Source: Nannocystales bacterium (GTDB lineage Bacteria > Myxococcota_A > Polyangia > Nannocystales > Nannocystaceae). From it: a stretch of DNA of 64,000 bases. How positions within the stretch are numbered: position 1 is the stretch's first letter; each line of letters starts with the position of its first letter. This document shows positions 1 through 64,000 of this stretch, in pieces. Made by a program: the position numbers and the translations under genes. The stretch spans positions 254,725 through 318,724 of the forward strand of contig JBOEGF010000043.1 in NCBI GenBank assembly GCA_050633305.1. Reading direction: 5' to 3'. Below the pieces are notes generated by a model, which saw only the letters and a program-made list of their open reading frames with translations, did not search any database and had not been told where the DNA came from.

Positions 1-287
1 GCCGCGAGTTCGGCTCCTGCCGCGTGAAGCGCGTCGTAGGCCTCGCGATGACTCCACCACAGCTGGTTGACCACCCACGCCGATACGCTCGGTTTCGAGA
101 GCGCACGAACGGACTCCGAGAGCGCGCGCTTCCCTGCTTCGAGGAGCCGGCGGGCCAACGCGTTCCTGCCCTTGATGAAGTCCTCGCGGGGTCCGCGGTA
201 GAGGTCGTCGATGGCGGCGTTGGTGGCGTCGTCGTGGGGAGGTGGATCGGAAGTCACGTACTCCTGCCGCAGTTGGGACTCCAGCAT
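1..287 (-). CDS. Conserved hypothetical protein, 5' part (runs off the window start)
   Basis: Hand translation from the ATG at 287: MLESQLRQEYVTSDPPPHDDATNAAIDDLYRGPREDFIKGRNALARRLLEAGKRALSESVRALSKPSVSAWVVNQLWW. Open to the window edge; not in the ORF track because it has no stop here. Confidence 0.7.
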   Translation of the reverse strand, partial: MLESQLRQEYVTSDPPPHDDATNAAIDDLYRGPREDFIKGRNALARRLLEAGKRALSESVRALSKPSVSAWVVNQLWWSHREAYDALHAAGAELA

Positions 288-343
288 ACGCCGCGCGGGC
301 TGCTATGGTCCGCGGGTCGTGAAAGCATCGGCCGCACGGGCCG

Positions 344-901
344 TTGAACTCCAAGACCATGCGCACGCCGCCTCCCGCTCAACCGCCTCTGTGGCGTTCG
401 CTGTTACTCGGTGCCGCCGCAGCGGTCAGCGTCGGCGTCATCTTGGTTTGGCTGATGCAGGACCCGCCGGCGCCCGATGCCGTCCCCGAGGGCATGGTGG
501 CCGACGAGGACGGCAGCCTTGTGGATCGCAAGGTCCGCTTCGAGGCCGACCGGGACTCCCGACGCCGAGCGGCCCTTCCCAGAACCGGCGCCTCGCTGAT
601 CCTCAAGACCTTCGAAGGCGCGGGGCCCGGAGTCGTTCCCGTCTCCGACTTGCAGAATGCTCGGGAAGGGTTCGAAGCCGTGATCGCGGAGATCGAGCTC
701 AAGGCGGAGCGCCCCCGGGCCCTCAAGCAGCGGGAGTGGCGCGAGTACTACCGTGCGGCCAACGATGCCTTCGCTGCGCTGTCGACCCAACTCGATGGCA
801 AGAACCCGAAGCAGGCCAAGGAGCTTGAAGAGGCGCACACCAAGTTGGTGACCGCCCTGTCGATCGTCCGGGTTCGGGGCGGCAAGTTCCGGATTCACTA
901 G
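344..901 (+). CDS. Hypothetical protein with N-terminal membrane anchor
   Basis: One hydrophobic segment (LLLGAAAAVSVGVILVWLM) followed by a charged helical region; high-GC3 codons. Start may be the ATG at 359. Confidence 0.75.
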   Translation: MNSKTMRTPPPAQPPLWRSLLLGAAAAVSVGVILVWLMQDPPAPDAVPEGMVADEDGSLVDRKVRFEADRDSRRRAALPRTGASLILKTFEGAGPGVVPVSDLQNAREGFEAVIAEIELKAERPRALKQREWREYYRAANDAFAALSTQLDGKNPKQAKELEEAHTKLVTALSIVRVRGGKFRIH

Positions 902-1084
902 GGGCCGTCCCCAATTCGGTGGAATGGTCAGAGGGGTGTCAGCAGAGTCCAGGCCAAGGCACGAAGAGGGCGTTTGTCGGGCACAAGCAACCGATGAGGA
1001 ACGACGGCATGGGCTCTGGGGGCGCCGCTATGGCCGTTTCATCGAATTGGGGACGGCCCCTAGGCCATTCTCCGCTCGGGCCCG

Positions 1085-1993
1085 ATGAGCCCGGGGTATG
1101 TTCGCTGCGTGCGTCGTCGCGACACGATCGTGGGGCTGGGTGCAGCGTTGCTGGTGCCCGGGTGCGCCTCGAACTCGAACAACGATAAGGATGAGTTCGC
1201 GGGGATAGGCCAGGTCGGGAACTCTTCCGAGCCGCCGCCCGGTGTGTTTCGGCCCCTTGTCGAAGGGGACCTCGCCGGGATCCAGACCCGCGGCGCCATG
1301 TTGTTCAATCTGCAGCGCGCGCTCCGACTGGGCTTCGAACACGGGGCGCAGTCGGTCGGCACCGCCGAGGGGGACATCATTTTGCCGCTGGTCGATGTCG
1401 ATCCCGGCGGTCGTTCGGCCCAAGCTCTGTTTGTCCGGTGGAGCCCGGACCGGGTGGGGGTCGACGGCAACTTGCACCCCAAGTACGCCAAGCGTTGGCT
1501 GCTGGTCTCCTTGATGCTCGAGCCAGAACGGGTGCTCGATCGAGAGTTGCTCGCCGGTGACGTCGGCGAGGACACTGTCGAGTTCCACCGAATTGCCGCC
1601 ATGCTCGCCGCCGCCAAGGCGCTGCAGTCTCGCGCGCCCGACACATCATTCCATCTGTTCACCGTCGCGGAGCTGGCCCCGTCCAAGAACCGGCGGCACT
1701 CTGCGATCATCGCCACGCGCGTCTACGCGATGGGCGTCGCGGAGGACGGCCCGGATTACGAGGTCCTCGTGGATGAGGCCAAGAAGTCCAAGATCCCCGG
1801 TGTGCTCGGGGTCTCCGAGGTCCATGCTCCTGGCGCAATCACCGGAAGCCAGATCCGCGTCCAGGGGCCTCAGCCTGCGCCCGCGTCGGTGGCTCGCGTG
1901 ATGGGCCGAGGCACCTCGGGCCCGGCCGAAGTTGAGTCGGCTTCCGGCCTTTGGCTCGTCGATGGGCGCACCGGCCTCGTCACGCGGCCCTGA
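1085..1993 (+). CDS. Hypothetical lipoprotein
   Basis: RRR followed by a hydrophobic stretch and lipobox-like VPGC; 302 aa ORF with protein-like composition. Confidence 0.75.
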   Translation: MSPGYVRCVRRRDTIVGLGAALLVPGCASNSNNDKDEFAGIGQVGNSSEPPPGVFRPLVEGDLAGIQTRGAMLFNLQRALRLGFEHGAQSVGTAEGDIILPLVDVDPGGRSAQALFVRWSPDRVGVDGNLHPKYAKRWLLVSLMLEPERVLDRELLAGDVGEDTVEFHRIAAMLAAAKALQSRAPDTSFHLFTVAELAPSKNRRHSAIIATRVYAMGVAEDGPDYEVLVDEAKKSKIPGVLGVSEVHAPGAITGSQIRVQGPQPAPASVARVMGRGTSGPAEVESASGLWLVDGRTGLVTRP

Positions 1994-2064
1994 AGCGGAC
2001 ACGTTGGTGACGTTGGCGGTGCCGCGGGTGACGGGACGGGGCTCCGTGGGCTACGGTCAAGGCT

Positions 2065-2988
2065 CTGGCACAGGACGAACCACGCCTCGTCGGCCCTGAA
2101 TCGACCGCCGACCTGCCCGCAGGCACCGACATCACGTTCGGAAAGACCTTCCGTGTTCTCGAGCCGCTGGGCGAGGGAGGCATGGGCAAGGTCTTCAAGG
2201 CCTTCGACCCCTTCATGAACCGCTACGTCGCCCTCAAGGTGATGAAGCACGACGTGCCCGAGGGAGAGCAGCGACGCTTTCGGCTCGAGGCTCGGTTGTT
2301 GGGGAGCTTCACTCACCCCAACCTGGTGAGCGTGCTCGATGTGGGCACCATGAAGGAGCGCGGCCTGTACTGGTTCGCGATGGAGTTCCTCGAGGGCACC
2401 GACATTCGTGGTGCGATGGATCGAGGCCGAAGCGTACCGCTGCACGTGCTCTGCGAGATCTTTCGGCAGACACTCGATGCGCTGCACTACATCCATCTGC
2501 GGGGCATCGCCCACCGCGACATCAAACCGGCCAACATCTACGTCTGCCGAGATCCACACGACCCTCAGCTCCGGCCGGTGAAGGTGTTGGACTTTGGCGT
2601 TGCGCGGGATCTCAAGGATGAGGCCCCGGAGGAGGGCGGCTGGATCCTGGGCGACCCTCGCTACATGCCGCCCGAGCAGACCAAGCCGAACCTCGACCTC
2701 GACCACCGTGCCGATGTGTACGCGCTGGGCATGACGTTCTACGAGGCGATCACCGGACACCACCCGTTCGAGGATCTGGTCGGTCAGCACCCCAAGCTCC
2801 TGCTTCGTGCCCAACGTGAGCGGGACCCGTTGCCGCCCAGTACGCTCTTGGGTCCCGACACTCCGCAGCAGACCGCCGACATCGTCGATGCTTTCTTTGC
2901 GCAGGCCTGCGCCAAGAACAAGGAGCACCGCTTCCACGATGCTCGCGCAATGCAGCACGCGATGACGGTACTGCTTCAGTACGCCTGA
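2065..2988 (+). CDS. Hanks-type Ser/Thr protein kinase (kinase domain only); start uncertain
   Basis: LGEGGMGKV glycine loop, VALK, HRDIKPAN, DFG, YMPPEQ, DVYALG. Most of the glycine loop lies upstream of the track ATG (2182), so the start is placed tentatively at the in-frame CTG at 2065. Confidence 0.9.
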   Translation: MAQDEPRLVGPESTADLPAGTDITFGKTFRVLEPLGEGGMGKVFKAFDPFMNRYVALKVMKHDVPEGEQRRFRLEARLLGSFTHPNLVSVLDVGTMKERGLYWFAMEFLEGTDIRGAMDRGRSVPLHVLCEIFRQTLDALHYIHLRGIAHRDIKPANIYVCRDPHDPQLRPVKVLDFGVARDLKDEAPEEGGWILGDPRYMPPEQTKPNLDLDHRADVYALGMTFYEAITGHHPFEDLVGQHPKLLLRAQRERDPLPPSTLLGPDTPQQTADIVDAFFAQACAKNKEHRFHDARAMQHAMTVLLQYA

Positions 2989-3022
2989 GCGCGGCTGTGT
3001 CTTGTCCTGCAGGCGCGAGGGC

Positions 3023-4225
3023 CTACTCGAGCCAGTCGCTGGGGATCCGCATTCCGGACATACTGTCGCCCGGCCCCATGCCGCGCAGGGCATCTCCGCC
3101 GACGCGGCGGGTGGCCAGGCCTGCGAAGGTCTGAAGGCTCGCCGAGCTGCGGGGGAGGTGGTGACGGTCGAGAAGGCTGGACATGTTCGCCCCCATCATC
3201 CACGCGGCATCGGAGTGCGCGAGCGTACGAACGACCAGCTGTTGCGTGGAGTCCAGCTCCTCGAACTCTGCGGCGGCAGGCTCGGTGGGATCGAAGGCCA
3301 GCCCGACGATGGTCTCGGCGATCGCCAAGGCGCTGCTGGGGTCGGACCCCGCGAGCAGCTTGGCGAGGGCGGGGACGGTGTGTGAGGCCTTGTCTCGGCC
3401 GATGGCCAACAGGGCACGCGCCGTGGCGGCGGGGGTGTTCTCATCCGCCCACGGGGACTCGGCGTGCAGCGGCTCGATCGCAGAGGGATCCTTGAGCGCG
3501 AACATCAATGACTCGACCACGGCGTCGTCGGAGTCGGTGGTCGCCAGGAACGCCAGAGACCGGGCTGCGGCCCACCGCACATAAGGTGCGTTGTCGTGCT
3601 CGACCAGGTCGAGCAGACGCATGCGGGTGAGCGGCTCATCACCCAGGCTTCCCAACGCCTCGGCGATGCTCGCTCGGACGACGGGGACCGACTCGCTCGC
3701 GAGCCGTCCGCCGAGCACGGCGATCGTGGTCGGTGCATCGTCACGGAGTCCGCCCAGCAGGAACGCGGCGGAAGCACGGGTCCCAGGGTCGTCGTGGGAC
3801 AGCAGCTGCCGGTAGGTTTGCAAACCCTTGCGCACCGCCAACGTGGCATCACCAACCCAGGACTGCTCTTGGGCGATCTTCGCGGCGAACTCCGGAGTGT
3901 TTCGCTCCCCCTCGTAGATGCCGTGCTCCTGGTGCACTTCGTGGTGGGAAGCGCCGTTGGCCAGAGCGCTGAGGTAGATCAGCAACCACGGCCGGTCGAC
4001 GTGCTCGGCATGCTCGAGCAACTCGACGAGGAACGGGATCGCTGGCGGCGCGGCCTCGCACACCGTGCCGTGCGACCACAGCGTTCCGTACAAGTCGTAC
4101 TGAGACCGGGCCCGGGGTTCGTCGTCTTCGGACGCGAGGTCTCGGATCAGATCGGGGACGTCGTCCGCGGGACCCTGGGCGTGACGCAACTTCGCCCACG
4201 GGACGTCTTCGAGGCCATCGAGCAT
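3023..4225 (-). CDS. HEAT-repeat protein
   Basis: W..L.HA.G.A.DVP N-terminus and repeated (T/V)RxxAAxxLG helices; start taken at MLDGLEDV. Confidence 0.8.
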   Translation of the reverse strand: MLDGLEDVPWAKLRHAQGPADDVPDLIRDLASEDDEPRARSQYDLYGTLWSHGTVCEAAPPAIPFLVELLEHAEHVDRPWLLIYLSALANGASHHEVHQEHGIYEGERNTPEFAAKIAQEQSWVGDATLAVRKGLQTYRQLLSHDDPGTRASAAFLLGGLRDDAPTTIAVLGGRLASESVPVVRASIAEALGSLGDEPLTRMRLLDLVEHDNAPYVRWAAARSLAFLATTDSDDAVVESLMFALKDPSAIEPLHAESPWADENTPAATARALLAIGRDKASHTVPALAKLLAGSDPSSALAIAETIVGLAFDPTEPAAAEFEELDSTQQLVVRTLAHSDAAWMMGANMSSLLDRHHLPRSSASLQTFAGLATRRVGGDALRGMGPGDSMSGMRIPSDWLE

Positions 4226-4448
4226 CGCCCAACACCATATTCCAAGCGGGGGCACTCGCGGCAGTTTCGAGTAAGCATGCTGCTCATGACGGAAGTCACA
4301 GGCTGTGGCGCCCGGATCCAGTGCAACGCCGTACGGACGCTCGATTGTGCTGCGCAGCAGGCGCGGCCGATTCGCGGACGACGAGAGAGATCGCGGGTCG
4401 AACGTCGGGTGGGGGCCTGGGTCGCGACGGGAGCGACAAGCCCCAACG

Positions 4449-4485
4449 AAAAAACCGAGGCCGGCTCGTGAGAGCCGACCTCGGT
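4449..4485 (-). terminator. Intrinsic terminator downstream of tRNA-Ala(GGC)
   Basis: Hairpin accgaggccggctc/gagccgacctcggt next to an A-run on +, which is a U-tract on the minus-strand RNA. Confidence 0.75.
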
Positions 4486-4487
4486 CA

Positions 4488-4560
4488 TGGAGGAGAGGGG
4501 GTTCGAACCCCTGACCTACGCGCTGCCAGCGCGTCGCTCTCCCAACTGAGCTACACCCCC
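4488..4560 (-). tRNA. tRNA-Ala(GGC)
   Basis: Reverse complement GGGGGTGTAGCTCAGTTGGGAGAGCGACGCGCTGGCAGCGCGTAGGTCAGGGGTTCGAACCCCCTCTCCTCCA. Anticodon GGC, G3:U70 alanine identity pair, no CCA encoded after the discriminator A. Confidence 0.95.
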
Positions 4561-4781
4561 ATGGAGAACTTCCCCGCCGTTGACGGGGCGCTTGAACTAC
4601 ACCGGGCCGTCCGGGGCGTCAACCGAAAACCGACAGCCTTTCGAAAAACCGAGTCCGGCGACCCACGGTTGAGCTGCAAGCGATCAACAGGCCGGCCGTT
4701 CTTGCTCCCCGCGTGGACCCCGGGCCATGATCCGCCCGCGTCTTTGGGCCACTCGAAGCGCCCACGCACGCCGCAACCATC

Positions 4782-5474
4782 ATGGATTTCGCCGAACTCT
4801 TCGCGCAGGGCGGGGCCCTCATGTGGGCCATTCTCGGCGCGTCCATCGTGGGCACCGCCGTCTTCATGGAGCGCCTCTGGTCGCTCCAACGATCCAAGGT
4901 GCTTCCTCGCGACTTCGTTGACCGAGTCCGTGGTTTGGTCGGACGTCGAAAAACCTCGGAGGCACAGGTGCTCTGCGAGGAGAACCGCTCGAGCATCGCG
5001 TCGATCATGGCGGCCGCGATTCGGACCCACGAACACGGGAAGACACGGGCCGAGATCAAGGAGGCGGTCGAGGAGGTTGGCAACCGAGAGATCGCCCATC
5101 TCGATCGCAACGTCGAAGTCATCGGAACCGTCGCCCAGGCGTCACCGTTGATGGGGCTGCTCGGTACGGTCATCGGGATGATCTTTGTGTTCCAGGACTT
5201 CGTGCAGTCCTACAAAGACGGAACCGTGGGCCCTGATTCGTTCGCACAGGGGATCTGGCAGGCCCTCATCACCACGGCGTTCGGTCTGACCGTCGCCATC
5301 CCGATGCTCGTCGCCTACAAGTATCTTCAAGGCCGCAACGACCGGCTGATCGTCGACATGGAAGAAGACGCGATGGGTCTTGTGGACCTGCTCGAGGACA
5401 CGACCCGACGCGAGCCGAGTCGTTCGAGAGGCAAAGACAGCAAGAGCGAGGACGAGTCGGAGGACGGTTCGTGA
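4782..5474 (+). CDS. exbB: MotA/TolQ/ExbB proton channel protein
   Basis: PLMGLLGTVIGM and GIWQALITTAFGLTVAIP signature helices. Confidence 0.9.
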   Translation: MDFAELFAQGGALMWAILGASIVGTAVFMERLWSLQRSKVLPRDFVDRVRGLVGRRKTSEAQVLCEENRSSIASIMAAAIRTHEHGKTRAEIKEAVEEVGNREIAHLDRNVEVIGTVAQASPLMGLLGTVIGMIFVFQDFVQSYKDGTVGPDSFAQGIWQALITTAFGLTVAIPMLVAYKYLQGRNDRLIVDMEEDAMGLVDLLEDTTRREPSRSRGKDSKSEDESEDGS

Positions 5475-5890
5475 GCTTTAGGCCTCGGGGCCTTGGCGCT
5501 CGAAGTCATCGACGTCGGCGGGAGACGTTGGTTGATCTCACACCGCTCATCGACATCGTGTTCCAGCTGCTGATCTTCTTCCTCCTCACCGCGACCTTCC
5601 AGGAGACCCCGTCGTTCAAGGTCAAGCTGCCCAAGGCGAAGAACACGGACGTCAACAAGGAAGCCAAGGCGGTGATGGTGACGCTGGGCTCCGATGGCTC
5701 CTACGGGATCGATGGCAAGGTCGTCGACTCGGCCGAACTCGAACTGCGCCTGTGTGCCGCGGCGCAGGGCGAGAGCACCGGGGTGAGCATCAAAGCCGAT
5801 GCCGACACCCCGCACCGCTACGTCGTCGAAGTGATGGGCTTCGCGAAGTCGTGCGGCCTCGAGAAGCTGAACATCCTGCATGGTCGGTGA
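5471..5890 (+). CDS. exbD: ExbD/TolR biopolymer transport protein
   Basis: DLTPLIDIVFQLLIFF transmembrane motif, IKAD..TPH..VV.VM; overlaps the exbB stop (GTGA). Confidence 0.9.
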   Translation: MSFRPRGLGARSHRRRRETLVDLTPLIDIVFQLLIFFLLTATFQETPSFKVKLPKAKNTDVNKEAKAVMVTLGSDGSYGIDGKVVDSAELELRLCAAAQGESTGVSIKADADTPHRYVVEVMGFAKSCGLEKLNILHGR

Positions 5891-6002
5891 GACCCTGAGG
5901 TTCGTTTCGGGAATCGTCGGCTAGGTAGGCTTCGCTACGCTGCTGTCATCGTCTACTCTCTACGGCCAGGAGTCGTTGAATACAGGAAACGAAGTCGCGC
6001 GG

Positions 6003-6809
6003 ATGAAGAGTCTCGTCATTGCCAGCCAAAAGGGAGGGGTGGGGAAGACGACGGTGTCGCTCAACCTCGCCTACGCGTTCGCTCGGGCGGGATACCGGAC
6101 GGTTCTTGTCGACACTGATCCCCAAGGGGCAATCGGGCTGTCGCTCTCGAAGTCTCTGACGACGCGGCTTGGCCTCGCGGACTACGTTGCCGGGGAAACC
6201 ACCGTGGATGACGCGTTGGTCGCGACCAAGGTCGACGGCTTCTCGATCATCCCGGTCGGTACGGTCGCGCCGCTCGAAACGCAGAGCTTTGGCGCAGCCA
6301 TGGCGGACGGAAGCCGACTACGGGGGCTGTTTGACGCCCTCGGCTCGCGTTTCGACCTGGCCTTGGTGGACACACCGTGTGGGTTCGGCGGCATCACCGC
6401 CGGCGCGCTCCGAGCTTGCTCGCATGCCGTCTCGCCGATTCAAGCGGAGCCAATCTCACTGCGCTCGGTGATGCAGCTGCTGGAGATGGTCAAGGCCCTG
6501 GGCGCGGAGGGGGAAGTCGCCGGTGTCGTCGGATTCTTGCTGAGCATGCTTCAAACGGACGACGAGGCGTCGCTTCAAGTTGCGCGGGATGTCTGGGAGA
6601 TGTTCCCGCGCGAACTCTTGTTCGACGTCAGTGTCCCGCGCGATGGCGTGTTCCTCGAGGCGACCGCTGCGGGCGTCCCGGTGGGCCTGCTGCGCCGGCC
6701 TGCTCCCCCTGTCACCCACGTTTTCGACTTGGTCGCGTCCGAACTGGCGCGACGAATGGAACTGGATACCGCGAGGATGGTCGATGGCCCACAGTCACTC
6801 CTGGATTGA
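6003..6809 (+). CDS. ParA/MinD/Soj-family ATPase
   Basis: Deviant Walker A QKGGVGKTT, DTDPQG, Walker B LVDTP; start taken at MKSLVIAS. No parB adjacent. Confidence 0.9.
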   Translation: MKSLVIASQKGGVGKTTVSLNLAYAFARAGYRTVLVDTDPQGAIGLSLSKSLTTRLGLADYVAGETTVDDALVATKVDGFSIIPVGTVAPLETQSFGAAMADGSRLRGLFDALGSRFDLALVDTPCGFGGITAGALRACSHAVSPIQAEPISLRSVMQLLEMVKALGAEGEVAGVVGFLLSMLQTDDEASLQVARDVWEMFPRELLFDVSVPRDGVFLEATAAGVPVGLLRRPAPPVTHVFDLVASELARRMELDTARMVDGPQSLLD

Positions 6810-7458
6810 TCTCGACACGCTGCGGGCATTGGTCAAGGACACGGCGTACCGCCCGTTGGCTGGCGACGAGCTGCCAGGCGCCATGACGGATCGGTCTGCG
6901 CTGCTCGAGACGAGTTCGCCCCCACGTCCCCCCGAGCGTTCGGCGCCTGCCGAGCCCACCCTCGATCGTACGCCGACTCCCTCGCGGCCCGTGGGGTCGG
7001 TCCGACGTGCGACACGGCCGACGCTGCCGAACCCCGACCTCGGTCCGCCGGGGTCGCCACCACCGGTTCGCGCATCGATGCTCGACCCGTTTCTCCCCAC
7101 CCCCGGTCGCTTGGAGTCCCGCCTCGAGCAGCTCATGGTCTGGGCGTGCAAGGTGACCGGGCTGGCCCGGGCCTATGTCGCCGACTCCGACGGTCTGCTC
7201 GTCGCATCCCTCAACGCTGGCGCGAACGCGGTGGATGACGCCGCCGCTGCGGTCGATCTCTGTTCCCGGTCCGTACCCGCGGACATTGGGGGGGCGGACG
7301 CAGGCTCCATAACCATGGTGGCTTCGGAGCGAACGCATGTGATCGCTTGGGATCTCACGCGTCACGGGCGGACGTACCTGGCTCTGTCCGGGACCGTCGA
7401 ACCAACGTCCGAAGCCCTCTCCACTCTTTCCCGCGCTCTCCGTGACGCGCTTCGCTAA
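6784..7458 (+). CDS. Protein with Pro-rich linker and C-terminal Roadblock/LC7 (MglB-like) domain
   Basis: ATG at 6784 (MAHSHSWIDL) overlaps the parA end. C-terminal TGLARAYVADSDGLLVAS resembles the Roadblock G..(A)..V..DGL..A pattern. Confidence 0.6.
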   Translation: MAHSHSWIDLDTLRALVKDTAYRPLAGDELPGAMTDRSALLETSSPPRPPERSAPAEPTLDRTPTPSRPVGSVRRATRPTLPNPDLGPPGSPPPVRASMLDPFLPTPGRLESRLEQLMVWACKVTGLARAYVADSDGLLVASLNAGANAVDDAAAAVDLCSRSVPADIGGADAGSITMVASERTHVIAWDLTRHGRTYLALSGTVEPTSEALSTLSRALRDALR

Positions 7459-7471
7459 ACGAGACTTGACC

Positions 7472-8182
7472 ATGACGAATCCTGAGTTCGCCGCGCTGGT
7501 TCGCACCATCGAGCCGTTGCGCGCATGCTTCATCATCGAAGCGAGCAGTGGTGCACTGCACCGCGAGTTCCGTAGGGGCGCCCTTACCGTTGAGCCCGAC
7601 GTGGTTGCGCGTGCTGTCGCCGGGTTGGCCCGGGCGCAAACTGAGCTCGTGGGTTCCTCCGAGCCTGCCACCCTCACCACGCTGGAATGGCCGGGGGTGA
7701 CGTTGATCGTTCGGTCGGTTTCAGCCTCCGCGCTCGTGGTGTTCTTCTTCGACGCCGAAATGTCGCTTGGGCTTGCCCGCATGCACATCACCAACGTGCT
7801 CGACCAACTCGACTCACACCTTCCGGTGGCGCACGCGACCACGGTCCGCGAGATGCCTGCGGTCCCTGCATCGCTGGCCTACTCGACGCCAGAGCCAGAG
7901 CCGGCGATCGAAAGGCCGCAACCTGCTGCAGCGCCAGCGCCAGCGCCCGAGCCGACTGCGACCGATGAGTTGCCGGCTCCGGGAGGCTCGAGGGCAGGAA
8001 AACTCCTGGGTTATCTCGATGACAACGCGCCCGACACCCACGCGGCGCTCCTTCGAGTGTCGCTGCAAACGGGTTTGCCGCTCTCCCTTCTCAAGACTCC
8101 CGAACGCCTCTCTGGGGAGGAATTCGATCAGGTCACCGCATCCGTCCGCCGAATCCTTGGCGTCGAACAACTCCCGCTTTGA
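7472..8182 (+). CDS. Hypothetical protein: Roadblock/longin-like N-domain, Pro/Ala linker, small helical C-domain
   Basis: PLRACFIIEASSG...TLIVRSVSASALVVFFFDAEMSLGLARM has the strand/helix order and LG..R ending typical of Roadblock folds. Confidence 0.55.
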   Translation: MTNPEFAALVRTIEPLRACFIIEASSGALHREFRRGALTVEPDVVARAVAGLARAQTELVGSSEPATLTTLEWPGVTLIVRSVSASALVVFFFDAEMSLGLARMHITNVLDQLDSHLPVAHATTVREMPAVPASLAYSTPEPEPAIERPQPAAAPAPAPEPTATDELPAPGGSRAGKLLGYLDDNAPDTHAALLRVSLQTGLPLSLLKTPERLSGEEFDQVTASVRRILGVEQLPL

Positions 8183-8196
8183 GGAAGACCTGAGCG

Positions 8197-9456
8197 ATGA
8201 CAAATACGATTGATTCGGCTCGGCTCCACGTGCCCGAGCATCAGTTCGACTTCCTCGCTGGGAGTCCCGTGGTGGTGCACTGCCACCACTTCAACCTGTT
8301 TTGGGACCAAACGATGGACGACGCGCTCGGCGAAGAGGTCGGCCGTCGGGTTCGGACCCATGCCGCGCACAAGTCCAGCTACAAGTTCCTTCGTGGCTTG
8401 GTCGACGAGGTGGGCGCAACGTCGCCGGTCGAACGACTGCGCCTCGCCGCGACGGTGTTCTCCGCCATGGGGCACGGCAAGTTGCACCTCGCGGTCGGTC
8501 GCAGCGGCGGACTCGTGCGGGGAGAGCAGCTTCACTATGGGTTCGGGTGGGGCGAAAAATACGGAGGACGCCTGTCTCGAAGCCACCCCGCGGATGCGTT
8601 CGCGACGGGGTTCAGCGCGGCGGCCACCGAGGTCGCGTACAACCTGGACCCGGGAACGCGGCGCGCGACCGAAGAGCGATGCATCGTCGATGGGAGCGCC
8701 GGATGCAGCATCCGGGTGTCCGGTGCCGACGCTGAGCCGATCCTCCCTCTCGGGGTGGATCCGCAGTCCGCGAAGGAGGTCCTGCCGCCCTCGTTCGACG
8801 GGATGTACGAAGATCAGATCGCACCGATCGTCTCGGGGCTTCGGGAGTTCCTCTCGGGAGTCGCGGGGGACAACCGCGGCGTGATCGAAGCGTTCGGCGT
8901 GCTGGTCACTGCGCACTTGGCCGACTACTACAACCACGCTGCGAACGACGTCCTGGACATCATCGCAGAGGAAAAGCCCGCAGGCGTGCAAGCGTTCCGG
9001 GCCCTGTTGTTGGAGGCTGGGACGGCCTGCGCGTTCCATACGTTCGGCGGGGTGTTGGCCTCTCCGGAATGGGAAGGGCTGGTCGGCCCTCCGACGGGGG
9101 ACCCGCTCGAGGTCGTCATCGGATGTGCTGCACTGGCGCGTGCGCTTGGCTTTGGCCGTTGGGCGATCGAAGAGTTCGAACCCGAAACACGGCTCGTCAT
9201 GACGAGCCCTGGGACCTACGAGTCGGTCTTCTCGCGGCTGATCTCCGCCAACGCGGCGGAGGGCCCCGGAGGCATCTTCGTCGGCGCTGGAATCGGGATC
9301 ATGCAGCTCGCACACGGCGTCAACTGGCAGCCGCGGGCCAACATCGATGGCAAGCTCTATCTTGATCTCGCGAGGAGCAATCCGTGGGTCGTGACTCAGG
9401 AAAGCTCGTTTGCGGCGGGGGACGTTCTCGATCGGATCGTGGTGACCCGTCGATGA
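8197..9456 (+). CDS. Tandem V4R-like (4-vinyl reductase/Bet3 fold) domain protein
   Basis: Two internally similar halves, with SAMGHGKL and ALGFGRW. Domain 1 has VVHCHHFN and ends in EERC...G...C; GAGGA RBS upstream. Confidence 0.7.
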   Translation: MTNTIDSARLHVPEHQFDFLAGSPVVVHCHHFNLFWDQTMDDALGEEVGRRVRTHAAHKSSYKFLRGLVDEVGATSPVERLRLAATVFSAMGHGKLHLAVGRSGGLVRGEQLHYGFGWGEKYGGRLSRSHPADAFATGFSAAATEVAYNLDPGTRRATEERCIVDGSAGCSIRVSGADAEPILPLGVDPQSAKEVLPPSFDGMYEDQIAPIVSGLREFLSGVAGDNRGVIEAFGVLVTAHLADYYNHAANDVLDIIAEEKPAGVQAFRALLLEAGTACAFHTFGGVLASPEWEGLVGPPTGDPLEVVIGCAALARALGFGRWAIEEFEPETRLVMTSPGTYESVFSRLISANAAEGPGGIFVGAGIGIMQLAHGVNWQPRANIDGKLYLDLARSNPWVVTQESSFAAGDVLDRIVVTRR

Positions 9457-9791
9457 GTCTTGCCCTGGGATTCGCGCGTGACGTTGGCTGTCGGGCCGAC
9501 TTGTTGTGGCGCTGCGATTTGGTGGACGGGACGCAAACCGCCGCATGGGTTGCGCTCGCTACTGCAGCGGGGTTCTCGTCGGTCCCCGGTTCCTCGCGTC
9601 TGGGCGTTGCGGTGTTGGAAGAGCCCGGGTCGGGTCATCGCATCGTTGCCGTGTTGCGGACCGGGCGTCTGCAGATCCGGTTGGACGCCATGACGCCGAA
9701 ACCGACGCGTGTGCTGCAAGCACGGCGGCTCTTCGATCGACTCCGCGCCCTTGAGGCGCCCGTGGACAGCCCGCAGCTGGAGGCCCCATGA
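9453..9791 (+). CDS. Small hypothetical protein (112 aa)
   Basis: ATGA overlaps with both neighbours; MSLALGFARDVGCRADLLWRC. Confidence 0.65.
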   Translation: MSLALGFARDVGCRADLLWRCDLVDGTQTAAWVALATAAGFSSVPGSSRLGVAVLEEPGSGHRIVAVLRTGRLQIRLDAMTPKPTRVLQARRLFDRLRALEAPVDSPQLEAP

Positions 9792-10894
9792 GCATGAAAG
9801 TGTTGCTGGTCGACTCGGACCTCGCGCTGCTTCGCACGATGCGTGGTGCCGCCGCGGCGGAAGGCGGGACCATCGAGCTGCTGACCGCGCAGACCTGGGA
9901 TGCCGCGTTGGAGCTGCTCACGATCGTCGAGCCCGCGTTGGTGGTGGGTGCCGTCGAGCGGACGACCGCGCCTGAGTTGTCCTCGCTCGTTCAGCTGCAG
10001 CGGCGGGGGCTCGCCGTGGCGGCGTTCGGACCCGACGTGCCCGAGTTGGTCCGGGTCGCGGCTGCCGCAGGCGTGGCGGAGTACATCTGCAAGCCGATCA
10101 GCAGCGCCGCGTTTTTTGTTCGACTCCAGCGACTGATCCGGGCTGCGGCCACAAGCAGCAAGGCTGGACTCACCGGGTTTGCGCTGGCGGACCTGCTTCA
10201 GCTGGTGTCGATGTCCCGCCAGAACATGACGCTGCGAGTTCGTAGCGGCGACAAAGCGGGCGAACTCGTCGTGGCTGAGGGGATGCTCGTGCATGCCGAG
10301 GCTGGGGAGCAACGCGGACTCGAAGCTGCGGTCGCGGTACTCGATTGGCCCAACAGTGAAGTGTCCTCCAGTCCCGAGGTCCCCGCGAAGGCATCGTGGA
10401 CGACGGACGTTCCCTTGATGGAGCTCCTCGTCGATGCCGCTCGGCTGCGGGACGAGAAGCACCGGGACGATGCGAACCGCCAAGTTGAGCAGCTCGTGTC
10501 CGAAGCCCTCGAGCTTCCCGGTGTGGTTGCCGCGGCGCTCATTCATGTGGCCTCGCGGACCGAGGTCCACGGGGATGGTGCGGTCGGCAACGGTCGGACC
10601 CTCGGTCTGGGTTTGGTTCTCGACGCGCTCGCGCTTGGAGACGAGCGGGGGCAGGGGGAGCAGCCGCTGGAGATCCAGTTTTCGCTGGGCTCGTGCGACG
10701 TGCTCGGTTGTGCGGTTGGCGCGACCGGTGTGGTGATGGTGGTCTGGACCGATGCCGGGGAGCTTCGCTCGGGCACCCAGCTTGCGCTGCGACGAGCGCG
10801 CGAGCGCGACGCCGAACAAACGGCGACAGCATTTTCGACGGTGGGGATCGACCTCGTCGACCACGACGTCGACGACGACTTCCGGTTGGAATAG
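9788..10894 (+). CDS. Atypical receiver domain + DUF4388 (PATAN-like) + C-terminal Roadblock-like domain
   Basis: KVLLVDSD and EYICKP receiver motifs, but PALVVGA at the phospho-Asp position. LADLLQLVSMSRQ..TL.V....G.L....G..VHA...G..A...L.W is the DUF4388 pattern; LPGVVAAALI starts the last domain. Confidence 0.8.
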   Translation: MSMKVLLVDSDLALLRTMRGAAAAEGGTIELLTAQTWDAALELLTIVEPALVVGAVERTTAPELSSLVQLQRRGLAVAAFGPDVPELVRVAAAAGVAEYICKPISSAAFFVRLQRLIRAAATSSKAGLTGFALADLLQLVSMSRQNMTLRVRSGDKAGELVVAEGMLVHAEAGEQRGLEAAVAVLDWPNSEVSSSPEVPAKASWTTDVPLMELLVDAARLRDEKHRDDANRQVEQLVSEALELPGVVAAALIHVASRTEVHGDGAVGNGRTLGLGLVLDALALGDERGQGEQPLEIQFSLGSCDVLGCAVGATGVVMVVWTDAGELRSGTQLALRRARERDAEQTATAFSTVGIDLVDHDVDDDFRLE

Positions 10895-11141
10895 ACGCCC
10901 GCGTTCGCCGCGGGCGGCCCGCTGGCCGTCCCGCGGGAGCCCAGGAGCCCAGGAAAGGGGCCCGCGGGACCCCGGAAGCCGTGGTTACGGCCGAGGGCAA
11001 CCCCGGGTGGGGGCCGCACGGTGGGACTGCACAAATGGGGCCCCTGCCAGAGCGCGCTCGCGGGGTCCAGTTTTTTGGCGGGCACGGTCCAGATGCGTAG
11101 CTTGGCCGCGGGAAGCGTCCGCTCGGCGATCCCTCGGTCCC

Positions 11142-11444
11142 ATGCATTGGCTCAATCGCATTCTGCTCGCATTGTTGGTGGCCGGCGTCGTGGCAATCGC
11201 TCCGCGGCAGTTTGAGGCAGCGTCCGACAACGACGACCTGACGAGGGTCTCCGAAGAGAAAGCGGGGTTGCTGGAAACCAATACGGTGCTCGCCGGAGAG
11301 ATCGAACTGTTGCGGGCGGAAATCTCGGCGCTCAAGGGAGACAAGGCAGAGGTGGCTCGCATCGCGCGAGAGGACCTGAACCTGGTGCTCCCCGGCGAGG
11401 TCGTCTTCGAGGTCGACTACAGCAAGCTGGAGGACTCGAAATGA
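11142..11444 (+). CDS. ftsB: FtsB/DivIC-like septum formation initiator
   Basis: N-terminal transmembrane helix, coiled coil, IAREDLNLVLPGEVVF signature; start at MHWLNR. Confidence 0.75.
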   Translation: MHWLNRILLALLVAGVVAIAPRQFEAASDNDDLTRVSEEKAGLLETNTVLAGEIELLRAEISALKGDKAEVARIAREDLNLVLPGEVVFEVDYSKLEDSK

Positions 11445-13627
11445 GCGCGTTCGCCCGAAGCCTCTATGGACTCCGACGCCAGGTCAGCGGCCGTTGGCCG
11501 GTGCTCGTCTTGTTGCTCGTGTGGCCCATGTTGTGGACCGGTGCGCTCAGCGGTGCGGCGTTGTGGCAGGCCCGGCTTCCGCAGGTGTCGGCGGTCGCGC
11601 TGCTGACCGTCGCGCTCGTCTGGTCCGTGCTGCGCGAAGTCTCGGGGCCCCGCGCGAGCGCGGAGCGGTCCGCAGCCGCCGAGCTGGAGTTGGGCATGCT
11701 TCTTGTGACGGGCGTCTTTGTGCTGCTCGCTGCGACCGGGGGCGCACGCTCCTTCCTCTACCCGTTGGCGTACGCGGTCGTCTCGTTTCTCCTCGTCGTT
11801 CACCGACACCGCGTCGTTGCGATCGGCCTGTTGCTCTCGACCGTCGTCTTGGAACTCGCGCTGGGTTTCAACGCTGGGTTCGAGGGCGCCTGGACGCTCA
11901 CCGCGTACCACCTCACCTTCCTCGGGTTCTTCGCTGCCGGCAACATGCTGGTGCTCTCGTCCCTGGTCCGTCGTCTGCGAAAGACGCATGTGACCGAGGT
12001 CGAAGCATCCCTGGAGCAGATGCGACAAGAGGCGCGAGACTTCCGCTTGATCGGGTCCTCGCTGCCCCCCGAGAGCCGGGCTCGCTCGCGCGAGGAAGAA
12101 GAACTCCGGATGGCCCATGCCGCGGTCGAGGGCATCCACGAGCAGCTGTTTCATACGCTCGAGCTTCTGCGCACCTCGATGCGGCTGCGCTCGTGTGTCC
12201 TGCTGTGGTGCGAGCAAAACGGGGGCGGCAAGATCAGCGCCCGAAATCCGCCGACCCTCGTCGTCAAAGAAATCGCCACGCAGAGCGAGTACGCCGCCGA
12301 AGAGCGGGTGCTGTCCGGGCCAGGCCTGCTGACCTCACTGATCGCCGACCCCAAAGAAGTTCGCCTTCACACCCTCAAGGGAAAGCGGCTCCCGCCGTAC
12401 TATCAGGGGCCCGAGCCGGTCACGGACCTGTGCGCCGTGCCGCTGCTCGACGGCGCGAGCCTGCGCGGGATCTTGTGCGCCGACCGGATCGATGACCAAC
12501 CGTTCTCGGATGAGGATGCCGCGGTGCTCAACCGTGCTGCGAACCACATCCGTCGCGTCATCGAGCACGAGCGCGTGTTTGCGGCCGTCGAACGCAGCAA
12601 GTACGAGCAAGAGCAGTTCTACCGAGCTTCGGAGATGCTCTCCGAGGCGCTGACGCTCGAGCAGGTCTGCGAGAAGACGTTCTGCGCGATTCGGACGATC
12701 GCCGGCTACGACCTTGGGGTGATCAGCGTGGTCGGTCCCGGGGGAGAACACGATGCGCTGGCCGTCGATGCCAGCGAGCAAGAGGGCGAGTGGGCGTCTC
12801 TGGCGAGCGAACTGCAGGGCCATCGGTGGTCCAACACGCGCTCGTTGGTCTCGATGGCGGTCAAGAATCGTCACACCATGCCCGCGACGGGTGACCTCGC
12901 GGACCCCGATGCTCCGGTGTTCGGAGAGGGTGTTCGCCTGCCCAACGCGAAGAGCATCATCGTGCTGCCGCTGCTTCGCGGGGAGCAGGTACTGGGCGCC
13001 ATCACATTGCTCGCCAAGCGCGGGGCGGTGTTCCCCACGGCGACTCGGGAGATGCTGCGGGTCATCGGCCACCATGTTGCGGTGAGCCTGCAGAACGCTC
13101 GGATGTACCAGTCGATGGAGACTCGGGCGACGACGGACGGCCTCACCGGGCTGACCAACCACCGCGCGTTTCAGGAGCGGCTCGCTCAACTTCACGATCT
13201 GGCCGAGCGTACCGGCCAGAAGTACTCGGTCGTGCTCACCGACATCGATCACTTCAAGAGCATCAACGACACGTATGGACACCCCGTTGGGGACCAGGTC
13301 CTCAAGCGTGTTTCGTCGATCTTCACGGGTCGAGCGCGCAAGGTCGACACCGTGGCTCGCTACGGTGGCGAGGAGTTCGTGCTCGTGCTGCCCGACACGG
13401 ATGGCAAGAGCGCGGAGCAACTCGCCAACAAGCTGCGTGAAGAGATCGGCGAACAGGTGATGACCAGCGAGCACGGCACGTTCAAGATCACGATCTCGAT
13501 GGGTGTTGCCGAGTTCCCGCTCGACGGCAAGGAGCGCCTGGGATTGATCGAGAAGGCCGATCAGGCGCTGTACTACTGCAAAGAGCACGGTCGAAACTGC
13601 GTGCGTCGCTGGGCCGACGGAGCCTGA
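11441..13627 (+). CDS. Membrane-bound diguanylate cyclase (TM-GAF-GAF-GGDEF)
   Basis: About 6 TM helices, two GAF-like regions, TDGLTGL.N, DIDHFK.INDTYGH, RKVD I-site (RxxD), RYGGEEF. Confidence 0.93.
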   Translation: MSAFARSLYGLRRQVSGRWPVLVLLLVWPMLWTGALSGAALWQARLPQVSAVALLTVALVWSVLREVSGPRASAERSAAAELELGMLLVTGVFVLLAATGGARSFLYPLAYAVVSFLLVVHRHRVVAIGLLLSTVVLELALGFNAGFEGAWTLTAYHLTFLGFFAAGNMLVLSSLVRRLRKTHVTEVEASLEQMRQEARDFRLIGSSLPPESRARSREEEELRMAHAAVEGIHEQLFHTLELLRTSMRLRSCVLLWCEQNGGGKISARNPPTLVVKEIATQSEYAAEERVLSGPGLLTSLIADPKEVRLHTLKGKRLPPYYQGPEPVTDLCAVPLLDGASLRGILCADRIDDQPFSDEDAAVLNRAANHIRRVIEHERVFAAVERSKYEQEQFYRASEMLSEALTLEQVCEKTFCAIRTIAGYDLGVISVVGPGGEHDALAVDASEQEGEWASLASELQGHRWSNTRSLVSMAVKNRHTMPATGDLADPDAPVFGEGVRLPNAKSIIVLPLLRGEQVLGAITLLAKRGAVFPTATREMLRVIGHHVAVSLQNARMYQSMETRATTDGLTGLTNHRAFQERLAQLHDLAERTGQKYSVVLTDIDHFKSINDTYGHPVGDQVLKRVSSIFTGRARKVDTVARYGGEEFVLVLPDTDGKSAEQLANKLREEIGEQVMTSEHGTFKITISMGVAEFPLDGKERLGLIEKADQALYYCKEHGRNCVRRWADGA

Positions 13628-13639
13628 TACGATCCGCGC

Positions 13640-14065
13640 GTGTCTCCGCTCGCAGGCGCAGCTGGGGTGGCGCTGACCGTTGTTGTCGCTCGCCCGAACC
13701 CCGCCCCCTCAGGGGACGTGCAGGCGACGGCATTGCCCGCCGTTGCCCCGGGCGACACGGGGGAGTTGTCCGCGACGATCCTCGAGACACCACAGCCAGG
13801 CGTGCCGATCGAGCTTCGACTGCGCGCTGGAGCGGTCCGGGTGACCGAGAATCGTCTCGGCTGGTCGAGCGTCGTCGATCCTCAGGCGCAACGGCCTCGG
13901 CTGAGGACCCGCTTCGTCGCTCCGAACGATCCGGGAACCTACAGCATCGACGGCGTCTTGCGATATGTGACCTGCGAAGACGATGGCTTGTGCCTGCCGC
14001 ACGCCGCGGCCATACAGTGGACGCTGGTCGTGGTCGAACCGACGGTGCCCGTCGACGAAGGTTGA
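13640..14065 (+). CDS. Exported protein with DsbD N-terminal-like Ig domain
   Basis: Hydrophobic N-terminus; LRYVTCEDDGLCLP resembles the Y..C....C.P motif of DsbD-N. Confidence 0.55.
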   Translation: MSPLAGAAGVALTVVVARPNPAPSGDVQATALPAVAPGDTGELSATILETPQPGVPIELRLRAGAVRVTENRLGWSSVVDPQAQRPRLRTRFVAPNDPGTYSIDGVLRYVTCEDDGLCLPHAAAIQWTLVVVEPTVPVDEG

Positions 14066-14189
14066 GCCCCTCGGACGGCCCACCACGCCGGGGAGGGCAG
14101 AAACCGACGGCCTGCCGATGGCCTGCTCGGCAGGCCGAACCCCGGTTGCTCCCAGGGCCCCGGACGCGCTGCGGTCGACCGCGTGCAGC

Positions 14190-15263
14190 TCAACTCTCGC
14201 GCTTGGGCTCGCGCAGCAGTCGTTCGCGCACGCGCTGGTACTGGCGGCGCTTGTAGTTGCTGTGCGAGCTCTCGCCCTCTTCGTTGGCATCGCGACGGGC
14301 GAGGTCGACGACCTGAAACTCCGCGAGCACGAACACGACGTTGCCTTTGCCTTCGGGCAGTTCGTCGTAGAGGTCGTCCATTCGCACCGGGAGGTCGGCC
14401 ACGAAGTTGAGGATCTGGTAGCCGCGCCCCGAGAACTCGTTGGCGAGGCCGGTCAGGGGGACCGTCGGAAGCGCGGAAAAATCTCGGGCCCGGCTGACTT
14501 TGCGCTCGATGGAGACCGCGTCGACCAGGGTGTTGACCGTCTGGGCGGGCACGACGAAGTTGAACGGAATGAACCGCTGCAGCATCACGTGCAGGGTTGG
14601 GATGATGTCGCGGGGGCGGTCGACGACCACCCGGAACCGGAGTCGGTCGAAAACCCGCGCAGCACTGGACTCCCGCTTCACCAGGAGTTTGGTGATCAGC
14701 GAATCCTGGGTCTTTCGTGACCACGCGAACTCCTTGACCGGAACGCCCGCGGAGACCAACTCGTCAAACAGCGTGACGACGCTCTGCTCGACGTGGGCGT
14801 ACAGCGCGTTGTCTGCGATGGGCAGCAACAGACGAAGCTCGCGCGCATCGAGGTGATAGATGATGTGCATCACCTTCAACAGCGTGCACGCCTCGCGGCG
14901 ATGTTTGCCGCGAGTCGAGGCCATGAGGAAGACTTCCTCGATGGTGGCTTCGATGCCGACAGCCTCGCTCAGTCGCAGACCGAGTGTCTCGCGGATGTAG
15001 GTCAGCGACCGGGCGCGGACGTCCTCGGCGCGCTCGCGGTCGGCGGGAACGCTGGGGTCGATGCCATTGACCTTGAGGAGGCGCGTGACATCGCCTTCAT
15101 CCCGCAGGCCGAGACGGTGCCAATCGATGACCGAGTCTCCGCGCAGCAGCAGCCGGATTTCGTGGACCTCCTGCAGGGAGAGACGGGCCAAGGCGGAGGC
15201 GAAGGGCTGCGTCGGTCCGGGAAGGAAGACGCGAGGTTCTGCCGGTGGTGGGCGCTCTGCCAT
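14190..15263 (-). CDS. TIGR04552-like myxobacterial protein, RelA/SpoT-like nucleotidyltransferase fold
   Basis: GDSVIDWHRL, RKTQDSLITKLLVK, DRLRFRVV, EFQVVD, SSHSNYK. Confidence 0.75.
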   Translation of the reverse strand: MAERPPPAEPRVFLPGPTQPFASALARLSLQEVHEIRLLLRGDSVIDWHRLGLRDEGDVTRLLKVNGIDPSVPADRERAEDVRARSLTYIRETLGLRLSEAVGIEATIEEVFLMASTRGKHRREACTLLKVMHIIYHLDARELRLLLPIADNALYAHVEQSVVTLFDELVSAGVPVKEFAWSRKTQDSLITKLLVKRESSAARVFDRLRFRVVVDRPRDIIPTLHVMLQRFIPFNFVVPAQTVNTLVDAVSIERKVSRARDFSALPTVPLTGLANEFSGRGYQILNFVADLPVRMDDLYDELPEGKGNVVFVLAEFQVVDLARRDANEEGESSHSNYKRRQYQRVRERLLREPKRES

Positions 15264-15446
15264 CGGGGCGGCGAACTCTTACCACGAGGGATTCGCGACC
15301 CGGGGTGCGGCGGGCAACCGTTCGTCCGAAGCATGCGCGGTGCTCGGCGCGGATCGTAGCCGCGGAGGCGGCCAGCGGGAATTATATGGATCCTCAGCCG
15401 GCGGGTTGATCCCGCAGCCGGAGGAAGACGCTCGTGGGATTGCCCG

Positions 15447-15539
15447 CTAGCTCAGACCCCGCGTGAAGCGGAGCGTGCCGACGAGGAGTCCGACGGTGAT
15501 GAGCGCGGCGCAGAGGTTTCCGAGGTAGATGGCGGTCAT
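15447..15539 (-). CDS. Putative 30-aa membrane micropeptide
   Basis: MTAIYLGNLCAALITVGLLVGTLRFTRGLS*; nearly all codons end in G/C; one TM-length hydrophobic stretch with a basic C-tail. Below the ORF-track cutoff. Confidence 0.55.
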   Translation of the reverse strand: MTAIYLGNLCAALITVGLLVGTLRFTRGLS

Positions 15540-15797
15540 GGGCTCTTGGGGCGGGTCGTGGGTGAATGGCAGCGCCGACAGAAGTGTAGGTGCTGCGCTG
15601 ACAGGACACTACCTGTCGGATGTATGGATTCACCAGAAACCCGCAAGGGCGAGGGGACATCCCAGAGACGCGAGCGGGTGCCTACCACATTCCGAAAGCC
15701 GAAGGGAAGGGCCCCGGCCGGCTTCCGCGGGATAGGCGCTCTCGCGAAAAAAGCACCGTGCGGGCCGGCCCTGGCCGGACTACGGTTGCGCCGGGTC

Positions 15798-16193
15798 ATG
15801 AACGACGAAGAAGACCGCGAAGACCGCAATCGCTTCAAGCGGTTCGGCGACCAGCTCTCAGGTTTCCTCGACCCCGAGTCTGCGTTGCGGCGTGGTCAGG
15901 GCCTGGTCAGCGGAGTGACCTCCACGACGAAGAACGAGATCACGCGCATCGTTGGCGCGGAGGTCCGGAACTTCCTCGACAAGATGGATATCGCCGACCT
16001 CGCCCAGCAGATCGTGGCGGGTCTGCAGGTCGACGTACAGATGACCGTGAAGTTCTCGCGGGACGAGAACGGCCGCACCCAGCCGGAGATCACGAAGAGC
16101 GAGGCAAACGTGAAGACGTCGGGCGAGGACGAGGATGCCGACGGAGGGTCGGAGCCCGACCCCGCGGACCCCGCAGACGCGCCCGAAGCCTAG
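15798..16193 (+). CDS. Hypothetical protein
   Basis: Start at MNDEEDRED; strong codon bias, acidic tail. Confidence 0.75.
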   Translation: MNDEEDREDRNRFKRFGDQLSGFLDPESALRRGQGLVSGVTSTTKNEITRIVGAEVRNFLDKMDIADLAQQIVAGLQVDVQMTVKFSRDENGRTQPEITKSEANVKTSGEDEDADGGSEPDPADPADAPEA

Positions 16194-16194
16194 G

Positions 16195-16455
16195 CTAGGC
16201 GGCGCTTTCGGAGCCAGCGTTCGCCAGGTCGCCCGCCCCCTGCTCAGGGGTCGCGTCGCCGTCGGGCTCGGCATCGGGCTCGTCGGGGTCAGGGCCGTCG
16301 GTCATGCCCGTGGGGTAGCCGCTGTCTTCCTCGGCCTCCTTCTTCTCATCGGGCTTCTTGGCCAGACCGACCTTTTCAGCAACGAAACGGCCGAGCTCGG
16401 CTCCGATTTTGTAGCCGAAGCCGGTCACGATGGCGCGTAGCAAGAGGGCAGGCAT
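16195..16455 (-). CDS. Small hypothetical protein
   Basis: 86 aa with an amphipathic N-terminus and acidic tail; convergent with the previous gene. Confidence 0.65.
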   Translation of the reverse strand: MPALLLRAIVTGFGYKIGAELGRFVAEKVGLAKKPDEKKEAEEDSGYPTGMTDGPDPDEPDAEPDGDATPEQGAGDLANAGSESAA

Positions 16456-16653
16456 GAACCCGTCAACTCTGACACGGATGGAGCCTCAGGCTCGCATCGA
16501 GTGTGATTCGACGGGCTGAGGGGATGAGCACGGGACACCCGCACACACTTTATGCGTGTTTCTTGGACAAATCGTCAGTCTGAGAGATCTCATCAGCGGG
16601 TGCCGAGGTCTCGGCGCCAATCGCCCGAATCGTCACGAGATCGCTCGCAACGC

Positions 16654-16690
16654 TTGACGTCGATCTCGTTTTTCAGTACACACGTTCAGT
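16654..16690 (+). promoter_or_regulatory. Sigma70-type promoter of lexA with overlapping LexA (SOS) box
   Basis: TTGACG(16654)-17 bp-TACACA(16677). CAGTACACACGTTCAGT (16674-16690) matches the M. xanthus consensus CTRHAMRYBYGTTCAGS (as recalled) at 14 of 17 positions. Confidence 0.7.
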
Positions 16691-16700
16691 AGGAAGGCGC

Positions 16701-17411
16701 ATGATGCGCGGCTCCACCTTGTCCAGCACCTCGACCCCGACCCTCACCTCCGGAGATCGCTCAATGCGGCCCATGCTCACCGACCGTCAGCGCCAAGCGC
16801 TCGACTACATCGCCGAGTGTCTCGATGTCCGAGGATACCCACCCACCCTTCGCGAGATCGGTGAACACATGGGCATCCGTTCAACCAACGGCGTCAACGA
16901 CCACCTCAAGGCACTTGAGCGCAAAGGTTACCTCCTTCGCGAGGAACTCAAGAGCCGAGCGCTCCGCCCGATCGACTACGGCAGCAGCGCCAACAAGGAG
17001 AAGCGCGACGACTCGCTCGAGATCAACATCATCGGTCGCGTGGCCGCTGGTGAGCCGATCCTCGCCGAGGAGAACGTCGTCGACAAGGTGGTCGTCGATC
17101 GCCAGTTCCTTGGCGCCGTCGCGCAGCGTGAGGTCTTCGGCCTTGTCGTGCGTGGCGAGTCGATGATCGAAGACGGCATCTTCGACGGGGACTACATCTT
17201 CGTCCGTAAGCAGAGCACCGCCGAGACCGGCGAGATCGTCGTCGTGATGGTCGAGGGCGAGGCCACCTGCAAGCGGTTCTACCCCGAAGGTGACCGCGTT
17301 CGTCTGCAGCCCGCCAACGAGACGATGTCTCCGATCTACGTCGACCGCACCGAGTTCCGCGCCGTCGACATCCTCGGCAAGGTCTGCGGCGTCTATCGCC
17401 GCGTGCACTAG
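16701..17411 (+). CDS. lexA: SOS repressor LexA
   Basis: [27 protein letters not shown] cleavage site, V.GESM catalytic Ser, TCKR Lys. Alternative start at 16764. Confidence 0.97.
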
Positions 17412-17418
17412 GTTTGCC

Positions 17419-17447
17419 CGTAGGGGTCTTTCGGCAAGACCCCTACG
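17419..17447 (+). terminator. Hairpin after lexA, probable terminator
   Basis: cgtaggggtctt-tcggc-aagacccctacg, a 12-bp perfect stem; no U-tract. Confidence 0.6.
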
Positions 17448-17717
17448 CCCGCTCCGGCGGAGCCCAAGCGGACGCCCTCCTGGGCTCCTGGGCCCTTCGT
17501 CCCTCCTGGCCTAGGACGGTCCGGGTTGCGCTGCTTGCAGCGCGTCGCCCGCTGGGCATTGCATTCTGGCGAGTTCGCCACGTTGGTGAGAGGCACAACC
17601 CTCTTTTCTGGCGTGGCGATTCGCTGTTAACGGCCCTGGTCACGGTTCGCGCGCACTGGACACCTGGGGCGACCCGGAGCGCGGGCGGGCGGGGAGCACA
17701 TCCGGTACATTGGAGTC

Positions 17718-19763
17718 GTGCGTCGGCGCCGATCATCGCCGCTCGTGCTTGCAGCGTGTTTGTTGCTGTCGCTCGGGCTCAACGCCGCCGCGCTGATAGG
17801 TGTGGGGCTGTGGTGGAGCGATCGGCCTCGACCCCAACGCGAAAAGACGAAGCGTCCTCCAGAGCCGATCGAAATCGCTCTCGAGGATGTCGAGCTTCCC
17901 CCTGAACTCGAACGCGAACTCGAGAAGGACGAGCCGCCTCCGCCCAAGGACGAGGAGCGGAAGCCGGAGCCTCCCAAGCCGGAGAAGAAAAAACCCGAGC
18001 CGGAGATCGAGCTCGAGGAGCTTCCGGAGCCGGAGCCGGAGCCCGAGCCGGAGCCCGAGAAGGAAGAGGAAGAAGAAGAAGAGGAGAAGGAGGAAGAAGA
18101 GCAGGAGAAGCCCGACTTCGAGTTGTCGCAACTCAAGATGGTCGAGCAACCCGACGAGAAGGACGAAGACGACGCGCCCGAAGACGCCGAGTTCCTCTCG
18201 AACATCAACAACAACACGGCCGAGAACACCCAGGCCAAGGTCACGAACCTCGAGCGTGATGCGGTCGAGCCCGAGGCGGCGCAGCTCGAGCCCAGCCCCG
18301 AGAAGGAGCAAGGCACCGCCGCCGAGCAGGTCATCGCGCAAGACAAGACGCAGGAGAGCCGGCTCGACAAGCAGGCCCCGCGCGAGAAGGTCTCTCCCGA
18401 GGAGCAGCGACCCGAGCAGACCGACCCTCAGCCGAAGAGTCTGCTGGCCATGCGCGAGTTGGAACACCGCGACCACGTGATGGCGCAGGAGGAGCACGAG
18501 GCTCTGGTCGATGAAGCCGAGACCGGCGTCATGCAGCGCAATCAGGACAAGGCGTCGAGCATCTCACCCCAAGAGAAGCAGGCGCGGATCGATCGCAAGG
18601 ACAAGGCGTACAAGTTCAAGCTCAGCCAAAACCAGCTTGAGGCGTTGCACGGCAAGGACAAGACCGCCCGGCGCGACACTGAGTCGGCCAAGGAGTCGAA
18701 GGAAGTCGGCGTTTGGGAGAAGCAGCGCGAGCGCTACCAGTCGCCGCTGCAGAACTTCGTGCCCGAGGTCCAGCCTGGCAACCAGACCGCGTTGCGCAGT
18801 CGCAAGCACCCCTTCGCCCGGTACATCGCGCGGATTCACCGGAAGATCCACGAGGCGTACGCCTGGGGATTCCTCGAGCAACTCGATGGCCGCGGGCCGA
18901 ACCACCCTCTCAACGACCGTGAGCTGTGGACCCGGGTCGAGATTGTGCTCAACAGCGACGGCACCTTGGACAAGGTGACCACCATCAAACACTCGGGAAA
19001 GACCGCCTTCGACGCCGCTGCGCGAGAAATCGTGTTCGCGGCCGGGCCGTTCCCGGATCCGCCGGCGTCGATTCGCAGCCCCAACGGCAAGATTTACATC
19101 CACTGGGCATTCCATCGGGACCAGCGGGCTTGCGGCACGTTCGGTGCGGACCCGTTCATTCTCGATGGGACTGCGAGCGGTGGTGACCGCCCGGATCCCA
19201 AGCGTGTGGTCCGAGCCGGCAAGGAGAACATGCGCCGGCTCAAGCGCAAGCCCAAGGCGAAGGGTCCCGAGGGGCCTGCTCGCCCCGCGGCTCCCTCGGC
19301 GGGAGGCTCTGGGCACGACCACGACCACGACCACGAGAAGCACGCCAAGCCTTCCCCGGCCCCCGCGCCCAGCCTGAGCGCAGACCCGGAGACGATGGCG
19401 GGCGACGTGGAGGCCCAGAAGCACGCCAACGCGTGGCTGGCCTACTTCCACAAGAAGGCGATCGACCGCGTGGTCGCGAAGTCGTCGTTGCCGTTCCGCT
19501 CCGGCGACCAGGTCGTCGCGCGCAGCCGCAACGAGCTCAAGGAGCTGGTGCGGACAATGGTCGAGGAAGCCGAGGGCAAGAAGCCGAAGAAGCCCAAGCT
19601 GTTCACCGCGGCGGGCCTGCGCAAACTCTTCGGCTCGGTTCCCGCCGGGGTCAGCGAAGGACAGGCGCGGGTCTATGCGCTCACGAAGATCGGCGGCGAC
19701 TTCCTGATCCTCGTGCTCGAGAAAAAATTCGGCGCCTACAAAGTCGTCGGCATCACTCGCTGA
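17718..19763 (+). CDS. TonB-family protein (TM anchor, Glu/Pro-rich stalk, TonB C-terminal-like domain, extra C-terminal domain)
   Basis: N-terminal TM, EPEPEP/poly-E region, VEIVLNSDG....V....SG...FD.AA......AGPFP.PP. Confidence 0.8.
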   Translation: MRRRRSSPLVLAACLLLSLGLNAAALIGVGLWWSDRPRPQREKTKRPPEPIEIALEDVELPPELERELEKDEPPPPKDEERKPEPPKPEKKKPEPEIELEELPEPEPEPEPEPEKEEEEEEEEKEEEEQEKPDFELSQLKMVEQPDEKDEDDAPEDAEFLSNINNNTAENTQAKVTNLERDAVEPEAAQLEPSPEKEQGTAAEQVIAQDKTQESRLDKQAPREKVSPEEQRPEQTDPQPKSLLAMRELEHRDHVMAQEEHEALVDEAETGVMQRNQDKASSISPQEKQARIDRKDKAYKFKLSQNQLEALHGKDKTARRDTESAKESKEVGVWEKQRERYQSPLQNFVPEVQPGNQTALRSRKHPFARYIARIHRKIHEAYAWGFLEQLDGRGPNHPLNDRELWTRVEIVLNSDGTLDKVTTIKHSGKTAFDAAAREIVFAAGPFPDPPASIRSPNGKIYIHWAFHRDQRACGTFGADPFILDGTASGGDRPDPKRVVRAGKENMRRLKRKPKAKGPEGPARPAAPSAGGSGHDHDHDHEKHAKPSPAPAPSLSADPETMAGDVEAQKHANAWLAYFHKKAIDRVVAKSSLPFRSGDQVVARSRNELKELVRTMVEEAEGKKPKKPKLFTAAGLRKLFGSVPAGVSEGQARVYALTKIGGDFLILVLEKKFGAYKVVGITR

Positions 19764-19764
19764 A

Positions 19765-20595
19765 CTACTTGCGACTGATCGCGATCGACTCGAGCTTGAT
19801 CGGATCGAAGGGCCGGTTGTTGCGCGCCGGGTTCACCTTCGCCTTGGTGATCTTCTTGACCACCGAGGGGTCGCACTTGCCGAACACGGCGTGTTTTCCG
19901 TCGAGGTGGGCGGTGGGTTTGACGGTGACGAAGAACTGGGAGGTGCCGGTGTTGGGCTTCTCGCTGTTGGCCATCGACAGCGTGCCCTTCCATTTGTGGC
20001 GCAGCTTCTTCGTATCGATTTCGTCGACGATGACAAACCCCGCGCCCCCCGAACCCGAGCCCGAGCGGTCGCCGGTCTGGGCCATGAAGTCGGCCATGAC
20101 ACGGTGCCACACCATGTCGGCGTAGTAGGGCTCGCCCTCTTTCCAGGAGTCCGACTTCTTGTCGTACCAGGGCCGGGTCCCCCGGGCGAGGCCGACGAAG
20201 TTCGCGACGGTGAGGGGGGTGTCCTCCTCAAACAGCTCGCAGTCGAACGCACCCATCGAGGTGGTGACCGTCGCGGTGAGCTTGCCCTTGCTGGAGTCGG
20301 CGAGCGTCTCATCGCCTGCAAATGCGTCCGCGAGACTGAAGACACCCTTCTTCGGGTCGCCCTGGGCCTCGGCGTACTCCTGCACCTCCTCGGGGGTCAT
20401 CCCGCCGGGTGCGACCTGGCCTTTGCGGTACTTGAGCTTCTTTGCAGGGGGCGCCTCCACTTCCGGCGCCTCGTCGGCCTTGGGCGCATCGGCCTCGGCT
20501 TCCGTCTTCGTTTCAGCCTTGGGCTCTTCCTTGGGCTTGCTGTCGCAGGCGACCAGGAGACACACGGAGGCGAAGAAGGCGCGGGTCGGCGTCAT
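19765..20595 (-). CDS. Cyclophilin-type peptidyl-prolyl isomerase, lipoprotein
   Basis: P.TVANFVGLA.G, WHRVMADFMAQTGD, GTLSMAN, SQFFVT, HLDGKHAVFG; LVAC lipobox. Confidence 0.92.
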   Translation of the reverse strand: MTPTRAFFASVCLLVACDSKPKEEPKAETKTEAEADAPKADEAPEVEAPPAKKLKYRKGQVAPGGMTPEEVQEYAEAQGDPKKGVFSLADAFAGDETLADSSKGKLTATVTTSMGAFDCELFEEDTPLTVANFVGLARGTRPWYDKKSDSWKEGEPYYADMVWHRVMADFMAQTGDRSGSGSGGAGFVIVDEIDTKKLRHKWKGTLSMANSEKPNTGTSQFFVTVKPTAHLDGKHAVFGKCDPSVVKKITKAKVNPARNNRPFDPIKLESIAISRK

Positions 20596-20627
20596 GGAAT
20601 GCGAGTACCCAGGGAGGGCCGGGGGCG

Positions 20628-21296
20628 TCAACCTCGGGTGACTTCGACGTGGTCCAAGCTCGCCCGCTCGCCTCGGAGGACGGCCTGCTCGAGCTTGCGG
20701 AGTGTGGCTTGCCCGTCGCAGGACCCGAGGATGGTGTGGGCGCCGACCAGGTGCTTGGCGGGTCCGGTGGTGATGAAGAACTGAACCGAGCTGGTGTCGA
20801 GCTCTCCAACCCCGGCCATCGCCATGACGCCGGCGCGCCCGAAGTCGTCGCCCACGCCGATCTCGTCTTGCAGGAGGAAGCCGCCATCCGCGAGCTTTCC
20901 GCGCCGGCCCGTCTGCACGAACTGCCCCTCCATCGCGCGGTGCCAGGGCACTCCGTCGTAGTAGGGCGCTTGGGTCCAGCTGCCGTCCTCGTCGCGAAAG
21001 GGCCGGAGTCCACGGGCCAGTCCGACGAAGTTGGCGACGGCCAGCGGCGCGTGGTCAGGCTCGAGTGTGCATGTGACGGTGCCGGCGCTGGTCTCGAGGG
21101 ACGCTCGCAATGTGCCGGTCGGAGGCAGGCCTTGCACCGCCTCGGCATATGGAAAGCGTCCCGCGTAGGGGTCTCCAAGGCTTTCGTTGGCGAGCCTGAG
21201 GTCTTCATCGGCCGGGGGCAGCGCACCGGGCACGCCGGGGGTGCTCGCGCACGCCAGGCACAGCAGACACGGAAGCCAAAGGGCACGAGGCATCAC
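20628..21296 (-). CDS. Second cyclophilin-type PPIase, lipoprotein
   Basis: APLAVANFVGLARG, WHRA, QFFITT, HL.G.HTI.G; CLAC lipobox. Confidence 0.88.
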   Translation of the reverse strand: MMPRALWLPCLLCLACASTPGVPGALPPADEDLRLANESLGDPYAGRFPYAEAVQGLPPTGTLRASLETSAGTVTCTLEPDHAPLAVANFVGLARGLRPFRDEDGSWTQAPYYDGVPWHRAMEGQFVQTGRRGKLADGGFLLQDEIGVGDDFGRAGVMAMAGVGELDTSSVQFFITTGPAKHLVGAHTILGSCDGQATLRKLEQAVLRGERASLDHVEVTRG

Positions 21297-21441
21297 CGCG
21301 CCACGCTACCCCAGCTGGACGCATGCCGAGGGCGCTGCGACGGGCGTGGGTCACGTGGCCCCGACGAAGGAGGGAGGCGGTGAGCCAATGAGGCACGGGT
21401 CCAGCTGGGCCGGGGCGGATCTGGCTGCTACCGTTGCGCCG

Positions 21442-22125
21442 ATGCGTTCAAAACGCTTCCCCCTGGCCTCCCGATGGATCGCCGTCGCCACCGTTGCGAT
21501 GGGGTTGAGCCTCGGAGCGTGCAAGGACCACAGCGCCACCGGCGAGCTGTCGTCACCGCCGGATGCCAGCCCGTTCGAGAGCAAGCACCACAAAGCGTTC
21601 GACGACGACTACACCCCGCAGAGCGTCGAGCTGATGGGCAGGGCGCCCAACGACGTCCTCGACCAGCAACTGTTCGCCGAGCGGCTCGGGTTCTCGGACG
21701 TCCTGGTGAAGGTGCGGGTCCGGCAGGTGTTCGGGAAGGGACGCTACGAGGGCCGCAAGGACCAGTACATCGCGGTCGCGGTCGAGGAGGTGATCATGGG
21801 ATCTCTTCCCGACGAGACCGAGGAGGAGCAGCTCCTGGTCATCAAGGGCGAGGATGAGTTGCCCCGGGATCTCAGCGATGCGCAGCTGCTTCTGTTCCTG
21901 AAGTGGGCGCCAGGGGAGGTGCCCTCGTATCACCACCACCTGATGCCGGCCGGGGATGAGCTTCTCGAGATGATCGGAGCGATGGTGAAGCACGCTCAGA
22001 GCGAGGGGATCCTGAACGGGGACGGAGAGATCTCGACGGGGCGGAAAAGTCGCAAGTCCCGCAAGAAAGACAAGGCCAAGAAGAAGAGCGATGCGGCCCT
22101 CGACGGCGACGGACCGGCGACGTGA
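21442..22125 (+). CDS. Hypothetical lipoprotein
   Basis: MRSKRF...LSLGAC lipobox; Lys-rich C-terminus. Confidence 0.75.
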   Translation: MRSKRFPLASRWIAVATVAMGLSLGACKDHSATGELSSPPDASPFESKHHKAFDDDYTPQSVELMGRAPNDVLDQQLFAERLGFSDVLVKVRVRQVFGKGRYEGRKDQYIAVAVEEVIMGSLPDETEEEQLLVIKGEDELPRDLSDAQLLLFLKWAPGEVPSYHHHLMPAGDELLEMIGAMVKHAQSEGILNGDGEISTGRKSRKSRKKDKAKKKSDAALDGDGPAT

Positions 22126-22208
22126 AAGCGCGTCTCCTGCGCGAAGGAGCCTGGACCTACCCTGCAACGGGCTTTTGCGACCAAGCACCGAATCTTCGCA
22201 CCGAACTC

Positions 22209-22247
22209 TTGACGTTCGGCTCGGGCCCGAGTACAAAGCGCGTCCGC
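22209..22247 (+). promoter_or_regulatory. Sigma70-type stable-RNA promoter
   Basis: TTGACG(22209)-17 bp-TACAAA(22232), then a GC-rich discriminator directly before tRNA-Ile. Confidence 0.7.
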
Positions 22248-22249
22248 TC

Positions 22250-22326
22250 GGGCGTGTAGCTCAGCTGGTTAGAGCGCCGCCCTGATAAGGCGGAGGTCGG
22301 AGGTTCAAGTCCTCCCACGCCCACCA
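22250..22326 (+). tRNA. tRNA-Ile(GAT)
   Basis: GGGCGTGTAGCTCAGCTGGTTAGAGCGCCGCCCTGATAAGGCGGAGGTCGGAGGTTCAAGTCCTCCCACGCCCACCA; anticodon GAT, CCA encoded. Confidence 0.97.
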
Positions 22327-22336
22327 CACCGGCACC

Positions 22337-22381
22337 AGACTCAAGACTGCACTTCAGATTAGACTAGACTCAAGACCGCAC
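22337..22381 (+). repeat. Direct repeat in the inter-tRNA spacer
   Basis: agactcaagactgcac (22337-22352) and agactcaagaccgcac (22366-22381), 15 of 16 identical. Confidence 0.8.
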
Positions 22382-22403
22382 AAGACAGGCGGCACACCAG
22401 TAC

Positions 22404-22476
22404 GGGGGATTAGCTCAGCTGGGAGAGCATCGGCTTTGCAAGCCGAGGGTCATCGGTTCGATCCCGATATCCTCCA
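22404..22476 (+). tRNA. tRNA-Ala(TGC)
   Basis: GGGGGATTAGCTCAGCTGGGAGAGCATCGGCTTTGCAAGCCGAGGGTCATCGGTTCGATCCCGATATCCTCCA; anticodon TGC, G3:U70. Confidence 0.96.
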
Positions 22477-22480
22477 CACC

Positions 22481-22516
22481 AAGCCCCGCGAGGCAACTCG
22501 CGGGGCTTTCTTTGTT
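22481..22516 (+). terminator. Intrinsic terminator of the tRNA operon
   Basis: aagccccgcgag-gcaa-ctcgcggggctt followed by tctttgtt. Confidence 0.9.
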
Positions 22517-22540
22517 GGTTCCGGGGGCTACTGTGTTCCC

Positions 22541-23377
22541 GTGCGACTCGCGGTCCTGGTTCTCCTCCTGACGACCGGCTGCGTGGAGCGGCTGATCACG
22601 GAGCAGGACAGCGACGGCGGGCAGTCCGGGTCTCAAGACGGTGGTGAGGATGGGGAGTCGTCGGGGGACGAGAGCTCCGGTGCCGTGGACGAGCGTCCCC
22701 CGCCTACGCCGCCGGTGTTGCGCGAAGCGATCTACGTCAACAGCGGCGACACGTTGTTTTCCTTCGACCCGGTGTCGCTGACGCTGGCGCAGCTGGGACG
22801 CTTCACGTTCGACGATGGCGGCGCTGCGTCGGTGACCGACATCGCCATCGACCGTCACGGGCTCCTGTACGCGCTCTCGGCGGGAATGCTCTACGTGTGC
22901 GATCCGGTGAGCGTGGTGTGCACCCCGCGGGGCCCAAGCAGCGCGAACTCGGCGGGGTTTGCAGAGTTTGGGGCCCTGGATCCTGAGGACGACGTGTTGG
23001 TGTTGGTCGAGGGGAACGAGGTGGTGCAGGTGCGGGTCCACGAGGGAGGGACCGAGACCACGGTGGCCGGGACGCTGCAGGGGTTCAGCAGCAGCGGTGA
23101 CGTCATGCCCTTCGGTGGCTCGACGATGCTCCTCAGCAGCACCAGCAGCGTGGGCGACCAATTGGTGGCCTTCGACGCGGCAACCGCTGAGGTGTTGGGG
23201 CCGCCGATCGCGACACTGCCCCTGCTCAGCTACGGTCTCGCCGGATTCGCGGGGCAGGTTTGGGTGTTCACCGACCTCGGGGAGATCCTACGTGTGGACG
23301 GTGACGGGGGCGTGCAGGCGATGACCCGTGTCGATGTCCGACTCTGGGGCGCGGCGACACACCCCGACAGTCGCTAG
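22541..23377 (+). CDS. Lipoprotein, probable beta-propeller
   Basis: GTG start VRLAVLVLLLTTGC, S/G-rich linker, TDIAID..G.LY and SSGD motifs, WGAA end. Confidence 0.75.
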   Translation: MRLAVLVLLLTTGCVERLITEQDSDGGQSGSQDGGEDGESSGDESSGAVDERPPPTPPVLREAIYVNSGDTLFSFDPVSLTLAQLGRFTFDDGGAASVTDIAIDRHGLLYALSAGMLYVCDPVSVVCTPRGPSSANSAGFAEFGALDPEDDVLVLVEGNEVVQVRVHEGGTETTVAGTLQGFSSSGDVMPFGGSTMLLSSTSSVGDQLVAFDAATAEVLGPPIATLPLLSYGLAGFAGQVWVFTDLGEILRVDGDGGVQAMTRVDVRLWGAATHPDSR

Positions 23378-23382
23378 TGTCC

Positions 23383-24648
23383 TCAGCGAGCTTGCAGGTA
23401 GAGCGAGAGCGGGAAGTTGCCCTGGGCGTCGGCGAACTCGGCGTCCGGGACGTCGATCACGAAGGTGTGAAGACCGGCCGGCAACGCACCCCACTCGATG
23501 ATGCGCGTGTCGATGACGTCGCCCGGGCACCAGTTGCTGAAGGATTGCCACTCCTCGTCGGTCATCGGCGACGGCCCGTAGATGCCGTTGCCCTGGGTAT
23601 TGACCTCACGGAATGGCTCGCAGGTGTCGCGCCCGGGGGTGTACTCGAGGGCGGGTCTTCCATCGAGGGTCACGAAGTGCTCACGACGGATGTACTCCTC
23701 GCCGCCTGCGTTGGCACCGTGGTTCGAGGTGATCAGCACGAGCTGGGCATACTCGGTGTCGTTCTCCAGCTCGAACTCAATCGTCTTGGTGGTGGTCCCC
23801 AGCGCGTCGCTGGCATCTTCTTGGTAGTTGTTGAACGCAGCCTGCATCGCCAGCGGCATGAAGGTGGTGAAACCCAGCGGTTCGTCGGAGCTGCTGGTGT
23901 GCAGTCCCAGCCAGCCCCGGAACACGTCGTTGCGGCCCTCGCAGCCCGAGATCTCAGTGTTGGCGGCGTAGGGGACACCAAACACTTCGAGCTCGAACCA
24001 GAAATCGTGGGCCTCGCGAAGCGCCGGGTCCGTGAGAATCGCTGCGACCTCGTCGATGTCCCAGTTGTATCGGACGGTGTCGGGCTGCCGGTTCATGTCC
24101 ATGAACGGTGTGACGAAGCGGCCGACCTCGATGCGGTCCACCTCGGAAGGCTCGTAGGTGTCCAAGCCCTTGGGGGTCAGGGCCAAGTTGACCGAACCCA
24201 GGCGATCGTAGTTGTCACACAGGGCACCGATGAGAACCTGGGCCTCCAAGTTCGGCTGGATGAGATCGAGCTGGGCCTCGGTCAGTCTGATCGTTTGCAC
24301 GGCGTTGTTGATCCGGATGATCCCCTTGGCCGTCGGTTCGTCGACCGTCTCCGCGTACCCGTCGTAGAAGACCACGCTGTCCATGAGCAGCATGTCCGTG
24401 GGCTGGAGCGGTTCGACTCCCGTGCTGCTCGACCCCGCGTCCGAGCCCGAGTCGGCAGAGGAGGCGTCGGAGGAAGCGTCACGCCCTTCGGCTTCGGTTG
24501 TCCCCGACCCGGTTGCTTCGTCGCTCGTCGTGGTGGTGCCGCCGAGTGCGGACGGCTCCGAAACGCTCGTGCAGCTCGCCAGGAGTGCGGCTGCCGATGC
24601 TGCCCCAACGAAGCCTGCGAACTTCAGGCCGAATCTGGGGTGTTCCAC
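23383..24648 (-). CDS. Peptide-N-glycosidase F-related lipoprotein
   Basis: LASC lipobox, Ser/Thr linker, DNYDR, IEVGRFVTPF, SNHG...GGEEY, SNWCPG. Confidence 0.8.
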   Translation of the reverse strand: MEHPRFGLKFAGFVGAASAAALLASCTSVSEPSALGGTTTTSDEATGSGTTEAEGRDASSDASSADSGSDAGSSSTGVEPLQPTDMLLMDSVVFYDGYAETVDEPTAKGIIRINNAVQTIRLTEAQLDLIQPNLEAQVLIGALCDNYDRLGSVNLALTPKGLDTYEPSEVDRIEVGRFVTPFMDMNRQPDTVRYNWDIDEVAAILTDPALREAHDFWFELEVFGVPYAANTEISGCEGRNDVFRGWLGLHTSSSDEPLGFTTFMPLAMQAAFNNYQEDASDALGTTTKTIEFELENDTEYAQLVLITSNHGANAGGEEYIRREHFVTLDGRPALEYTPGRDTCEPFREVNTQGNGIYGPSPMTDEEWQSFSNWCPGDVIDTRIIEWGALPAGLHTFVIDVPDAEFADAQGNFPLSLYLQAR

Positions 24649-24665
24649 CGCGAAAGCGTATCAAG

Positions 24666-25112
24666 CTACACCGGGCTGGTCTCGGGCTTGCTGCTCAGCA
24701 GTACGAGTCCCACGAAGGCACACACCAGGCCTGCGGCTTTGCGCGCATCCATGCCTTCATGGAATGCGAGCAGTCCGACTGGGAGCAGGAGCAGAACCAC
24801 CGCGGCATTGCTGTACAGCGCTGCGACGGAGATGTTCCAACCCGCGCGATAGGCCAGCAGGAACCCGAGCTCCAACGCGATGATCGCCAGTCCGAGCGCG
24901 GCGCTGGGCCAGCCGAGTTTGGCGAACTGTTGACCCAGCGGTTCGTCGCCGCGGAAGAACGGGAGGGCGAGCAGACACAACACCAACGCCGTCCCGTAGG
25001 TCGCGATCAGCGAGATGAGGGGGCTGAGGTCCGGCCGAATGCTCCGTTGCAGCAGGTGATACCCAACGTTGGCGATGATCGTGAGGGCGATGGAGATGAC
25101 GTAGAGGCTCAT
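24666..25112 (-). CDS. Small DMT/EamA-like membrane transporter
   Basis: Start MSLYVISIAL; about 5 TM helices; ELGFLLAYRAGW.IS; translationally coupled to the upstream oxidase. Confidence 0.8.
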   Translation of the reverse strand: MSLYVISIALTIIANVGYHLLQRSIRPDLSPLISLIATYGTALVLCLLALPFFRGDEPLGQQFAKLGWPSAALGLAIIALELGFLLAYRAGWNISVAALYSNAAVVLLLLPVGLLAFHEGMDARKAAGLVCAFVGLVLLSSKPETSPV

Positions 25113-26209
25113 GGGGTGTCTAGATGAAGGGCGACCTCGTCGGCGAGGGCGAGGGCGCTGGTGAGGCCGGGGGACTCGATGCCGAACAAGAGCACCAGGC
25201 CGGCGAGGCCGTGGTTGGCTGGGCCCAGAAGCGTGAAGTCGGCCATGGGGGTGCCCGGCGCCTGTGTCTTGACCCGAATGCCCGCGTAGTCGGGGACCAG
25301 CGCGTCCTGGGGGAGGCCGGGCCAGTATCGGCGCACGGCGGGTACGAACGCGTGAAGTCGTGCAGGGTCGACGGCGAGGTCGGGATTCTCGACCCATTCT
25401 TGGTCAGGCCCAAACCGAGCGGCACCCGCGAGATCGAGGGTGAGGTGTACGCCCAACGACGCGGAGTCCGGGACCGGGTAGACGAGGGTGCTGCACGGGC
25501 TGGGTCCGCGCAGCTTCGCGTAGGTCCCCTTGGCGAGGTACCGGCGGGGAACGTACTTGGGGTCCAAGTCTTCGAGCGTTGTCGCGAGAGCTTGTGCGCC
25601 CGCGCCGGCCGAGACGATGACGTTCTCGGCGAACAACGGGCCTTGAGAGGTCTGCAGGACGAAGCCGTTGTGTGCTCGGTGGAGGCTGTTCGCCTGGGTC
25701 TTCAGGGCCAGCATGGCGCCGTGCGCCTGTGCGTCGCGCAGCAGGGTTCGCATCACACCGTGGCTGTCGACGATGCCCGTCTCGGGGGACCACAGTGCGC
25801 CGCACGTCTTCAGCGCAGGCTCGCGTTGCTGGACCTGCGCCGCATCGAGCCACTGCAACGCTCCGCCCCCGCAGTGGGAGGCGTTGCGGGCGATCCGTTC
25901 GAGGACGGTGACCTCGGCAGGCTCGGTGGCCACGATGAGCTTGCCCACCATGTGGTGTTCGACGTCGTGGTCCCGGCAGAGCGCGACCAGCTGGGGGCGG
26001 CCTGCATTGCACAGGCGGGCCTTCAGGCTGCCCGGGGGGTAGTACAGCCCCGCGTGAATGACCTCCGAGTTTCGGCTGCTCGCGTGCTGTCCATAGGCCT
26101 CTTCAGCCTCGAGCACCACGACATCGTGGCCGCGATGGGCCAGCGCGCGGGCGATCGCGAGACCGATGACCCCCGCGCCCACCACCACCGTCTGCGCCCG
26201 CATCTGCAC
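25109..26209 (-). CDS. FAD-dependent oxidoreductase, L-2-hydroxyglutarate oxidase (LhgO-like) family
   Basis: VVGAGVIG, SSRNSEVIHAGLYY, LGVHLTLDL.G..RFGPD, GIESPGLT. Confidence 0.9.
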   Translation of the reverse strand: MQMRAQTVVVGAGVIGLAIARALAHRGHDVVVLEAEEAYGQHASSRNSEVIHAGLYYPPGSLKARLCNAGRPQLVALCRDHDVEHHMVGKLIVATEPAEVTVLERIARNASHCGGGALQWLDAAQVQQREPALKTCGALWSPETGIVDSHGVMRTLLRDAQAHGAMLALKTQANSLHRAHNGFVLQTSQGPLFAENVIVSAGAGAQALATTLEDLDPKYVPRRYLAKGTYAKLRGPSPCSTLVYPVPDSASLGVHLTLDLAGAARFGPDQEWVENPDLAVDPARLHAFVPAVRRYWPGLPQDALVPDYAGIRVKTQAPGTPMADFTLLGPANHGLAGLVLLFGIESPGLTSALALADEVALHLDTP

Positions 26210-26234
26210 CGGGGCTCATGGTGCCACGCAGGCG

Positions 26235-27590
26235 CTACGAGGGGGCCAGCACCTGGCCCCACGTCGAGAACTCGGGGCTCTGGCCGCGCGACCAGGTCAC
26301 GAGCCAACCGCCGTCGGTCCAGGTCAACGAGGGCGGGTAGGGCGGGGACTGGGTGTCCAGTTCGAGCTCGTCGCCCAGCGTCACCACGGTTTGGGCGTCC
26401 GCCTTGCCTCCGATCGCCAGGCGCTGGAAGACGACGGCATTGTTGAGTCCGCCGAGGTTGCGGTGGAAGACGACCGCCAGCGCCCCCTCAGGGCTCACGG
26501 CGACGGTAGGGCTGTGCTCGATTGTCCCTGCGGCGCCAAGCAGCAGCGGTGCAGCGGTGCCCAGGGCGACGCCGACATCGAGCGCAGATCCGGAGCCGAT
26601 GGTGCCCGCGACGAGGGGCATCGTGGGTGCATCCGGCCGAGCGACGACCTGTCCTCCCTGCGCTGCGACGCCTTCGAAGGCCGCCGCGGCGGTCGCTTCA
26701 GGGCTCACCAGCCACACCTGGTCTCCCATGTCGTTGCTGCGCTGGTAGCTGAGCCAGGAACCCGAGCTGGCGGCGAGCAGGTGGCTGACACCCTCCTCCA
26801 CGGGCGGGCCGAGGGCTTCTCCGAGGAGCGTGCCGTCGCCGTCAAGAGGTTGGCGGAACGCGACGAAGGCCGGGCTGTCCGGGTGCGCACGTAGACCCGC
26901 GACCGAGAACCCATCGTCCGTTCCGTTGACGAGGGCAAACGTATGGTTCTCGGAGATCTCTGTCCCTTGGACACTTGTCGTGACGCGAAACTGGCTGTCC
27001 TCCAGAGGCACTCCATCGCTGTTCAAAACCCGGCCGTGAATCTGCAGGTTGCTCGAACCGCCAGAGCCGTCGTCGGTGTTCCAAACGACTAAGACCCGGT
27101 CGCCTGAGACGGCCACGGATGCATCGATGTCGTTGCCGGGGGCTGTGCTGACGACCTGTCGCGGTACATCGACCACGCCCGCGCACCGAAGGTGCAGCAC
27201 CGCCACGTCGAACAGGCTCCCCGAAGGCTCTGGCTCGACGAAGCTAAACCATGCGCCCGAACCATCCCCAGCGGCGTGGGGGTGAATGCGGGTCGTCGAG
27301 GCGTCGGCGGCGATCTCGAAGGGGTTGCCGGGCTCGAATGCGTCACAGTCCGAAGTGTCTGTCGTGCTCGAGCTTCCGTCTCCCGTGGAGCTGCTCGTTC
27401 CCTCGCCGGTCGAGCCGCTGCCACTCGTACCCACGCCGGTGGTGCTCTCGCCCCCCGTGCCTGGAATGTCGGCCGTGCTTCCGCCGGAGGTCTCGCCGGT
27501 CGAGCCCTCAGCACCCGTGGACGCAGGGTCTGTGTCGCAACCGCCCAGCGCCAAGAGGAGGACGGCCAGATTCCACCGTGTGCACACCAT
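26235..27590 (-). CDS. Hypothetical lipoprotein with Ser/Thr/Gly linker
   Basis: Start MVCTRWNLAVLLLALGGC; beta-rich C-domain. The upstream part of the track ORF overlaps prsW and is spurious. Confidence 0.75.
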   Translation of the reverse strand: MVCTRWNLAVLLLALGGCDTDPASTGAEGSTGETSGGSTADIPGTGGESTTGVGTSGSGSTGEGTSSSTGDGSSSTTDTSDCDAFEPGNPFEIAADASTTRIHPHAAGDGSGAWFSFVEPEPSGSLFDVAVLHLRCAGVVDVPRQVVSTAPGNDIDASVAVSGDRVLVVWNTDDGSGGSSNLQIHGRVLNSDGVPLEDSQFRVTTSVQGTEISENHTFALVNGTDDGFSVAGLRAHPDSPAFVAFRQPLDGDGTLLGEALGPPVEEGVSHLLAASSGSWLSYQRSNDMGDQVWLVSPEATAAAAFEGVAAQGGQVVARPDAPTMPLVAGTIGSGSALDVGVALGTAAPLLLGAAGTIEHSPTVAVSPEGALAVVFHRNLGGLNNAVVFQRLAIGGKADAQTVVTLGDELELDTQSPPYPPSLTWTDGGWLVTWSRGQSPEFSTWGQVLAPS

Positions 27591-27637
27591 GGAACGCGTA
27601 TATCTCGGCACTGTGTGCCAGGTCTGCGACGTAACTC

Positions 27638-28384
27638 TCAGGGCAGGGCGCGGTCGTCCGCCGCCACGGCCCGCGCGGCGAACATGCGCATGGCGAGGAC
27701 CGAGCCCAGGATGACGAGCAACGGTGGGGCGTAGGCGAACACCGGGACGCCCCAAATCCCCAACGCCCACGTGGTGTGACCGTGGGCGATGGCCACGGGC
27801 ACGGCGAAGAGGGAGGCGTCGTACAGGCCGTGCATCAAGACGCCGAGAAGGTAGCCACCGAGCATGCCCGGACCGGTTCCGTCGAAGCGGCGACGGGCTG
27901 CGAAGTAGCCGAGGATGGCTCCCCATGCAGCGTGTCCGGGGACGGCCAACAGAGCTCGGGCCACGAACAGGGACAGGAACTCGCTCAGAGAGTGCGGGAC
28001 GATCAGCAGGTAGACGACGTTCTCGACCAGAGCGAAGCCAAGACCAGCGCGGGCGCCATACACGATGCCATCCATGCGCTCGTCGAACTCGGGCCGTCGC
28101 CAGGCCACGAGGAGGACACACGCGAGCTTTGCCGCTTCTTCGGGTCCGGCCGCGACGACGAACGCGTCGTAGAACGCGGATGCGTAGGTCCCAACTTCGG
28201 GGCCGAGCGGTCGCAGCAAAGCTCCGATCGCGACCACGACAAACCCCGAGAGCGCCCCTGCCAACGCCACGAGCCGTAAGGTCCGCTGGGGCTCGGGGCG
28301 CTTGGCGTCGAGGCGGTCCACGTAGGCCATCGCGAGGATGGCCGGGAGCGCGCCGAACAGCGCCAGCTGAAACTGAGCTGGCAC
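27638..28384 (-). CDS. prsW: PrsW-family intramembrane glutamic protease
   Basis: EEAAK, DGIVYG...GLGFA..EN, H..W, HGLYD. Confidence 0.88.
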   Translation of the reverse strand: MPAQFQLALFGALPAILAMAYVDRLDAKRPEPQRTLRLVALAGALSGFVVVAIGALLRPLGPEVGTYASAFYDAFVVAAGPEEAAKLACVLLVAWRRPEFDERMDGIVYGARAGLGFALVENVVYLLIVPHSLSEFLSLFVARALLAVPGHAAWGAILGYFAARRRFDGTGPGMLGGYLLGVLMHGLYDASLFAVPVAIAHGHTTWALGIWGVPVFAYAPPLLVILGSVLAMRMFAARAVAADDRALP

Positions 28385-28393
28385 GAGGGGGAG

Positions 28394-28714
28394 TTACGCG
28401 GTGCGCTGGATGATGTGATAGCCGAACGGGGTCTCCACGACACCGCTCGTTCCGCCGACAGGAAGGCCGAAGGCGGACTCTTCGAACGCACCGACCATCT
28501 GGCCACGTCCAAACTTGCCCAGGTCGCCGCCTTGGGCGCTGGAGGGGCAGTCCGAGTGGGCTTTGGCGAGGTCGCCGAACGACTCGCCTGCGGTCAGCTT
28601 GGACTCGATCTCGGCGATCAGGGTCTTGGCCTCGTCTTGGCTACGGCTTGCGGAGCTGCGCATCGAGCCGGCGTACATGAGCAGGATGTGGGAGGCTTGA
28701 ACTTGATCAGCCAT
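28394..28714 (-). CDS. Parvulin-type peptidyl-prolyl isomerase
   Basis: VQASHILL, SDCPS..QGGDLG.F.RGQM...FE..AF.L, VETPFGYHII. Confidence 0.95.
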   Translation of the reverse strand: MADQVQASHILLMYAGSMRSSASRSQDEAKTLIAEIESKLTAGESFGDLAKAHSDCPSSAQGGDLGKFGRGQMVGAFEESAFGLPVGGTSGVVETPFGYHIIQRTA

Positions 28715-28736
28715 CGTTGGCCGGCAGTGTAGGCCA

Positions 28737-29642
28737 TCAGGGCGCACGGTGCTGGAGGGCGTTCGAGATGGCTTCCAGATGGGAGCGCTCGATCTGGCAG
28801 CATCCGCCGACAAGTCGTGCGCCAACGTCGATCCACGAACGCGTGAGGTCTGCCAGGGCCAGTGGCGAGATTGAATCTCCGTGCCACGCGCCATCGTCAT
28901 AGCGCCGACCGGCGTTTGGGTAGGCGACCAGCGGGAGGTCGCAGATTGCCCGGATGCGTCGAAGAAGGCCTAGGACGTACTCGGGGGCGGTGCAGTTGAC
29001 CCCGACCGCGGCAACGCGAGGGCTCTCCAGCACCGATGCGACACACAACTCGATCGCCTCGCCGCTGCACGCGTACGCGTCATCGATTGCACTGAAGCTG
29101 ACCCATGCGGTCAGTCCAGCGGGCAGGTCCTCGCAGGCCCTGGCGATGGCCTCGGCTTCGATACGGCAGGGCACGGTCTCAAACGCGACGACGTCGGCGG
29201 AGGCGAACGCGGGCAGCCGTGAGCGATGGAAGCCCTCGAGCGTTTCGAGCGGCACGCCGTAGTCACCACGATACTCGGAACCGTCGGCCAGGAAGGCGCC
29301 GTAGGGCCCCGCGGACGCTGCGACCCAGACCGGGTGTGGTGCACGTTCCGCGGCCTCGCGGGCTAGGTTGGTGGCCGACTCGATGCAATCGAGGGCGGCC
29401 TGCTCGGTCAGTCCTCGCGCCTGCAGCCCGGGCAGCGAGGCTTGGTACGACGCTGTGGTGAGCACCTCGGCGCCCGCGGAGATGAACTCCTCGTGCGCGG
29501 CGGCGATCGCATCGGGGGCGTCGAGCAGCAGTCGCGCGGACCACAGCGGATCGCCAAGGTCGTGGCCCTTGCGCTGCAGCACAGTGGCAAGCCCTCCGTC
29601 GAGGAGTCGTGGACGAGACAAAGCCGTGGCGAACGCGGACAT
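28737..29642 (-). CDS. mmuM: Homocysteine S-methyltransferase
   Basis: LDGG, PLWSA, T.SYQAS, GPYGA.LADGSEY.G.Y, FETVP, GVNC, YPN.G, GGCC. Confidence 0.93.
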   Translation of the reverse strand: MSAFATALSRPRLLDGGLATVLQRKGHDLGDPLWSARLLLDAPDAIAAAHEEFISAGAEVLTTASYQASLPGLQARGLTEQAALDCIESATNLAREAAERAPHPVWVAASAGPYGAFLADGSEYRGDYGVPLETLEGFHRSRLPAFASADVVAFETVPCRIEAEAIARACEDLPAGLTAWVSFSAIDDAYACSGEAIELCVASVLESPRVAAVGVNCTAPEYVLGLLRRIRAICDLPLVAYPNAGRRYDDGAWHGDSISPLALADLTRSWIDVGARLVGGCCQIERSHLEAISNALQHRAP

Positions 29643-29671
29643 GCGGCGACGCGGAAGGGTACCAGCGACGA

Positions 29672-30754
29672 CTATCGGGCCGGGGGGGCTGCAAGTCCGA
29701 GTTGCGCGGCGAGTTTGGGGTTGTCAGGTCCGGCTCTCCAGATGAACCGGTCCAGGACGTAGTGCGTGGCCTGGGGCACCGTGAGCAGTGCGACGACGAA
29801 TGCCGTGGCTAGGCTCGAAAGCTCCGTAGGTGCAGAGCCGAACAGCTCCGGTCGGTCGTGCCACACCAACCGGTCCCACAGCGCCTCCTCGGTGACTGCC
29901 AGCACCAGCAGGACTCCGTAGAACACCAGCGCGAGTAGGGCTGGGCTCGCGTTCTTCAGGCGGGTGGCCACGGTGTCACGACCACCGGCGACCCAGACCA
30001 GGGCGAAGTACGGGATGCCATGAAAGAACACGTTGGTGATCGTGAAGACCCGGTCGTCGTCAAACACGACCATGCCCAGGTGCCAGTTGATCGCGGGGAG
30101 GACCACCAAGGCGAACAGAATCGGGTTGGCGTGGCCTTGCCTCCACCGAAGGACGCGGCGGGCGAGGAACGCCATCCAGACCGGGACCTGTCCCCACAGG
30201 GCAACCGTTCCCAGCCAGCCGGGCGCGCCCGCGACCAGGTCGCCGGGCACGAACCATGCGAAACGGGTGGGCAAGTGCGCGTGCCAATGCAGCACCGGGC
30301 CCAACGTGCCCGCCCAGATCGCCGCGACCGTGAGCTTGCGGTCGAGTGTCGTCTCGCGACCCGCACGGACGTAGAGCAGGGCGAACCCGAGATGCTGCTT
30401 GATGAAGTGGAAAATCGCGATGTAGGCGAGCACGCTCCAAAACAGCAGCGGTGACTCGAGGTGCAACAGGACTCCGACCCACAGGCACAGCACCGGGATG
30501 AGCCACAGGCGTTTGCGGTGAAGCGCGCGGGCTTGAGCGTCCAGGTACGTCCGGTACAGCGACGCGTAGACATGGGCGACGTCGACCAGGAGGACGCCAA
30601 GGATCCAAAGGCCGAGCCCGCCGCCCTCACGGGTCTCGCTGGTGGCGGGGAGCAGGCCGATGGTCAGTCCGGCCATCGCCGCCAGGACGCCGGGAAGGAC
30701 AAACCACGTGAAGTCGTGCCGGGGGGACACGAGCGCTGGAGCGCTTCGGGGCAT
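29672..30754 (-). CDS. Multi-pass membrane protein with conserved His motifs
   Basis: DVAHVYAS, FHFIKQH, HGIPY, HYVLD..IW; several TM helices. Confidence 0.75.
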   Translation of the reverse strand: MPRSAPALVSPRHDFTWFVLPGVLAAMAGLTIGLLPATSETREGGGLGLWILGVLLVDVAHVYASLYRTYLDAQARALHRKRLWLIPVLCLWVGVLLHLESPLLFWSVLAYIAIFHFIKQHLGFALLYVRAGRETTLDRKLTVAAIWAGTLGPVLHWHAHLPTRFAWFVPGDLVAGAPGWLGTVALWGQVPVWMAFLARRVLRWRQGHANPILFALVVLPAINWHLGMVVFDDDRVFTITNVFFHGIPYFALVWVAGGRDTVATRLKNASPALLALVFYGVLLVLAVTEEALWDRLVWHDRPELFGSAPTELSSLATAFVVALLTVPQATHYVLDRFIWRAGPDNPKLAAQLGLAAPPAR

Positions 30755-30859
30755 CGCTGGGCAAGAGCGTACCGAGCCTTCCGAGCGTTGGGGGGGCCGG
30801 GAACCTCCGTCGCGGCCAAGATTACAACGGGTGGTCGTGGATACGTCGCCGGGCGGATC

Positions 30860-32239
30860 TCACGTCCTTGACTCGTCGACCCATCCGACGAGCCGCGCGG
30901 TAAATCGATCCACACGGGCTTCTTCGTTGCAGACGTCGTCCATGATCGAGACTTCGTCCACGAGGAAGTCCTTCTCGAATCGAGTTTCGACCCATCGTCT
31001 CATCGCTTGCGGGTACAGCTGATCGAGTCGGTCCGAGTCGTAGAGGTCCATCGCCCCATAGAGGTGGAGGAGCTCGTGTGCGTAGATTCCGGCGGGTTCG
31101 AGCGATGCCACACACATCGCTCGGTCGAGGGGGTTTGCAAACCCTAGCGTGCCGACGTCCGAGACGACGATGACGATCCCGTGGTGTCCATCGTCCAGCA
31201 TCTGCTGCCTTATCTGTTCGACATGGGCCTCGGCATCGCAATACGCGGACTTGAGCGAGGCGCTGGCAGGTACGCGACGATGCGCTGCAGGAGCGACTTC
31301 GCGAAACTCGACACCGCAGGCAAACCGACTGGCCTCGTGCGTAAGCCAGCGAAGTCCCTGATCGAGGCGAACGCGCCACTGTGCCTTATCCGCCGCCTCC
31401 GCGGTGATCTCGTCGTGGAGTTGGAACGGGAGGGGGCCGGTCGCGGTGGTGGAGACCTCGGCTGCCTCAGCGGTGAGGTGGAGTACCCTGAACGGGACCG
31501 TTCCGGTTAGGTGCCCGTGTCTTTGCCGATGCTGAACGAAGGCCGACGCACGGCGGTCGAAAGCGCGGAGCGAGCGTAGAAACAACGCGGTGACGACTCC
31601 GCTGAACAACCCCGCCGCGCCCCACGGGTGACCCGTGATGAGTAGCAGGGTCGACGCGGCGACTCCGAGTAGCAGGTACCGCTTGATGGGGACCGCCGTG
31701 ACCCGGGCGTCCCAGCTGTAGATGCAGCCCCGCTCTCGGACAATCCCGTGGAGCGAACTCCCCCACGGATAGCGGCGAAAGAATGCTGGGAAGCGTTCGG
31801 CGAAGTCCTCGAGGGGGACGCCGGTGACGTCGAAACGGCTGGACGGGGGCGGCGACAGCAAGCGACGCCCCGTCAATGCTTCGTGGCGGTCGCTGGCGAG
31901 CACGAGCAGTCGCTCGCACGTCCAGCTGCCCGTCTCGGTAAGTGGGAGCAGGTTGTCCGGGTTTGTGACGCCGGCCTGCCAGACTTGGCGCGGTGCGAGA
32001 ATGAGGCGGCAGCAGAACGCTCGAAAGGAACTGTCGTCGAGTCTCAGCTCCGCGAGCGCGGCCGCGGTCTGGAGCTCGGGAAGGTCGAGCCAGTCGAGCA
32101 AGCCATGAAGCGTGTCGTGGAAGCCCTCGAGTGATTCGGCCGGGAGTTCTGCGAGACGCAGGTCAAGCGCGTCGCAGTGGCGCTGCGGGTCTGGCCTGTA
32201 CGTCTCCTCGATGAGACGGCGGAACGCTACGGTCTCCAA
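30860..32239 (-). CDS. Fusion protein: DUF4240-like N-domain, 2 TM helices, C-terminal HEXXH metallopeptidase motif; start uncertain
   Basis: F..LIE...L..L...F....D.SF..F...LI pattern ending RFP.F; AHELLHLYGAMDLY with SIM Met-turn. Confidence 0.6.
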   Translation of the reverse strand: METVAFRRLIEETYRPDPQRHCDALDLRLAELPAESLEGFHDTLHGLLDWLDLPELQTAAALAELRLDDSSFRAFCCRLILAPRQVWQAGVTNPDNLLPLTETGSWTCERLLVLASDRHEALTGRRLLSPPPSSRFDVTGVPLEDFAERFPAFFRRYPWGSSLHGIVRERGCIYSWDARVTAVPIKRYLLLGVAASTLLLITGHPWGAAGLFSGVVTALFLRSLRAFDRRASAFVQHRQRHGHLTGTVPFRVLHLTAEAAEVSTTATGPLPFQLHDEITAEAADKAQWRVRLDQGLRWLTHEASRFACGVEFREVAPAAHRRVPASASLKSAYCDAEAHVEQIRQQMLDDGHHGIVIVVSDVGTLGFANPLDRAMCVASLEPAGIYAHELLHLYGAMDLYDSDRLDQLYPQAMRRWVETRFEKDFLVDEVSIMDDVCNEEARVDRFTARLVGWVDESRT

Positions 32240-32333
32240 TGAAACATCATACTCGTCCGGCGGACCGCGTATTCCGCCCATTCGTCCTCGTCGTTGACGC
32301 TCCGCGAGGGGCCTGCTCTGGGAGAACCTCGGC

Positions 32334-33464
32334 TCAAGGGGAGGACGCACGTGACACGCTCAATGGCCCTTCGCGGAATCTCGATGACCACACCACGTAC
32401 GCCGGTCCATCCGGTGCAACGGCGAGCTGTGCGGAGTGGTGCTCTCGGTCTTCGAACACATGTTCGTCCCCCCATGTTCCATCTGCAGACTCGAAACGCC
32501 TCGTGACGAGCCCGCGGATGTCCTCCCACGCGACGGTGATGTTCCCGCACGCATCGATGCCGAGCTGCGGGGGGGGTCTTCGGAGAGGACTTCTGAAGCG
32601 AAGCGCACCGTGTCGTCCCACGTCCCGGTGCCGACGTCACGGCGCCGGACATGCAGGGACTGCGATCCGTCTTCGGACGCGAACCAGGCGATCGCAGAGC
32701 TGCCCCGTCCGTTCGCGACTTGGACAGGGGGTCGCAGTTTGGGTTGGGGTCCCGCGAGGCTCACCGGGTTGGTCCAGGTCTCGCGGTCGGTCGGTCGGGT
32801 TGCGGTCATGATTCGGCCGCCTTGCTCCCCGTGTTGCCACCACGCGGCGATGGCATGTTCGGCCGAGAGCCACCCGAGGGTCGCGTCTTCGGCGTACGTC
32901 CCGTGTTGTTCGGAGTCGAGGCGAACGGTTTTGGACCATGTTCCCTCGGAGAGTTCGCGAACGAGGACCTGCTGGACGCTGGTCGTCCCCTGAGTCCAGA
33001 CCGTCGCGACCCGGTCGCCCGGACTCGCGGCGATCCCCGTCGGGTAGGCGTGCATGGTGGGCTTCGAGAGTGGGCCGTCGTGTTGCCACTGCCCGTCGGC
33101 GCTCAGACGGGCAGCGAAGATTCGGGTTCCGCCATCGGCGTGGGCTGGCCAAACCGCGACCGCTGCGCCCCTGGCGGTCTGCGGTCAGGACGGGGAAGCC
33201 GCAGTCGTTGGCATGCGCGCAGAGTTCGACCGCGGGTTCCCACCCGCCGCCTCGCCGCTGCGCGACGGCGAGGACGGCGTCGTTGCCGGGCTCGTCAGTG
33301 ACCCAAGTCGCGATGACACGGCCGCGCGGGCCGAAGGCAAGCAAGGGTCCCACCGGACGCCCCGAGTTGCCCACGAAGGCGTCGCTCTCGGACTGCGGTG
33401 TTCTGCATCCCGCTCCGAGCGCCCACGCTGCCAAGAACACGAACGGGGGTCGACGGATCCTCAA
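32334..33464 (-). pseudogene. Frameshifted lipoprotein gene (beta-propeller-like); pseudogene or sequencing error
   Basis: MRIRRPPFVFLAAWALGAGC...DRQ shifts at the C4 run 33168-33171 into GAAVAVWPAH...SEDP, then at the G8 run 32569-32576 into PQLGIDACGNITVAW...SSP*. Confidence 0.65.
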
Positions 33465-33550
33465 TGCCTCCAGCGTGACACGACCGATCGCCCACGCGGT
33501 GCGGTCTGGATCACGCCAGCCAAGCCCGGCAAGGGCGTGACAAGCGAGGC

Positions 33551-35917
33551 TCAGACCTCGAGGCCGAGCTGCTGTACGCCCAAGAGGTGAAGGCGGCACG
33601 GATCGTTGCCGACGAGTTTGTGCTCCTCGTCGAGCAGCGCACGGAGCACGCCGATCTCTCGTTCGAGGATCGGCACGACCATGAGCTGTTTCGACTTGGC
33701 CCGCAGGACGCGGCGCATCATTCGGAGCAGCTCGTCGTCGAGAGGCTCCCCCAAGAGGGCATCCCCGAAGGCCTCCTCGACGATGGTACGTACCCGCTGA
33801 GCGCGATCGGTGTCGTCCACTTCGATCACGCCGAGGAGCCGTGGCGACATGATGGCCGCACTGTCGAGGTTCGCGGCATCGGCAGTTCGCAGGGCCTTCG
33901 CAGCGTCTTCCGTGGACCGGGCCGAACGAAGGCTCTCGAGCAGGTCTTCGTCGTGACACAGCCGCCCGACGTGGGCGAGCGCTTGAAGGTGGAGTTGGGG
34001 GGCGTCGGGTGGCGCGAGAAGGACGAAGAAAATGTCGGCCTCGTCCGACTCGACGGCGATCGGGTTGGGCGTGGTGACAAGCGCAGCGATGCTCTCGCGA
34101 AGACCTGGAATCGGGGCGTGGGGGACGCTGACGCCGGCCCCCAGAGCGACGTGCCCCTCGATTCGCTCGAGCAGGGCTCTCTCGAGCGATGCCGCGTCCA
34201 CGCCAGCTTCGTCGGCGAGGGCTGCGGCGCCGGCCCGGATGACGTCTTCGAGCTTGGTGGCGTCGGTACGCACTTGGATGCGATCGAGCGGGATGAAGTC
34301 GGTGCGCGGCGGATGAACCTCGCCCGCTCGCAAGGGTGCATACAGCTGCTTCCATTCCGCCCAGATCGTGCTGACCAACGAGCCTGGAGCCGGGGCTTCG
34401 CGGCCCCCACCTACGACGGCGTTGCGGTAGCGCTCGGTCAGCTCTTCCCACTCGACGACCATACCCGCGTGCCCACCACTCTCGCGGCTCTCGCTCCACG
34501 TGGAGAGAAGCTGCAAGCAGGCGTGGTCGATGTGGTCGAGGCGGTCGATGTGAACACGGAGCTCGCACTCTTCAGGGATGGCATCGAGTGCGGCGGCCAG
34601 GCGAGGCACCTGGAGGAACGTTGCCGACCCTTGCAGGTGGAGGTCGTAGACGTTGCCCTTGGGCGCGCGTTGGCCCTCGATCTCGAGCCGAGCGAACGTG
34701 TAGACGATCTTTCCGACTGCCGCCGCGAGTCCGGCCATGATGCCGGTGAACAGGTCGATGAAGACGACGCCGAACAGCGTGATCAAGCAGATCGCGAGCT
34801 CGGAACGGCCTTGTTGATACAGGGCCTGCATGGCCCGCCAGTCGATCAACCGGTATCCGGTGTAGACGAGAATTGCGCCGAGGCTGGCCCGTGGAAGCAG
34901 CTCGAGCAGCTGGGGCGCGATCGAAACGAAGCCCAAGATCCAGATCCCGTGCAGGATCGTCGAGCGGCGGGTCCGGGCGCCGGCGTCCACGTTGACCGAG
35001 CTACGGACGATGACGCCGGTCATGGGGAGGCCCCCAAGCGCGCCGGTCAGCGCGTTGCCCACCCCTTGGGCGAACATCTCCTTGTCGTAGTTGGCCTTCG
35101 AGAAGTTCTGTCGCTGGTCGATGGCGTTGGCTGTGAGCAGCGTGGCCGCGCTGGCGACGAAGGCAAATACCAGCGAGAGCGTCACCAGGTCTTTGGAGAG
35201 CAGGCCGCGGTAGTCCGCCGCTTGGGCCGGCGCGAGCCCGTCGAAGAAGTTGGGCGACATCTCCAAGAACCGCACGTCGGGCGAAAGCACGATGGTGCCG
35301 GCGGTCACGACGACGAGCGCGACGAGCTGCCCGGGGACCAGGCTGAGGGATTTGGGGCGCAGCTTGGGCCACGACGCGATCAGCACAATCGAGGTCACGG
35401 CAATGGTCAGCGGTGCGAGGATCTCGCCCGAGAGACTCCCAGGCAGGGCCAGGACGTTGTCGAGAAACGAGCCCTCGGGATCCACGTCCAGGCAGACGTG
35501 CAGCTGAGAGGTGAAGATGATGACGCCGATCCCGATCAGCATCCCCTGGATGACCGCAGGGGCCACCGCTCGGAACCACTGACCGAGCTTGAAGACGCCC
35601 GCGAGCATCTGCCAAACGCCCGCGAGTACGACGACCGGGCCGAGCATGACCAGCCCGTGCTCGCGGATGAGGTCGACAACCAGGACGATGAGGCTCGCGG
35701 CAGGACCACTGACAAGCAGGGGAGCGCCGGAGAACACACCGACGACCAGCCCGCCGATGATGCCCGTCACGAGGCCGCGTTCCGCGGGAACGCCACACGC
35801 GACGGCGATGCCGATGCACAGAGGCAGCGCGACCAAGAAGACGACGGTCGAGGCGAGGAAGTCTGGCAGCCAGCCAGTGGGTTCCGAGGAGGTTTTGGCC
35901 TGCTTGGATTCGAGCAT
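33551..35917 (-). CDS. SulP-family anion transporter with STAS-like domain fused to a PTS EIIA (Ntr/Fru-type) domain
   Basis: VVFLVALPLCIGIA.A, SGPAA, GGLPMTGVIVRSS.N, IDHAC; later GVSVPHA and IFFVLLAP....HLQALA. Confidence 0.88.
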   Translation of the reverse strand: MLESKQAKTSSEPTGWLPDFLASTVVFLVALPLCIGIAVACGVPAERGLVTGIIGGLVVGVFSGAPLLVSGPAASLIVLVVDLIREHGLVMLGPVVVLAGVWQMLAGVFKLGQWFRAVAPAVIQGMLIGIGVIIFTSQLHVCLDVDPEGSFLDNVLALPGSLSGEILAPLTIAVTSIVLIASWPKLRPKSLSLVPGQLVALVVVTAGTIVLSPDVRFLEMSPNFFDGLAPAQAADYRGLLSKDLVTLSLVFAFVASAATLLTANAIDQRQNFSKANYDKEMFAQGVGNALTGALGGLPMTGVIVRSSVNVDAGARTRRSTILHGIWILGFVSIAPQLLELLPRASLGAILVYTGYRLIDWRAMQALYQQGRSELAICLITLFGVVFIDLFTGIMAGLAAAVGKIVYTFARLEIEGQRAPKGNVYDLHLQGSATFLQVPRLAAALDAIPEECELRVHIDRLDHIDHACLQLLSTWSESRESGGHAGMVVEWEELTERYRNAVVGGGREAPAPGSLVSTIWAEWKQLYAPLRAGEVHPPRTDFIPLDRIQVRTDATKLEDVIRAGAAALADEAGVDAASLERALLERIEGHVALGAGVSVPHAPIPGLRESIAALVTTPNPIAVESDEADIFFVLLAPPDAPQLHLQALAHVGRLCHDEDLLESLRSARSTEDAAKALRTADAANLDSAAIMSPRLLGVIEVDDTDRAQRVRTIVEEAFGDALLGEPLDDELLRMMRRVLRAKSKQLMVVPILEREIGVLRALLDEEHKLVGNDPCRLHLLGVQQLGLEV

Positions 35918-36160
35918 GAGCGAAGACCGGTCGGGGGACCCCGCGACCTGCGCACGAAGCTAGCATGCAATCACGGAGTCGCGCGCGACTCCCGGACACA
36001 ACCCGAAAACCTACGTTTCTCCGGTGTCGGCGTCGCCTGGACTCGTGTCTTGGAAGGAGACGCGGGCGATCGGCGGGGCGTCGCGGACCCCACAGCCACG
36101 GGGGGTCATCGCATGTCGAAAAGCGGGAACAGTTGGTGATCGGCGGCAACGACCACCCTG

Positions 36161-36646
36161 ATGCTCGACCTCTACGCCTGGACGCACAAGCTCAAACCCC
36201 GATGCGGCCGAGGACTGGGTGGCGCGACGGCGCTGCTCGTCGCTCTGCAAAGCAACCCCGCGCACGCCGCTGCGCCGAGCGCTGAGGACCGGGCGGCCGC
36301 CGAAGATCGCTACGACCGGACGGACCGCAGTCTCGTAGGCGCGACTGCGGCTCAAGCGGGCGGCGCGGGGGTGCTCCTGCTCGCTGGGGTCGCGTTGCAC
36401 ATCTCTGCCTCTGCGAAGGAGAAGGAGAAGGAGTGCGGCGACCTCGATGACACAAGTCTCGATGTCAGCGGCATCCAAGCATGCCAACAGGCCGTGACCC
36501 GCGCCACCGGGCGCAACGTGGCGTTCATCGGGGTCGGACTCGCCGGCGTCGGGGCGATCGTGACCGGTGTCCTGCTCGCAAGGCACCGTCGCCGGGGCGT
36601 GCAGCGCTTCGCCATCACAGGGGACGGGTTCCGGCTTCGGTTCTGA
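36161..36646 (+). CDS. Hypothetical membrane/exported protein
   Basis: Signal-like segment, two hydrophobic helices, C-terminal FRLRF. Confidence 0.6.
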   Translation: MLDLYAWTHKLKPRCGRGLGGATALLVALQSNPAHAAAPSAEDRAAAEDRYDRTDRSLVGATAAQAGGAGVLLLAGVALHISASAKEKEKECGDLDDTSLDVSGIQACQQAVTRATGRNVAFIGVGLAGVGAIVTGVLLARHRRRGVQRFAITGDGFRLRF

Positions 36647-36675
36647 CGGCTTTGCGAGGCGGGCCACGCCGCGGC

Positions 36676-37170
36676 TCACGATTCGGTGACGCGCCAGTCC
36701 GCGATGGGGAGCGCATCCGTGACCACGCAGGAGGTCAGTTCGTGGGTCTCTTCCGTCGTGAGTACGCCGCGCGGCCCGATGGTGATCAGCTTGGCATGCA
36801 CCAAGGTGTGGACGCGGTCGCCGACGCGCAGCACCGAGTCGACCTGGAGGAGCCGTCCGTCGAAACCCGTCGCGCGAGTGTCGATCACATAGCGTTGTCC
36901 AGGCTTGAGTTCACGGCGGTAGACCAGACGCTGCTCGGCCACGACGGGCTTGCATCGCGACTTCCACAGCCGACTGATCAGTCCCGAGCGGAACATCCAG
37001 TCCGTGCGTCCGTACTCCGCCACGGTGGGATAGGACGCTTGGTTCATGTGCAGGTTGAAGTCGCACTCGGAGAGGTGCACGCGTCGATGAAGGCGCGAGA
37101 CCAGGGTGTCTTTGCGGCTCAGACCTGCACGGAGCACCACAGGGATCAAGCGAGCCGAGTACCGGAGCAT
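36676..37170 (-). CDS. Hotdog-fold thioesterase family protein
   Basis: CDFNLHMNQASY...E.GR.D, YRRELKP. Confidence 0.85.
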   Translation of the reverse strand: MLRYSARLIPVVLRAGLSRKDTLVSRLHRRVHLSECDFNLHMNQASYPTVAEYGRTDWMFRSGLISRLWKSRCKPVVAEQRLVYRRELKPGQRYVIDTRATGFDGRLLQVDSVLRVGDRVHTLVHAKLITIGPRGVLTTEETHELTSCVVTDALPIADWRVTES

Positions 37171-37228
37171 GGGCAGCGTCTTAGCCGGACTCACGAGCCG
37201 CGGCAAGACGCCGAACGTGGGTGCGGGC

Positions 37229-38539
37229 TCAGCTGGAGCCGAACGCCCCGACCAAGGTCACGGTTGCGGAGGCATTGGCTTGCAGCGATTGCGAACTCGC
37301 GCTCAAGGCTCCGGCCGCATCGGGGAGTTGAAGGAGGGCACAGCCGGCCCCGACTGCCGCGAACACCTCGCCGCTGTCTTGAAGTTCGGCCACTGCATCG
37401 CGAAGCGCACCGTCTGCGCTGAGGATCAGGTTCGCCGCGGCGTTGGCGACCACTTCTGCCTCCGCCTGCGCCGCGACGAGGGCGGAGAAGTTCGCTCGAA
37501 AGCCCTCGAGCCACGCGCGGAACTTGGCTTGCTGCTCCGAGTTCGCGTCCACGCCGGCCGCCCATCGGTAGGAAAAGGCCAGCGTGGGGGGAGTGCATTC
37601 GATCGATGCCGAGGCTTTTGCGTCCACGGTGGCCTCGCACTCTGCGCTCACGCTCGGTGGGTCGACGGTGCCTTCGCAGCCGGCGTCACATTCGATCGAC
37701 GCTCCAGCCATGGCTTCGCACCGCGCGCTCGCTCCCGCTTCGCACTCACCCGAGAGCGGGGTGTACTCGCAGCTGCCTTCGCACCGCGCGTCGTCGCAAC
37801 TTCCGCCGGCGCTCATCTCCGTGGCGCATTCGCCTTCACAGGTGCCGTCGCACCGACCGTCAAAACCCTCGATCTCGGTACCGCCTTGCAGCGTGCAGGT
37901 GCCGCGACAGGTCCCTCCGCAGTCTGCCGCCGCGGAGAACTCGGCGACGCAAGACCCGGAGCACGTTCCCTCGCATGCAAAGCCCGGGGCGGTTCCCGTA
38001 CACACGAGCTCGGCGTCGGTACTGCATTCCGCTCCGGCTTGAACATCGAGCGCGCAGGAGCCCGAGCAACTCGCCGAGACCTCGCCGGGGTCGACATCGA
38101 CGTCACACTCGGCGGCAGCGGCAATGCCGGCCTCGATGCTCGCCTCGCACCTTGCGGGTTGGTAGTCGATGCTGAGCCCCCCGGAGATGTAGTCTTCGAG
38201 GTGATTCTCGATCGCCAGCTGGAGCTCGGCTCCCGTTGCGCCGGGCTCCAGTCCGACCGAGGCTCCGATGGCGTCGAGCCGCGCTCGCAGGCCCCCGCTG
38301 AGGGCGACCATGGATGCATCGAGGTCGATCGCGGCACCGAAGAAACTGTCGATCGAGGCGACACCCGAGATGCTCGCCTTGCCCTCGAGAAACCCTCCGC
38401 CCGAACAGGTGAGGTCAAGGCCACACTGCTCGGCGGCTTTCTCGAACAGGCTGTCTTGTTCGCAGCCGCCGAGTGTGATGCCGCCGATGAAGGCGACGCC
38501 CAAAGAGATCGAACCAAACCACTGATGCTGTTGCTTCAT
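37229..38539 (-). CDS. Cysteine-rich lipoprotein
   Basis: LGGC lipobox; repeated CxGxCxGxC units. Confidence 0.85.
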   Translation of the reverse strand: MKQQHQWFGSISLGVAFIGGITLGGCEQDSLFEKAAEQCGLDLTCSGGGFLEGKASISGVASIDSFFGAAIDLDASMVALSGGLRARLDAIGASVGLEPGATGAELQLAIENHLEDYISGGLSIDYQPARCEASIEAGIAAAAECDVDVDPGEVSASCSGSCALDVQAGAECSTDAELVCTGTAPGFACEGTCSGSCVAEFSAAADCGGTCRGTCTLQGGTEIEGFDGRCDGTCEGECATEMSAGGSCDDARCEGSCEYTPLSGECEAGASARCEAMAGASIECDAGCEGTVDPPSVSAECEATVDAKASASIECTPPTLAFSYRWAAGVDANSEQQAKFRAWLEGFRANFSALVAAQAEAEVVANAAANLILSADGALRDAVAELQDSGEVFAAVGAGCALLQLPDAAGALSASSQSLQANASATVTLVGAFGSS

Positions 38540-38704
38540 GCGTACTCTCGCGACTTTTGTTCGGCGCGCGCAGCAGCGTGACTTTCGGTCACGGCCGCCG
38601 CGGCTGCCTTCGGGAAGTTCGTTCCCGGGTCGGAGGGTTTTCAGCGCGTGGTCGTTTTTTTTTTCTTGGCGGCGTTCCTCGCCGGCCCCGTGGAGCCTGA
38701 GCTG

Positions 38705-39328
38705 CTAGCGGCAGCCGGCGGTTTTCTGGAGCGCGAGGACTCGTGCAAACCGACGGTCGACGTCCACGACGGGGTTGCCTTTGGCGTCGAAGAAGGGCGA
38801 GCGGTGTTGGTCGCCTCGCCACCACCAACGCCAGGTCAGCGGGACCAAGTGGCGGAGCATGGCGAACAACGCAGCCGAGTCAGCCTTGAGTTCTTTCGCG
38901 TTGTCCGGTCGTGGTGACAGGTTCACGCGGGCTCGCAGCGGGCCCAGCACCGAGTGCAACGGGGTCTCGCCAAGGTCGAGGGCGTGGGCGTCGAGGCCGA
39001 CGAACGGGACCTTGGCGTGTGACAGGGTGAGCCCGAGCGGCGTATCACAACACGACGCGTACCACCGCAGGGCGCCCTTGCGCGTTTGTTGTCGGCAGGC
39101 GAGAGCGTCGTGGCCGGCGACGATGGACACGCGGGCAGGGGAGACCTGCAGGCGCTGTGTGCCGCCCCATGCGTCGAGAATGTCCGGGCACATGTCGTGC
39201 GCGAACTGGGTGCACCCGCGGCAGTGGCAGGCAACGCGATTGGCCACCGCGGGCGTGATTGCGTCAAGCCGCAGCTGCAGACGGCCGCAGCGACATCCCA
39301 AGCGAAGGGTCTTTGGATCAGCGGCCAT
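38705..39328 (-). CDS. DUF6151/GFA (CENP-V)-like zinc-binding protein
   Basis: CRCG, CHCRGC..F, D.WGGT, LRWYASCC.TPLG. Confidence 0.8.
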   Translation of the reverse strand: MAADPKTLRLGCRCGRLQLRLDAITPAVANRVACHCRGCTQFAHDMCPDILDAWGGTQRLQVSPARVSIVAGHDALACRQQTRKGALRWYASCCDTPLGLTLSHAKVPFVGLDAHALDLGETPLHSVLGPLRARVNLSPRPDNAKELKADSAALFAMLRHLVPLTWRWWWRGDQHRSPFFDAKGNPVVDVDRRFARVLALQKTAGCR

Positions 39329-39381
39329 GCCCTGAGCATAGCCGCCAAGGTCTCTGATCTGCCGCCGGACGGTTCGAGACG

Positions 39382-40176
39382 TCAGCGGCAGGCCCGGTGG
39401 ACCCGTGGCAGGTGCGACGAACTCGGAAACGCTTTGCGCAGGGCGGCCGCCTTCTGTAGTCCGGCTTTGACATCGCCAGCCTCGCACAGCGTCTGCGCTT
39501 GCAGGGCGATACGGTCCTCGGTGAGCTGTCCGTTGGGAAAACGGCGCGCGTGCTCGGTGAGTGCCGGGAGGGCTTGCCTTGGCGAACCAGCACGCAAACG
39601 ACCGCGCGCTTGGGCGAGCAGGCGTGTCTCCTCCGTGAGATCGGATGATGGGGAGGGCTGGCTCGGAGCGGGCCGAGGCTTGGTGGGTGCAGCGGTTCCG
39701 CCGGGGTGCTCGGGCGCGAGCTGCGGTGGTGAGCGCGGTGTGGCAGGGGCGGCCCGCTGGATCGGTGGCGCAGCAGGGATGTTGGCACCGACCGGCGCCC
39801 CACGTGGTTGCTGGGCAACGGGCGGCGGAGGCTCAGGTTCTGGACGGACAGCGGTTGACGACGCGGTGGGCGGTGTCGGGGCTGCGGCGGTTGTCGAGAG
39901 CCGATAGCCCGCGGCAGCAACCATGCCCCCGACGATCACCCCGAGCACGACCTTGACCCACAGGGAAGAGACCGCGGTGGTGGGTCCCGAGATACTCGAA
40001 GGCGGCACCGGAGGCGTGCTGCCCACCGCGACCGAGGCGGCGACGCGTTCCCAGGTCTGGTGCTCCCCTTCTTCGGGAGGACGCATCGACGCACGCTCTG
40101 CCGCAACCAGTGCGCTGAGCAATCCGCCGTCTGTGTCCGCCGGGGCCGTCGGCGGCTGCTGGGATTCGGTGCTCAT
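39382..40176 (-). CDS. Putative anti-sigma factor (TM, Pro-rich linker, TPR-like C-terminus)
   Basis: Coupled to the ECF sigma gene; L.EE..LL..AR..L..G, H..RFP.G.L..R.AL..LC. Confidence 0.75.
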   Translation of the reverse strand: MSTESQQPPTAPADTDGGLLSALVAAERASMRPPEEGEHQTWERVAASVAVGSTPPVPPSSISGPTTAVSSLWVKVVLGVIVGGMVAAAGYRLSTTAAAPTPPTASSTAVRPEPEPPPPVAQQPRGAPVGANIPAAPPIQRAAPATPRSPPQLAPEHPGGTAAPTKPRPAPSQPSPSSDLTEETRLLAQARGRLRAGSPRQALPALTEHARRFPNGQLTEDRIALQAQTLCEAGDVKAGLQKAAALRKAFPSSSHLPRVHRACR

Positions 40177-40757
40177 GCGGACCTCCGAACTTTGTCGTTT
40201 TGCAGGGCCTCGGCGTGCCGACGGAGCTGCTGCCGGGCGGACCGCAGCCGGGAGTGGACCGTGGGCACGCCGAGCGAGAGGAGGGCTGCGACTTCACGTC
40301 CGGTCATCTGCTCAAGTTCCATGAGGATGTAGACGTGGCGGAGCTTGTCGTCGATGAGCTCGAGTAGCCCATGTAGCGTCCGGGCTGCGTCCTGCCGAGC
40401 GAAGTCCCCGGCGTGAGCGTTGCCAGCGGGAGACACGGCGCCCTGCTCGGCAGCAAGCGCCTCCTTGCGTCGTCGGTGTCGAGCGAGGGAGCGGCGTTGA
40501 TGTTTGCTGACACGCACCGCGACGGCGAACAGCCAGCTGGTGACCGCAGCACGGCCTTCGAACTCGTGCAGACGGCGGGCGGCGACGACGAACACGTCGT
40601 GGACCGCATCATCGACAGCATGGTCTGGGACGCCGAGTCGACGCAAGCTGCGCCATACGAATCCGTACTGCTCGCGGTAGGTCTTCGCGAGGTCGGGATC
40701 GATGCGGTCTGCTCCGCCTGGCTTCGGCCGGCCCATGCTCTTGTGGTTCGTTCCCAC
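40173..40757 (-). CDS. ECF RNA polymerase sigma factor
   Basis: FVWRSLRRLGV, DDAVHDVF, SWLF.VA, region 4 TVHSRL..AR. Start may be the downstream MGRPK. Confidence 0.92.
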   Translation of the reverse strand: MGTNHKSMGRPKPGGADRIDPDLAKTYREQYGFVWRSLRRLGVPDHAVDDAVHDVFVVAARRLHEFEGRAAVTSWLFAVAVRVSKHQRRSLARHRRRKEALAAEQGAVSPAGNAHAGDFARQDAARTLHGLLELIDDKLRHVYILMELEQMTGREVAALLSLGVPTVHSRLRSARQQLRRHAEALQNDKVRRSA

Positions 40758-40758
40758 T

Positions 40759-41775
40759 TCAGTCCGTTTTCATGATGAGCGGCATTCGAAATTCGACACC
40801 TACATATGCGCGAACCCCGATCCGCGAGGGCACCAGGATCGGGTCCAAACCGGTGACTTCGAACGTTGGTTGGACGAACGCAACCGTTGTTCCGGCTTGC
40901 GCAGTCAGCGCAATCCAGTCCCGCGGAACCCATGAGATGCCGGGTGTCACGAGCAGCGCAGCCCACGCGACTTGGGATGACTGAGGCAACAGCGCGCTCG
41001 GTGTCAGCAGCAACTGACCCGCTTCGATGCCGGCCATCAGTGGGAACTCAAAGCGGCCGAGCGTGGGGACCGGCCCGATTTCCCCCGCGAGGCTCCAGCG
41101 CCAAAGCCGGATCCGGATGGGAAGTGTCGGCAGTTCGAAGGCCGGGTTGGCGCCGAAGTGCGCAGCGACGCTGACGCGAAGTCGGCGAGGCTGCCAAGCA
41201 AGGCCCAGTCGGCTGTGTGGGGTGACACCGCGCAGCGTGCCCCAGTCGAATCCCGGGGAAAGACTGACGGCGAACATGAGCGGGTCCGGAGCTGGCTCGG
41301 GCGGAGCGGCATCGATGATGAGCTCTGCGGGGAGGGGTCGTGGTTCAGGCTCGGGCTGCGGTGCGGGTTCGGGCTGCGGAGCGGGTGAAGGTGCGGGGGC
41401 GGGTTTGGGCTCGTGCCACGCCTCCGAGTCCATGGAGTCGGGGCTGAGGGCCAGTGCGATCAGCAAACCCGCGGAACTCGACAGCGCGGCACAACTCGAG
41501 GGGTCGGTGAGCAGTCGGTCGTGTCGTCCGTCAGGAGTCTGGATCACCAGCGCGACGGCGTAGCCGGCATCGTCGCTGTGCGTCACCGTTCCCACGACAG
41601 ACCACGCTTCGAAGGGCAGCGCATCCATCGGTCCGCCGAGGTGCGTTTCGACCTCATCGCGGACGTCGTCGCTGCCCGGGCATTCCGCTGGCGCGTTCCA
41701 GAACCACGGAGGCTGGGGCGAGGCCGCCGTCGGTGCGACGGCCAGGGAGGCCACCAGTGCGGTCGCAAGAGCCAT
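40759..41775 (-). CDS. Exported protein in the ECF operon
   Basis: Signal peptide, W.AP.ECP, Pro-rich linker, beta-rich C-terminus. Confidence 0.7.
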   Translation of the reverse strand: MALATALVASLAVAPTAASPQPPWFWNAPAECPGSDDVRDEVETHLGGPMDALPFEAWSVVGTVTHSDDAGYAVALVIQTPDGRHDRLLTDPSSCAALSSSAGLLIALALSPDSMDSEAWHEPKPAPAPSPAPQPEPAPQPEPEPRPLPAELIIDAAPPEPAPDPLMFAVSLSPGFDWGTLRGVTPHSRLGLAWQPRRLRVSVAAHFGANPAFELPTLPIRIRLWRWSLAGEIGPVPTLGRFEFPLMAGIEAGQLLLTPSALLPQSSQVAWAALLVTPGISWVPRDWIALTAQAGTTVAFVQPTFEVTGLDPILVPSRIGVRAYVGVEFRMPLIMKTD

Positions 41776-41916
41776 ACACGAGGAGCGGGGCCAACAGCTT
41801 CGTTGGCCCGGCGCTGGGTATAGCGTACCTCGTTGGCGATTCGCGGCGAATCTCGACACGGCGTAAGGGGAGGGCGCCCTGGCTCGGCCGCACGGGCTCA
41901 AGGACGTGCTTTGTTC

Positions 41917-42807
41917 CTATGAGGATGTGGTCGTGCCCTCGAATCGATCGCGCCGGGCGGTGAGCGTGTCCCAAAGGTGGTCGACCAATACGCGAACCCG
42001 GGCGGCATTCCGGAGTCGCTCGTGCGTCAGGAGCCACAAACAGTAGGGGTCTTTCTCTTCGGACACGAACGGTTGGCCGACCCGAACGAGCTCTGGGTGC
42101 GCATCACCGAGATGTATCGGCAGCCGGACGAGTCCCATGCCGCACGCAGCCGCGACGGCAGTGGCGTGCAACCCATCGACCACGAAGCCGAGCCGTGCGC
42201 AGGAGGAGACGTCCTGGACCCACGCCGGGGGCGTCTGTTCGTCCGCCCCTGGAACGCCGACCCACTCCACCGCTTCCCCCTCGGTGATCTTCTTCGCGTA
42301 GTCCTTCGACGCGTACGTGGCCAATGCCCACCGCGCGACGCGACGACCGACGAGCGTGGGCGATGGGCGGGCCGAAATACGTAAGGCGACATCAGCCTCG
42401 TGGCGAAGAAGGTCGGTGACCGAGTCCGAGAAGGACACGTCGCAGCGGACCTCGGGATGCAGCTCGCGAAACGACGCCAGCAGCGGTAGGAGCACCGGTC
42501 CCATGTGGCGAGGCGCAGCCAAGCGCACCCGTCCACGCGGCTGCGCGTCGCGGCCGGAGAAGTGCAGCGCGACGTCGAGCGCCGACTGCTCCATCTGCAG
42601 GGCGAACTCCTTGAACTCGAGACCCGCTCGGTTCAGGCGGAAGCCCCCGGCATGGCGATCGAACAGCTGCACACCCAGCCCCTTCTCGAGGGCGGCAAGA
42701 CGGCGAGAGACCGTGGAGGGATCCGCCTTGAGGGCCCGCGCGGCGGCGGCCATGCTCCCGTCGCGCGCGATCGCCAGGAACACCGGGATGTCATCCCACC
42801 GCATCAC
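41917..42807 (-). CDS. LysR-family transcriptional regulator
   Basis: WDD...FLA....GS..AAAR.L......VSRR...LE..LG..LF.R; EADVALR. Confidence 0.95.
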   Translation of the reverse strand: MMRWDDIPVFLAIARDGSMAAAARALKADPSTVSRRLAALEKGLGVQLFDRHAGGFRLNRAGLEFKEFALQMEQSALDVALHFSGRDAQPRGRVRLAAPRHMGPVLLPLLASFRELHPEVRCDVSFSDSVTDLLRHEADVALRISARPSPTLVGRRVARWALATYASKDYAKKITEGEAVEWVGVPGADEQTPPAWVQDVSSCARLGFVVDGLHATAVAAACGMGLVRLPIHLGDAHPELVRVGQPFVSEEKDPYCLWLLTHERLRNAARVRVLVDHLWDTLTARRDRFEGTTTSS

Positions 42808-42943
42808 CTCCGAGACTACCCCGGAGACCTGCGCGGGCTGAAGGTCCTGCGCACACGGAGCATGGGAATCGGTTTTCGTGCACGGCGGGCTTGCGCCAAC
42901 CCCTACGGCCGACGGTTCGAACCGCTCCTACGTTGCCTTCAAC

Positions 42944-44125
42944 ATGGCATCGCGGATTCAGCCCCCCTCGCTCCCCAGTCTTGCGGGGATTCTTCTCGTT
43001 CTCTCGCTCTCCGCTTGTGGCGATGACAGCGGCGCGGCAACGGACGACCCGTCGGCGACCGCGACATCGAGTTCCACCTCGGACTCCGCTGGTCCGGGCA
43101 GCTCGACCGCCCCATCGGGTAGCTCAACAAACTCAACAAGCACAACGGCCCCCACGGCGGGGTCCTCGTCCGATGAAAGCTCTTCGGAGGGCGGAACGGA
43201 GGACTCGACGACGACCTCCGGCGGGACCAGCACGCCGGAACTCGAGGTCGTGGTGGAGTTGGACACGACACTCGGAGAGCAGCCCATGGGGATGGAAATC
43301 ATCGACGATAGTCGGCTCGCGGTGACGTTTCCGTTGCTGCATCAACTCCGGATCTACGACATCGAGACGGGGACGCTGCAGCAATCGCTCGAGGATGTGC
43401 CGACCCTCGCCGGTCTCGCCCTCGAGTCTCCGGACGCTTTGTTGGGCGCCGCACCGAGCCCGTTGTTTGACCCCGAGTCTCCGCAGGACAACGGGGTGTG
43501 GAGGATCCCTCTGGACGGCTCACCGCCGGTCCAACTCGTCGCACTCGAGCCCACGGCCCTCCCGGGCCACGTGACCATCCTTGCCCAAGGCCCCGTGCTC
43601 GTCTCGGACCTCCCTGGCGGTCGAATCTTCGAGGTTCACGAGGATGAGCAGACCGTCTCGATCTGGTCCGACGACCCCCTGTTGGTGGGTGACCCGCGTG
43701 CTCCACTGCCACACCCGCCGTTCCCTGTGGGCATTGAAGGCATGGAGACGGACGGCCGGGTGTTGTATGGCGCCGTCGCGGACCACGGGCGCTTCGTCTC
43801 GATCCCGATTAACGCGGATGGCAGCGCTGGCGCCGTGGAGGTGCTGTTCGAGCAACCCGAGGATGCGTATGGGTTGGCCGACTTCATCCGAGCAGACGAC
43901 GGGTCGATCTACGCGGGGTCTGGGTTCCAAACCTCTCTGTTCCACATCGACAGCTCCGGAAGCGTGGACTTGGTCGGGAATGCCGCCGATCGAGTCGACT
44001 CTCCCTACGCGCTGGCGCGGCGCGGGGACGACCTGCTGTTCTCGAACTTTGGGTTCATCTCTCAGATCAGCGGTGAAAGGCCCGACCCGACTGTCATGGT
44101 GCTTCGTGGGGCGTTCGCGGACTGA
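42944..44125 (+). CDS. Lipoprotein, SMP-30/gluconolactonase-like beta-propeller
   Basis: LSAC lipobox, Ser/Thr linker, WSDDPLL.G, G..G....G..LY; divergent from LysR. Confidence 0.7.
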   Translation: MASRIQPPSLPSLAGILLVLSLSACGDDSGAATDDPSATATSSSTSDSAGPGSSTAPSGSSTNSTSTTAPTAGSSSDESSSEGGTEDSTTTSGGTSTPELEVVVELDTTLGEQPMGMEIIDDSRLAVTFPLLHQLRIYDIETGTLQQSLEDVPTLAGLALESPDALLGAAPSPLFDPESPQDNGVWRIPLDGSPPVQLVALEPTALPGHVTILAQGPVLVSDLPGGRIFEVHEDEQTVSIWSDDPLLVGDPRAPLPHPPFPVGIEGMETDGRVLYGAVADHGRFVSIPINADGSAGAVEVLFEQPEDAYGLADFIRADDGSIYAGSGFQTSLFHIDSSGSVDLVGNAADRVDSPYALARRGDDLLFSNFGFISQISGERPDPTVMVLRGAFAD

Positions 44126-44149
44126 GCTCGCCGATGCGGCGGGTGATCG

Positions 44150-44302
44150 TCACACTCTCTCCATCGCTTGCGTCCTCGGGTTCCACAGCTTCAGCCGGAG
44201 GCTGGCCAGGACATCGCTGGGCCTCCAGCTGGTGATGCCCGGGGACTGCAACTCGGGGATCGCTGCCATCGTTTCCGCCACGCGGTAGGTGGGGATCTTG
44301 TG
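44150..44302 (-). pseudogene. C-terminal remnant of a membrane fatty acid desaturase
   Basis: Hand translation HKIPTYRVAETMAAIPELQSPGITSWRPSDVLASLRLKLWNPRTQAMERV*, with an in-frame TGA just upstream. Confidence 0.65.
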
Positions 44303-44700
44303 CCAGGATCAGCGGCTTTCCAACCCGACCGGTGGGAGTCGAGCGGCGTTCGCGGCGGGGCTGGGGAGAGCGCTTCATGGTTGGTCGATCGGGGTAGACG
44401 GGCCGTCCGCGCGTTCGATCACCTGAAAACCAACCGCTCAAGCGTTCTTCTCGCGCCTACGTGGTTCGAAGTCGCTGTCTTGTGCCCTTGATTCCCACGG
44501 TCGCGTCGGGCTCTGCGATACCGCCAGGGACTGGCAGCCTGGCGACCCTCGGTCCCAGCGCTGGGAGCCCGTCTGGCGGCTTGACGGGCTCCATCGACGC
44601 CCCCTCGATCAGGTCCTGCGGCGCTCACCCCGACCCCGCACGGTCTGCAACGCTCAAGTCCACAACGCAGAGGCGGAAGGCGGGCGCGTGGCCAACGCGA

Positions 44701-46014
44701 TCACGGTGTCATGATGACGGCGCCGAGCGTGAACGTGAGCTGGTTGGACGAGGTGCCTGCGTCCCGACCGACGAACACGGCTTCGGTCGCGTGATCGTAT
44801 CGACTGTCGACCTTGAGGACGAGCATGTTCGTGGGCGCGAACTCGAGGGTCACGGTCCCGGTGCCAAGCATCAGGGGAACCGGCGTCGTGAAGCCGTCGA
44901 GGTCCTGATAAAACTCTCCCCGTGCGGCCGTCGCAAACGTTGGGGTGAGCGCGTACCGGGTACCCAGGGACGCGCCATACCAGACCGATGGGTCGTAGGC
45001 ACCCGAAACGGGGTTCACGATGGCCTCGTCGTAGCCCAGGTCGGCGTTGGCGAACACGGACAGCTTCTTGGTCACCTCTCCGGCAACAACAAGGTCTGCG
45101 AAGTGCCGTAAGCGCCGATTGACCCCACGTGCGACGACCGTGGTGCTCGATGCGACCGCTCCAGGGGCATCGAAGCAGCGTGCGGTCGAGGTGTCGAACG
45201 ACGTGTCCGTGCCGCAGTTGATCACCGTCTGTCGATCGTTCTCGGCGCCGACCATGTACCCGAGCAGGGTGTCGAGTCGGTCGCCGGAGAACACGAGCTG
45301 AACCCCCCCGCTCTTGGCGTCGTTGTTGTCGAGCGTGTTGTTCCAACCGTTGACCCCCACGGCCAAGACGGAGAACCGGTCCGAGAGCACCGCGGTGGCG
45401 CGCAGTCCGGTGTGGAAGAGGGGCTGTCCCAACCAGCTCAGGGCCCCACGGGTGTAGTTGAAGTTGCGCTGGCTGTCGGCGACCTCGGCACCGTAGAGGG
45501 TGTCGAACTTGCCGAGGTCGAGCGCCAGTCGACCGCTCGCGATCTTGGGTTTCCAGCGAACGTATGCCTGCTTGATGTACTGCAGGGAGATTGAGGCGTC
45601 TGTTCCCGCGTACACGGTCGCGGAAGGACCGAGACGCAGCGACACCGCGCCGCCGACGACCTCTCCCTCGTACTCCGCGTCGAGGCCGGCCCAGTGCAGG
45701 CTGAACCCGTTGCTCGTGTCGAACGCACGCAGCGCGTTCGGCGTGCCCGCTGAGGGGAGCAGGATGTTCACGCCTGCGTATGCATCCGCGAAGGCGGACA
45801 GGGAGCCCTTGTCGGTCCACGTCGGATGTTTTGGGGCTTCGGCGGCCGCTCCCGGACCGTCTGGTGTTGCGGCGCCCGCCTCGGAGGACTCTGCGTGGGA
45901 GAGGTCTCCGAGAGGCGGAGCGTTGGCGGCCGTCCAGGGTCCGAGATGTCCTCCCGTGGAGCACAGCGCCGCCAAGAGCAGGGCGGACGAAACGGGTGCT
46001 CCGGACATGGTCAC
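44701..46014 (-). CDS. Putative outer-membrane beta-barrel porin (BBP2/OmpL-like)
   Basis: Signal peptide, QAYV, GKFDTLYGAEV, NFNYTRG, PLFHTGLR, NGWN, RGEFYQD. Confidence 0.8.
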   Translation of the reverse strand: MTMSGAPVSSALLLAALCSTGGHLGPWTAANAPPLGDLSHAESSEAGAATPDGPGAAAEAPKHPTWTDKGSLSAFADAYAGVNILLPSAGTPNALRAFDTSNGFSLHWAGLDAEYEGEVVGGAVSLRLGPSATVYAGTDASISLQYIKQAYVRWKPKIASGRLALDLGKFDTLYGAEVADSQRNFNYTRGALSWLGQPLFHTGLRATAVLSDRFSVLAVGVNGWNNTLDNNDAKSGGVQLVFSGDRLDTLLGYMVGAENDRQTVINCGTDTSFDTSTARCFDAPGAVASSTTVVARGVNRRLRHFADLVVAGEVTKKLSVFANADLGYDEAIVNPVSGAYDPSVWYGASLGTRYALTPTFATAARGEFYQDLDGFTTPVPLMLGTGTVTLEFAPTNMLVLKVDSRYDHATEAVFVGRDAGTSSNQLTFTLGAVIMTP

Positions 46015-46156
46015 CCAGTCCCTCGTCGACTCTACCCGTGAGATTGAGTCCCAACTTGGAGTGCGTCCGGGCCGACAAAGCGTCCGCGACAGGCGAACCG
46101 GTGCTCAGAGGTCGCGAGCGGAGCCCAGGCGGCGCCCCCTGATGGTTTGTCGTCGG

Positions 46157-46606
46157 CTACCCGCCAGTGGAGGGCACACCGTAGTCGGGCCCCAGTCCGG
46201 TACTTCCGGTCTCGCCCGTCGTGCCGCGAGTCGAAGTCCCCGAGTCTGTTCCGCCATCGGAGCTGCTGCTGCCACCCGTCGAGCTCGACGAGGTGCTGAA
46301 CTCTCCCGTGGCAGGACCGCCGTACAGCGCCGAGGTGGTGACATCCGTTGGGTCGGAGGTGCTGTCGGAGCTGGTGGTCGCTGGGTCGGTGGTGCCGCTG
46401 CTACTCGCGCTCGTCCCCGCTGTGTCGTTGGGGTCGTCGTCCGATGGACACGCCGTGAGCGCAAGCCCCATCAGCACCGCACCCGCCGTTCGACCCAGGA
46501 CCTGGCCACCGCTGTCGCGAACGTGAGCGCCGCAGTGGGGGCAACGTGAGTCTGACGTGTGCACGTATTCGGCGCACGACGGGCAAGCGACGAGTTTTCC
46601 AGCCAT
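46157..46606 (-). CDS. Small protein: N-terminal zinc ribbon, lipobox-like segment, S/T/G-rich tail with YGxP motifs
   Basis: CPSC...CPHC, GLALTAC, LYGGP and DYGVP. Confidence 0.75.
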   Translation of the reverse strand: MAGKLVACPSCAEYVHTSDSRCPHCGAHVRDSGGQVLGRTAGAVLMGLALTACPSDDDPNDTAGTSASSSGTTDPATTSSDSTSDPTDVTTSALYGGPATGEFSTSSSSTGGSSSSDGGTDSGTSTRGTTGETGSTGLGPDYGVPSTGG

Positions 46607-46656
46607 ACGAAGACGGTGGCATGACCGTGGCTAGGCGGACAAGACCGGAACCGATT

Positions 46657-47541
46657 TCATTCGTGCTGAACCAGGGAGCCGCGACGGGACCACGGAAGGT
46701 AGCGGGTTACCGCGCGGCCCTCGATACTCGCCAACGGGACCGGACCAAACGTTCGACTGTCGGCGGACGCTTGGCGATTGTCGCCAACGAGCAAGACGTG
46801 TCCTGGGGGGACCTCGAACGGAGCGGCGGCTGGAGAGTCGCTCTGGACCTCACCGTCCATCACGTAGACCTCGTACTGCACGCCCTGCGGGGTGGTCTCG
46901 AGCCAACACTGGTGGCGAGGGGAGTTCGACGTGCAGGGGGCCCATTGCATCGGCGTGCCGTTGACGGTCGGCGGTTGCCGAGCTGGAAACGTGAGCGTTT
47001 CGCCGGGCAAGCCGAGCACCCGTTTGACGTGCCTTGTAGATGGCTCTGTGGGCGGGGGAAACACCACCAGGTCGCCGCGCTCGGCCTCCCGATCGCGAGG
47101 TTGAAGCTTGGCCACCGTGAAGTCGTCTCCGGGGTGGAGGGTGGGCAGCATCGACCTGCTGGCGACCGAGAACGACTCGAACGCGTACGTCTCCATCGTG
47201 TATCGACCGAGCATGCCGAAGCCCAGACTCACAGCGGCAAAACAAAGGTAGCCGAGCGTGGATTGTCCCCGGAGGGCGCGGTGCTCACCCGTACGGACCG
47301 CCCACACCGCGTGACCTGCTGACCCTAGACGCAGGATCCAAGCTCCGACCACAACTCCCCAGATCCCGGCGTGGACCCCAAGCCACGCACACGCGAAGAC
47401 GCAAGCGGGCAGGGCGAGAGCGAGTGCGAGCACAAATGCGACGGCGACACGCATCCGTCCCGCGTACCAATGGCCGAGACCCGGGACGAGCAGACCGAGC
47501 ACGAACGCGACTGCTGTGGAGCGTGGTTGGGGCTCGACCAT
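46657..47541 (-). CDS. lepB: Signal peptidase I
   Basis: N-terminal TM helices, SMLPTL..GD, VKRV.GLPGE, GDNR..S.DSR.FG. Confidence 0.9.
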   Translation of the reverse strand: MVEPQPRSTAVAFVLGLLVPGLGHWYAGRMRVAVAFVLALALALPACVFACAWLGVHAGIWGVVVGAWILRLGSAGHAVWAVRTGEHRALRGQSTLGYLCFAAVSLGFGMLGRYTMETYAFESFSVASRSMLPTLHPGDDFTVAKLQPRDREAERGDLVVFPPPTEPSTRHVKRVLGLPGETLTFPARQPPTVNGTPMQWAPCTSNSPRHQCWLETTPQGVQYEVYVMDGEVQSDSPAAAPFEVPPGHVLLVGDNRQASADSRTFGPVPLASIEGRAVTRYLPWSRRGSLVQHE

Positions 47542-47639
47542 GCGCGGACCGTAGAACAACGGAACGGGCCGAACAACGAGGCTTCGACGTCAGCGACAGG
47601 TCGACCCCGGGTTTCGGCGGAAAGCGTAGGCGCGGCGAT

Positions 47640-48059
47640 TCAACCCGGGGTTGGATGGCCCTCGAACTGCTGCGCGTTGTCACCGATCACGTACCAGGAA
47701 GGCTTCTCGGCGACGAACTCGTGGAAACGGTTCTCGATCTCGAGATCGGAGTCGAGCGCGTTGGCAGAGATCGGGAACGTCTCCTCCTCGGACAGGATCT
47801 CTCCGAGCGATGTGCCGCAGGTCTTGCAGAAACATCGGGCGTATTTGTGCGGAGCGGCCGGTTTGAACACCGTGACATTCTCGCGACCCTGAACCCACCG
47901 GATGTCGGCTCGTCTTACGAATGCAATCGCGCTCGCGCCCACTTTGCGGCACCTCGAACAGTGGCAAGTCCCCAGCATCGAGGGGGGCGCCAGCAGCTCG
48001 AACTGGACAGCGCCGCAGCAACAACTCCCGCTCATGGTCGGTTCGCTCTTCTCTTGCAT
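47640..48059 (-). CDS. GFA-family protein
   Basis: GSCCCGAV, CHCSRCRK, RCFCKTCGT. Confidence 0.9.
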   Translation of the reverse strand: MQEKSEPTMSGSCCCGAVQFELLAPPSMLGTCHCSRCRKVGASAIAFVRRADIRWVQGRENVTVFKPAAPHKYARCFCKTCGTSLGEILSEEETFPISANALDSDLEIENRFHEFVAEKPSWYVIGDNAQQFEGHPTPG

Positions 48060-48222
48060 ACGATTCGTGCGTTCAGTATCAACGGTCGACGTGAACATCA
48101 AGGGGCACGTTTCCCAAACTCTGGCTGCCACCCACGGCGCCAGACAGGATCCGAAGTCGCTGCGAATCGTTGCGCGCGAGCCTCACCGACCCCCCACAAC
48201 CAGGGATCGTGCGCGTTGCGGC

Positions 48223-49638
48223 TCAGCCGGGCGGGTTGGTGACGCTCTTGAGCTGTCCGCCGGTCATGTCGCTGTAGACGTAGTGGTTTCCTGGAACGAG
48301 GACCTGCTCCATCGCGGGGACGTTGTTCGGGTCGATCTTCCACGCCCAGCCGGCTTGGTCGACGAGCCAAACATAGCCGTCCACGTCGACGCTGACGCCG
48401 ATCGGTGTGGAGCACTGGGCGAGTGGGTGCCTCGCGATCAGGGTGCGGGTCTCGCCGTCGATCTCGACGAGCTCACACGGACTGTTGGAGGCGACCCAGA
48501 CGTGGAAGTCCTGGTCGACAGCCATCCCGCGGTGACAGGCCGACGTGTCTGGAATGGATACCCAACTCGCGGTGGCGACATCGTACGTCGAGACCGGCCC
48601 CGAGCACCCGGCCATCCAGGGATCCCCGTTCGGATCAACGGTCATCCCGTAGGACTGGATGTTGGCCGGTTGGGTGATCCGGGTGACGTCGATCGGGTCG
48701 TTGTCTGTATTGACCCGAACCAGCTCGCCGCGCAGGCCCGTGAACCATGGCCGGTCTTGAGGGTCGAGAGCCCCACCGTACGGCGCGTACCCGTTGCCCA
48801 CCCAGCCCGCGACGGTCAGGTCCTCTTCGAGAGTGCCACTGGTGCCATCGAGCCGAATGAGATGCGCGTTGCCGGCAGCTGCGAGGTATCCCAGCCAGAC
48901 CTTCTGGTTGATGAACGAGCACGTTGCCTCGTTCCAGTCGCCGATCGTCCATGTGATCCCGCGTGGGCCGGCCTGTGCCGAGCCGCCCCAGTCGGCGTGC
49001 ACCGTCGTCCACACCACACACTCGTCGGTGTCCCAGGCGAGAATGTCGGTCGCGTTCTGCGACGTGGTGATGACGCCGTCCATGTTGCGGTCGACGCAGT
49101 CTGCGATGTTGGCCGCGACCGCGGTTGAACGCCCGGTTCCGCGAGAGTTCACCACCACGTAGCGACCGTCGCCGGAGACGGCCGTTCGCGAGGCGCTCTC
49201 TGTACCGCCGCTGGGACCGATGTTGTAGCGGGCAACCTCGACCATCGTACGGGTGTCGATCTTGGCCACCGTGCCGTCGGTCGTCCCCGGGACCCAGATG
49301 AAGCTCTCGTCGACCTCGACATCACCGCCAGCCCCACAGCCCCCGGGGACATCGAGCACGCCGCCCACGTCGAACTTTGGCGTATCGTCGGTCGTCGAGT
49401 TTGCGGAGTCCGACGAGTTGGAGTCGGTGCCGTCGGCGTTGGAGTCGTCGGCGTTGGAGTCGGAGGCGTCGGTGTCCGTTCCGCTCATGCTGCCGGAGTT
49501 CGACAGCGTCCCGAGCGTCAAACCTCCGTCCTCAGACGCAGCGTCGCTCGGCGAGGAAGCACCGCAGCCCGCAAGCGCAACGGCGGCGAGCAGGAAGGAT
49601 GCTCGAAGGGGGACGCGGTGGGTGAGGGGCATCCGCAT
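48223..49638 (-). CDS. Lipoprotein with Vgb-like beta-propeller
   Basis: LAGC lipobox, D/S/T linker, PKFDVG, SRTAVS.DG, YVYSDMTG. Confidence 0.8.
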   Translation of the reverse strand: MRMPLTHRVPLRASFLLAAVALAGCGASSPSDAASEDGGLTLGTLSNSGSMSGTDTDASDSNADDSNADGTDSNSSDSANSTTDDTPKFDVGGVLDVPGGCGAGGDVEVDESFIWVPGTTDGTVAKIDTRTMVEVARYNIGPSGGTESASRTAVSGDGRYVVVNSRGTGRSTAVAANIADCVDRNMDGVITTSQNATDILAWDTDECVVWTTVHADWGGSAQAGPRGITWTIGDWNEATCSFINQKVWLGYLAAAGNAHLIRLDGTSGTLEEDLTVAGWVGNGYAPYGGALDPQDRPWFTGLRGELVRVNTDNDPIDVTRITQPANIQSYGMTVDPNGDPWMAGCSGPVSTYDVATASWVSIPDTSACHRGMAVDQDFHVWVASNSPCELVEIDGETRTLIARHPLAQCSTPIGVSVDVDGYVWLVDQAGWAWKIDPNNVPAMEQVLVPGNHYVYSDMTGGQLKSVTNPPG

Positions 49639-49844
49639 GGCTCCTGTAATTTCGCTCATTGGGGGCGTTCGACACAAGTCGGGGCTGGAGACGAACTGGT
49701 CGTCGGCCGGAACCTGCGGCTTGCCCTGACCGATTGCGCTTCAGCGCGCCGCGTCGGGTGCGCGACTCCCGTCGTGCTTGCGCGCGAACCATGTCGACGT
49801 TTCGAACGATGGGCATCGCGCTCGTCGGTTTTGTTCCAGTCGGT

Positions 49845-50231
49845 TCACTCGGACACAGGCGTGCTCTGTCCGGCCCAAACCCGCCACGTCCCCGGGGCCG
49901 CACGTCGCCATACGCGAATGAACCTGAAGTTGTCCTCCGAGGTTGTCCCTCCCGCCGAAGCGCGGATTCGTGCGTTGACAGTGGTCACCGCAACGTCCCC
50001 CTCGTGGCGCACGTTCAGACCCGTCAGCGTCACCGCATGGATTGTGAACGCGCCGGATCGGTGTGCATGCAGGTCGTCCGACTTCGAAATGACGCGTCCG
50101 TCATGGGTGGTGAAGGTCAGGTCCGCGGCGAGCAACTCGTCAAGCGCCGCGACATCCGAAGCCTGCATCGCCAGGCGAAGCCGCTCCTCGTGCTCGAGGA
50201 CCTGTTGGGTGTCCGAGGTTGGCGCTTGCAC
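49845..50231 (-). CDS. DUF4440 / NTF2-like protein
   Basis: E.RL..AM...DV..LD.LLA.DL, FIRVW. Confidence 0.85.
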   Translation of the reverse strand: MQAPTSDTQQVLEHEERLRLAMQASDVAALDELLAADLTFTTHDGRVISKSDDLHAHRSGAFTIHAVTLTGLNVRHEGDVAVTTVNARIRASAGGTTSEDNFRFIRVWRRAAPGTWRVWAGQSTPVSE

Positions 50232-50389
50232 CCTCGCACCGTAGCCGAATTCTGTGGCCTGGCATCACTGCGTTGGCGGCGAACGACTCTCGTCGCTGTG
50301 TGCAGGGGACCCGTTTGAGAACACCGGTGGACTGTTGACGCGCTCGTTTCGAGACGGAGTCCACCGGCGCCGGGTGAAGACGGTTGACC

Positions 50390-50962
50390 TCAGAGCTGGC
50401 AGGTGAGGGCGAAGTGCGAGAGGGCACCCGCGCATGTTTGTGCAGGGCCAGCATCCGAGGCGCAGGGCGCTGTGGCCAGGCAGAGCAGTTTGCCGAGCAG
50501 TGCCGCCTGACAGTCTTCACCCGCATCCAGGTCGAGTGCAGCTTCGCAGGACGCCGCAGCGAGCTCGAGCGTCCCGTGTTGCGTCGGGTCGCAGGCGAAG
50601 GACTGTGTCGCGATTGCGCTACAGACCGCTGCGTGTGGGATGCCCGGCTCACACTCCGCCGGGTCGTCAGGGGGCACGCCGGTCTCTCCGCCCGTTGTCG
50701 ACCCGTCGGGCGGAGCCTCCCCCGTCGATGTCACGCCGTCCGACGACTCCGTGCCGTGCCCAGAGCTTCCACTCGTGCCTGGGAACGCCGTGCTCGAGCC
50801 CCACGCATCGTCGTACCCATCTGTTCCGCCATCGCTCCACGCGGTGCCTTGCACCTCGTCGAGACCGCTCGTTGATGTTTGGTCGATGCCACATCCCGCC
50901 ACGACGACGGTGAGCAACGCAGCGGTAGAGGAGAGTCGGAGACGGTTGAACGTGTTGTCCAT
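50390..50962 (-). CDS. Hypothetical Cys-containing lipoprotein
   Basis: VAGC lipobox, S/T/G linker, Cys-spaced helical C-terminus. Confidence 0.7.
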   Translation of the reverse strand: MDNTFNRLRLSSTAALLTVVVAGCGIDQTSTSGLDEVQGTAWSDGGTDGYDDAWGSSTAFPGTSGSSGHGTESSDGVTSTGEAPPDGSTTGGETGVPPDDPAECEPGIPHAAVCSAIATQSFACDPTQHGTLELAAASCEAALDLDAGEDCQAALLGKLLCLATAPCASDAGPAQTCAGALSHFALTCQL

Positions 50963-51101
50963 ATTCGCCCAACGCAACAACCGCGCGGTCGCTTTCACGG
51001 ATTCGTCACAATCCAGCCGTTCCTAAGAATCCGCGGCCCTGTCTCCTTCGAGTGGCCAGCCCCAATCCTCCGTGCCTCGTGCGTTGAGGGACGTCCAGCG
51101 C

Positions 51102-51824
51102 TCACGGAGTGGGGGCTCGGCTCAGCAGCTGTTTGAATCTCGTGAGCAGAACCTTTGGTATCGCTCCGACCTCTCGCGGAGTCACGCTGGCCCGGGCCAT
51201 CGCCCGTTTGGCGCTCTTGCGGGTCTCGGGTGCGGCCTTGTGCATGTGTCCGCTGTCGAACGGCGGGCGGGGATCGTACTCAATCATGAGCTGAGCCCGC
51301 TTGGCTCGCTCGTCGCCTTCGAGCTCGGCGAACAACGTCAACGCCAAGTCGATCCCCGCAGACACCCCGGCAGCGGTGAAGATCTTTCCTTCTCGGACCA
51401 CACGGGCGTCCGGCCGTGGCGTCACCCCGAACGTCGACAACAAGGGCATTCCGGCCCAATGCGTCGTTGCCGAGAGACCGCTCAACAGGCCCGCCGCGGC
51501 CAGGACGAGCGCCCCGGAGCACACCGAGGTGGTGAAGGTCGTCCGTGGATGCACCTCACGCAACCATTGGGTCGTCTCGGTATCCGCCATGCGTTGGGCG
51601 GTCGCGTGAGAGGAACCTGGCACCAGGACGACATCGGGCGACGGTGTCTCCGCGAACGTATGCGTTGCGCCGAGCACCAACGCTGCGCTGTCGGTCACGA
51701 TGGGCCCGACCTCATTCGACACGAACCGAAGCTCTCGCCCTTCGAGCAGATTGAGCAGCTCGTAGGGGCCGACGGCGTCGAGCGCCGTCATCCCGGGGTA
51801 GACCACGATTGCGACTTGGGTCAT
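51102..51824 (-). CDS. DJ-1/PfpI family protein (isonitrile hydratase-like)
   Basis: TALDAVGP, SVCSG, ATTHW, AGVSAGID, EYDP.PPF. Confidence 0.92.
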   Translation of the reverse strand: MTQVAIVVYPGMTALDAVGPYELLNLLEGRELRFVSNEVGPIVTDSAALVLGATHTFAETPSPDVVLVPGSSHATAQRMADTETTQWLREVHPRTTFTTSVCSGALVLAAAGLLSGLSATTHWAGMPLLSTFGVTPRPDARVVREGKIFTAAGVSAGIDLALTLFAELEGDERAKRAQLMIEYDPRPPFDSGHMHKAAPETRKSAKRAMARASVTPREVGAIPKVLLTRFKQLLSRAPTP

Positions 51825-51872
51825 CGGAAACTCAGGGTGGACCGTCGGACGCAGTGGCGGTATGACAAAAAC

Positions 51873-52841
51873 ATGTCGATTTCTGCCAAAGACCGGCAGG
51901 TCGTCATCCTGGTGCATCCTCAGGTTGAGCTCCTCGATGTCGCCGGACCCGCCAATGTGCTCTCCACGGCGTCCCGGCTGTCGCCAGGGTCTTCCGGCTA
52001 CCGCGTTCGGCTCTACGCCGCCGCTGCCGGGCCGGTCCCAACCGCCGCGGGCGTCGACGTCGTGGCCCGCGGTTGGTCACATCTCCGGGGCCCGATCGAC
52101 ACGTTGGTTGTTCCGGGAACCGTGCAGATAGGTCATGCCGACGCGCAAGCCCTCGTGCCCGTCATTCGCCGACTTGCGCCCCGAGCTCGGCGGGTTGTCG
52201 GCGTATGCACCGGTGCACTTCTGCTTGCGGACGCCGGACTCCTCGCTGGGCGTCGCGCCGTGACCCACTGGGCAGCTTGCGGTGAACTCCAGCGACGCGA
52301 CCCCACGTGTCTCGTCGAGCCGGACCCGATCTTCATTCACGACGAGAACATCTGGACCTCGGCGGGCATCACCGCGGGCATGGACCTCGCGCTCGCGCTC
52401 GTCGAGGAAGACTTCAACGCGGACCGTGCGTTGCAGGTCGCACGATGGCAGGTCATGTACCTTCGACGGCCGGGGGGGCAATCCCAGTTCACCCCACCCG
52501 AACCCGCGAAGGGAGCACCGCACGGGATGCAGGCGCTCGTGCAGTGGATCGGTGAGCACCTCGAGCAGCGTCTCACCGTTCCCGCGCTGGCCCGTCATGC
52601 CGCGATGAGCCCGCGGAACTTCGCGCGTGCGTTCCGGCGACACACCGGTCGAACCCCGGCGGCCTGGGTGAGTCAGGCTCGACTCCAAGCCGCCCGCACC
52701 TTACTCGAGCGTACGACGGACTCGGTCGCCAGCATCGCAGCTGCCACAGGCCAGTCTCCAGAATCGTTGCACCGCCGATTCGTTCGCGAACTCGGGAGCA
52801 CCCCGCGGCAGTACCGGACCCGGTTCACGGGAGGATGCTGA
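51873..52841 (+). CDS. GlxA/FtrA-family AraC regulator with DJ-1 domain
   Basis: LDVAGP, VCTGA, THW, TSAG.TAG.D, R.GGQSQF, MSPRNF.R.F; divergent from the DJ-1 gene. Confidence 0.92.
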   Translation: MSISAKDRQVVILVHPQVELLDVAGPANVLSTASRLSPGSSGYRVRLYAAAAGPVPTAAGVDVVARGWSHLRGPIDTLVVPGTVQIGHADAQALVPVIRRLAPRARRVVGVCTGALLLADAGLLAGRRAVTHWAACGELQRRDPTCLVEPDPIFIHDENIWTSAGITAGMDLALALVEEDFNADRALQVARWQVMYLRRPGGQSQFTPPEPAKGAPHGMQALVQWIGEHLEQRLTVPALARHAAMSPRNFARAFRRHTGRTPAAWVSQARLQAARTLLERTTDSVASIAAATGQSPESLHRRFVRELGSTPRQYRTRFTGGC

Positions 52842-52963
52842 CGCGGTCGGGAGCACTCATCGAACCGCGACGTTGCACAACGGCGACGGCTGGGTCGGTC
52901 GGTGACTTGACCCAGGCAGGCGTCGAGAAACGTCGCGCGGTGTTGTTCGCCCGATATGGTTGG

Positions 52964-53176
52964 TCAGCTCGCTGGGACGCAGACCCCTTTGACCTCGACG
53001 TAGCCGGGGTCGCAGCGGCAGTGCCCGTCGTGCATCTCGCCGAACTCACCACACTCGACCTGGTCGCCTGTGCCGCCACCGCTCTCATCGCCGGAGTCGC
53101 CATCGTCGCAGCCGGGGGAGAGCACCAGAAGGGCCAACGACAGAAGGGAAGAAGGGGGGAGCCTGAGAGCTTTCAT
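52964..53176 (-). CDS. 70-aa lipoprotein with EGF-like Cys motif
   Basis: SPGC lipobox; CGEFGEMHDGHCRCDPGY.....C. Confidence 0.7.
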   Translation of the reverse strand: MKALRLPPSSLLSLALLVLSPGCDDGDSGDESGGGTGDQVECGEFGEMHDGHCRCDPGYVEVKGVCVPAS

Positions 53177-53217
53177 GGTTGTTTCGTCCTCGCCGTCGCT
53201 TGGGCGGCGCGGTCGAG

Positions 53218-53245
53218 TTGTGACTCAGTTGCAGGTTGATTGCAA
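53218..53245. promoter_or_regulatory. Candidate Fur-family operator (TGCAA-N5-TTGCA-like), two overlapping copies
   Basis: ttgcaggttgattgcaa (53229-53245) and ttgtgactcagttgcag (53218-53234), upstream of the small lipoprotein. Confidence 0.5.
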
Positions 53246-53304
53246 AATGGGGCTCCCCCGGGGTTGGGGAGCGAATACTCGCGGCGCCACCCGCAGAGGA
53301 GGTT

Positions 53305-54096
53305 TCAGCCCCGCCGTCTACGAGCATGGCCGACGAGACTCGTGATCTTGGAAGCCTCCATCCGGTACAGGCTCACAACGTGGCCGCCTTCTCTGTGTTC
53401 GCCCACGGAGAACTCGCCGAACACCGCGAGAGGAGTGTCGTTCGCATACGGCGCGCGTTGGCCCCCCTTCATCCGGACGAGAATCATCTCATTGAGGGAT
53501 GGCGTGATCCCGTAGCAGCAGAACGAGCGATTCTGGGACAGGACGAACTCCTTGACGCCTCGCTCGTCGACATCGAGGGGGACCATGAATCCCACGACGT
53601 TCACGTCACGGCCGCCGAGGGCAAGGAGTTCGGGGGGGATGTCGGCCGCTGGGGCCGGGATCCCGAGTTCGGCGGCGCCTGGAGGGTGCGGCACGGGGTC
53701 GTACGGAAAACTCGCGAGCGCCGCCATCGGTACCCGGACGTACTTGCCGTCGCTCGTATGCTCGAAGGTCAGCGTCCCGTTCGTTCGGCTGGCGACAGCG
53801 TCGAGCTGTGCCGCCAGCTCGAACGACGCTTCGGGGATCACGGCCCGTGCCTCGCTCGGACCTCCGAAACGCCCGTCCTGGCGGGGTGCGGGACTGGAGC
53901 CCATGGCGTCCAATCGGGCGCCGCGGACCTCCGTCGGCGGCGGTGAATCGATCGGGGCGGACGTCTGGACCCGTTTCTGCACGGACTCCCTCACGACGGG
54001 CCCGAGAACGGCCAGAGCGAGGCCTGACACGCCGACGAGGATCGCGGTCCCAGGCGCCCAGGGGCGGCGCCGCTTCGGCGAGGAGTATGGCTTCAT
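53305..54096 (-). CDS. DUF3299 domain protein
   Basis: L.G..V...GF.VPL, EF.L......CC.G..P..N..I.V, G.F.V......LY.M.A. Confidence 0.8.
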   Translation of the reverse strand: MKPYSSPKRRRPWAPGTAILVGVSGLALAVLGPVVRESVQKRVQTSAPIDSPPPTEVRGARLDAMGSSPAPRQDGRFGGPSEARAVIPEASFELAAQLDAVASRTNGTLTFEHTSDGKYVRVPMAALASFPYDPVPHPPGAAELGIPAPAADIPPELLALGGRDVNVVGFMVPLDVDERGVKEFVLSQNRSFCCYGITPSLNEMILVRMKGGQRAPYANDTPLAVFGEFSVGEHREGGHVVSLYRMEASKITSLVGHARRRRG

Positions 54097-54105
54097 CGCA
54101 CCTCG

Positions 54106-55371
54106 CTACGACTGGGGCTTGAGGTGGCTCGCGACGTCGGTGGAGTAGGCCTTCGCCGCCGGAGCGAGGCCTGCCAGCGCTCCGAGGCAGGCCATGCAGA
54201 TCGGCGTCCAGACGTGAGCGGGATGGAACGTCCAGACACGGAGTACGACGCCGGTTTGTTCTCGGATGACGGCCGCCGCGATGACGAGTAGAGCCGCGTA
54301 GACGGCGAACCCGAGGAGTGCGCCAACGAATGCGATCGTGCTCGACTCGACCACGATCGCGGTGAACAAGAACGGGCGGCTCGCACCGAGCGACCGAAGG
54401 ATCGCGATCTCGCGACGACGTGCGTTGATCGTGTTGTACAGCGAGGCGAAGATCGCTCCCGAGGAGACCAGGACGACCAGGTAGGCGACGAACTCGAGAA
54501 CGCGGTTCGCCCAGCCGAACGTCTCGAAAAGGTCCGCCATCACGCGACCAATGGGGAAGGCGAGTGTCGCGTCCTTGCCATCGCGATTGATCGCCCGATC
54601 GAGGGCGAACCCCGCCATGGGGCTGCGGAACTTCAGCATCACCGCACTCACCTCCTTGTGTTGGTCTGGGATGGCTTGATGGGGATGGGCCTCGAACTCC
54701 TCGCCGCCGCCGCGCAACACGTGACCACCCATCCGGAAGATGCCTTCGATCGGAATCCAGATGACGCGGTCGGAAGGCGTGTTGGTGGGCTGCAGAACGC
54801 CCGTCACCACGAACGCCTCGTCATGGGAGACCTCGCTGTGCTCTCCCACGCCGTGCGAGGGGGAAAACGTACTTCCCACCGTCAGCCCCGTCCGCTGTGC
54901 AACGTAGCTTCCCAGCACGGCTTCGGCGCGTTCGGGGTCGAAGGTACGCCCGCCGTCTTCGACCTCGAATCGCTCGCCGTCGCGATACTCAAACTCCACG
55001 AAGAGTGCTTCCGTCGTGCCGACCACACGAAAGCCCTCGTAGCTGTCGCCCGTGCTGTAGGGGATCGCCAACTTGACCCGCGGATCGCGGGCGAGCTCCT
55101 CGTAGAGGGACCAGGGGACGTTCCCTTGTGAGGTCTCCAGATGGAAGACCGAGTTGAGCACGAGTTGCAGCTGGCTTCCCCGTGCTCCAACCGCGGCGTC
55201 GAAGCCGACGGGCCCCCCGGTAAAGGCCGCGAACGCCTGGGCCTGAATGCTGAATACCGACAGCACGAGGCCAGCCGCCAGTGCAGTCGCCACCACCGTA
55301 ATGGCAGTGGAGACCGCATGCTGTCGGAGACTCCTGCGTACGATGAGGACGACCGCGGACAGGAGGTTCAT
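54106..55371 (-). CDS. ABC transporter permease, MacB/FtsX type, with His-rich loops
   Basis: VGARGS.LQL.LN.VFH, GDSY.GFRVVGT, SHGVGEHSEVSH, RRREIAILRSLGA. Confidence 0.9.
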   Translation of the reverse strand: MNLLSAVVLIVRRSLRQHAVSTAITVVATALAAGLVLSVFSIQAQAFAAFTGGPVGFDAAVGARGSQLQLVLNSVFHLETSQGNVPWSLYEELARDPRVKLAIPYSTGDSYEGFRVVGTTEALFVEFEYRDGERFEVEDGGRTFDPERAEAVLGSYVAQRTGLTVGSTFSPSHGVGEHSEVSHDEAFVVTGVLQPTNTPSDRVIWIPIEGIFRMGGHVLRGGGEEFEAHPHQAIPDQHKEVSAVMLKFRSPMAGFALDRAINRDGKDATLAFPIGRVMADLFETFGWANRVLEFVAYLVVLVSSGAIFASLYNTINARRREIAILRSLGASRPFLFTAIVVESSTIAFVGALLGFAVYAALLVIAAAVIREQTGVVLRVWTFHPAHVWTPICMACLGALAGLAPAAKAYSTDVASHLKPQS

Positions 55372-56060
55372 GCGGCCGCCTCTGCTGCGGCGCGATTGAT
55401 CTCCTCGAAGTCGCGGACCGACTCGAACTGGGCGAGCATGTCGCGGTCGTGACTGACCACGACAAGTGCGGAGTCCAGCTCGAGGCAGAGTTCTCGAATC
55501 AGCGACATCGTTTCGGCTGCGCGTCGGGAATCCAGGTTTCCCGTCGGTTCATCGGCGAGCACGACTTTCGGTCGGCCGGCGAGTGCACGGGCCACCGCGA
55601 CCCTTTGTTGCTGTCCTACCGAGAGCTCGTGCGGGCGATGCTTCAGCCGAGCGCCCAGCCCTACGTGTCGCAGCAGCTCGCGGGCAAAGCGTTCGTCAAC
55701 GCCCTGGCCGAACATCATGCCCATCCGCACGTTCTCGAGCGCCGAGTATCCCTGCAGGAGATTGAACGTCTGAAAGACGCAGCCGATGGTCTCCGCCCGC
55801 GCGCGATCGCGTGCGGACTGTCTGAGCCGGGTGAACTCGTGCTGCGCGACGCGGACCGTTCCCGCGTCCGCTTCGAGGATCCCGGCCAAGAGGTGCACAA
55901 AGGTGCTCTTCCCTGAGCCGCTCGCACCGCGAATCGCGAGTTGCTCACCCGGAGCGAGCGCGAACCTCGGGACATCGACGACAATCCTCGCCGGTCCCTC
56001 CGGCGTTCGATACCGCTTGAGGAGGGAGGAAACCTCCAGTGTACGGACCGGCGTGGACAA
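55368..56060 (-). CDS. ABC transporter ATP-binding protein
   Basis: GASGSGKST, LSVGQQQRV, LADEPTG, H-loop SHD. Confidence 0.95.
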   Translation of the reverse strand: MSTPVRTLEVSSLLKRYRTPEGPARIVVDVPRFALAPGEQLAIRGASGSGKSTFVHLLAGILEADAGTVRVAQHEFTRLRQSARDRARAETIGCVFQTFNLLQGYSALENVRMGMMFGQGVDERFARELLRHVGLGARLKHRPHELSVGQQQRVAVARALAGRPKVVLADEPTGNLDSRRAAETMSLIRELCLELDSALVVVSHDRDMLAQFESVRDFEEINRAAAEAAA

Positions 56061-56257
56061 CGGCCCGGCTACCCTGACTTGGTGTGCCCCAGGTGGGGTT
56101 GCGGCGCCGGGTTGTTATTCCGCAAGCGTGCCGCGCGGCTCCCTCGGCTGCTCGTCGTGCAGGAGGCGTGACCGACACATCCACTCAAGGCGTGTCGAAC
56201 TGTCATGCGCGCTCGCTTGTTCGCCACGCTGAGGAAGCTACGCCCCACCGGATCAAA

Positions 56258-56274
56258 ATGCAAGTGATTTGCAT
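56258..56274. promoter_or_regulatory. Palindromic operator ATGCAA-N5-TTGCAT, candidate Zur/Fur/Mur box
   Basis: Perfect 6-5-6 inverted repeat in an AT-rich patch about 200 bp upstream of the ABC operon. Confidence 0.6.
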
Positions 56275-56507
56275 CTAGCTCCGGCGAAGCGGCTTCTGCG
56301 GCGCCGCGTACCGATGGGCCAAGCCCCTGCGTCGACCAGGAGGCAATCGTCCCACGCGCGCCGCTCTCGCCGAACCGACCGGGTTGGAGCACCTCAAGGC
56401 CGACGGCCACCACGGTGGCGGTGCCTCCGTCGCGTTGTCCGGTTTCGTGAGACTTTCCCGGTGAGGGGATGGTACCGATGGCGACGAGATCAGAGCGAAC
56501 CGACACC

Positions 56508-57437
56508 TTGCGGATACGCGGATGTTTTGTGCTCATGGGGGCCATCGGGCTCGCCGGGTGTGGTGACTCGCTGACCACGCCGACACCTCATGGCGCGCCC
56601 GCAGATCAACCGGCGAAGGCACGCACGGTGGATGTCGTCGCGGCGGTGGGGCCCTTTGACGTGGAGGGAAGCAAGATGCTGGCCGACCCTCGCGATGAGG
56701 TCATCACTCCTTGGCTCAAGAAAGGGGTCTGGGAGCCAGTCGAGACCGCGTTGTTTCGCTCGGAGATCCATGCGGGTGATGTGGTGGTGGACGTGGGCGC
56801 CAACGTCGGCTACTTCACGCTCATCGCATCACAGCTCGTCGGGGACACGGGGCAAGTCTGGGCGTTCGAGCCGGACCCGGACGCCTTCGACTTGTTGCGC
56901 CGAAACGTGGAACTCAACGGGTACAAGAACGTCAACCTGGTCCCCAAGGCCCTCGGAGCGGAGCCGGGTACGTTGAAGCTCTTTCGCCATGCGACGAACC
57001 GGGGAGACCATCGCGTCTACGATCCGGGCGACGGACGCGAGGCGGTCGATGTTGAGGTCACCACGCTGGACAAGGTCTTCACAGCGGGGACGAAGATCGA
57101 CGTGATCAAGATCGACACGCAAGGGGCCGAATGCGCGGTCGCGGCGGGAGCGTCCAAGACGCTCGAGCGCGGCACTGACATGGCCGTCATCATGGAGTAC
57201 ACGCCGCACTACATCCGCCAGATGGGGCAAGACCCCCAGCAGTGCCTGCGTACGATCGAGGGGTACGGGTTCTCCTTCTATGAGATCCGGGAGTTCGCGC
57301 CCCCCAAGGGGGTGTTCAAGACGGACATCGAAGCACTTCAGGCGCGCTACTCCGAGGCGGAGGAGGATTACACCAACTTGTTTCTACCCTCGCGTGCCGA
57401 CGTCGCGAAACTCGGGCCCGTGCAGCGACCTCGTTGA
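56508..57437 (+). CDS. FkbM-family SAM methyltransferase with lipoprotein-like signal; start uncertain
   Basis: VVDVGANVG, AFEP, IKIDTQGAE; GLAGC lipobox. Confidence 0.85.
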   Translation: MRIRGCFVLMGAIGLAGCGDSLTTPTPHGAPADQPAKARTVDVVAAVGPFDVEGSKMLADPRDEVITPWLKKGVWEPVETALFRSEIHAGDVVVDVGANVGYFTLIASQLVGDTGQVWAFEPDPDAFDLLRRNVELNGYKNVNLVPKALGAEPGTLKLFRHATNRGDHRVYDPGDGREAVDVEVTTLDKVFTAGTKIDVIKIDTQGAECAVAAGASKTLERGTDMAVIMEYTPHYIRQMGQDPQQCLRTIEGYGFSFYEIREFAPPKGVFKTDIEALQARYSEAEEDYTNLFLPSRADVAKLGPVQRPR

Positions 57438-57552
57438 CCGCGCTGCGCCGGGCTTGGCCGAATGTGAGCCGACGCTTGAGGCTGTGGCCTTTGATTCGTA
57501 GTCTCTGCGCGGTTCGGCCCGGAGTTCGGGGACGAGCATGGAGCGCGGTGGC

Positions 57553-58038
57553 TCAGTCGTAGACCGAGCCCGCTTCCACAACCACCAGATGTTCCGCCTG
57601 TCCCTTCGCGATTCCCGTCTTGGGTCCCGCGACTGCGCCCAGGAGCGCGCCGATGAGCTCCTCGACTTCCTGGTCCGAAGTTGGGTGCAGCTCGCCTTTG
57701 GCCAGCACCTCGCGCATCGCGGTGACGTCCAGGTTTGTCCACGGCACTGGACCCGACGCTCCGGACGTGAGGCGATAGACCGCGGTCTCGTTCCCCGGGA
57801 ACTCGAGTGTCATCCGGGCCGGTGACTGTGGGTTCGTGCTCTCGATGAGCGCGTGCCCAGTGCCATTTTGACTGACGTCTTGTCCGGGGAGGACGGTTCC
57901 CGTGAGCTTGATGGTGATCCGCAGCTGGCTGATTGGGGCCACGTACGTCGCCTCCGTTCGGAATGCCCGCTCGCGGCACGCGCAAAGCAGCCCGAGAGGA
58001 GCTGCGAGGGCCAGGAGTGAGAACCGGCGACGCTTCAC
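57553..58038 (-). CDS. Hypothetical lipoprotein
   Basis: GTG start MKRRRFSLLALAAPLGLLCAC. Confidence 0.65.
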   Translation of the reverse strand: MKRRRFSLLALAAPLGLLCACRERAFRTEATYVAPISQLRITIKLTGTVLPGQDVSQNGTGHALIESTNPQSPARMTLEFPGNETAVYRLTSGASGPVPWTNLDVTAMREVLAKGELHPTSDQEVEELIGALLGAVAGPKTGIAKGQAEHLVVVEAGSVYD

Positions 58039-58203
58039 CGGGTCAACGTGAACCCGCAGTCGGAGGAGGGCAAGCTGCTCGCACAGGGGCTGAGACCACT
58101 CGAGCGATCGGAGGTCGCACGCCGCCGATACCGGTCCGCGGTCGAGTGCCGCTCGATGAGGATCGAGTGGCGACGGCCAGCGACTGCCGCAAGAGTATTC
58201 TTG

Positions 58204-58236
58204 GAAATTGACTTTGAATCTCAATTTCACTAACAT
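58204..58236 (+). promoter_or_regulatory. Sigma70 promoter overlapped by the inverted repeat GAAATTGA-N9-TCAATTTC
   Basis: TTGACT(58208)-17 bp-TAACAT(58231); perfect 8-bp arms at 58204-58211 and 58221-58228. Confidence 0.7.
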
Positions 58237-58241
58237 TGTGA

Positions 58242-58910
58242 ATGCTCCCTTGGTCCACGAAGACTGCGGCTCGCCTTGGCGTGGCTGGCCCAGCCCTCAT
58301 GTTCATCGGCGATCTCTTGCTCTTTTCCGACTTCGCGAGCGGGCCGGTCATGCGCGAGACCATGGCCCAACAGCTGGCAGAGGCCGCTCCTGCGCGACTC
58401 TACGTCGCGTCCGTCCTGGGTCCTATCGCGGCGTCGCTGTACCTCGTCGGTTTCGTCAACATCTACCGTGCGATGCAGCCCGTTGCGCCTCGTGCCTCCA
58501 CAGCATTTCTCGCTCTGAGCGCGCAGGTCAGCTTCTTCGCTGCGGCGTTTCACGCCGTTTTTGGAACACTGGGCGACGCCCTGCGGCCGCTCCTTCCTGG
58601 AGCTGTCGACGCGGCCGCACTGCAGACCCTACTCGACGGAAACCTCAGCGCGATGGGCCTGTGCTACCTCCTCTGCAGTCTCGCCTATTTCGGCATTCTC
58701 GCGCGAAGTGTTCTCCGCGGAGACTTGGCAATCCCGCGGTGGTTTCTACTCATCAACCCTGTGTCCGCTCTCGCGGCGACCGAGGTCGGGGCACACCTGC
58801 CGGCGCCATTGGGCGGGGTTGTCGTCGCAGGAGGCTGGAACTTGTTCTACATGGTCTTTTTTGGGATTGCTGGCCACTATCTCAGTCGTACGGAGACCCG
58901 AGGTACGTAG
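58242..58910 (+). CDS. Multi-pass membrane protein
   Basis: About 6 TM helices; GDLLL, H..F, P.W....NP. Confidence 0.8.
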   Translation: MLPWSTKTAARLGVAGPALMFIGDLLLFSDFASGPVMRETMAQQLAEAAPARLYVASVLGPIAASLYLVGFVNIYRAMQPVAPRASTAFLALSAQVSFFAAAFHAVFGTLGDALRPLLPGAVDAAALQTLLDGNLSAMGLCYLLCSLAYFGILARSVLRGDLAIPRWFLLINPVSALAATEVGAHLPAPLGGVVVAGGWNLFYMVFFGIAGHYLSRTETRGT

Positions 58911-59039
58911 GGGTGCCGATTCAGCCCCGTCACATCAGACTCGCTGCCCTGCGATTCGGCCTATCGGTGGGGGGGAACCGCAGGGCGGGGAGCGACCGCC
59001 TGGCCTCGGACGGGAGCACGCTTCCCGCTCTTCGGTCGT

Positions 59040-60128
59040 CTACGGGTTGTTCGCGAAGCCGAGGACCCCAAGCTCGTAGTCGGACCCCGTTTCGTGTTCG
59101 CGGCCTCCCCACCACAGCAACGACGTCCCGTCGAGTTGGGTGAACGGGGACAGCGCAAAGTCGATGGCACGTGCATGGTCGAGGGTGCGGATACTGAGTG
59201 ACGCCCCGGTGTCCTGCTCGAACAGCTCGAGATACGCCGACTGCGGGTAGGTGTCCTTCTGGCGCGAGATGACGATCCCGCCAAACTCCGCCGAGACGTC
59301 GGTGACGAGCCACTTCCAAGATACGGGGATCGTCCATTGGCCAACCTCGAGATGGTCGTCGTATCGCGTGACGCGGTGCTCGGTGGTGCCGTTGTCATTG
59401 AGGTACGGCTGCAGAAACACGGTCTCATCCGTGTTCGTCTCGAAGCTGACCCGAGGGCAGGCTTCATCCACGACCGCGAGCGAGTCGATCGGGTAGCTGT
59501 GGGCCCAGGTTTCGTACCAGTAGTTCGCAATCCCGGAGTGTTCGCGAACACCTTGCCAGAAGCCGAAGAGGTCGCCTCCGACCGAGTATACTCCGGTCGC
59601 GATGAACTCCCGGTTCGGTAGCTGTTCCAGGTCGCAGAACCGCTCCAGCGTGGCTCCGCTCGGGGGCGAGAACGTGTTCAGCCGTCGGCTCCAATAGGTG
59701 AGGTTCTTGCTCCGCTGCTCGAGGGCGCCGTTGTCGTGCAACAGCCAAACGCCGTGGGTTGTGCTGGTGGTGCGGTCCTGCGTGACCGCTCGATACTTGT
59801 ACGCGCCAGAGTAGGCGGGCGTGCTGGCAACCACCGCGCCCGTCGCCGGGTCGACCGCACGAACACGTGCGACGGCGTCTCTGTGCCCTCCACTCGAGAC
59901 TGTTCCGACATAGACACGGTCTCCCTCTCGGTGGACTTCCATCAAGCCGGACACCACCTCCGAATCGAGCTGGCCAACGCCGTAGATCTGGTCGAAATCG
60001 CAGGCCGTTGCAAGAGCGCATGTGGTTGCAGCAAACAGGATGCCTCGAAACGAAAACCGTCGACGCTCACGATCCTCTCCGAGAGCGGCCGAGTGTCCGG
60101 TTCTGAGCGATTTGTTACCTGTGTTCAT
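59040..60128 (-). CDS. Hypothetical lipoprotein
   Basis: RRR followed by ALATAC; beta-rich and aromatic. Confidence 0.7.
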   Translation of the reverse strand: MNTGNKSLRTGHSAALGEDRERRRFSFRGILFAATTCALATACDFDQIYGVGQLDSEVVSGLMEVHREGDRVYVGTVSSGGHRDAVARVRAVDPATGAVVASTPAYSGAYKYRAVTQDRTTSTTHGVWLLHDNGALEQRSKNLTYWSRRLNTFSPPSGATLERFCDLEQLPNREFIATGVYSVGGDLFGFWQGVREHSGIANYWYETWAHSYPIDSLAVVDEACPRVSFETNTDETVFLQPYLNDNGTTEHRVTRYDDHLEVGQWTIPVSWKWLVTDVSAEFGGIVISRQKDTYPQSAYLELFEQDTGASLSIRTLDHARAIDFALSPFTQLDGTSLLWWGGREHETGSDYELGVLGFANNP

Positions 60129-60466
60129 CACCGGCTTGTACGGCTGCCGAAAGGAAATCCCCTCACACAAGAATGTGAAGTCTTCGAAGGACGGTTTTGT
60201 CGTATGGCCAATGTGTTCGCCCCAAGTGGGTGACGCGTTCTCATCTGGTGATCGCCGACGCGCGTGAGCGCACCGGAGGCGCCGCGTACGGTTCCTCAGT
60301 GGCGGTATCCCTCGTGACTGGGGGTCGTGCAGCTCCGAGGCGTACCCCTCCGCGCCTTGCGATCCGGCTCCGTCACCTGAAGGCGGCGCACGCTGAAGCG
60401 GCGGAACTCGTCACGCTTCGTCGCGGACTTCATCTGCCCCAATCGCCCGGGGCGGGGAGCAGGACC

Positions 60467-61708
60467 TCACTGGCATTCCGAGCCGCCGCACTCGCCCACT
60501 CGAATGTCGGCATTGCCCGCTCCGATTGAGCACCACTGTGGCCACGAGTCGGGCAGGCCGTCCGGGAGGGACTGGTACGGCGATTCACCGTCCTCGAGCC
60601 AATAGGGGTGGTCGAGGAAGAACTCCCACGCCGGGGCGAACGTCGGTACGCCCGGGTCGTTGGGCTCGAAGGGAGGGGTCGCGTGAGAGCAGTTGTGAAT
60701 GCACTCCATCACGAAGTGGCCCCCGGCCTCGAGATCCTGTTCGAGCTGCTCCGAGGCCACCTCGAAGTCGATCGCGATGCAGAAGTCCTGCCGACCGCCC
60801 CACAGCACCATCGCTGGCATGATGTGCTCCGCAGCTTGCCAGGGCTTGATGAGTCCACCCACGCCGCCTGACAGCGAGATCAAGCTGGCAATGCGTGCGC
60901 CGTGGCGAGACGCGATCATGCTCGAGAACATCGCGCCCGCACTCACACCCATCACCGAGACGCATTCCTTGTCGATTCCGAACTGCTCGTGGGCACACGC
61001 GAGCATGTCATCGAGGAATTGAAAGTCCTGGTCCATCAGGAGATCGAGGTCCGAGACGGCGAAGGGCCAGCGGAAGGGCACCAGATCCTCGATCTGGCGA
61101 CCCTCGGGAATCAGTGCGATGAACCGATAGTGGTCGGCCGCGGCTTGGGCCTCGGCTCGGTCGTAGAAGCCCTGCGCGGACGCGCCTAGCCAGTGATAGA
61201 GCACGATGACCGGGAGCTGCTCGCCGTCCTCCCAATCGCTGGGGACGACCGCGATGAACTCCCGGTCGCCGCCGCCCGTGCTCATCACGTTGAGCGATCC
61301 GTCGGTCTCGATCACCGGGCACATCCCGCCGCCGCCGAACGATGGGAGTTCGGGGGCCAGGGTCGCGCCGGGCGGAGGCGTCGTGCCGCACAGGGGGAGC
61401 ATCGGAGGCTCTGCAGGTTCGCCTGTGCTGCTCCCCGCGCTGGAGTCGGTCCCAGGCGCGGTCGCTGCGGTCGTGCTGGTCGTGCCCGTGTTGGCGGTGG
61501 TGGTGCCAGGGCTGGCCGTGGTGCTGGTGGAAGCCGCCGCGCTCGTGGCTGGGCCAGTGTCGCTCGAACCGCGGGGGGCTGAGTCCGACGACGCACTGGT
61601 GCTCGCCTCGCCCCCTCCGGCGGGCTGGGTGGTGCATCCATTCGAGACGAGCAGCCCCGTCAGCAACAGGGCGAGCAGGGGACGATGACCCTTGAGGGGA
61701 GTCAGCAC
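60467..61708 (-). CDS. Alpha/beta hydrolase lipoprotein (PHB depolymerase/esterase-like)
   Basis: SNGC lipobox, S/T linker, LPVIVLYH, GVSAG nucleophile elbow, candidate Asp and His later. Confidence 0.8.
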   Translation of the reverse strand: MLTPLKGHRPLLALLLTGLLVSNGCTTQPAGGGEASTSASSDSAPRGSSDTGPATSAAASTSTTASPGTTTANTGTTSTTAATAPGTDSSAGSSTGEPAEPPMLPLCGTTPPPGATLAPELPSFGGGGMCPVIETDGSLNVMSTGGGDREFIAVVPSDWEDGEQLPVIVLYHWLGASAQGFYDRAEAQAAADHYRFIALIPEGRQIEDLVPFRWPFAVSDLDLLMDQDFQFLDDMLACAHEQFGIDKECVSVMGVSAGAMFSSMIASRHGARIASLISLSGGVGGLIKPWQAAEHIMPAMVLWGGRQDFCIAIDFEVASEQLEQDLEAGGHFVMECIHNCSHATPPFEPNDPGVPTFAPAWEFFLDHPYWLEDGESPYQSLPDGLPDSWPQWCSIGAGNADIRVGECGGSECQ

Positions 61709-62343
61709 GCGCTCATCCTACCGCGAACCCGGGCAACGCAGTCGCAGGCTTGAACCCCTGCCGTTTCGTGGAGTCCGGGGACGAACGCGTTGAGCCCGAT
61801 GGAGGGCCAGAGCCGCCCGATCGAGATCGGGCGGACGGAGGTTGGGGTGCTGGATGGGCGGAGGGCGACGCGTTGGGGAATCAACAGCCGGACTCGGCGG
61901 TTCGAGCCTCGCGATGGACGTTGGCGAAGAGCGTCCCGAAGACCCGGTCAACACGCCGCGTTGAGGCTCGCGCGGTGGGCTCGGGTACATACGGTGGTTT
62001 GTCATCGTCGGCAGCGGCCTCGGCGGGCTCGCTGTCCCCCCCGGCGCGTTGCGCTGAGGTCGGGAGGGGCTCTGCGGGACGGTGTCATTGCGTTTCGCCA
62101 TACGCGGCAGCGGCGGGTCGATGTTGTGGCCCCGTTTGACGCGGAGAGGTCCGAGAGGAGGAGCACGCCGATGCCGAACGCCGCGGCTCGAAGGACGCGT
62201 GGTGGTCAGGGCCTCGAGCACAGCTCTTTCCCGGCGGTTGTTTTCAGGAGGTTCCCCGAGTGTCTCGGTGGAAGCAATGGTCTCCAGCCTGCGGATTTCG
62301 TCGCCTGTCTCGCCTCGACTCGTCGAGGTGTAGGTTACCGCTC

Positions 62344-63819
62344 GTGTTGTCCGGACGACGGCCGCCCTTCGACCCGTTCCTCGTAGCCTCGTTCGCGGCG
62401 GTGTTGGCGTGCGCGCCGAAAGAACCAACACCTGCAGCACCGACCGAACCCGTCGCGGAGACGAATTCGGGCCGGAGGGTCCTTGCGCCGGAGCAGATTC
62501 GGGAAGCACCGGAGCCCACCCTGGCGCTACGACAACAGGGACATCCCACCCAGCTGCGCAATCCAGGCCCGAGTCCGCAGCCCTCGGGTGACTCTCCGAC
62601 GCCCGGGGGCATGGTTTCGATCACGTATGAATCGGAAGGACAGAACCTCAAGGCGTGGTTCCTCCGCGGGGAACCGGGCGCCCCGGTGCTGGTCTACCTG
62701 CACGGTGGGTTTGCGGGGGATGCGAGTGAAGCCTATGCGTGTCCGCAGTTCGCCGAGGCAGGCTACTCGGTGTTGGTACCGACGTATCGGGGGGAGAACG
62801 GCAACCCCGGTTCGTTCGAGTTGCTGTTTGGCGAAGTTCGTGACGCTGCGGCGGCAGTTCGGCATGTGCAAACCATCGAGGGCGTTGACTCCGACCGGGT
62901 CGTGGTATTCGGCCACTCCGCGGGTGCGGCAGTTTCGGCCTTGCTTGCGGGCATGGACGATGTGCCGTCGCGCATGACCGGCGGGGCAGGGGGGTTCTAC
63001 GACCCTGTGTCGGTCGAGAGCCTCATGCTCGAGTTCGACGTGGCGGCGCCGGTTGGGAACGAACTCATCCTTCGGACGCCCAGCCTTGTCGTGGACTCTA
63101 TGCGGCTACGCCATCACGCGTTTGTGGGGAGGGAGGACGATGCCGTAGCGCTCGGCGGAATGCTGGGATGGCTGCAGTCCAAGGGGGATGCCGAGCATCC
63201 GTTGCGTGTGTACGACGTGCCGGGAGACCACTTTGGCAGCCTGGCGCCTGCCTGTGCTGCGTTCTTCGAGCCGGCGGAGGGCAGGCCATCTCCGGCGCGG
63301 CCGCGCAGTGCGGAGACGCTCGACGCGGCGGGGCGCGACCCGGAGATGGACCTGTTCGAGGGAACGGTGGGCTGGGGCGGGGGGCCGTTTGGGGAGCTGG
63401 AGTCGCCAGCGTCCGCCCCCAAGCTAGAGCTCAAGCGGGTCGGCGAATGGGGAATTCGGGTTCCTGAGGGCGCAACGGTCAAGGCGTCACAGGCTGGGGG
63501 CCTGACGACGTTGGTGTTCGAGGCCGACGGACTGCACGGTGAGTTCACCGTCGGGGAGTTCCCGGCCGAGGTCCGGGCCAAGCTCAAGCCGATCAACATG
63601 ATGTTCAACGTCCTGATGAGCTACGAACCTAGCGCGGCCCGGTTTCTTGTGGGCCAGGGGGGCGTCGTCGGGCTTGAGGTCCGAGGGCGGAAGAACGCAC
63701 GAATGTCGTACACTCGGTCGGAGCTGGTGGGACCGACGTTTGTGTCGCTCGATGTTTGGCCTGCCGAGGCGCCGGGTGTGAACGCGGTGGTGGGCTCGGT
63801 GGGAGTTCTGGGTGAGTAG
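62344..63819 (+). CDS. Alpha/beta hydrolase (S9-like) lipoprotein with C-terminal extension; start uncertain
   Basis: VLAC lipobox, YLHGG, P.YRGENGNPG.FE...GEV.D, GHSAG, VPGDHF. Confidence 0.8.
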   Translation: MLSGRRPPFDPFLVASFAAVLACAPKEPTPAAPTEPVAETNSGRRVLAPEQIREAPEPTLALRQQGHPTQLRNPGPSPQPSGDSPTPGGMVSITYESEGQNLKAWFLRGEPGAPVLVYLHGGFAGDASEAYACPQFAEAGYSVLVPTYRGENGNPGSFELLFGEVRDAAAAVRHVQTIEGVDSDRVVVFGHSAGAAVSALLAGMDDVPSRMTGGAGGFYDPVSVESLMLEFDVAAPVGNELILRTPSLVVDSMRLRHHAFVGREDDAVALGGMLGWLQSKGDAEHPLRVYDVPGDHFGSLAPACAAFFEPAEGRPSPARPRSAETLDAAGRDPEMDLFEGTVGWGGGPFGELESPASAPKLELKRVGEWGIRVPEGATVKASQAGGLTTLVFEADGLHGEFTVGEFPAEVRAKLKPINMMFNVLMSYEPSAARFLVGQGGVVGLEVRGRKNARMSYTRSELVGPTFVSLDVWPAEAPGVNAVVGSVGVLGE

Positions 63820-63932
63820 GAGGACTGCATCCGTCGTCCTTCGGCAGGCGGTCCTACGGTCTTCCCGGCGCACTCTGCCCGTGGCCCCCGTGAGTGAGCC
63901 TGGCGCCCGACACCAGCGTCGCCCGCGGGCCC

Positions 63933-64000
63933 TCAACGAACGCTGAGGAACACGCGCCAGTAGCGTTCGCCCGGCGAGCCATAGGCTTCGAAGTCGGCGT
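63933..64000 (-). CDS. C-terminal end of a gene entering from beyond the window, possibly GyrI-like effector domain
   Basis: ADFEAYGSPGERYWRVFLSVR*. Confidence 0.45.
   Translation of the reverse strand, partial: ADFEAYGSPGERYWRVFLSVR

Follow-up and report, generated by a model that had tools for sequence, protein, structure and literature searches.

To our knowledge, the described roles of Roadblock proteins are almost confined to regulating Ras-like GTPases and dynein. Which NTPase, then, might two Roadblock-type proteins serve when their operon encodes a ParA ATPase and no Ras-like GTPase? Such an operon lies at 6003-10894 of the window, the 64,000-nucleotide stretch of DNA that we analysed.

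Gene order and conservation of the operon

The operon consists of the following genes.

A: 6003-6809, + strand, 268 aa; orphan Soj-like ParA ATPase
A/B junction: 6784-6837, + strand; dual-coded, encoding the N-terminal amphipathic helix of B, a candidate ParA-docking peptide
B: 6784-7458, + strand, 224 aa; conserved N-terminal helix, Pro-rich linker and probable divergent Roadblock domain (about 7087-7455)
C: 7472-8182, + strand, 236 aa; MglB-like Roadblock domain, Pro/Ala linker and helical C-domain
D: 8197-9456, + strand, 419 aa; tandem V4R protein (MopR/PoxR/Bet3 fold), putative ligand or metal sensor
E: 9453-9791, + strand, 112 aa; alpha/beta protein, the usual downstream partner of D
F: 9788-10894, + strand, 368 aa; pseudo-receiver, DUF4388/PATAN (128-224) and C-terminal alpha/beta domain, a variable accessory gene

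The six co-oriented ORFs of the preliminary description are borne out by their coordinates, by tight junctions and by coding-type GC3 (0.72-0.79 across all six). Specifically, A and B overlap by 26 bp, gaps of 13 bp and 14 bp separate B from C and C from D, and ATGA overlaps join D to E at 9453 and E to F at 9788. The hairpin proposed to close the operon (10897-10915) is present with a 7-bp stem, but its role as a terminator is doubtful: it lacks a U-tract, scores no better than shuffled sequences (z -1.35) and is absent from the predicted terminators. Searches found neither a promoter-like site nor a terminator at the 3' end, and the operon ends are therefore placed from gene spacing. Genes for ExbB/ExbD and an FtsB-like protein flank the operon on the same strand.

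All six hold up as real, conserved genes. The unit kept between genomes is A-E, five genes, with F in a slot of variable content. We found the core succession of ParA, Roadblock B, Roadblock C, tandem-V4R D and small protein E in 31 of 400 genomes, a patchy distribution spanning four families of one myxobacterial class. The association first described is borne out, with ParA accompanied by two Roadblock genes, a V4R gene and usually a DUF4388 gene: ParA precedes B in 24/26 informative loci, D follows C in 32/32, and a DUF4388 gene flanks 18/32. A chance cluster is ruled out because this order is kept across families. In a chosen subset of 30 flanking ORFs, the variable slots encode receivers, kinases, DUF4388 and TPR proteins. 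Losses also occur: within this genus, two genomes (L005, L099) lack both E and F, and one metagenome contig (L061) lacks D. In one subgroup, two loci (L038 and L040) have no ParA upstream of B and a third (L039) has a degenerate ParA with K15R and a long branch; no operon-type ParA was found in genomes G052, G058 and G021, which are 92-96% complete. B-C-D-E thus persists there without an NTPase.

The ParA and D trees, the latter a quick version, do not follow host family. The base of the ParA tree is unsettled, since the genome's other ParA/MinD proteins join it through long branches, which leaves the monophyly of the operon ParAs undemonstrated. Sequence-distance covariation is highest between the Roadblock domain of C and D (0.72), and the top value for B is with A (0.51). 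One record carries an in-frame C-D fusion (P0287), which as a single case may reflect misassembly. In plasmid searches, neither a cyanobacterial D homologue nor a C homologue gave a match. An orthologous ParA (P0358) is encoded by the cultured strain Haliangium ochraceum DSM 14365, in which in vivo work may be feasible if the rest of the operon is present.

Domains of the six proteins

A is a ParA by Pfam (AAA_31, 8e-25), and its nearest solved structures are those of Soj. The Walker A (K10, K15; lead residue Ser), D37/D39/Q41 and Walker B (D123) motifs are intact, and the catalytic residues are kept throughout the operon ParAs (K10, D39 and D123 in 23/23, K15 in 22/23). The description of A as a ParA without parB holds, as the genome's own ParB detected no homologue in 62 loci. 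The canonical parAB lies on contig C32, and a chromosome partition locus is rejected.

B, C, D and E all lacked a significant family match in single-sequence searches of Pfam, NCBIfam and the PDB, and the families of B, C and D are assigned only by family profiles or models. By its family profile, the N-terminal domain of C (about residues 1-120) is a Roadblock fold, matching MglB (6izw, E 2e-4) and also MglC, CvnB5 and dynein Roadblock. The C-terminal domain of B is probably a Roadblock domain too, at a weaker level than that of C: the sole PDB match of the family profile is Robl_LC7 (7f8f, E 0.004), and a Roadblock match in Pfam appears for 3/24 family members (best E 0.057). Profile-profile comparisons of B, whether against C or against the Roadblock protein of this genome, were uninformative (probability 4% or less). 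Of the two Roadblock folds initially assigned at 6784 and 7472, the second is confirmed and the first is the less secure.

In an alignment whose residue register rests on the E 2e-4 profile match, and in which B could not be placed reliably, R54 and E58 of C occupy the positions of MglB A64 and G68. The former position is Arg in 29/32 loci and Ala in 0/32, and the latter is Gly in 0/32. A64/G68R substitutions impair MglB, and A64R cripples its binding to MglA (PMC3199381). As judged from this alignment, the Roadblock surface of C is unlike the MglA-binding face of MglB. The C-domain of C (7988-8179) is a helical, highly conserved stretch of 63 residues without an assigned family, for which an Atlas search returned a look-alike in a 203-aa cyanobacterial cluster (TM 0.85).

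The A/B junction has a fixed register, with the ParA stop codon overlapping the N-terminal helix of B in 25/26 distinct loci, despite only about 20-25% identity between B proteins of different families. The B motif and the ParA tail, which is short, hydrophobic and conserved, share the same coding bases, and conservation of one may drive that of the other. Pair modelling, proposed in the preliminary description, gave for a ParA dimer with ATP and B an ipSAE of 0.36 (runs 0.36, 0.63 and 0.34), as against 0.00 for the best control, with run agreement of at least 28%, partner pLDDT of at least 61 and no interface specified. This mark was reached by 116/157 solved complexes and 2/215 mismatches; we count this result as a weak pass, because passing scores at or under 0.60 comprise only 18 solved complexes together with both passing mismatches.

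The double V4R protein recognized earlier is supported by a confident fold model of D (pLDDT 96), Foldseek matches to MopR, PoxR, MJ1460 and TRAPPC3, Pfam V4R matches in 64/88 homologues and an internal repeat in 72/88. D carries a His-Cys-His-His motif (28-31) and the V4R-type Cys162/Cys170, and E has an invariant Cys13. The E model (pLDDT 91) shows a TBP/KA1/helix-grip-like arrangement that matches no clear structural family; its best structural-family match (Z 7.9, rmsd 2.9, 84 aligned) is in the background range, Foldseek gave none at E<=0.001, and Atlas matches were under 0.9. D with an E-like gene also occurs solo beside PAS kinases, and a PAS kinase, PAS-STAS or PAS-SpoIIE gene adjoins solo D in 9/15 loci. 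D-E thereby resembles a portable sensor.

For F, the pseudo-receiver and DUF4388 parts of the original assignment stand: the phospho-Asp position of the degenerate receiver is Ala55, and DUF4388 is matched in Pfam at 5.5e-15 (55.9 bits, cut-off 25). The Roadblock-like third domain is uncertain: a 13-sequence profile of this domain gave no Roadblock match, and profile-profile comparison with the genome's own Roadblock was uninformative (probability 4% or less). Receivers are intact in L062, L069 and L082-L084.

A candidate ATPase switch and its alternatives

The operon probably encodes an unstudied cellular switch or positioning device. Our leading interpretation, which we give slightly under an even chance, is a signalling cassette of the cytoplasm, built as a Roadblock/PATAN module whose NTPase slot is taken by a ParA-type ATPase. 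In this scheme, D and its small partner E would sense a small ligand or a metal/redox state, and D would couple to C, probably through the C-domain of C, as gene order, the C-D fusion and covariation suggest. B and C may pair with each other as Roadblock proteins that do not act on MglA. The N-terminal helix of B would be the most likely point of contact with the ATP-bound ParA dimer, whose ATPase cycle B would gate, as the modelling faintly suggests. By analogy, the nucleotide state of ParA may control the assembly or polar placement of the DUF4388/PATAN output protein, which in some lineages could also be under phosphorelay control. At the cellular level, motility or polarity behaviour is the most likely output, and this step is the least certain. 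The more specific proposal, that the B/C pair has been rewired to the cycle of a SIMIBI-class ParA ATPase with tandem V4R/E as a new metal- or ligand-sensing input, is somewhat less likely than not. ParA in the GTPase's role, as the preliminary description had it, is a candidate reading: gene linkage and the substituted face of C accord with it and the binding model is a weak pass, while the absence of ParA from 2/26 informative loci tells against a strict switch and an MglA is encoded in trans.

Alternatively, ParA could be an optional positioner, as in chemotaxis clusters or carboxysomes, with B as cargo adaptor and B-C-D-E(-F) signalling without ParA. This fairly unlikely arrangement accounts for a ParA that has been lost or has decayed in one subgroup, suits the peptide-linker-domain layout of B and the A/B coupling, and fits the weak A-B model equally well. 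ParA is nearest Soj, and we transferred the DNA-binding Arg positions of Soj (R189/R218, as given in a PMC3778016 legend) by way of the Soj that this genome encodes. The first is kept in 17/23 operon ParAs and the second in 0/23, while this copy is non-basic at both (D186, V216); no MinD-type C-terminal amphipathic helix was seen in A by inspection. Nucleoid binding may still occur, because the first Arg is kept in those 17 proteins and another basic pair is conserved at 231-232. An optional positioner leaves unexplained, however, why the adaptor should have the Roadblock fold, which is associated with regulating NTPases.

Whether an MglA is involved after all bears on both the GTPase-less character claimed initially and a third reading, in which B and C are MglC-like accessories feeding the V4R signal into an MglA/MglB/RomR module encoded elsewhere, ParA being secondary. 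Searches with phmmer, starting from this genome's MglA, and with a P-loop pattern detected a Ras-like MglA in 0/62 loci; a second MglA-like query gave one marginal match (E 0.008), in L082, to a short ORF on the opposite strand, which lacks a P-loop and was not counted. A classic mglBA operon is rejected. By these searches the loci are GTPase-less, but this genome is not: it has mglBA and a second MglA-like gene elsewhere (MglA genes on contigs C15 and C11). These genes speak for action in trans, as do the similarity of C to MglB and MglC above all, the fact that ParA can be lost and the PATAN genes adjoining some MglA systems (PMC4316618). We nevertheless consider this reading improbable. On the two-helix face of C, the positions at which MglB requires small residues are taken by Arg and by acidic or amide side chains, an argument that depends on the E 2e-4 alignment and is silent on MglB or RomR binding. 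The cassette is also patchy, and its link to ParA is strong.

A conflict or immunity system based on ParA, akin to the V4R-, wHTH- and profilin/longin-linked ParA systems that Li, Burroughs and Aravind proposed, is very improbable. Their preprint does link V4R and longin-like domains to immune ParAs, and the patchy distribution and the trees would suit such a role, as would the C-domain of C, which resembles HTH folds (TM about 0.6-0.7, below the tool's bar for naming a fold) and would here bind invader DNA. Yet no nuclease, NADase, other effector or asparaginase appeared among 30 flanking ORFs (a chosen subset), and PADLOC matched only the ParA P-loop. Additionally, the operon ParAs keep the Walker A Lys (22/23, L039 being the exception) and a Gln after DxD, not the Arg of the ConB2 conflict clade. 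Scarcely credible is an enzymatic or cofactor unit, with D-E as a metal or sulfur enzyme and ParA as a metallochaperone-like ATPase, which could draw on the conserved His-Cys-His-His and Cys residues of D, the invariant Cys of E and a class-V aminotransferase (cysteine-desulfurase-like) gene preceding one solo D locus (L050), but faces signalling genes as D's other neighbours and a ParA that is Soj-like, not Mrp/HypB-like.

Relation to known systems

We class the operon with the Roadblock/PATAN NTPase modules, as a variant of them that is new and uncharacterised. With MglA/MglB(/MglC, RomR) of Myxococcus xanthus and Thermus thermophilus, PATAN-linked MglA/MglB neighbourhoods included, it shares Roadblock-fold proteins, C being closest to MglB, paired Roadblock genes, an adjoining PATAN/DUF4388 regulator, receiver domains and Pro-rich linkers. 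It differs in having a ParA ATPase and no Ras-like GTPase, in the substituted face of C, in the extra conserved modules of B and C, and in a built-in tandem V4R protein with a small Cys protein.

The preliminary description knew of no system with this composition, and here the claim divides. The idea of a ParA in place of MglA is already in a preprint (bioRxiv 10.64898/2026.10.19.760177), one sentence of which has PriB1 ParA domains taking the place of MglA in certain MglA-MglB systems. That case (section 12, Fig. 2B panel 16) likewise has a PriB1-like ParA, in which Gln follows DxD, and MglB-like genes linked to it but no MglA; it is read there as a switch. The sentence mentions no V4R protein, E or C-domain, and the Walker A lead residue is Asn in PriB1 and Ser in the cassette; that case may or may not belong to the same clade. 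New here are the fixed A/B overlap register, the Arg on the face of C and the solo D with an E-like gene near PAS kinases. A 2014 survey counted 328 MglB homologues without a linked MglA (PMC4316618), and the cassette names ParA as a concrete candidate for an alternative partner of Roadblock proteins.

Like the orphan cargo ParAs, A is Soj-like, lacks ParB and has a partner with an N-terminal peptide and a disordered linker; unlike them, the partner is a Roadblock protein, chemoreceptor and microcompartment genes are absent nearby, and the DNA-binding Arg residues are partly or wholly lost. Such cargo-positioning systems include ParC/ParP, PpfA, McdAB and PomXYZ.

D shares the V4R fold of MopR/PoxR/DmpR, MJ1460 and TRAPPC3/Bet3 (TM 0.73 over about 183 columns to MopR and PoxR, at 10-14% identity), and its first repeat keeps the V4R-type Cys. 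Unlike MopR/PoxR/DmpR, it is a stand-alone tandem repeat without an AAA+ activator fusion and has the additional His-Cys-His-His motif. The cassette also reveals a tandem V4R and small Cys protein as a candidate sensor recurring beside kinases and phosphatases; under the rewiring proposal above, a solo D-E unit would have histidine kinases under its control as well. As a self-contained sensor-Roadblock-NTPase operon, the cassette resembles the actinobacterial conservons (CvnA kinase, CvnB Roadblock, CvnC, CvnD GTPase), but its V4R pair is soluble and its NTPase is a ParA ATPase, in contrast to their membrane kinase and Ras-like GTPase. If the rewiring proposal is true, the cassette would be a complete bacterial switch made from the TRAPP/Ragulator folds of eukaryotes (Bet3-like plus Roadblock), but one that drives an ATPase.

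Gene order and distribution of the operon

The operon comprises six same-strand genes, whose lengths and junctions in the sequence of the window match the preliminary description:
6003–6809, forward strand, gene A, ParA
6784–7458, forward strand, gene B, Roadblock protein
7472–8182, forward strand, gene C, Roadblock protein
8197–9456, forward strand, gene D, tandem V4R protein
9453–9791, forward strand, gene E, small protein
9788–10894, forward strand, gene F, DUF4388 protein

The genes are flanked by an exbB/exbD pair on one side and, on the other, by an ftsB-like gene with a GAF-GGDEF gene beyond it, in a genome (G000) of 11.0 Mb that is 92% complete. The hairpin proposed to close the operon is present at its 3' end, with a non-significant z of -1.35 and without a U-tract. 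Further along the window, two ORFs labelled by eye resemble the RelA/SpoT-like nucleotidyltransferase family (14190–15263, reverse strand) and a LexA-like repressor (16701–17411, forward strand).

The C profile, run at 1e-10 with a stricter first look, matched 32 of 400 class-level genomes, which is a floor. A match in genome G090 proved to be a plain Roadblock protein and was dropped as a cassette member. The cassette occurs in at least 31 genomes from four families of the class, and in a phylum sample of 401 genomes all seven strong matches (7/7) fell inside the class; named homologues come from Haliangium, Kofleriaceae, Polyangiaceae, Sandaracinaceae and one record labelled Acidobacteria. 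Counted over 32 loci of 31 genomes, with the window among them and without the duplicates L097, L098 and L100, the linkage of ParA, Roadblock and V4R genes is conserved across the four families. Specifically, C is followed by D in 32/32 loci and has B upstream of it in 30 of the 31 that are informative (E<1e-3; the remaining one, L095, is weak at E 0.02), ParA lies upstream of B in 24 of 26 informative loci, and E follows D in 28/31. Neither ParB nor MglA was found in the 62 loci searched (0/62 each), which bears out the reported lack of parB and of an operon-borne mglA.

In a quick tree, the operon-linked D proteins form one group (36 rows, SH-aLRT 100) apart from 15 solo copies, the D homologues outside the operon. 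Three subgroups are common to the tree of D and that of ParA, and in two of these the host families are mixed; this pattern fits a possible transfer as a cassette, with kin not independent of one another.

Architecture of the components

As claimed, A is a ParA, and it is Soj-like. Residues were counted in 23 ParAs, namely the window copy and 22 from genome loci; four copies from metagenomes and that of L005, which is frameshifted, were excluded. K10, T16, D39 and D123 are unchanged in 23/23, while K15, D37, Q41 and E149 are each retained in 22/23. Soj is described as using two arginines for non-specific DNA binding (PMC3778016, supplementary legend). When both positions are mapped through the Soj of this genome, the first is retained in 17/23 operon ParAs (Asp186 in the window copy) and the second is missing from 23/23; specific to the family are a basic pair at 231–232 and a short hydrophobic tail. 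Genome G320 carries a second, divergent cassette copy (L072), in which ParA keeps the tail and the pattern of the first arginine region, B has no N-terminal motif, the branch of D is very long and E is missing.

In B, a variable, Pro-rich linker joins a conserved helix at the N-terminus to a divergent Roadblock domain. C consists of an MglB-like Roadblock domain and, after a linker, a helical C-domain of 63 residues. This C-domain showed the highest conservation of all pieces measured (mean identity 0.52) and matched no named family; structurally it resembles helical domains of the HTH and H-NOX types and a hypothetical protein of cyanobacteria (203 aa).

The double V4R assignment of D holds, as a confident model displays two V4R repeats and matches MopR, PoxR, MJ1460 and TRAPPC3, and the N-half profile detects the C-half in 72 of 88 homologues. 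Among these 88, each residue of His28-Cys29-His30-His31 is retained in 69–75% and Cys162 in 87%. E folds compactly into an alpha/beta protein in which Cys13, Arg72, Gln74 and Arg76 are invariant, and structural comparison gave no clear family. Thermosynechococcus and Spirochaetaceae are among the named sources of tandem-V4R homologues (records P0050, P0471), and the C-D module may extend to cyanobacteria.

For F, the degenerate receiver and the DUF4388 domain were recovered, and the third domain, described as Roadblock-like, gave no Roadblock match with a 13-sequence profile. The phospho-Asp position is Ala in the window copy and non-Asp across this genus; it is intact in F-type receivers of L062, L069 and L082–L084, with a histidine kinase additionally present at L069. 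DUF4388 occurs in a flanking gene at 18/32 loci (the DUF4388 profile of this study or Pfam), and an upstream TPR gene takes its place at five others. Several of loci L087–L093 add, 3' of E (e.g. L091:10393-11654), a further small protein that is Roadblock-like by eye, together with a DUF4388-like one of divergent sequence (weak Pfam hits). Elsewhere in G000, a receiver-DUF4388 gene overlaps a Roadblock-containing gene with no GTPase seen nearby (G000:C18:514493-516675). A second GTPase-less Roadblock cluster of this genome, with no MglA-type GTPase seen nearby, holds a Roadblock gene, one of coiled-coil-Roadblock-like type, and a third that looks as if it encodes a metallo-beta-lactamase-fold oxygen-binding protein (G000:C8:51298-53959).

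Predicted contacts, modularity and competing readings

In 28/29 rows (25/26 once duplicates and near-duplicates L097, L098 and L058 are removed) the ParA stop codon and the N-terminal motif of B overlap in one and the same register; since the ParA tail and the motif share bases, independent evidence comes only from the part of the helix beyond the overlap. A complex model of the ParA dimer with ATP, Mg and full-length B scored 0.36 (0.36, 0.63, 0.34) versus 0.00 for the best of three controls, with run agreement of at least 28% and partner pLDDT of at least 61. In calibration, 116/157 solved pairs and 2/215 mismatches reached the mark, and the passing scores of 0.60 or under comprised only 18 solved pairs and both mismatches. 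The model lends weak support to a predicted ParA dimer-B contact. Additionally, C and D are fused in frame in one 613-aa record, and sequence-distance covariation is highest between the C Roadblock domain and D (0.72, 16 loci).

At solo D loci, a small Cys-bearing ORF lies immediately after D in 14/15 (by eye); these ORFs gave no match to the E profile, and we infer that they are E homologues. An adjacent co-oriented kinase, PAS-STAS or PAS-phosphatase (PAS-SpoIIE) gene is present at 9/15, with 14 of 21 candidate ORFs scanned. By analogy, D and the small Cys protein would behave as stand-alone sensors do, and constitute a candidate undescribed sensor pair. The second tandem-V4R gene of G000 belongs to this solo set (L041–L055; G000:C2:173227-174474); downstream of it come a gene for a small Cys protein and one similar to the PAS-Hpt-HATPase gene of L046. 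Directly upstream of one solo D-E-kinase locus lies a class-V aminotransferase, cysteine-desulfurase-like (L050:9108-10334, reverse strand), a hint that the His/Cys motifs may serve sulfur or Fe-S chemistry.

The components are not equally indispensable. At L038 and L040 the upstream gene adjoins B directly, without ParA between, and no operon-type ParA was found in genomes G052, G058 and G021, only Soj-level matches (E ~1e-37; a true orthologue scores 1e-97). The last ParA of that subgroup, at L039, carries K15R on a long branch. E and F are missing in G001 and G004, and D is absent at L061. Given the losses of ParA, E and F, the cassette is modular, with B-C-D as its obligate core. In the same subgroup, all five loci L036–L040 hold an extra gene after E (e.g. 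L039:9688-10221); its L039 product, beta-rich with a TPR-like tail, had no Pfam match when scanned, and may substitute for ParA or for F.

Joining the observed folds and linkage through predicted contacts, we tentatively propose, at a little under even chances, that D, with E, would sense a ligand or metal state and couple to C, that B and C would pair as Roadblocks, that B would dock on the ATP-bound ParA dimer and gate its cycle, and that the DUF4388 protein would, by analogy, provide the output. The main rival keeps the same contacts and makes ParA an optional positioner; the ParA losses and the degenerate L039 copy argue against a strict ParA switch, and we regard this rival as the less probable of the two readings. 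Action of B and C on MglA in trans is improbable. G000 does encode mglBA on contig C15 and a second MglA-like gene on C11, besides parAB on C32. In the register of an E 2e-4 alignment, R54 and E58 of C align with A64 and G68 of MglB, where PMC3199381 reports tenfold weaker MglA binding and impaired GAP activity for the A64/G68R change (Thermus A68/72R). Because the A64 position is Arg in 29/32 loci and Ala in 0/32, the two-helix face of C looks built for a partner other than MglA. A conflict system is very improbable, and an enzyme or metallochaperone unit, for all the conserved Cys and His residues, is hardly credible.

Relation to Mgl-type systems

In the searched literature, which covered few subscription journals, we found no paper describing the V4R, Roadblock and ParA composition, nor one on Haliangium with ParA and roadblock. 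The V4R-Bet3 relation is treated in parts of PMC10933270 and PMC2253512, and PMC4316618 connects PATAN with some MglA systems and gives the number of orphan MglBs as 328. The idea that a ParA displaces MglA has already been raised, one sentence of the preprint bioRxiv 10.64898/2026.10.19.760177 stating that PriB1 ParAs do so in certain MglA-MglB systems, and the operon's clade may be among these. The system is real, conserved and uncharacterised, and is directly testable through its composition, fixed A/B coupling, rewired Roadblock face and portable D-E sensor. Together, the operon, first described as a candidate GTPase-less Mgl-like system, works like an MglB/PATAN NTPase module, but differs from the MglA/MglB system in two tested features, the GTPase, which is absent, and the A64/G68 surface, which is absent in C.
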